This document shows, in pieces, positions 1 through 34,371 of a stretch of 34,371 bases of DNA (its first letter is position 1; every line of letters starts with the position of its first letter). Origin of the DNA: Macrostomum lignano (lineage: Eukaryota); contig NIVC01000966.1 in NCBI GenBank assembly GCA_002269645.1, forward strand, positions 1-34,371, given 5' to 3'. Both the position numbers and the translations under genes were made by a program. The notes beneath the pieces were generated by a model. That model was not told the DNA's origin. It ran no database searches and was given only the letters and a program-made list of their open reading frames with translations.

Positions 1-856
1 GTAAGTATCAAAAGGTCTAGCTCTAAATAATTATTTTTCCTGGGAAATATAATCTAGTTATTTAGTAACTACGAATTCATATAGCTACATGAAAGTTATG
101 AATAGACCAAGATCATCATCTCAAAGCACTAAAATTGAATCAATCATGACAAACAAGAGAGTTTATTTCTAGAAATTCTTCACGATTCACGATTCAAATG
201 GTGCCGGATATGTTTTCGTGTTTTTAACGTCAGGTAATAGTAGTTGCTCTGAATGATTCCAGTCAAAATAATTCCAAGTTGAACCTAGCTCACTAATGGG
301 TGACAGATTTTAAATAAAATAGTTGAATAGCATATTATCTAAATTAATTGTAAGAAAATATCGAAATTACTAATACGCGCGCTGTACATGCATGATGGAT
401 GTACATGTAACACTTATCATAACCCGCGTATAGCTGCTTGTACAGTATACGTGTATATGTTTCCGTGCATGAAGGTTTTTCAACACAAATACATTGTTGT
501 GATACAAAAGGTTTATCTACTGGGCATAAGGAAATTTTGACTATCATAGCTAGGCTATTTTGATCATGGCAATTGTACATACAGTATAGCTACAGAAGTA
601 AAATTAAATGAATTATCGCGCGCACCTTTCTGTTAAATTGCTTTGCTAACTTACAATTACTGTATTCACAAGTAGATGTAATACACGATATTATTATATT
701 CCGATTTACATTCATATACATGTTAAGTGCACATGTAGTTGTTCATGCGCATGCACAGGCGTTCGATAATACGCTTGAAATGTATGATCGAGATCGAGTA
801 CACATGAGGAATGAGTTGTTACCATTGCATGCATGCATATATATAATGGCCTCCTT

Positions 857-1939
857 CTAGTCCCCACGAATGCAGCACGGAAACACAAATTGCGTAAACT
901 GTCGTTGAAAAGCCAAATAGATCAGCGGATTCACTAGCGAGTTGATGGCAGACAAGAACGGGAATACAAACAGCACGGCCATGGGATTAATTCGCGCGGC
1001 CGCCATCGGATCTACGTACCACAGCATCGAGCTACATGAATCTGGCATGTTCAACGCGATGAACGCGACTACGGTCAGGCCGATTATTAACGTTAATCGA
1101 CGCGATGCGGCTTCCGATTTTGATCCATTCGGTTGCAATCCGGCCGATCGTCTCAGCTGCACAATGATGATGGCGTAGCAGCACAGCATACAGACTGCTG
1201 GCAGGAATATCACCGTGCCCCAGCAGAGCCACACCAGCACGGTGATCAGCGTGGATGGCACTTGACTGCGAAAATCGCATATTATAATCGTTGGAGCCGG
1301 CGACTGCAGGGTTGCATTGTTGATGAGCTCTTCTGAACCATCTTCAATTGTGTAGTTGGAGTCCAATGGAATCGCTTGTGGCCATGCGGACAATAGCGTG
1401 GCCGGTACGTAACCATAGAAACCACTTGTAAACACCATCGTGTAGAACAGTTTCATAACTGTCCATTCGTGTCGCTTCCACCAGAACGGACAGCAGATGC
1501 ACAGACAGCGCTCAATCGAGAATGCCAGATTATTGTAGATACTGCAGATAATTAGATACCAAACTTGAATTGTCCCCTGGTTGCCTAGGAGACAGAAGGC
1601 AATCCAACCGGCGGTTACTTCCGCGACGTCGGCGCCCGGTTTTGGTATCGCTTGTAGCTGAACAAACACCAGATTAGTGACAACAACTAGCAGGTCAATT
1701 GCCGACTGACTGCGGACCAGATAGGTGGCCGATCTAGACGCAATCCGATGACGGAACGCGAACGCCAATAGGAGAATGTTGAGCAGGATTGCCAAGCTTA
1801 GCAGCGAAATAGTCACTGGCAAAGTGTTCCACTCGCCATTTCTGTGCAGCTGCTGCTGACAATGCGGAATGTTTTTGTTGCCACTTATATATCCATTTGC
1901 AATTAAGGATCTGGTCTCTCTGCTGCGCAGGTGTGCCAC
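857..1939 (-). CDS. Class A (rhodopsin-like) 7TM GPCR, orphan/peptide-receptor-like; 7TM region in one exon, 5' end incomplete
   Basis: Seven hydrophobic segments with class A landmarks: TM1 Asn (AILLNILL), TM2 Asp (SQSAIDLL), Cys before TM3 (WIAFC), TM3 SIERCLCICCP (E/DRY-like), TM5 FLP..Y, TM6 LNMP, TM7 NSLVNPLIY, helix 8 F..QF. The ORF start at 1939 is GTG and the first in-frame Met is after TM3, so an upstream exon is required. Stop TAG at 857-859. Confidence 0.92.
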   Translation of the reverse strand: MAHLRSRETRSLIANGYISGNKNIPHCQQQLHRNGEWNTLPVTISLLSLAILLNILLLAFAFRHRIASRSATYLVRSQSAIDLLVVVTNLVFVQLQAIPKPGADVAEVTAGWIAFCLLGNQGTIQVWYLIICSIYNNLAFSIERCLCICCPFWWKRHEWTVMKLFYTMVFTSGFYGYVPATLLSAWPQAIPLDSNYTIEDGSEELINNATLQSPAPTIIICDFRSQVPSTLITVLVWLCWGTVIFLPAVCMLCCYAIIIVQLRRSAGLQPNGSKSEAASRRLTLIIGLTVVAFIALNMPDSCSSMLWYVDPMAAARINPMAVLFVFPFLSAINSLVNPLIYLAFQRQFTQFVFPCCIRGD

Positions 1940-2274
1940 TTCCCAACAAACAATTAGGGATGATTAAGCTACAGTATGAAGAGTTGAAAGCCCCAGTTGT
2001 CTAAGTAAATATTGGAAAATTTCTAAATGGGAGACATTACTTCGTAGATTGAGATCCATCTATCATGTATCCAGGCTCGAAAAATATCTGAAGGCTCATC
2101 CATTATCGTCCCATACGCTCAACTAGATTTGATACTTGGCAGATCGAGTACTAGCTCACCTCACACTTGAGTTGATTGTTACTTAATTAATTAAATTAAT
2201 ATTTACTTTATTGTATTGGCTCGCAGGGGGGTTGCGGCTTAATGGATTGGCAAATTTTAATTACAGCATGGAAG

Positions 2275-2960
2275 CTGTGGCTGTTGGGGAGGGTGTGGCG
2301 GTTGGGAGGGTGTGGCGGCTGGGGAGTTTGTGGCGGTTGGGGAGTGTGTGGCGGTTGGGGAGGGTGTGGCGGCTGGGGAGTGTGTGGCGGTTGGGAGGGT
2401 GTGGCGGCTGGGGAGTGTGTGGCGGTTGGGGAGGGTGTGGCGGCTGGGGAGTGTGTGGCGGTTGGGGAGGGTGTGGCTTTTGGGGAGGGTGTGGCAGTTG
2501 GGGAGGGTGTCGCGGCTGGGGAGGGTGTGGGGGTTGGGGAGTGTGTGGCGGTTGGAGAGGGTATCGCGGTTGGGGAGGGTGTGGCAGTTGGGGAGGGTGT
2601 GGCGGTTGGTTAGGGTGTGAGGGTTGGGGAGTGTGTGGCGGTTGGAGAGGGTATCGCGGTTGGGGAGGGTGTGGCAGTTGGGGAGGGTGTGGCGGTTGGT
2701 TAGGGTGTGGGGGTTGGGGAGTGTGTGGCGGTTGGAGAGGGTATCGCGGTTGGGGAGGTTGTGGCTGTTCGGGAGGGTGTGGCAGTTGGGGAGGGTGTCG
2801 CGGTTGGGGAGGTTGTGGCTGTTCGGGAGGGTGTGGCGGTTGGGGAGGGTGTGGCGGTTGGTTAGGGTGTGGGGGTTGGGGAGTGTGTGACGGTTGGGGA
2901 AGGGTGTGGCTTTTGAGGATGGTGTTGTGGTTGGGGAGGGTGTGGCGGGTGTTGAGGGTG
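2275..2960. repeat. G-rich minisatellite, 18-19 bp unit (GGGAGGGTGTGGCGGTTGG-like)
   Basis: Tandem degenerate copies visible directly; explains the low-complexity ORFs at 2211-3141. Confidence 0.95.
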
Positions 2961-3264
2961 TTGAAAGAATTAAGTTTGAAGAAAAATTATAAACATTTGT
3001 TGTTCCTTCGAAATTCTGGTACCTCCTGATAATCAAAACTGCGTGTTTATTAAGTGCATTGTCAGAAAATGTCAATAAAGTTCCAACACGTATTGCTGAA
3101 TTTTTTCTTGTAATAATGTTAACTACTGAGAGTATTGACAAGTTTCCGAGGTTACAAGAATGAAGCAGCGAGACAAGACTGCTATATCTATATAGGAGTA
3201 GGGCTTTAGTTGGGCTAAACTTAAAGTGGGTTCACTCGCAAAACGAAATACAGATGATGAGAAG

Positions 3265-4215
3265 AGATGGAGACAGAGAGTGAGAAGCGATGAAGGAAGA
3301 GAGTGAGAAGAGTTGGAGGTAGAGAATGAGAATAAATACAGGGAGAGAGTTAGAAGACACGAAGAGAGAGATTCAGAAGAGATGAAGGGAGAGTTTAAGA
3401 GGGGATGGAGGAAGAGAGTGAGAAGAGATGAAGGGAGAGGTTAAGAAGGGATGAAAGAAGAGAGTGAGAAGAGATGTGAGAGAGAGAACGACTAGAGATG
3501 AAGGGAGAGTTTAAGAAGGGATGAAGGAAGAGAGTGAGAAGAGATGAAGGAAGAGAGTGAGAAGAGATGAAGGAAGAGAGTGAGAAGAGATGTGAGAGAG
3601 AGAACGACTAGAGATGAAGGGAGAGTTTAAGAAGGGATGAAGGAAGAGAGTGAGAAGAGATGAAGGAAGAGAGTGAGAAGAGATGAAGGAAGAGAGTGAG
3701 AAGAGATGAAGGAAGAGAGTGAGAAGAGATGAAGGAAGAGAGTGAGAAGAGATGAAGGGAGAGTTTAAGAAGGGATGAAGGAAGAGAGTGAGACGAGATG
3801 AAGGAAGAGGTTAAGAAGGGATGAAGGAAGAGAGTGAGAAGAGATGAAGGAAGAGAGTGAGAAGAGATGAAGGGAGAGGTTAAGAAGGGATGAAGGAAGA
3901 GAGTGAGAAGAGATGAAGGAAGAGAGTGAGACGAGATGAAGGGAGAGTTTAAGAAGGGATGAAGGAAGAGAGTGAGAAGAGATGAAGGAAGAGAGTGAGA
4001 AGAGATGAAGGGAGAGTTTAAGAAGGGATGAAGGAAGAGAGTGAGACGAGATGAAGGGAGAGTTTAAGAAGGGATGAAGGAAGAGAGTGAGATGAGATGA
4101 AGGGAGAGTTTAAGAAGGGATGAAGGAAGAGAGTGAGAAGAGATGAAGGGAGAGTTTAAGAAAGGATGAAGGAAGAGAGTGAGAAGAGATGAAGGGAGAG
4201 AGTGAGAAGAGATGG
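3265..4215. repeat. Purine-rich minisatellite, about 23 bp unit (GAAGAGATGAAGGAAGAGAGTGA) with variant GAGATGAAGGGAGAGTTTAAGAAGG units
   Basis: Tandem copies seen directly, with duplicated higher-order blocks (e.g. GAGAACGACTAGAG near 3485 and 3600). Confidence 0.95.
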
Positions 4216-4352
4216 AGGCAGAGAAGTAGAGGATCGAAAAGACAGAGATTTTAAATCCTGTTAGTCAGGCCCAATCAGGTCCGCCAAGGCTCACTAGACC
4301 AGATCAGTGCTGCCCCGGCCGTGCAGTCCAGCAGTTTGGCATTGGCGTCAGA

Positions 4353-4597
4353 TCACGCGAGAGTGAATCGCCGCTTGAACGCCTCCTGAAAAGCCGAGTT
4401 GAGATCATTCTCCATGCGGCGGTACTCATCCGGGCTGGCAGGATTTCTCTCTTTCTCAGCCAACCATCGAAGAGTAGCGTTGCACTTTTCGGCCAGCTGC
4501 CGGCGTTTTGGCTCTTGGATGGAGTCGAATGCGGACTTCGGGGCCTCTTGAACAGCTTCTTTCATACCCTGTTGGTGCGCGTGTACTTGTTGTCTAG
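4353..4597 (-). CDS. Terminal exon encoding an Hsp70 C-terminal alpha-helical lid-like segment
   Basis: Frame is open upstream of the listed Met: ARQQVHAHQQGMKEAVQE..IQEPKRRQLAEKCNATLRWL..ASPDEYRRMENDL resembles Hsp70 [51 protein letters not shown] (comparison from memory). Candidate acceptor CAG at 4600-4598. Confidence 0.7.
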
Positions 4598-4625
4598 CTG
4601 CCCGCGTCAGACTTCGAAACCACCC

Positions 4626-4898
4626 GTGTCAGACTCTAGAGCTACATGTGTCAGACTCTAGATCTACATGTGTCAGACTCTAGAGCTACATGTGTCAGAC
4701 TCTAGATCTACATGTGTCAGACTCTAGAGCTACATGCGTCAGACTCTAGAGCTACATGTGTCAGACTCTAGAGCGACATGTGTCAGACTCTAGAGCTACA
4801 TGTGTCAGACTCTAGAGCTACATGTGTCAGACTCTAGAGCTACATGTGTCAGACTCTAGAGCTACATGTGTCAGACTCTAGAGCTACATGTGTCAGAC
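4626..4898. repeat. 22-bp minisatellite TGTCAGACTCTAGAGCTACATG, about 12 copies, intronic
   Basis: Near-perfect tandem copies. Confidence 0.97.
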
Positions 4899-5010
4899 TA
4901 AAATTCACCTAAACAATATATGTCCCACTCTAGAATCACCGATGTCACACTCGGAAATCCCTCTGAGTCAGAAGTCCAGCAGAAGTCAGAAGAGACAGCC
5001 AAGCGAACAC

Positions 5011-5350
5011 CTGCTGCCCCTGTAAATCGCTCCATTCCGTTCACCTTAACCCGAGCCTCCAAGCTTCGATGGGGCTTCAAAGATTCCTCCATCTTTCGCT
5101 GCAGCCGCTGCAAGTGCGCCAGGTAAGAGTAGTGCCGAACGCAGTTCAGAGGGCTCAGGCCAGCAGCCTGTCTGTACCGGCGGAAAAGCCTCTGTTTCCA
5201 GGCGTCTTCGGTGAACAAATCGTCGTAGGAGGTGTCCGACGCCCAGACATGGTCGCCCAGCATGGACAGCTGGATGCGAAGCTGGCCAGTTGTCGGCAGT
5301 CGCCGATCGCCGTTGGGATCCTCGTAGTCGCCAGACAAATTCAGACTCAT
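5011..5350 (-). CDS. Probable first coding exon of the Hsp70-lid-like gene; N-terminal part unrecognised
   Basis: True ATG at 5350-5348, GC-rich open frame; LQRLQRKMEESLKPHRSLEARV resembles Hsp70 helix A/B [22 protein letters not shown]. Phase-1 donor CAG|GTGTTC (exon ends 5011) joins the 4597 acceptor in frame, giving 194 aa. Confidence 0.55.
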
Positions 5351-5809
5351 ATTTTCTGTCGGATTTCATCTATAAATGTAGGCTAAATTGCTTTACAGAA
5401 TAACTAGCGTAAAATTCTGAGCGAGTCTCAAACAAAGTTGATCCTGTGGTTTGAGCCACAGACAAAAACTATAAGAAAATTTATAAGAAAAAACTCTAAA
5501 TAGACGCTCATAGTAGTCTCGTAATCAAAAGCGAAATGGAGTGGCCCATCTATTGTTTTTTACTTTCTAGTTTTCTACTTTCCAGTTCAGTAGACAGAAA
5601 GAATATACGGGCTATTTAAAAAACGGCAGTTAAAATGGCGATAGAAACCCACCTGCAAGAGATTCTGATCATAGACTCGATAAATTTATTGAGCATTTTT
5701 GTCTTTACTGCGCAATATTAAAATTCTTCTGTTATCTTTCTACTGAACTGATAGTAGTATGCACGCACATACTGTACCGGTTGGCCCCATTTAGTTATCA
5801 TCATTATAG

Positions 5810-6790
5810 CTAGGGCGTCGCCATGGATTTGATGGTGGGGGGGGGTACAAAACCAAGAATTCAACATGTACATGACTAAACTTCTACATTTCCATTATTT
5901 TGAGAATCGGTGTTGTCAGCGCTCATTTTAGCGCCGCAGGCACTCATTTTGGCGCCGAAGGCACTCATTTTAGCGCCGCAGGCACTCATTTTGGCGCCGC
6001 AGGCACTCATTTTAGCGCCGCAGGCACTCATTTTGGCGCCGAAGGCACTCATTTTAGCGCCGCAGGCACTCATTTTGGCGCCGCAGGCACTCATTTTGGC
6101 GCCGAAGGCACTCATTTTAGCGCCGCAGGCACTCATTTTAGCGCCGCAGGCACTCATTTTGGCGCCGAAGGCACTCATTTTAGCGCCGCAGGCAATCATT
6201 TTAGCGCCGAAGGCACTCATTTTAGCGCCGCAGGCACTCATTTTAGCGCCGAAGGCACTCATTTTGGCGCCGCAAGCACTCATTTTAGCGCCGAAGGCAC
6301 TCATTTTAGCGCCGCAGGCACTCATTTTAGCGCCGAAGGCACTCATTTTGGCGCCGCAGGCACTCATTTTAGCGCCGAAGGCACTCATTTTGGCGCCGCA
6401 GGCACTCATTTTAGCGCCGAAGGCACTCATTTTGGCGCCGCAGGCACTCATTTTAGCGCCGCAGGCACTCATTTTAGCGCCGAAGGCACTCATTTTAGCG
6501 CCGCAGGCACTCATTTTAGCGCCGAAGGCACTCATTTTGGCGCCGCAGGCACTCATTTTGGCGCCGAAGGCACTCATTTTAGCGCCGCAGGCACTCATTT
6601 TAGCGCCGAAGGCACTCATTTTGGCGCCGCAGGCACTCATTTTGACGCCGAAGGCGCTATATTCTGGCGCCCTGAAGAAAAGTTATTTGATTACCACGAT
6701 GTATCACAAGGTGGGGGTGGCATGTCCCCCCATAGTTTTTACTGGAGGGGGGCATTTCCCCCTGTCCCACCCTCGGTGGCGACGCGCCTG
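5810..6790. mobile_element. Non-autonomous hAT-like MITE with internal minisatellite
   Basis: Imperfect terminal inverted repeats CTAGGGCGTCGCCA (5810-5823) and TGGCGACGCGCCTG (6777-6790), 11/14 match, with G/C-run subterminal segments. Putative 8-bp TSD is degenerate (ATTATAGC vs ATTGTACG, 5/8). Confidence 0.6.
5927..6650. repeat. 21-bp minisatellite (A/G)GCGCCG(C/A)AGGCACTCATTTT, about 34 copies
   Basis: Tandem copies with two variable positions; produces the MSACGAK and ALILAPQ pseudo-ORFs. Confidence 0.97.
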
Positions 6791-7644
6791 ATTGTACGCT
6801 CGTAGCATCTGTGCTTATAATTGGAATATTAATTAAATAATTACAAAATTCTATTGTGTGAACGCACTGGCCCAGTTTCCTACACCGATGCGGTGGACGT
6901 TGAATTCTGGGCCATGGACTATTCAGGCTAGACGTCTGGACTGGAAACGGAGCTCTCCTCTAACTGATTATACGTGACGTTTTCTTTAAAACTTTAAGGC
7001 TAACCGGGTACAGGTGAATGGGAGGAAATTTCAGTGGTCCCTGGCTTAAGTTTTAGAAAAAATATACAAAAATCAACTGAATTTAGCTGTCCAATCCAGA
7101 TCTCATTTTTCTTTTCTAGTACTCCCTGGCTTTCTCAAGCTCATTGCGGTTAGCAGCGCATGGAGCGTGTCTTAAGTACATTATTTATTGCTCATCTTGT
7201 CTAAGTTATCTGTAAGTTTGATAAGATTTAGATCTTAAATTCTATTTTCTAGACTAGACAAAATTTAGTATAAAGCTGTATTTTATTCTCAACAGCTAAT
7301 TAGAGGACACTCAAAATGCGAAGGCACTCCCAACGTAGAATCGCTGCTTTGTGTGCCCGTGTGACCCTCCGCCTCGCTTTGCCATTAGTTGTTGTGCGCA
7401 TAATATGTGATGTGACAAATGCTGGAACACCTCGCGCGATTCCATTATAACAGCAATCAGCAATAGTTGGAATATTTCTTATCTTTTTCTTTCTCATCTC
7501 TCTATTTCTCAACTTTTTCATCTCTCACTCTCATTTCTCTCTTTCTCATATTTCTCATTATTACCAGGTATCTCTATAGATACGAGTACTTTGTGTCAGT
7601 AAGAACTATTGAAGTAAAATAACTTTTCTGCGTCACAAGAGTGG

Positions 7645-8034
7645 GGGTCGCTTTACAAGCTCGAAATTTCACAACCTCGAAAAGCACTTCCTTTCACAAA
7701 CCCGAAACTTCACAAGCTCGAAATTTCACAACCTCGAAAAGCACTTCCTTTCACAAACCCGAAACTTCACAAGCTCGAAATTTCACAACCTCGAAAACTG
7801 TTTTTAGCAGCTTGTGAAGTCGCCTGCTAAAATTTTCGAGGATATGAAATTTCGAGCTTATGAAGTTTCGAGTTTGTGAAAGTGGCTGCTAAAATGGTTT
7901 TCGAGGTTGTGAAATTTCGAGCTTATGAAAGTAACTGGTTTCGAGGTTGTGAAATTTCGAGCTTGTGAAGTTTCGGGTTTGTGAAAGGAAGTGCTTTTCG
8001 AGGTTGTGAAATTTCGAGCTTGGGAAAGCAACCC
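7645..8034. mobile_element. 390-bp foldback / Mutator-like non-autonomous element
   Basis: Perfect 9-bp direct repeat CAAGAGTGG at 7636-7644 and 8035-8043. Termini GGGTCGCTTT and AAAGCAACCC are inverted. Arms consist of a 58-bp module (CAAGCTCGAAATTTCACAACCTCGAAAAGCACTTCC...) on the left and its reverse complement on the right. Confidence 0.85.
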
Positions 8035-8809
8035 CAAGAGTGGACGACATGGACATGCAGAAAATTTGTACCTACAGATGGCAAGATTTCTCCGTCCACC
8101 TCATGTGAAGCTGTTCTTTTAAACGTACTGGCCTGCATGGGCCCCATATTTGAGGGAGTGTCACATTCCATGCCTCCCGGCCTGTGCTCAAATCCCTACA
8201 TGGTGACGTGACTTAGCTCGTATTTTAGGCTAAGCTTGCATGAGCACAGCACATAGGGCTCAGCACAATTTACCCATTGAGCACAATCACTGGCGTCTAT
8301 TCTATTCTTCTATCAACTGTACGAGCTATATAGCAAAAGACGCACGCATCATATACGAATAAGTCGACTCACTCTGGCAATAAAAAGCCAGAATAAAAAG
8401 CGAGACAGTTCCGTTAGCAATTAGCATAACGGTGTGCCGCCCCCCAGCCTACCTATCGAACGTAGAAGCCCTATAGCGTCTTTCCAGACTCTCTCCCTAC
8501 CCCTTCATCAGCCCTGCAGGCCTTCTTTCCTGTTCATTGGGGGCATTAAGGAGCATTAACTGAGTCAAGGAGACTGTAAACAAAAGATCTGGTGTGTAGC
8601 AATAGCAACTGGCCTGGAGGGGCCGCGGCTGGGAAAAATATGGCGCAGATTTCCCACTTTTCTGGCGCCCCCACGAGAAGGCGCCCCCACGAGAGCCCCT
8701 CTATAAATGTGGTTCCTCTTGTACTCGCTACTGCAGCTTCCTTTTAGCCAAACTTTAACATATTTAAAAAATTAAAAAGCATCATGGTATAAACATTAAC
8801 GATTAAAGA

Positions 8810-9000
8810 TTGCTGAGATGTCAAGGCTTATGAGGGGATTGGCTGAGATGTCAATGCTTACGGAGGGAATTGCTGAGATGTCAAGGCTTACGGAGGGAAT
8901 TGCTGAGATGTCAATGCTTACGGAGGGAATTGCTGAGATGTCAATGCTTACGAGGGGAATGCCTGAGATGTCAAGGCTCACTGAGGGAATTGCTGGGATG
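8810..9000. repeat. About 30-bp minisatellite GGAATTGCTGAGATGTCAAGGCTTACGGAG, about 6 copies
   Basis: Tandem copies; same unit family as 19946-20362. Confidence 0.92.
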
Positions 9001-10045
9001 TTAAGACTGAGCGGTCAGAAGCTACATGTAGTTTATTCAAAAAAAATTATTCCATCCTTTGTTGTCTCCCCAACGGGGGGCTCTGATGGCTAGTCTATAT
9101 AACTATGGCGCCATGCAATACTTCTATTTGTACATGTAAACCCCTAACCTTATTCTAAATGGCTGGCAGTCAAATGAAGGCAGCATATGTTCTTCTAGTC
9201 CATTTTTTGTTAATTTACACGCAAACACTCGTGAAATTGATTCAGACAAGCAAACATCACAGCCTACAGTTTATTACGAGCGTAGCTTTCAACGGTATTG
9301 TATTGTCATTATGAAGCCTCGAGGCAGTTGCATTCTGGGTTGCGTCATGTCTTTGATAACCATTTGAAGCTGTTGTAAAAGTGACTTGGCTTTGGAGAGT
9401 TCTCTATATACCTATTGTCACCAGCGTCTCATAAATTCTATTTCAAACTGCATAGCCCGACAGATTTCGCAAATTTCTCCGAATTTAGTCTAATGGATGT
9501 TCTCTAGAGCATTTCTAAGAAAAAATATTGGCTTTCTAGTCCAGCTGTGTGCTATTTTTAGACGTCCCTGAACCGGAGGCTGGCCCCCGGCTTACCAGCC
9601 AATGAGATGACGTTCACCGCTCCCCCCGGTCAGATAGCGGGCCAATGGGCTAAGATTTTTTGTTGATCTCGGCTCCATGCAGGAAGCTGAATAAAGTGGT
9701 GACCCGTCTCCCAGAAAATAGCTAATTTCCTCTCAGCCCCGAAGCCCGCCAAGTCCGGAAAGCAGTCCGCCAATAAAAATTTCTGCGGCCTCCATCGTTC
9801 ATATTTTAATATCGAGATAATCTCTACTTTCGCAGCCGCAACAATAGGGTGTCAGGTAAATTGGCGGCATTTTAATAACCTGTGCCAATTCGTCAAGGTC
9901 CCCGTCAAGACCAGATAAAGAAAAGCACAAATTAAACCATTAAGTTACAATAGCAGCCCGCGCTATTGAAGTCAGAGTTGAGTTATAGAAAAAATATACT
10001 GCTCAAAAGATTTTTGACGAGCTCAACAGCCCCCGCGCTACGGCG

Positions 10046-10067
10046 TGAGTCAGTTTTGGAATATAAA
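10046..10067 (+). promoter_or_regulatory. Candidate Msx core promoter (TATAAA at 10062-10067, AP-1-like TGAGTCA at 10046-10052)
   Basis: Motifs 130-150 bp upstream of the first ATG; CCAAT motifs further upstream near 9599, 9642 and 9771. Motif match only. Confidence 0.4.
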
Positions 10068-10196
10068 TTGCGGAAGTAGCGCCTTAATTCCTTTTCCACG
10101 ACAGGCCGCCCAGCCAATAAATTCCCCCCACCCCAATACGAAGCAGCCCAGAGTCTTCTTATTAAAGAGGAGCTTCTCTCTGCTCAGGTGTACTCC

Positions 10197-10572
10197 ATGA
10201 GCCTGCACAGAACAGTTGAAGAAGGCAATCAAGCGATGGACAGCAGTGGAAAACGGTTCACGTCGTTTGGCATCGATGACCTGCTTGCATCGGCACCGGA
10301 TTCTTCGCCTGCGGTGCAGCAGCAGCAGCAGCAGATTTCCACTTCTGCCTCTTGGATGCAGTTGATGCAGCAGACGACACAGCAAAGGCCAAGTTTGGCT
10401 TCCATGCTCAGCGCCTTTGGCGGCGGCGGCGGCGGCGGCTGCAGCAACACCCAGCAGCGGTGCCCGCTGCGAAAGCACAAAGCCAATAGGAAGCCCAGAA
10501 CTCCATTCACAACTCAACAGCTGATGGAGCTTGAGTCGAAGTTTGTGTCCAAGCGGTACCTGTCTATTGCAG
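10197..10572 (+). CDS. msx: Msx/msh homeobox gene, coding exon 1
   Basis: eh1-like [14 protein letters not shown] (cf. PWMQ of vertebrate Msx) and the diagnostic [33 protein letters not shown]. First ATG at 10197 (10188 is GTG). Donor GCAG|GTGAGT, phase 1. Confidence 0.96.
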
Positions 10573-10796
10573 GTGAGTTGCCCGGCATGGCGTTGGAAAT
10601 TATTCACTTTTATTCATTTTTCTAAGGATTATGGTCTTCGATGGGATCTTTTTTGATGCTGCAATGCACTAGTTCAGCAATTTAATCGAAGCTTAACCAC
10701 TTTGTAATATGCATTTTTGGCTGTTCTGGAGGGGGTAATTTTCCTAACTTGTTAGTATTATGTTTGTAAATATAATTTTCATAAGTTTGGAATAGC

Positions 10797-10932
<136 letters not shown>

Positions 10933-11606
10933 GAGGCAGGCATTCAAATCCATCGTGCACGCCCGAGTCACTCAGCTGCAAATATTTAATTGATTTTGCA
11001 GACAAATATGCAAATTTCTGCATGGACCCCATATTAATCTGTGATTGATTTAAACAGAAGCTCTACAGAACTTGTAGCGAAATTAGAAATCAATTGAAAT
11101 ACTTCCTGGTTTGTATAAATGAAGCTTAGTCAACCGGTTCGCAACTTATATAAAACAGAATTTTAAACAGCTCAGTACTCGCAGATTAATGATTCCCTGA
11201 GCTCCCATGCTCGCAAGAGGAAAGGTGCACCGATCGGTATTTAATTATTAGACTTTCGGCTTCAAATAAATACCTCGGCGAGTGACGCAAACTTCTGACA
11301 GGAGGGCGGGTCGGGCTTGAAAAGTGAAAATTAATTAATCGTCAGCCACTTTGGTAGGGGTGGTGCGCCATAGAGGGTTTGGACTGCGGGGCTTTTACTC
11401 ATGCATCGGCGCTTTTTCTGTCAACAAAATTGCTCCTAGAGGACTTGCCGCCGTCAGTTTTGAAGCAACTCTGCAGCCAACTGTCAATGAGGTTTATAAA
11501 ATTGATTGTTTGAGGCTCTCCTCTGGAAATCACACCCTCTACCTTTGAGTCTCCCCCCTCAAAATCTCAACCTACTTTTAAGCCGCTTCCATCAAAATCT
11601 CACTCT

Positions 11607-11855
11607 ACTACCTACATACCTACAAACCTATCTACCTACTTACCTACCTACCTACCCACCTATCTACCTACCCACCTATCTACCTACCCACCTACCTACC
11701 TACCTACCTACTTACCTACTTACTTACTTACCTACCTACCTGCCTACCTACCTACCTACCTACCTACCTACCTACCTACCTACCTACCTACCTACCTACC
11801 TACCTACCTACCTACCTGCCTACCTACCTACCTACCTACCTACCTACCTACCTAT
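11607..11855. repeat. (CCTA)n microsatellite, Msx intron 1
   Basis: Seen directly. Confidence 0.97.
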
Positions 11856-11905
11856 CGACTATTGAGTCGGTTCTCAAAATGAGTCTCTCATAGAAACCTT
11901 ATGGT

Positions 11906-12010
11906 TGAGTCTATTGCTGAGTCTATTGTGGAATCTATTGCTGAGTCTATTGCTGAGTCTATTGCTGGGTCTATTGCTGAGTCTACTGCTGAGTCTATTG
12001 CTGAGTCTAT
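11906..12010. repeat. 12-bp minisatellite GAGTCTATTGCT, about 8 copies, just upstream of Msx exon 2
   Basis: Seen directly. Confidence 0.95.
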
Positions 12011-12049
12011 ATGTTCCCCAACAAAACACTGCCCCCCCCCCCTACTCAG

Positions 12050-12199
12050 AGCGCGCGGAATTCTCATCAAGGCTTAGTCTAACTGAGACTCAAGTAAAAA
12101 TTTGGTTTCAAAATCGGCGAGCCAAGGAGAAACGACTGCAAGAGGCCGAGTTTGAGAAGCTGCGCTTATCGAAACACTTTCTGAGTCAGCAGGATTTCG
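12050..12199 (+). CDS. msx: Msx homeobox gene, coding exon 2
   Basis: Acceptor CTACTCAG|AG completes GAG (Glu) and gives [39 protein letters not shown], typical Msx helix 2-3 and downstream motif. Donor TTCG|GTGAGT, phase 1. Confidence 0.97.
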
Positions 12200-12295
12200 G
12201 TGAGTGACATCATGCGTTGCTTTCTAAAAATAGAATGAAGGTTGAGAGATAGACAGGTAGGTTGAGAAGAAATGAGACAGCATAGGGGCAGGGAG

Positions 12296-13030
12296 GGGCG
12301 CTGTCCCTGGGTGGGGGTGCTGTCCCTGGGTGGGGGTGCTGTCCCTGGGTGGGGGTGCTGTCCCTGGGTGGGGGTGCTGTCCCTGGGTGGGGGTGCTGTC
12401 CCTGGGTGGGGGTGCTGTCCCTGGGTGGGGGTGCTGTCCCTGGGTGGGGTGCTGTCCCTGGGTGGGGGTGCTGTCCCTGGGTGGGGGTGCTGTCCCTGGG
12501 TGGGGGTGCTGTCCCTGGGTGGGGGACACTGTCCCTGGGTGGGGGTGCTGTCCCTGGGTGGGGGTGCTGTCCCTGGGTGGGGGTGCTGTCCCTGGGTGGG
12601 GGTGCTGTCCCTGGGTGGGGGTGCTGTCCCTGGGTGGGGGTGCTGTCCCTGGGTGGGGGTGCTGTCCCTGGGTGGGGGTGCTGTCCCTGGGTGGGGGTGC
12701 TGTCCCTGGGTGGGGGGTGCTGTCCCTGGGTGGGGGTGCTGTCCCTGAGTGGGGGTGCTGTCCCTGGGTGGGGGGGGCGCTGTCCCTGAGTGGGGGACAC
12801 TGTTCCTGGGTGGGGGTGCTGTCCCTGGGTGGGGGTGCTGTCCCTGGGTGGGGGGGGGCGCTGTCCCTGAGTGGGGGGACACTGTTCCTGGGTGGGGGCA
12901 CTGTCCCTGGGTGGGGGTGCTGTCCCTGGGTGTGGGGCGCTGTCCCTGGGTGGGGGGCACTGTTCCTGGGTGGGGGCACTGTTCCTGGGTGGGGGGGGGC
13001 GCTGTCCCTGGGTGGGGATAGCACTGTCCC
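12296..13030. repeat. 19-bp G-rich minisatellite GCTGTCCCTGGGTGGGGGT, about 38 copies, Msx intron 2
   Basis: Seen directly; source of the PTQGQHPHPGTAPPPRDS pseudo-ORFs. Confidence 0.97.
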
Positions 13031-13173
13031 TTGATGGAGGGGCGCTAACCCCGGGGGAGGGGCCGCTGTGTCTGGGTGGGAGCGCTGTCTATAGGCTTTA
13101 GCCTTCAGAGAAAATAATGAACTCGACTAGAAGTCAAAGTTCCCAATTTTTTCTACTCAACTGCCCTGCTTAG

Positions 13174-13340
13174 AATTCGCGGCTTTGGCAGCAGTGTCCG
13201 GCCTCCTGTCCTTCAAAGAGCCGCCTCCGTCATCAGCAACAGCAGCGACCTCAACTGCTTCTGCGACTTCCGCCGCTAATTCTTCTTCTTCCAGTAGCGG
13301 CGGACGACGCCGAAGACTTGAACCGCCGCAAACCTGTTGA
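13174..13340 (+). CDS. msx: Msx homeobox gene, terminal coding exon 3
   Basis: Acceptor CTGCCCTGCTTAG|AA after a pyrimidine tract is phase-compatible: EFAALAAVSGLLSFKEPPPSSATAATSTASATSAANSSSSSSGGRRRRLEPPQTC*, TGA at 13338-13340. AATAAA at 13352-13357, followed by AT-rich 3' sequence. Total 693 nt, 230 aa. Confidence 0.8.
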
Positions 13341-14357
13341 GAAAATTTTCGAATAAATGACTGCTTATTGAATTTTTAATCCCTAACTAACGTGAAAATT
13401 TTAATTAAAAAATATTAAATCCAACCATATTCAATCCTTGCTCCCACGTATAAACATCTTCAGAAACGTGACGCGATAGAATTTTTAAATAATTTTATTC
13501 AAATTTGTACAATTTTTCAGAACACAAGCATGGCAAAAAACTGTAGTTTATAGTTGTGTTATACAGTTTAAGACAAAAGTTTATGAGCCGCATTTCTCGG
13601 TTAAAAGTTTTAATCTGTAAAATGTTTGAAATGTAACATTATTTTTAAATTGATCGATTAAATCAGAAAGATAAATAAAAACTAACAAATAGATTTAATA
13701 TATTTATATCGTAGCTAAGTATAAGTAAAATCTTCATCAATCATCAATATAAGCAAATAGAAGAAATAACTTATTTTTAATTGTTCAGTTTAACAAAACA
13801 AAAGAAGAAAATGACAAACAAAAGAGGTTCAGTTTAACCAAAATTTAAATTTACAGTTGGTTCCAGCTTTTTAAACCAAAACATATTTCCCATGACTTTT
13901 GAAGATTTCTTTAACATTTCGCGTTTTTATTATTTATTTTTTTGCATCAACTCAACTAGAAATGAAACCGACATGCTGTCCCCTTGTCCAGTTTGTTCCA
14001 TTATATTTAATTATCGTGACGATAAATATGCCGTTCCTTCCAAACTATTTATAAATTTGTTGCATCTGTACGTCTGCTTTCCGTTTTCGATTTGTTGTTT
14101 GCCGTTATAATAAATGTTTTGTGTATAAATTTACATTTGGTAACACGAATATATAAAAATAATAAAATGTTTTAATTTGACTTGAAACTAATTATTGTGT
14201 AGAGTGCTTATTTGAACTGTACGTTATGTACATATAGGGGCATTAAAATTCATTTGCCTGTTTCTGCTGATTCCCCGTATGGTGGACATCAAAACCTGCA
14301 GGGCGTAAAATGTCTACTTTTGGCTACTAGAAGAAATATCCGCTTTTTCGCTCAAAC

Positions 14358-15160
14358 TCCACTTTAGCAACCGAAATGTCCACTTTGGCACCGAGATGTC
14401 CACTTTGGCTACCGAAATGTCCACTTTGGCTACCGAAATGTCCACTTTGGCTACGGAGATGTCCACTTTGGCTACGGAGATGTCCACTTTGGCTACCAAA
14501 ATGTCCACTTTGGCTACGGAGATGTCCACTTTGGCTACGGAGATGTCCACTTTGGCTACCGAAATGTCCACTTTGGCTACCGAAATGTCCACTTTGGCTA
14601 CCAAAATGTCCACTTTGGCTACGGAGATGTCCACTTTGGCTACCGAAATGTCCACTTTGGCTACCGAAATGTCCACTTTGGCTACCGAAATGTCCACTTT
14701 GGCTACCGAAATTTCCACTTTGGCTACCGAAATGTCCACTTTGGCTACCGAAATGTCCACTTTGGCTACCGAAATGTCCACTTTGGCTACCGAAATGTCC
14801 ACTTTGGCACCGAAATGTCCACTTTTTGTCCACTACCGAAATGTCCACTTTGGCTACCGAAATGTCCACTTTAGCTGCCGAAATGTCCACTTTGGCTACC
14901 GAGATGTCCACTTTGGCTACCGAAATGTCCACTTTAGCTGCCGAAATGTCCACTTTGGCTACCGAGATGTCCACTTTGGCTACCGAAATGTTCACTTTGG
15001 CTGCCGAAATGTCCACTTTAGCTGCCGAAATGTCCACTTTGGCTACCGAGATGTCCACTTTGGCACCGAGATGTCCACTTTGGCTACGGAGATGTCCATT
15101 TTGGCTACCGAAATGTCCACTTTGGCACCCGAATTTCCATTTTCCGCCTAAAATGTCCAC
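14358..15160. repeat. 21-bp minisatellite TCCACTTTGGCTACCGAAATG, about 37 copies
   Basis: Seen directly; produces the MSTLATE and VDISVAK pseudo-ORFs. Confidence 0.97.
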
Positions 15161-15187
15161 TTAGTATCAGTCGTCTACACCGGCAAC

Positions 15188-15510
15188 AGTAAAAGTCGAT
15201 GTCGATCAACGAGACCCCACCGATCGGCCACTGGGGAGCACCTGACTTCTGCTGCGAAACCAATTATTATTTGCCTCAGTGGGTCCCTCCTGTTGATGAA
15301 AATCACTCGCCGGATCGCACCTCGTCCACTCCGAGTAAACCCCCCCTTCCCAGCCCCAGGGGAACCGGGGACTCGAACTGCTATAACAGTGTGAGATAAG
15401 AAAACTTCTCGCTATAGCAGTCCCAGTGGCCCGTGTTCTCAAAAGTTAATTACTATACTAACTCTTTAGAGCTATGTTTTATTCGATAACCACTAGGCCG
15501 CCGTCTCTGG
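15188..15510 (-). other. Structured element with tRNA-like Pol III A and B boxes (possible SINE relic or ncRNA)
   Basis: Minus strand A-box-like CGGCCTAGTGG (15500-15490) and B-box GTTCGAGTCC (15378-15369); several nested inverted repeats. Confidence 0.35.
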
Positions 15511-15677
15511 GGAGACATGGAGCCGTGCAGCACCGTTTTGGGGGTTTCAGCAGCATGGCCCGATGGGCGAACACTTATTGCCAATGCTAAACAAATTTAA
15601 CAGAGGCGCGGGGTAACTGTCACTGCGTTCGACAGAATTGAAACTGGCGCGGCTCTCCAAGCCTTAAGTCTCCCTGC

Positions 15678-18090
15678 TACCCCTCTCTATATACCTCTCT
15701 CTACCTCTCCTCCCTTTCCTCTACCTCTCTCTGCCTCTCCTCCCTTCCCTCTACCTCTCTCTACCTCTCCTCCCTTCCCTCTACCTCTCTCTGCCTCTCC
15801 TCCCTTCCCTCTACCTCTCTCTGCCTCTCCTCCCTTCCCTCTACCTCTCTCTACCTCTCCTCCCTTCCCTCTACCTCTATCTACCTCTCCTCCCTTCCCT
15901 CTACCTCTCTCTGCCTCTCCTCCCTTCCCTCTACCTCTCTCTGCCTCTCCTCCCTTCCCTCTACCTCTCTCTACCTCTCCTCCCTTCCCTCTACCTCTCT
16001 CTGCCTCTCCTCCCTTCCTCTACCTCTCTCTGCCTCTCCTCCTTCCCTCTACCTCTCTCTGCCTCTCCTCCCTTCCCTCTACCTCTCTCTGCCTCTCCTC
16101 CCTTCCCTCTACCTCTCTCTGCCTCTCCTCCCTTCCCTCTACCTCTCTTTGCCTCTCTCTACCTCTCCTCCCTTCCCTCTACCTCTCTTTGCCTCTCTCT
16201 ACCTCTCCTCCCTTCCCTCTACCTCTCTCTGCCTCTCCTCCCTTCCCTCTACCTCTCTCTGCCTCTCCTCCCTTCCCTCTACCTCTCTCTACCTCTCCTC
16301 CCTTCCCTCTACCTCTCTCTGCCTCTCCTCCCTACCTCTCTCTGCCTCTCCTCCCTTCCCTCTACCTCTCTCTGCCTCTCCTCCCTTCCCTCTACCTCTC
16401 TCTACCTCTCCTCCCTTCCCTCTACCTCTCTCTGCCTCTCCTCCCTTCCCTCTACCTCTCTCTACCTCTCCTCCCTTCCCTCTACCTCTCTTAGCCTCTC
16501 TATATACCTCTCTCTACCTCTCCTCCCTTCCCTCTACCTCTCTTTGCCTCTCTATATATCTCTCTCTACCTCTCCTCCCTTCCCTCTACCTCTCTTTGCC
16601 TCTCTATATATCTCTCTCTACCTCTCCTCCCTTCCCTCTACCTCTCTCTACCTCTCCTCCCTTCCCTCTACCTCTCTTTGCCTCTCTATATACCTCTCCT
16701 CCCTTCCCTCTACCTCTCTTTGCCTCTCTATATACCTCTCCTCCCTTCCCTCTACCTCTCTCTGCCTCTCCTCCCTTCCCTCTACCTCTCTCTGCCTCTC
16801 CTCCCTTCCCTCTACCTCTCTCTACCTCTCCTCCCTTCCCTCTACCTCTCTCTGCCTCTCCTCCCTTCCCTCTACCTCTCTCTGCCTCTCCTCCCTTCCC
16901 TCTACCTCTCTCTACCTCTCCTCCCTTCCCTCTACCTCTCTCTGCCTCTCCTCCCTTCCCTCTACCTCTCTTTGCCTCTCTCTACCTCTCCTCCCTTCCC
17001 TCTACCTCTCTTTGCCTCTCTCTACCTCTCCTCCCTTCCCTCTACCTCTCTCTGCCTCTCCTCCCTTCCCTCTACCTCTCTCTGCCTCTCCTCCCTTCCC
17101 TCTACCTCTCTCTACCTCTCCTCCCTTCCCTCTACCTCTCTCTGCCTCTCCTCCCTTCCCTCTACCTCTCTCTACCTCTCCTTCCTTCCCTCTACCTCTC
17201 TTTGCCTCTCTCTACCTCTCCTCCCTTCCCTCTACCTCTCTTTGCCTCTCTCTACCTCTCCTCCCTTCCCTCTACCTCTCTCTGCCTCTCCTCCCTTCCC
17301 TCTACCTCTCTCTACCTCTCCTCCCTTCCCTCTACCTCTCTCTGCCTCTCCTCCCTTCCCTCTACCTCTCTCTACCTCTCCTCCCTTCCCTCTACCTCTC
17401 TCTGCCTCTCCTCCCTTCCCTCTACCTCTCTCTACCTCTCCTCCCTTCCCTCTACCTCTCTCTGCCTCTCCTCCCTTCCCTCTACCTCTCTCTACCTCTC
17501 CTCCCTTCCCTCTACCTCTCTCTGCCTCTCCTCCCTTCCCTCTACCTCTCTCTACCTCTCCTCCCTTCCCTCTACCTCTCTCTGCCTCTCCTCCCTTCCC
17601 TCTACCTCTCTCTGCCTCTCCTCCCTTCCCTCTACCTCTCTCTGCCTCTCCTCCCTTCCCTCTACCTCTCTCTACCTCTCCTCCCTTCCCTCTACCTCTC
17701 TCTGCCTCTCCTCCCTTCCCTCTACCTCTCTTTGCCTCTCTATATATCTCTCTCTACCTCTCCTCCCTTCCCTCTACCTCTCTTTGCCTCTCTATATATC
17801 TCTCTCTACCTCTCCTCCCTTCCCTCTACCTCTCTCTACCTCTCCTCCCTTCCCTCTACCTCTCTTTGCCTCTCTATATACCTCTCCTCCCTTCCCTCTA
17901 CCTCTCTTTGCCTCTCTATATACCTCTCCTCCCTTCCCTCTACCTCTCTTTGCCTCTCTATATACCTCTCCTCCCTTCCCTCTACCTCTCTTTGCCTCTC
18001 TTTACCTCATCACCTTTCCCTGTACCTCTCTTTACCTCTCTCTACCTCTGCGCTTCCCTCCACCTCTCTGTCTACCTCTCACCCTCCATC
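15678..18090. repeat. 2.4-kb polypyrimidine minisatellite, 30-bp unit CTACCTCTCTCT(G/A)CCTCTCCTCCCTTCCCT, about 75 copies
   Basis: Seen directly; source of the 500-690 aa L/P/S pseudo-ORFs. Confidence 0.98.
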
Positions 18091-18474
18091 CCTCTCTGTC
18101 TGCTGAAATACATTCTGATGATGAAGGCCCGACAGGATTTTCCCAGAAATTTCACCCCAGTAGTATCACCCAATTAGGTACTCTACATATTGTAAATTTC
18201 CTTTTCAAGTCAATTTGAGAATGCTGTTTGAGAAAAGAATCCTAGCCAATATTCTAACTGTAGCAGTCCATGGCATCGGCCTGACTGGCAGCCAACTAAT
18301 CAGCGAGTGTTCAAGCGTTTCACAGCCCCGGCTTGCTTATCGGGTTGATAAATTTGGCCAATTTTGTTTAATTTCATTTTTCCTGGAGCTCTCGGCCGGT
18401 AGAGACTGCCACTTTTTCTAGGAGAGTTACGCTGCCACCTCTCTCGTTGAATGAACGAAAACTGGTGCAAAAGG

Positions 18475-19310
18475 CAGAGACATACCCAGAGACATATTAG
18501 AGACATTACAGGGACATGCCCAGAGACACACCCAGAGACATATTAGAGACATTACAGGGACATGCCCAGAGACACACCCAGAGACATATTAGAGACATGC
18601 CAGGGACATGCCCAGAGACACACCCAGAGACATACTAGAGACATGCCAGGGACATGCCCAGAGACACACCCAGAGACATATTAGAGACATACAGGGACAT
18701 GCCCAGAGACACACCCAGAGACATATTAGAGACATGCCAGGGACATGCCCAGAGACACACCCAGAGACATATCTAGAGACATTTAGAGACATATCCAGAG
18801 ACAAATACCCAAAGACATATCTAGAGACACACCCAGAGACAAATACCCAGAGACATGTCTAGAGACACACCCAGAGACAAATACCCAGAGACATATCTAG
18901 AGACACACCCAGAGACAAATACCCAGAGACATATCTAGAGACACACCCAGAGACAAATACCCAGAGACATATCTAGAGACACACCCAGAGACAAATACCC
19001 AGAGACATATCTAGAGACACACCCAGAGACAAATACCCCAAGTCATATCTAGAGACACACCCAGAGACAAATACCCAGAGACATATCTAAAGACACACCC
19101 AGAGACAAATACCCCGAGTCATATCTAGAGACACACCCAGAGACAAATACCCCGAGTCATATCTAGAGACCCACCCAGAGACAAATACGTACTCAGAGAC
19201 ATACCAGAGACATACCCAGAGACATACCCAGAGACATATTAGAGACAGACCCAGAGACACACATGTATTAGAAACATACCCAGAGATAAACCTAGAGACA
19301 TACCCAGACA
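18475..19310. repeat. Compound minisatellite built on CCCAGAGACA (e.g. 34-bp CCCAGAGACAAATACCCAGAGACATATCTAGAGACACA-type units)
   Basis: Seen directly; unit type changes along the array. Confidence 0.93.
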
Positions 19311-19945
19311 CATGCACATCTATGACAAAGCATGTACAGACTAAAGCATGCATGTCGTACATCGAAACATACTTAGACATGTAGAGATTATGGACATCAT
19401 TGCTCATGGCTGATCATTTTGCATCAAACAATAATTGAAACACATTCATTGGCACAAGCCAATGCTAAGTGATTGGAAGTGAAGGAAGACCACTTACATG
19501 TAAGTGAAGGTACCCTGAGCCACTTGGGAATATTTCTTAGCATTAGCTGCAGTACAGGAGGCTTTCGTTAAAACAAACAAATTAAATCATTTTTTCAAGA
19601 CCAATGATTTAGGTTATATTGTATAAACAATTTTTAAAACAGCACGTTACATTTTAGCCACGCAACTGGTTCAATAGCGTCCCTTACCCCTATAGGTTTC
19701 AATATTTCCCCATCCCCCACTTTGTCAGGGGAGGGGAGCTGAACAGACAATATGGTAAGCCAACTGCACCCATCGCGGTAGGTCTTGCCGTTAATACCCT
19801 CTTCGCATCCTATACCGGCCCAGCTTCGAACGTTGAAAGCTTTGTGAAAAGGTTTAATATTCAGGCAGACTAACTGGTATGCTGTTCATGGAGTACTAAA
19901 GCTCCTATTTATAGAGTTTGGCAAGGCGGCAATGCCTTATGTCAT

Positions 19946-20362
19946 GAGGGAATTGCTGAGATGACTAGGCTTACCGGAGAGAATTGCTGAGATGTCAAGG
20001 CTTACTGGGGGGAATTGCTGAGATGTCAAGGCTTACTGGGGGGAATTGCTGAGATGTCGAGGCTTACCGGGGGGAATTGCTGAGATGTCGAGGCTTACCG
20101 GAGAGAATTGCTGAGATGTCAAGGCTTACTGGGGGAATTGCTGAGATGTCAAGGCTTACTGGGGGGAATCGCTGAGATGTAAAGGCTTACCGGAGAGAAT
20201 TGCTGAGATGTCAAGGCTTACCGGGGAGAATCGCTGAGATGTCAAGGCTTACCGGAGAGAATTGCTGAGATGTCAAGGCTTACCGGAGAGAATTGCTGAG
20301 ATGTCAAGGCTTACGGGGGAATTACTGAGATGTCGAGGCTTACGGGGGATTGTTTAGATGTT
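19946..20362. repeat. About 31-bp minisatellite GAATTGCTGAGATGTCAAGGCTTACCGGAGA, about 13 copies
   Basis: Seen directly; same family as 8810-9000. Confidence 0.95.
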
Positions 20363-21155
20363 GACGCTGAATGCCATAGTTGAGCAATAAAGCTCCTACA
20401 GTGTATATACGGCAAAGTAATTTGGTAATTTGGCAAGGCGGAACTGCTGTTCATGGATTACTAAAGCTCCTTGTATATAGAATTTGGTTAGTTATTCGTG
20501 ATCCAAAAAAATGTTTGCTAGGCTGAAACAATGCTTGGAAAAATCAATTAAGAGAATATATTATAATATGCATATAAATAGTTTTCAAAATGTCATTATA
20601 AAAAGCCTCATACCAGATTTTGGTATATATATGGTAACATGGTTGCATTAGAGAGAGGATTCTGTGACTGACTGAGAAAAGGTGCCCAAACAGTCATATG
20701 GGAGAAGGCTGTGTGGCGCCTAGCCTTAATGGCTATTTAATTAGACCTATTTGCTTTGAAAGACAGAAAGAGAGAGAGAGAGAGTCGGAGAGTGGGGTCT
20801 AAGGGGTAGACAACAAGGGGAATCCATTTCAAAAAGAGGCTGTGTATGCGGACCACGTGCGGGGGTTGGGGCAATCACGGCCCGCCGATGTGTATGTTGA
20901 GCCGGCGGCCCATTCATAACAGAGAGCCGCAGAGGATCCACCCGAGCCAAATTGAAAGTGACTGCTGAAAATTGCGCGTCTGGACAGACGGCGGGAGGGA
21001 CTCCGATGGTTTTGTTAAAGTGGGGCGGGGACCTCTGACATTGATTATTTGGACTGGATATCTGATTTACACTGTTTCTGGAAATATTCTCTAGCGCATT
21101 GATTCTCTAGCTCATTGATTACACGATTGTGACTAAATATCCGGACGCAAAGAAA

Positions 21156-21910
21156 AGGTCAAGCTGACCTCCTTGGCCCTAACTGGATCCAGAGGTGGTC
21201 AGCTGACTCCCTTGACTCCGCCTGAATCCAGGGGTGGTCAGCTGACCCCCCTTGACCCTAGCTGGATCCATAAGTAGTCAGCTGACCCCCTTGGCCCCAA
21301 CTGGATCCAGAGGTGGCCATCTGACTCCCTTGACTCCGCCTGAATCCAGGGGTGGTCAGCTGACCCCCCTTGACCCTAGCTGGATCCATAAGTAGTCAGC
21401 TGACCCCCTTGGCCCCAACTGGATCCAGAGGTGGTCAGCTGACTCCCTTGACTCCGCCTGAATCCAGAGGTGGTCAGCTGACCCCTAGACCCTAACTGGA
21501 TCCATAAGTGGTCAGCTGACCCCCTAGACCCTAACTGGATCCATAAGTGGTCAGCTGACCCTCTAGACCCTAACTGGATCCATAAGTGGTCAGCTGACCC
21601 CCTGGCCTAACTGGATCCATAAGTGGTCAGCTGACCCCCTAGACCCTAACTGGATCCATAAGTGGTCAGCTGACCCCCTAGACCCTAACTGGATCCATAA
21701 GTGGTCAGCTGACCCTCTAGACCCTAACTGGATCCATAAGTGGTCAGCTGACCCTCTAGACCCTAACTGGATCCATAAGTGGTCAGCTGACCCCCTAGAC
21801 CCTAACTGGATCCATAAGTGGTCAGCTGACCCCCTAGACCCTAACTGGATCCATAAGTGGTCAGCTGACCCCCTTGACTTCGCCTGAATCCAGAGGTGGT
21901 CAGCTGACCT
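21156..21910. repeat. 39-bp minisatellite CTGACCCCCTAGACCCTAACTGGATCCATAAGTGGTCAG, about 19 copies
   Basis: Seen directly; unit junctions form GGTCAGCTGACC. Confidence 0.96.
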
Positions 21911-22428
21911 ATTGGCATTGACCTACTTGGATACAGAGGTTGCTCAAGTGACCCATTTGACCACAGTATTGGCCACTTGTACAAAAAGGTACCTCGTTAA
22001 CAAATATGGTGGCAATTTTCGATTTTCTTAGCAAATTTATGAAAAATAATAAGCTACTAACTGTTTTTTTGAAACGATTCTAGCGTCTGTAGAGAGTGTG
22101 CCAGCTTGGTGTAAACCGTGAGTTCAGTCTTGATCCCGTGCTGGCACGATGTTTTTGGATGAGGCAGCGGCCGTCCATCCATGCTTTCCAAACCAGCGAT
22201 GTAGGAGTCCCTGGGTCCGGGGCTTCGCGGTCAAAGACTAATTGTTGGGACAGTGAAACACAAACACAACCTCGTCGCTTGTGCACGGGACTGCCTCGCT
22301 CCCATGCCGTGATTGCCCTGTTGCTCGTCTGAATTGCCTGCGCCCAGGGCAGGAGAAGCACTTGCTGTAGCTTGCCCGCTGTGTGCCCGCGAGGGCTACG
22401 GCTATTTGGTGGAACACAGCGCGCAGTT

Positions 22429-22987
<559 letters not shown>

Positions 22988-23344
22988 TTGAGGTGCCGGG
23001 CGTGTTTTGATGTACTGCACTGCACCTGACTCACCTGAGTCCAATAATGAGTAACTCTAACTAGCCAGCCAGCCTAACTAACCAAACCGGCCTACTCCGG
23101 TGTACGCTGCTCTGCGTACTTTCTCTCTCTCTCCCTTGGCATGATAATATTCAGTAGTGATAGATTCTGAGTTTTAAGCCCACTTACTAGTTTGTCTTTT
23201 AAGCCTATATATTGGTCTCGCCACCTACCACCTCGTATCTCACTATCATTGCTATATTTCGCTTGTCTCAAATACACAAACTCGTACTTGACTCTAACCA
23301 AGCCCACGGGCGGCCTTGTCATCGTTTACTGGGCGCGACTTGAC

Positions 23345-23722
<378 letters not shown>

Positions 23723-24422
23723 AGCATCAGGAAATTTCGCCGACATCTGACAGAATTATTAAAAAAATCAGTTCTCTTACTAAGAGTAGTGCAGAAATAA
23801 AATCTTCCTATCAATTATTCCGAAGGATAGGCTAGCGACTCAGCGGACTATAGTTGTCTTCATGAGGACTTAAGTCTGTTATCAGCGATACTCTGTTATC
23901 CACATCAGTTCAAAATCGGCAATAAATTACGAGTTAGTATGATGATAAGTTTTATAGTCAATAAACCGGCCCATTTTATTGGTTCTGTGAGCAAATGACT
24001 TCTGCCGGTGTGCGTCTTTGATCCAGAAGCCCTCGGATAAGGACACGAATAGAAGTATAACAACAATGCACTCGATAATAAAGTTGACTGTAAACAAACA
24101 AAAATAAATAAATAATTGTAATAACGCTCAGACTTTGTATACAGCGACTGAAAAATGACAAGTTGGTTAGAAAAAATATTGTTTTTCTCCAACAAATTGT
24201 CCAAATTGAGTTCCGACAGTTTGTCAGCTTTTAAATTACTAATACGTTAAAGATTTCTACTGTCTCAAATTGAGTTGCCCCGTCCGCTCTTCTCATTTCA
24301 AAATATGCTTCAAAATTCTAAAATGTTTTCGAGGTTTTTTCGAGCATCAACTGACTAAAGTGATAGGAATGAAAACAAACAAGTTTTATAAGCAACAGTT
24401 TTTTAACTGCTGCTTGAATCGT

Positions 24423-25185
24423 CTGCAGCTGGCGTCCCCTCCGTAGCTGGCGCCCCCTCTGTAGCTGGCGCCCCCTCTGTAGCTGGCGCCCCCTCTGTAG
24501 CTGGCGTCCCCTCTGTAGCTGGCGTCCCCTCTGTAGCTGGCGCCCCCTCCGTAGCTGGCGTCCCCTCTGTAGCTGGCGCCCCCTCTGTAGCTGGCGCCCC
24601 CTCTGTAGCTGGCGTCCCCTCTGTAGCTGGCGCCCCCTCTGTAGCTGGCGTCCCCTCTGCAGCTGGCGCCCCCTCTGTAGCTGGCGCCCTTCTGTAGCTG
24701 GCGCCCTTCTGTAGCTGGCGCCCTTCTGTAGCTGGCGTCCCTTCTGCAGCTGGCGCCCTTCTGCAGCTGGCGCCCCCTCTGTAGCTGGCGCCCTTCTGTA
24801 GCTGGCGTCCCTTCTGCAGCTGGCGCCCTTCTGCAGCTGGCGCCCCTCTGTAGCTGGCGCCCCCTCTGTAGCTGGCGCCCCCTCCGTAGCTGGCGTCCCC
24901 TCTGTAGCTGGCGCCCCCTCTGTAGCTGGCGCCCCCTCTGCAGCTGGCGCCCCCTCTGTAGCTGGCGCTGACTCTGTAGCTGGCGCCCCCTCTGTAGCTG
25001 GCGCTGACTCTGTAGCTGGAGCCCCCTCTGTAGCTGGCGCCCACTCTGTAGCTGGCGCCCACTCTGTAGCTGGCGCCCTTCTGTAGCTGGCGTCCCTTCT
25101 GCAGCTGGCGCCTTTCTGTAGCTGGCGTCCCTTCTGCAGCTGGCGCCCCTCTGTTGCTGGCGCCTCTCTGTAGCTAGCGCCCTTT
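24423..25185. repeat. 17-18 bp minisatellite GTAGCTGGCGCCCCCTCT, about 43 copies
   Basis: Seen directly. Confidence 0.97.
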
Positions 25186-25229
25186 TCAGGAGTTTTTCAT
25201 GAAGAGGTTAGTTCGAAATGCGCTTCAGA

Positions 25230-25522
25230 TTAATTAATTAACTGATTACACCTGCCCTAATGGGAGATGTGCAGCCGACAGCTCAGCCGCAGCTATTGCG
25301 CGGCGCATCTGAAGGCTGCGTACGGCTGTTTAGTCCAAGGACAGGGGAGGTTGTCACACAAACCCTCAATTACCCTAGCTAATGCCATGGCGCCCATTTT
25401 ACAGCTGGGTAAACTGAAGCAATGCAGAGTTAAATGTCTTGCTCAAGGACAATTGTTCCGATTGTGTCGAGAATCGAACCCCCGACCTTTCAGTCGTGAG
25501 TCCGACGTCTTAGTGGTTAGAA
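25230..25522 (-). mobile_element. tRNA-derived CORE-SINE (MIR-superfamily-like)
   Basis: Minus strand reads B-box GGTTCGATTC (25480-25471), then TGTCCTTGAGCAAGACATTTAACTCTGCATTGCTTCAGTTTACCCAGCTGTAAAATGGG (25451-25393), matching the CORE consensus as I recall it (TGTGACCTTGGGCAAGTCACTTAACCTCTCTGAGCCTCAGTTTCCTCATCTGTAAAATGGG), then a 3' tail ending in (TTAA)n. Possible TSD CGCTTCAGA / CGTTTCAGA (8/9). Confidence 0.82.
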
Positions 25523-25897
25523 CGTTTCAGAAATACGCCGAAAATTTTTCTGCTTTACAACGCCGAAACCCAGACAATAACGAACTCGCTCTGAGAGCAG
25601 AGGAGAGAGGGAAGAGAGAAGAGAGAAAAGAGCTAAGCAGAGACGCAAACCTTGAGAGAGCCGTATTGCAGATGTGAAGTCTCAAAGGACCCGGGGGCCG
25701 GTTAGAGAGGCTTCGAGGGCGTAACTTGCTAGTAACTAGCAAATAACAACGGCTAAATTAAAGCTTGGCGTGAATTTGCGGACAAAATAAGTGAAAAACA
25801 CAATCTGAAGCCGTTTCAAGCAACCAGGACCTGCATTTCTCTTACGACAAGAGAATGAAACTTGTATTTAGTTTAAGCCCATGCATTTGGAATTGTT

Positions 25898-26281
25898 TTA
25901 ATTCACACAGCTAGAATTGTCAGTATTGGGGCTTTCAATCTGCCGTTTTCCATAGCGGAACATGTAAGCTCGCTTTCCGAGCAGGGCTCGCTTTCCGAAC
26001 CGGAACATCTGTCGTTTTCCATAGCGGAACATGCCTCGCTTGTCGCCGGGCTCCGTCAGGTCGGAGCTGTCGTTGGCCTCGGCGGCCTCTTCCGCTGCGA
26101 CGTCCGCTGCGGCTGCGGCGGCGGCGGCGGCAGCGGCGGCCCAGTCAGCCGGAGCGGCCACGAGCCGTTGGTTCGAGCCTCGACCAGAAGGAGCGGCTGA
26201 GACACTCTCAGCCGAGAGTTGAATAGCCAGAGCTAGAAGTAGCAGCAGGGCCACTGGCACCGTTCCACTTGGTTGAGTCAT
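25898..26281 (-). CDS. Amidated neuropeptide precursor (RF/RY-amide type), 127 aa, single coding exon
   Basis: ATG at 26281; signal peptide MTQPSGTVPVALLLLLALAIQLSAESVSA; acidic/Ala spacer; KR-GMFRY-G-KR-QMFRF-G-KR-ALL-G-KR-AYMFRY-G-KR with dibasic cleavage sites and Gly amidation donors; stop TAA. Confidence 0.95.
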   Translation of the reverse strand: MTQPSGTVPVALLLLLALAIQLSAESVSAAPSGRGSNQRLVAAPADWAAAAAAAAAAAADVAAEEAAEANDSSDLTEPGDKRGMFRYGKRQMFRFGKRALLGKRAYMFRYGKRQIESPNTDNSSCVN

Positions 26282-26334
26282 GATGACGGACTGGCTTGAG
26301 TTGTTTTCTGTCTGATTTTCCTGGCGCGAGATTT

Positions 26335-26385
26335 GAATGAGCAAGAAAAATTCGAGTTTAAATGCTCATTGCGGGCAGCCAATGA
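26335..26385 (-). promoter_or_regulatory. Candidate core promoter of the neuropeptide gene
   Basis: Inr-like TCATTC (26340-26335), TATA-like CATTTAAA about 26 nt upstream, CCAAT near 26378. Motif match only. Confidence 0.35.
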
Positions 26386-26569
26386 GGGGCCAAGTGGGTG
26401 TTGCGTGGAGATGTCTTCTGGATTGGCGCAAATCGATATCTATGCGAAGGATGCTAGCGAAGCGCTAGAGACACACACTTCTCATGCTGTGAGCTGTTTG
26501 TCTGTTTTACGGAGGAGACATGGCTCTTACCTGTTAGACAACTTGGCCGCATGTTAGACAGCTGGGTGT

Positions 26570-27213
26570 CATCTGTTAGATATGAATTCCACGTGGTAGA
26601 TGGGGGCCAGGTACATGATAGACAGGAGTGCCACCTGTTAGACAGGAGTGTCGCCTGTTAGACAGGAGTGTCCCCTGTTAGACAGGAGTGTCACCTGTTA
26701 GACAGGAGTGTCCCCTGTTAGACAGGAGTGTCCCCTGTTAGACAGGAGTGTCCCCTGTTAGACAGGAGTGTCACCTGTTAGACAAGATAGTTTCGCCTGT
26801 TAGATAGGAGTGTCCCCTGTTAGACAGGAGTGTCCCCTGTTAGACAGGAGTGCCACCTGTTAGACAGGAGTGTCCCCTGTTAGACAGGAGTGTCCCCTGT
26901 TAGACAGGAGTGTCACCTGTTAGACAGGAGTGTCCCCTGTTAGACAGGAGTGTCCCATGTTAGACAGGAGTGCCCCCTGTTAGACAGGAGTGTCCCCTGT
27001 TAGACAGGAGTGTCCCCTGTTAGACAGGAGTGTCCCCTGTTAGACAGGAGTGTCCCCTGTTAGACAGGAGTGTCCCCTGTTAGACAGGAGTGTCACCTGT
27101 TAGACAGGAGTGTCCCCTGTTAGACAGGAGTGTCCCCTGTTAGACAGGAGTGTCCCCTGTTAGACAGGAGTGTCCCCTGTTAGACAGGAGTGTCCCCTGT
27201 TAGACAGGAGTGC
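26570..27213. repeat. 20-bp minisatellite CCTGTTAGACAGGAGTGTCC, about 29 regular copies plus degenerate ones
   Basis: Seen directly. Confidence 0.97.
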
Positions 27214-27789
27214 CAGCTTCAAGTTGTACATGAGCATCATCAGTTTGGAAAGGATTAATCCCCTGGTTGGATTCTAGATTAAAGAAGAAAACCTAGTTGG
27301 ATTTATTAAAGAAAACGTTTTGAGACACAGTTTTCAGTTCCGGTGACAGATGGCAAGTTTACTTTGCTCTCTAAATTTAGCAAACAATTTTCAATTCAAA
27401 AATATGCATTTCCAGAGCAGAGAAATCTAATATAACATGCGGTCAACAATCCGAACTCAGTCTTGAGAGATTAGCCGAGCAGAATTTGATCGAATAGTTG
27501 AGTAGCGAGGCGACTGAAACCCGAGACGCGAATGCGAACTTGAGGTTTACTCAAGTAAGATGGCCATCTGGTCCGCGGCATCTGTTGCTGGGGGGGGATG
27601 CCAAATAGACATTCGATATTCGAGACTGACTTCTGCCTTTGGGTTAAGTGGATTCTTAAAAGTGCTTTTGAAGAAAAAATGACGACCGTAAATGCGGGAT
27701 TAAAACTTGACGGCTGCAACTAAAATGTTTAAAACATTCACGATTGCTTCTAGGAGGAAGCGGTCAGATGGCCAAGTACTCAGAGATGA

Positions 27790-28308
27790 TGACTCAGATG
27801 GCTGACAAGAACTCAAATGATAAATTGCTCAGATGGCTGACAAGAACTCAAATGAAGAATTGCTCAGATGGCTGACAAGATCTCAAATGAACAATTGCTC
27901 AGATGGCTGACAAGATCTCAAATGAAGAATTGCTCAGATGGCTGACAAGATCTCAAATGAACAATTGCTCAGATGGCTGACAAGATCTCAAATGATGAAT
28001 TGCTCAGATGGCTGACAAGAACTCAAATGATGAATTGCTCAGATGACTGACAAGATCTCAAATGAACAATTGCTCAGATGGCTGACAAGATCTCAAATGA
28101 AGAATTGCTCAGATGGCTGACAAGATCTCAAATGAACAATTGCTCAGATGGCTGACAAGAACTCAAATGAACAAATGCTCAGATGGCTGACAAGATCTCA
28201 AATGAACAATTGCTCAGATGGTTGACAAGAACTCAAATGAACAAATGCTCAGATGGCTGACAAGATCTCAAATGAACAATTGCTCAGATGGCTGACAAGA
28301 TCTCAAAT
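27790..28308. repeat. 35-bp minisatellite TGCTCAGATGGCTGACAAGATCTCAAATGAACAAT, about 15 copies
   Basis: Seen directly. Confidence 0.96.
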
Positions 28309-28689
28309 TATTCATCAACCAATTTAGATTTTCATGGAATGAACTACAGACTTGAATTTTACACCACGAATCACTGACTATAAAGTGAAATGCTGCTCAA
28401 AGCAACACGCCTGCCATTTGTTCTGCCAAGTGTAAAAAGTCAAAAAGAATCGAAAAAATTATAATCATACGGTTCGACACATTTTCTTCTTTTCAAGATT
28501 CTTAGAGGAAATGAGTTTCCAGTTTAACGAGCAGATTGATTTCTTAGAGCGCTGAATTTTTCCATGACATTCACAGAATCTCATACCACTTTTTGACATT
28601 TTTTGGCGAAAAAACTACAAGGATTGTTCTAGAAGCTTAACGAGCGAATGGATTCAAAGAACGTGTGAATACAGGTTAGTTATCCACTA

Positions 28690-29038
28690 GCTGTAAGGGG
28701 GACAGAGGGAAGCTAGGGACTGAGGGGAGGGGACAGGAGAGGACAGAGGGGATGAGACAGGAGGGGAAAGAGGGACAGAGGAGAGGGCACAGAGGGGACA
28801 GGGAGGGGGCACAAGAGGATGGAAGGGTACAGGAGACAGAAGGGGACACAAGAGGACAGAAGGGGACAGAAGGGAACAGAAGGGGACAGAAGGGGACAGA
28901 AGAGAACAGAAGGGGACAGAAGGGGACAGAAGGGGACAGAAGGGGACAGAAGAGAACAGAAGGGGACAGAAGGGGACAGAAGAGAACAGAAGGGGACAGA
29001 AGGGGACAGAGGGGACAGAAGGGAACAGAAGGGGACAG
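28690..29038. repeat. Purine-rich 10-bp repeat AGAAGGGGAC with degenerate 5' part
   Basis: Seen directly. Confidence 0.93.
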
Positions 29039-30447
29039 CATGTCCGTGCGCTAAGCCACGTATTGTTTATAAGAGTCAATAGGCAGTCAGTAAGTCAGTC
29101 AGGCGCCTGATCTAAACTTAGAATTCGCAGTCCCGACTCTCTGCGTGGCGTGTATTTGCCTGTATATTTACGCTTGCTACTATTGATAAGTAGTAGAGTT
29201 AATGAGCATGAAACAACGAACGCCATTCAATGATAAACTGTCTGATGATGTATTGAAGAAAGTTTAATATGAATATGATTCGCAGGAAGTTATCGTATAG
29301 TGTGAGCCTAAAATGCCGTTATAACAACTCTTTGCACAGAACACACTCGTACTTGTCTACTGCTGGCAAGTATTACAATTCGAGCAATTTTTATTGGAAA
29401 GAAAATCCGATTAAAGCATTGAAGCGAAGGCAGTGAGCAGGGATCGCGGTGGCTGGTCCTGCCCTCGAGTCGGTTTGCCTCGAGCTCCAAATCAGACTGT
29501 CAAATGCAGCTGAATTTTTGTCCTGAAGAAAAAATGAGACGAATAAAGCAGTTCTGTACAAATACAGCAGTGCTTTATGCCGGGTTGGACAATGAGTTTC
29601 ATTAAAATAGCTGGAGAACCCCAATACATTGGCATCATGGACGTCTGAAGTAGAGATCGGGACTGCGCTTCACTCGCGTATCTCACTAAGGACTACTTAG
29701 GTAGATGGACAGGAAACCGAATTTTGTTGGAAATTTTAGGATGCAGGCTTTACCGAAAGAATATGCATTACAGAAAATGGCGTTTTTAATTTCTCAACTC
29801 AAAACAAAAAAGGTATTGCGTTTGGTTCTGTTAAACATTTTCTTACACTCCTTCCGGACTTCTAAATTGCAAAAGAAACCTCAGTCAGAAAGCAAATCTT
29901 TGTACAAAATCCATATTTGATTTTAACAAATGAATACAACCATAAACTCTTGCTTGCTTCATTTGCGATTCAAAATTCCGATCTGAAAAGCTATCCATCT
30001 CGCCAGTGCAGACCTTCTGTTTCAGTTGACCAAGTTAAACGGTGCGCGCAATGTTGCGGAAAACAGAGAACAGTGCAAAATTGCTAACATGGTGTGAGGC
30101 GTGTTACTGTATTTATTGTGTGAAATCAGCGGTTAATTTCATGTCAAAAAGTTTATGTTAATCTACAACGAACAATTTGAGGTCTTGACGGTCGCGTCAA
30201 ACTTTAACGCCAGCTTGTCAGCTTGAAGCATGTCAGCTCGGCCCAGGTAAAGTTCTTCGCGGAACTAAAATGGTTAGGAGAAGCGTGAAAAAAGCAGGAG
30301 CTGGTTATATCTAAGAGAAAGACGTGATTAAGTGCAGCGTATATGTGCAGTGTTAGATAAATTGTTTGTTAGTTGCAAATATTTCTATTAAAGCTGAAAA
30401 TTACTTCCAATCAATGCGACTAGCGAGTGTGCACTTCTCCCACTGTA

Positions 30448-30695
30448 CATTTAAGCTATCCTGACTAGCGAATGTACATTTAATCTTCATTGCGCCTTAA
30501 GAATGGCAGGAGTGTACATTTAAGCTATCCTGACTAGCGAATGTACATTTAATCTTCATTGCGCCTTAAGAATGGCAGGAGTGTACATTTAAGCTAAACC
30601 TGACTAGCGAATGTACATTTAATCTTCATTGCGCCTTAAGAATGGCAGGAGTGTACATTTAAGCTAAACCTGACTAGCGAATGTACATTTAATCC
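30448..30695. repeat. 69-71 bp tandem repeat, about 3.5 copies, each with two TGTACATTTAA subunits
   Basis: Seen directly. Confidence 0.92.
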
Positions 30696-31300
30696 TTTTT
30701 TGTGCCTTGTGCCCGATATACTCGCACAGAAGTAGGGTACTGACTCAAACAAAAAAGAAGTTAAAAGGAAATCAGAGAGGAAAAACCAGCAATGAAACTT
30801 TGACACTTACCTGCTGTCTTCAAAGATAAACAACACCAAAACCACAACCGAGAATGAATGCGTAAGTAAGAAAAAAGCGCATTTTGTGTCTCTTAATTTA
30901 AATTTATCGTACGAATATTGCTTATGTTGGTGAATCAGCACTAATTCTAATTCGGCGTGCCTTTCACCCATGCAAATCAACGTCTATTGAATTAATGCTC
31001 TGAGATACAGTTACACAAAGCTCTTCTTGATTGTATTGCACATGTTAAACCCTAATTCTGCATGCAAGCTTGTGGAGCTCAAGACACAGTGAACCGAATC
31101 GCAGGAAATGGTTAAACAGTATTGAAACTACAGTTTTAATACGCATGCGCAGCACCAGTGTTAAGAAAGTGTTAGTATACAGATAGACCTTCATATTTAA
31201 AGTTATTGCCAAGTGAGTAAAAAGGAAAGCGTGCACAACCAGAGCCACAGATTAGTGTTAGGAACTCAAACAATGTTGGTTAGGCACTAAAGGTCGGTTA

Positions 31301-31497
31301 TCACACGGGACCAAGATTGATGCAGGAGATACCTTCGTCTGAGCTGAAGCAGCTGGGGCAGTGCAGCTGATCGCGTCTGACTCGAACGTCCGCACCGGAG
31401 CTGCCGTTGCCAAGCGGGGTGTTGCAGACGCTGCAGCGAAAGCATTTCACGTGATAGAACAGCTGCAGCGTCTCGATGGCCATCGCTGCTCCCGAGC
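31301..31497 (-). CDS. LIM-domain exon of an LMO7/LIMCH1/Smallish-like gene
   Basis: Acceptor TACACAG|GC. Joined to the previous exon gives CSHCRQELGSGAAMAIETLQLFYHVKCFRCSVCNTPLGNGSSGADVRVRRDQLHCPSC, a complete LIM closely resembling the LMO7 family (CSYC..LGKGAAMIIESLGLCYHLHCFKC..C..DLGGSSSGAEVRIRN..LYC..C, from memory). Ends at TGA 31301-31303 or splices at a weak donor at 31333. Confidence 0.92.
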
Positions 31498-31659
31498 CTG
31501 TGTAGTTGGTAGAAATCCCAGAGGCGGAAAAGTGTGGTATTTTACAATTTGTCCAATTGCATCTTGATAGCATTTTAACAGTGATCACGCGGTACGTGCA
31601 TGGTTTAAGGTCAACAGCTATAAATATAAGATAGCAGAACAAATTTGAGCTTTGCACAG

Positions 31660-31832
31660 ATTGGTACAAAGGTCTCTGATTGGTACAAAGGTCTCTGATT
31701 GGCACAAAGGTCTCTGATTGGCACAAAGGTCTCTGATTGGTACAAAGGTCTCTGATTGGCACAAAGGTCTCTGATTGGTACAAAGGTCTCTGATTGGCAC
31801 AAAGGTCTCTGATTGGTACAAATGTTGGTACA
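31660..31832. repeat. 19-bp minisatellite TTGG(T/C)ACAAAGGTCTCTGA, about 8 copies, intronic
   Basis: Seen directly. Confidence 0.96.
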
Positions 31833-31923
31833 AGTTATTTTGTATGAATTTTAAAACCGATTTAGGCAATAGCTATATTCAAATCTCCATCAATTTCAAC
31901 AAATATCAAAAACTGATTCTTAC

Positions 31924-32324
31924 CCAACTCTTGACGACAGTGGGAGCACAACTGCCGGCTGCTCACTTGCTGCTGCTGACGCGCGGCTGCCGACCCCATT
32001 GTTCCAGCCTCCATTTGTCCGACTGCCGACCACCGGATCCGGTGCGCCTCTCGGTGGCAAAGGCGGCGGCGGCAACGGACCACGAGCGGCAGCTGTGCCT
32101 CTGGCTGCAGGAATATGCTGCTGCTGCTGCTGCTGCTGCTGGATCGGGGGATGGTTCTGCAGCTGGCGCGGTTGCCTGCCCACAGTCATGGTTGCCGTAG
32201 GCGCTGCAGCCACCCTCATCCGTGAATCCTTGACCACAACCTGATGCGACAGTGGGTGCTGCTGCTGCTGCACCGCTCGCAAGTGCGCGGGACACCAAAT
32301 TTTGGATCCCATTCGGCCGAATGT
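31924..32324 (-). CDS. Exon of the LIM gene with Q/P-rich linker and first LIM cysteines; reading frame of the 5' part uncertain
   Basis: Strong acceptor TTTCTACCATCTCTCTACCAG| at 32324. 3' end encodes VSSRQLCSHCRQELG (cf. LMO7 VSGKRICSYC), donor TTGG|GTAAGA, phase 1, matching the next exon. Confidence 0.72.
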
Positions 32325-32665
32325 CTGGTAGAGAGATGGTAGAAACATTGCAAATAAACAAAAGATGCGAATGATGTTTTGCAGAAACACTCAGTATATT
32401 CTTAAACGTACTGCTAAACATACTACAATCGCAAATCAGCCAAGTTGTTGATGAAAAGCACTGAAAAGTCAATAGGGCCTTCAGAATTCGCGATTAAAAC
32501 GTCATTTCCTGGTCGCCAAGTTAAATCGCCGTTTAGACGCATCTCACAAACTTTTAATAAGAGCTGATATTACAATATAAAATTCTTGGATTCAAGCTTA
32601 TTAACAGAGCATTTGATGAAGATTTTAATCTCAAAACTTAAACAAAGTAATGTCTTCAAACCGAC

Positions 32666-33081
32666 CTTGCAGTCTGTTGCTGCGGTAAATATTGCTGCTT
32701 CTGATGGGATAAAGTCTGCGAACCGTCCAACGCAGCAGCTCGGCGAGTAGCAACTTCTCGAGGCTCTTTGTTCCTGTCTTTGTTGTTGTTGCCGACGTCG
32801 TCATCGTAGTCGTTGAACGCGTCGTTGCCGCGTCTCTCGGCCGACCGGCTGCGCTGCTTCAACTGCTGACGCCGGCTGCAATGAAGGTCGGCATCGAGTT
32901 TAGTCAGTTCGTGCACGAAATTGCGCATATCGGCTATCAAAGCGTCAAATGACTCTGATTGATCGGTTGCTGGCCTATCCGAATTGGCCCTCGATGCCTG
33001 CTCGGAGTAGTGCGCGCTATCGCAGGTGCAACGACACGTGCAAGTGGGAAATCCAGCGGAAGACACAAGCTCATCGTCCAT
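32666..33081 (-). CDS. Probable first coding exon of the LIM gene (MDDELVSSAGFPTCTCRCTC...SFDALIADMRNFVHELTKL...)
   Basis: True ATG with an in-frame stop just upstream; GC-rich 139-codon frame with an amphipathic helix; donor CAAG|GTCGGT. Assignment to the LIM gene rests on position and strand. Confidence 0.6.
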
Positions 33082-33334
33082 TTCTCTTTAAACTGTGTGC
33101 GTGCAGCATTGCATGGACCCGGCTGCCAGGATGGATGGTCCAGTTATATACTAGCCCAACCTGGCCGACCGGATGCTCATCAGTATTTGCTCGTGGTTGA
33201 GTAATTCGATAGCTGGAATTCGCATCTATTTAGAGTGGCCTGACTATGAGAGTTGCAAATTGGTTTTACGCTCAACTGCAAGCTTTGGGTGTTGCACAGC
33301 TCCACCGTGTAAGTCTGCATAGCATCTGCCTTCG

Positions 33335-33404
33335 TCTGCCTGCCTGCCTGCGTGCCTGCCTGCCTCTCTGACTGTCTGTCTGCCTGTCTATCTGTCTGTC
33401 TTAG

Positions 33405-33435
<31 letters not shown>

Positions 33436-33439
33436 GTGG

Positions 33440-33494
<55 letters not shown>

Positions 33495-33547
33495 GTGTCT
33501 GTCTGTCTGTCTGTCTTAGTGTCTGTCTGTCTGTCTGTCTGTGTGGG

Positions 33548-33580
<33 letters not shown>

Positions 33581-33643
33581 TAGTGTCTGTCTGTCTGTCT
33601 GTCTGTCTTAGTGTCTGTCTGTCTGTCTGTCTGTCTGTGTGGG

Positions 33644-33734
<91 letters not shown>

Positions 33735-33989
33735 GTGTCTGTCTGTCTGTCTGTCTTAGTGTCTGTCTGTCTGTCTGTCTGTGTGGGTGTCTGTCTGTCT
33801 GTCTTCTGTCTGTCTGTCTAGTGTCTGTCTGTCTGTCTGTCTGTCTTAGTGTCTGTCTGTCTGTCTGTCTTAGTGTCTGCGTCTGTCTGTCTGTGTGGGT
33901 GTCTGTCTGTCTGTCTATCTGTCTGTCTTAGTGTCTGTCTGTCTGTCTGTCTGTATGTCTGTCTGTATGTCTGTCTGTCTGTCTGTCTC

Positions 33990-34034
<45 letters not shown>

Positions 34035-34047
34035 ATGTCTGTCTGTA

Positions 34048-34145
<98 letters not shown>

Positions 34146-34162
34146 ACTGACTGACTGACTGT
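33335..34162. repeat. Interrupted (TCTG)n microsatellite, about 830 bp
   Basis: Seen directly, with recurring CTTAGTG and GTGTGGGT interruptions. Confidence 0.98.
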
Positions 34163-34371
34163 ATGCCTCACACTGCATCTCATTCACTCACAAACTCATC
34201 GCGTCAACTTGATTATCTATTTATAACCAATGTATTTACGATTTTCCGTAGCGAACGCCATTTTCATGGTAATATCCATTGTGCTGCTTTCCCACGTTTT
34301 GCAAACTATATTTTTCAGACGCATTTTCGGGCTGCCACAAATATTTTTATTTTTATTTAAAGATGCACACA

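What the first reader, a model, noticed from the sequence alone, without database searches (positions are those of the whole stretch)
25898..26281. Neuropeptide precursor with a MFRY/MFRF-amide motif family
Seen: predicted GMFRYamide, QMFRFamide (N-terminal Gln, possible pyroglutamate), AYMFRYamide, the tripeptide ALLamide, and a C-terminal QIESPNTDNSSCVN with one Cys. MFRF swaps the first two residues of FMRFamide. Established: KR cleavage and Gly-dependent amidation; flatworms use xxRFamide peptides. Inference: related to flatworm xFRFamide precursors; these exact peptides may be uncharacterised, and mixing RYa and RFa in one precursor is notable.
Basis: partly seen in the sequence, partly recalled or inferred. 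Interest (0 to 1): 0.7.

Follow-up and report, generated by a model that had tools for sequence, protein, structure and literature searches.

The report
Flatworm FRYamide/FRFamide neuropeptide precursor gene
An intact single-exon gene of the flatworm Macrostomum lignano encodes a small secreted precursor that would be cut into three short MFRY/MFRF-amide neuropeptides; it is an ordinary member of a known family (planarian npp-4, spiralian short-neuropeptide-F-like peptides), but it is missing from the public protein sets searched.

Summary
Window 25898-26281 (minus strand) is an uninterrupted 127-codon ORF. It has a hydrophobic signal-like N-terminus and an Ala/acidic spacer. A C-terminal cluster follows: KR-GMFRYG-KR-QMFRFG-KR-ALLG-KR-AYMFRYG-KR-QIESPNTDNSSCVN. 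Three R[FYW]G[KR][KR] motifs in one ORF never occurred in 200 dinucleotide shuffles.

The window is Macrostomum lignano: its Msx gene is 99-100% identical to two UniProt M. lignano entries.

The precursor belongs to the xFR[F/Y/W]amide family:
- A full HMMER scan of 1.84 billion proteins returned only multi-copy xFRYG/xFRFG/LFRWG-KR precursors (best E 1e-6).
- hhalign against their profile gives 97.8% probability.
- Among three planarian RFamide precursors, only Smed-npp-4 matches (22 bits against about 5).

Smed-npp-4 itself mixes FRFamide and FRYamide peptides, confirmed by mass spectrometry. The RYa/RFa mix is therefore a known trait, not a notable one. "ALLamide" is probably a decayed partial copy: its DNA is an 18-nt tandem duplicate of RFGKRA with two point changes.

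The gene is absent from the protein collections and from the searchable literature. McVeigh 2009 and Koziol 2016, which may list it, were not readable.

Verdict: a real gene and a new (or newly annotated) member of a known kind. Interest is low to moderate. Expression, processing and receptor are untested.

The parts
25898..26281 (-). Complete single-exon coding sequence of the precursor (127 codons plus TAA stop at 25898-25900)
   Evidence: the ATG is the first after an in-frame stop 28 codons upstream
26204..26281 (-). Signal-peptide-like N-terminus (aa 1-26; hydrophobic core VPVALLLLLALAIQL; candidate cleavage after aa 24, 26 or 29)
   Evidence: hydropathy and the -3/-1 rule; heuristic, no SignalP
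26042..26203 (-). Spacer propeptide (aa 27-80), Ala-rich then acidic; the 12-Ala run at 26105-26140 is encoded by an imperfect GCN repeat
   Evidence: Tandem Repeats Finder row 26109-26140
26036..26041 (-). First dibasic (KR) convertase site, aa 81-82
26012..26035 (-). GMFRYG-KR, predicted to give GMFRYamide ([M+H]+ 672.329)
   Evidence: the 27-nt stretch 26007-26033 is 96% identical to 25938-25964
25988..26011 (-). QMFRFG-KR, predicted to give (pyro)QMFRFamide ([M+H]+ 727.371, or 710.344 with pyroGlu)
25970..25987 (-). ALLG-KR, nominally ALLamide; most likely a decayed partial copy of RFGKR (CGG to CTG, TTC to CTC)
   Evidence: family D4: 25968-25985 against 25986-26003, 89% identical, 18-nt tandem
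25943..25969 (-). AYMFRYG-KR, predicted to give AYMFRYamide ([M+H]+ 849.408)
25901..25942 (-). C-terminal non-amidated peptide QIESPNTDNSSCVN (one Cys); not conserved in relatives
26357..26362 (-). Candidate TATA-like element TTTAAA, 81 nt upstream of the ATG (inference only)
26379..26426 (-). Two CCAAT-box-like elements (ATTGG at -102, CCAAT at -145 relative to the ATG); candidate promoter region (inference only)

Best explanation
This is a genuine, intact, single-exon neuropeptide precursor gene of the flatworm Macrostomum lignano. It belongs to the xFR[F/Y/W]amide family, which comprises planarian npp-4 ('FRFamide'), annelid 'RYamide'/LFRWamide and molluscan LFRFamide precursors. Current literature treats these as the spiralian counterparts of arthropod short neuropeptide F (sNPF). 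Inferred mechanism, from the established prohormone pathway: the signal peptide directs the 127-aa protein into the secretory pathway. Prohormone convertases cut at the five KR sites, and a carboxypeptidase removes K/R. Peptidylglycine alpha-amidating monooxygenase converts each C-terminal Gly into an amide, and the N-terminal Gln of QMFRF can cyclise. The products would be GMFRYamide, (p)QMFRFamide and AYMFRYamide. There would also be a probably inert ALLamide relic and a C-terminal 14-mer. The amidated peptides would be released from neurons and act on a rhodopsin-class sNPF/NPY-related GPCR. Shown here: ORF integrity, motif architecture, improbability by chance, species, and family similarity. 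Inferred: signal cleavage, processing, amidation, expression, receptor and physiological role.
For: ORF and motifs. Chance test: (3 motifs in one ORF; never more than 1 in 200 shuffles). Hydrophobic signal-like N-terminus. Species: the joined Msx exons are 99% and 100% identical over aligned columns to UniProt M. lignano A0A1I8F4R2 and A0A1I8IT16. Family: phmmer over 1.84e9 representative proteins gave 11 hits at E 1e-6 to 8e-4. All are multi-copy xFRYG/xFRFG/LFRWG-KR precursors, and one is a bivalve (Solemya velum) protein with GSLFRFG repeats. hhalign of the protein against the profile of these hits plus Smed-npp-4 gave probability 97.8%, E 1.2e-12, over residues 80-117. BLASTP against Smed-npp-4 gave 53% identity over 38 aa, pairwise E 2e-7. 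Local phmmer gave 22.0 bits to Smed-npp-4, against 5.2 to Smed-spp-11 (YIRFamide) and 4.6 to Smed-npp-3. The layout is shared with Smed-npp-4: about 110-127 aa, an acidic spacer, then a C-terminal run of peptides separated only by KR, mixing FRFa and FRYa. Differences between copies are mostly synonymous. Copies 1 and 4 differ by one synonymous base (CGA/CGG) over 27 nt; copy 2 differs from copy 1 by CGC/CGG, AAA/AAG and Tyr to Phe. This fits selection on the peptide sequence. Literature: LFRFamides activate the oyster sNPF-like receptor, and the Platynereis RYamide precursor is re-annotated as sNPF (PMC6389622; PMC8557429). [quoted passage not shown]
Against: No transcript, peptide or expression evidence could be obtained. 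The protein is absent from a 15-billion-protein collection that does contain M. lignano UniProt entries. The similarity rests on a 6-8 residue repeated motif (xFR[FY]GKR). Such motifs can converge, and repeats inflate scores (bias terms of 3-20 bits). The PHVPFRFG C-terminal motif shared by most annelid/mollusc hits is missing, although Smed-npp-4 lacks it too. No canonical AATAAA lies within 500 nt downstream; the only ATTAAA overlaps the stop codon. The n-region of the signal peptide has no positive charge. The window is extremely prone to short tandem duplication, so part of the repeat structure is recent and may not be under selection.
Confidence: 0.75

Rival explanations
1. It is a real neuropeptide precursor, but not an npp-4/sNPF orthologue. 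It would be an independent or FMRFamide-related RFamide/RYamide gene whose resemblance to xFRFamide precursors is convergent, built from a short motif amplified by local duplication.
For: Similarity is confined to residues 80-117, that is the repeated motif and its KR flanks. The signal peptide, spacer and C-terminal peptide are not conserved. The PHVPFRFG motif is absent. Internal copies are very recent duplicates. M. lignano has other RFa/RWa propeptides (PMC9234716).
Against: A full scan of 1.84e9 proteins returned only xFR[FYW]-type precursors. No FMRF/FLRF-type precursors appeared, although those share RFGKR. Within the planarian set npp-4 is clearly preferred over the YIRFamide and TRF/TRYamide precursors. 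Phe at position -3, the mixed F/Y terminus, the N-terminal Gln copy and the C-terminal clustering all match Smed-npp-4.
Confidence: 0.15
2. It is a non-functional ORF: a chance reading frame or a dead gene copy in a minisatellite-rich region, neither expressed nor processed.
For: There is no record of the protein in any collection. The gene lies between two minisatellite arrays (24422-25182 and 26619-27212). One unit (ALLG) is already decayed. There is no canonical poly(A) signal.
Against: The frame is open from a signal-like start to a stop with five intact KR sites and four Gly-KR amidation contexts, which is very unlikely by chance. Differences between copies are mostly synonymous. There is significant library-wide similarity to a known precursor family. 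TATA-like and CCAAT-like elements lie at plausible distances. Short neuropeptide genes are commonly missed by gene predictors; the neighbouring Msx models are themselves faulty.
Confidence: 0.07
3. It is a luqin/RYamide-type or NPF/NPY-type precursor.
For: The C-terminal RYamide/RFamide endings are shared with those families, and the C-terminal part contains a Cys.
Against: From established knowledge and PMC7314547: luqin/RYamide precursors carry one or two peptides next to the signal peptide and a C-terminal pair of cysteines. NPF/NPY precursors carry one 36-40-residue RPRF/RxRYamide peptide whose Arg codon is split by an intron. Here there are 5-6-residue peptides in multiple copies at the C-terminal end, a single Cys and no intron. 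No luqin or NPF protein appeared among the hits.
Confidence: 0.03

Closest known systems
Smed-npp-4 (Schmidtea mediterranea neuropeptide precursor-4, 'FRFamide' prohormone; GenBank BK007037; Collins et al. 2010, PMC2953531)
   Same: Both are flatworm proteins of similar size (110 against 127 aa). Both have a signal peptide and an acidic spacer. Both end in a run of 5-7-residue xFRF/xFRY-Gly peptides separated only by KR. Both mix FRFamide and FRYamide, and each has one copy starting with Gln. BLASTP gives 53% identity over 38 aa. It is the best of the three planarian RFamide precursors tested.
   Different: Met instead of Val/Ala at position -4 (MFR[YF] against [VA]FR[FY]). There is no extra copy directly after the signal peptide. 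One copy has decayed to ALLG. A 14-residue C-terminal extension peptide with a Cys is present, whereas npp-4 ends at the last Gly. The spacer contains a poly-Ala run. The Smed-npp-4 peptides are mass-spectrometry-validated; these are only predicted.
Annelid 'RYamide'/LFRWamide precursors (Platynereis, Capitella), now annotated as sNPF, and unnamed relatives P0001, P0004, P0006, P0009, P0011
   Same: Multi-copy xFRYamide peptides flanked by KR, with mixed aromatic C-termini in one precursor. These are the best library-wide hits (E 1e-6 to 8e-4); profile match 97.8%.
   Different: The annelid-type precursors are longer (about 180-215 aa), have 8-10 copies including LFRWamide, and have acidic spacers between copies. 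They end with a conserved PHVPFRFG motif that the window protein lacks.
Molluscan LFRFamide precursors (Lymnaea, Crassostrea, Haliotis; here P0007 and P0010 = Solemya velum KAL5010774.1)
   Same: xxLFRFG-KR repeats with Phe at -3. The ligands have been shown to activate sNPF-type receptors in oyster and abalone (PMC6389622; PMC9071130).
   Different: The molluscan peptides are nearly all RFamide with Leu at -4. The window peptides have Met at -4, and two of three end in Tyr-amide.
FMRFamide / YIRFamide precursors (molluscan and annelid FMRFamide genes; Smed-spp-11; M. lignano Mlig001796.g3, which encodes FMRFa/YMRFa)
   Same: Multi-copy short RFamide peptides with Gly-KR processing sites.
   Different: Those are tetrapeptides with an aliphatic residue at -3 ([FY][MLI]RFamide). 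Here Phe is at -3, Tyr-amide variants occur and the peptides are 5-6 residues long. The score to Smed-spp-11 is only 5.2 bits. M. lignano already has a separate FMRFa/YMRFa propeptide (PMC9234716).
Arthropod short neuropeptide F
   Same: The proposed orthologous signalling system (sNPF/PrRP-type receptors). Peptides are short, amidated and in multiple copies, ending in RF/RYamide.
   Different: The arthropod consensus xPxLRLRFamide (Arg at -4, Leu at -3) is not met. As for all spiralian members, the link is through receptors, not peptide sequence (PMC6389622).

Membership tests
Spiralian xFR[F/Y/W]amide precursors (flatworm npp-4 / annelid RYamide / molluscan LFRFamide; sNPF-type) | N-terminal signal peptide | tested here: met
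   Hydrophobic core at aa 8-22 and (-3,-1) cleavage candidates after aa 24, 26 and 29. Heuristic only; SignalP was not available.
Spiralian xFR[F/Y/W]amide precursors (flatworm npp-4 / annelid RYamide / molluscan LFRFamide; sNPF-type) | Several short (5-9 aa) peptide copies, each followed by Gly and a dibasic site | tested here: met
   Three full copies plus one decayed copy, all followed by GKR.
Spiralian xFR[F/Y/W]amide precursors (flatworm npp-4 / annelid RYamide / molluscan LFRFamide; sNPF-type) | C-terminal motif Phe-Arg-(Phe/Tyr/Trp)-amide | tested here: met
   MFRY, MFRF, MFRY, compared with the VFRF/AFRF/VFRY of Smed-npp-4 and the VFRY/LFRW/LFRF of the hits.
Spiralian xFR[F/Y/W]amide precursors (flatworm npp-4 / annelid RYamide / molluscan LFRFamide; sNPF-type) | Statistically significant sequence similarity to known members | tested here: met
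   phmmer E 1e-6 library-wide; hhalign 97.8%; BLASTP to Smed-npp-4 E 2e-7 pairwise. Caveat: the similarity is limited to the repeated motif region.
Spiralian xFR[F/Y/W]amide precursors (flatworm npp-4 / annelid RYamide / molluscan LFRFamide; sNPF-type) | Conserved C-terminal PHVPFRFG peptide (annelid/mollusc members) | tested here: not met
   Absent; the C-terminus is QIESPNTDNSSCVN. It is also absent from Smed-npp-4, so it does not define the flatworm branch.
Spiralian xFR[F/Y/W]amide precursors (flatworm npp-4 / annelid RYamide / molluscan LFRFamide; sNPF-type) | Peptides activate an sNPF/PrRP-type GPCR | not testable with these tools
   Needs a receptor expression assay. The GPCR ORF in the window (857-1939) shows no specific similarity to NPY/sNPF receptors.
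Spiralian xFR[F/Y/W]amide precursors (flatworm npp-4 / annelid RYamide / molluscan LFRFamide; sNPF-type) | Neuronal expression and detectable mature amidated peptides | not testable with these tools
   No transcript or peptide data are reachable, and the protein is not on record in the collections.
Arthropod sNPF | C-terminal xPxLRLRFamide consensus | tested here: not met
   The peptides are [G/Q/AY]MFR[YF]amide. The same holds for all spiralian LFRFamide-type peptides (PMC6389622).
FMRFamide / YIRFamide-type FLP precursors | Tetrapeptide core [FY][MLI]RFamide in many copies | tested here: not met
   Phe at -3 and Tyr-amide variants; 5.2 bits to Smed-spp-11; no FMRFamide precursor among the hits.
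Luqin / RYamide | One or two peptides next to the signal peptide and a C-terminal motif with two cysteines | tested here: not met
   The peptides sit at aa 83-111 after an 80-aa leader, and there is a single Cys (aa 125). The definition of the feature comes from established knowledge.
NPF / NPY | Single 36-40 aa peptide ending RPRF/RxRYamide, with an intron in the Arg codon | tested here: not met
   Peptides are 5-6 aa in several copies and the coding sequence has no intron. The feature is as described in PMC7314547.

The most novel reading that the evidence does not exclude
The gene is not an npp-4/sNPF orthologue. Instead it would be a Macrostomum-specific RY/RFamide family, assembled recently by in-frame micro-duplications in a genome that duplicates short units at very high rate. 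The ALLG unit and the 27-nt near-identical copies would be snapshots of copy birth and decay. It would then be a case of ongoing neuropeptide-repertoire turnover driven by minisatellite-type mutation, in a gene still missing from the public M. lignano proteome.
Probability: 0.1. Interest if true: 0.45.

Novelty: new member of a known kind. Interest (0 to 1): 0.25.

Why it matters
M. lignano is a laboratory model with RNAi, transgenesis and a simple nervous system. An sNPF/npp-4-type ligand gene that the public protein sets lack is a useful annotation. It gives three defined peptides, with exact predicted masses, for peptidomics, antibody work and receptor deorphanisation. It also adds an early-branching flatworm (Macrostomorpha) data point to the question of how LFRFamide, RYamide and sNPF peptides relate across Spiralia. 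It does not change the picture of neuropeptide evolution, because architecture, motif and the RYa/RFa mix are all as already described for planarian npp-4. The internal DNA repeats are a small but clear illustration of how peptide copy number changes: a 27-nt copy with one synonymous difference, and an 18-nt tandem copy decaying to ALLG.

Tried and rejected
- The word-indexed homologue search with the precursor found nothing, and the exact-sequence contig look-up found nothing on record.
- Pfam gave no family; the only match was a spurious weak hit of the poly-Ala/acidic spacer to Ribosomal_60s.
- Full-text searches for MFRY/MFRF strings returned only irrelevant papers.
- McVeigh et al. 2009 could not be read by PubMed id or PMC id, and Koziol et al. 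2016 has no PMC id. Prior publication of these exact peptides therefore remains open.
- The supplement of PMC9234716 holds only channel constructs, not M. lignano propeptides.
- I considered whether the GPCR ORF at 857-1939 could be the cognate receptor and rejected this as unsupported. It is a divergent orphan with only weak TM6-7 matches to rhodopsin and opioid receptors, and no relatives in the word-indexed search.
- The first taxon reading, 'another Macrostomum species or a paralogue, 84% identity', was corrected. The alignment shows 99-100% identity, with the deficit due to gaps in the UniProt gene models.
- The bacterial-type promoter/terminator scan is irrelevant for this eukaryote and found nothing of note.
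- Rfam and tRNA scans of the window were empty.
- The minisatellite-artefact idea was rejected. Tandem Repeats Finder reports no array over the peptide region, and the units differ in length (24, 24, 18, 27 nt) and in synonymous positions.
- Luqin and NPF assignments were rejected on architecture.

Full report
**1. What is in the sequence**

The minus strand of window 25898-26281 is an uninterrupted 127-codon reading frame ending in TAA:

[127 protein letters not shown]

- The ATG is the first in-frame ATG after a stop 28 codons upstream.
- Residues 8-22 form a strong hydrophobic core, followed by small-residue cleavage candidates after residues 24, 26 and 29. This is a heuristic; SignalP was not available.
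- The rest is an Ala-rich then acidic spacer, followed by a compact C-terminal cluster in which every unit is followed by Gly-Lys-Arg.
- Unit coordinates are GMFRYGKR 26012-26035, QMFRFGKR 25988-26011, ALLGKR 25970-25987 and AYMFRYGKR 25943-25969. A 14-residue tail with one Cys follows.

**2. More than chance, and not a minisatellite**

The window is crowded with minisatellites: 49 Tandem Repeats Finder rows. A repeated peptide could therefore in principle be a repeat artefact.

- Tandem Repeats Finder reports no array over the peptide region; it flags only the (GCG)n run of the poly-Ala spacer.
- The units are 24, 24, 18 and 27 nt long.
- The motif R[FYW]G[KR][KR] occurs three times in the six-frame translation of the window, and all three are in this ORF.
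- In 200 dinucleotide-preserving shuffles the mean was 0.22 per window and never more than one per ORF.

**3. Internal history of the units**

- The 27-nt stretch encoding (x)MFRYGKRQ(I/M) occurs twice (25938-25964 and 26007-26033) with a single, synonymous difference (CGG/CGA).
- The MFRF copy differs from the MFRY copies by two synonymous changes (CGC/CGG, AAA/AAG) and by Tyr to Phe.
- The 18 nt encoding LLGKRA (25968-25985) are a direct tandem duplicate of the 18 nt encoding RFGKRA (25986-26003), with two point changes: CGG to CTG and TTC to CTC.

I therefore read 'ALLamide' as a decayed partial copy rather than a designed product (inference). The mostly synonymous differences between the full copies fit selection on the peptide, although the numbers are small.

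**4. Flanks**

- Upstream of the ATG on the coding strand lie a TATA-like TTTAAA (-81), an inverted CCAAT (-102) and a CCAAT (-145). These are plausible promoter elements but unproven.
- Within 500 nt downstream the only poly(A)-like hexamer is an ATTAAA overlapping the stop codon. This is a weak point.
- The gene lies between two minisatellite arrays, 24422-25182 and 26619-27212.

**5. Whose genome**

The window also carries an Msx-type homeobox gene. Its exon ends at 10574 with donor GTGAGT, and the next exon is 12050-12200.

The joined exons hit two UniProt Macrostomum lignano proteins far above all others (E 8e-77 and 1e-59). The alignment shows 99% and 100% identity over aligned columns. 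The apparent 84-87% came from gaps in those gene models.

**6. What family**

*Searches that found nothing:*
- The word-indexed search found nothing.
- Pfam has no model for it.

*Library-wide similarity:*
- A full HMMER scan of 1.84 billion representative proteins gave 11 hits at E 1e-6 to 8e-4.
- All 11 are multi-copy precursors of xFRYG, xFRFG or LFRWG peptides flanked by KR.
- One is a Solemya velum (bivalve) protein with GSLFRFG repeats.
- These are the annelid 'RYamide'/LFRWamide and molluscan LFRFamide precursors.
- A profile of the hits plus Smed-npp-4 matches residues 80-117 with 97.8% probability.

*The planarian member, Smed-npp-4:*
- Its sequence is MNSL...KRSSVFRFGKR...KRSVAFRFGKRRGVAFRFGKRGSVFRYGKRQSVFRYG.
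- It was recovered from the supplement of Collins et al. 2010, where SSVFRFa, RGVAFRFa and QSVFRYa were detected by mass spectrometry.
- It aligns with the window protein at 53% identity over 38 residues.
- It scores 22.0 bits, against 5.2 for the planarian YIRFamide precursor spp-11 and 4.6 for npp-3.
- The two proteins share size, an acidic spacer, a C-terminal run of peptides separated only by KR, a Gln-initiated copy, and the mixture of Phe-amide and Tyr-amide ends.

*What the literature says:*
- Oyster LFRFamides activate an sNPF-like receptor, and the Platynereis RYamide gene resembles the LFRFamide precursor (PMC6389622).
- The Platynereis RYamide precursor is now annotated as sNPF (PMC8557429).
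[quoted passage not shown] **7. How it most likely works (inferred from the established prohormone pathway)**

- The signal peptide is removed in the ER.
- A convertase cleaves at the five KR sites.
- A carboxypeptidase removes the basic residues.
- The C-terminal Gly is converted to an amide.
- The N-terminal Gln of QMFRF may cyclise.

Predicted products and [M+H]+ values:

| Peptide | [M+H]+ |
|---|---|
| GMFRYamide | 672.329 |
| QMFRFamide | 727.371 (710.344 with pyroGlu) |
| AYMFRYamide | 849.408 |
| ALLamide (relic) | 315.239 |

The C-terminal 14-mer would also be released.

By analogy with the family, the amides would be neuronal signals acting on an sNPF/NPY-related rhodopsin-class GPCR. 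From my own knowledge, not tested here: flatworm FLPs including GNFFRFamide are myoexcitatory on flatworm muscle. None of expression, processing, receptor or physiology could be tested with these tools.

**8. Differences from relatives**

- Met is at position -4, where planarian npp-4 has Val/Ala and molluscs have Leu.
- There are only three intact copies.
- There is no copy next to the signal peptide.
- There is a poly-Ala spacer.
- A Cys-containing C-terminal peptide is present.
- The PHVPFRFG end-motif of annelid/mollusc members is absent. Smed-npp-4 also lacks it.
- The arthropod sNPF consensus is not met, as for all spiralian members.

M. lignano has at least two other RFa/RWa-type propeptides in the literature (PMC9234716). 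These are Mlig001796.g3 (FMRFa, YMRFa) and Mlig032062.g1 (..VFRWa, AYGSMPWa). Their quoted peptides differ from those encoded here.

**9. Rivals**

- (a) A real neuropeptide gene whose resemblance to npp-4/sNPF is convergent. This is possible because similarity is limited to the repeated motif, but the exclusively xFR[FYW]-type hit list and the npp-4 preference argue against it.
- (b) A silent or dying ORF. It is not excluded, because no expression data exist and the protein is absent from all collections. The intact architecture and the synonymous pattern make it unlikely, and the neighbouring Msx models show that annotation of this genome is imperfect.
- (c) Luqin or NPF type, rejected on architecture.

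**10. Novelty and verdict**

The finding is real and correctly read in its core. It is a member of a known kind: a flatworm npp-4 / spiralian sNPF-like precursor.

The RYa/RFa mixture is a known family trait. ALLamide is probably a relic.

The gene and its peptides are not in the protein collections or in the searchable paper texts. However, the two most relevant papers could not be read, and Fig. 1 of PMC3503879 lists Macrostomum peptides that I could not see. I therefore rate it 'new member of a known kind', with a real chance that it is already known. Interest is low to moderate.

Noticed in passing
window 10188-12200 (+): Msx-type homeobox gene. One exon ends at 10574 (donor GCAG|GTGAGT). 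An intron of about 1.47 kb, full of tandem repeats, follows, and the next exon is 12050-12200. The phase-1 intron splits the homeodomain after YLSIA. UniProt M. lignano models A0A1I8F4R2 and A0A1I8IT16 are identical where aligned but lack part of the homeodomain (ERAEF...WFQNRR), so they look like faulty gene models.
   Followed up: partly
window 857-1939 (-): Single-ORF rhodopsin-class GPCR (Pfam 7tm_1, E 2.4e-14; NPLIY motif). It has no relative at E<=1e-5 in the word-indexed search and only weak TM6-7 matches to rhodopsin and delta-opioid structures. TM7 has Ala where opsins carry the Schiff-base Lys. It is an orphan, possibly a flatworm-specific receptor, and there is no evidence that it pairs with the MFR[YF]amide peptides.
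   Followed up: partly
window 31301-31783 (-): An exon-like ORF with a LIM zinc-finger domain (Pfam LIM, E 2.6e-7), partly overlapped by a 19-nt tandem array at 31659-31822.
   Followed up: no
whole window, e.g. 15692-17958, 22429-22988, 23345-23689, 33334-34162: Extreme tandem-repeat load: 49 Tandem Repeats Finder rows. Examples are a 30-nt unit x79, (TAG)x186, (AGT)x115 and (GTCT)x208. These create many long spurious ORFs on both strands.
   Followed up: no
window 8809-9005 and 19946-20361: The same ~30-nt unit (ATTGCTGAGATGTCAAGGCTTACGGAGGGA, rotated) forms two separate arrays 11 kb apart, which suggests a dispersed minisatellite family or a repeat carried by a mobile element.
   Followed up: no
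window 24422-25182 and 26619-27212: The precursor gene is bracketed by two minisatellite arrays (18 nt x43 downstream, 20 nt x30 upstream). The upstream array starts about 340 nt from the ATG, which limits the likely promoter to a short interval.
   Followed up: no
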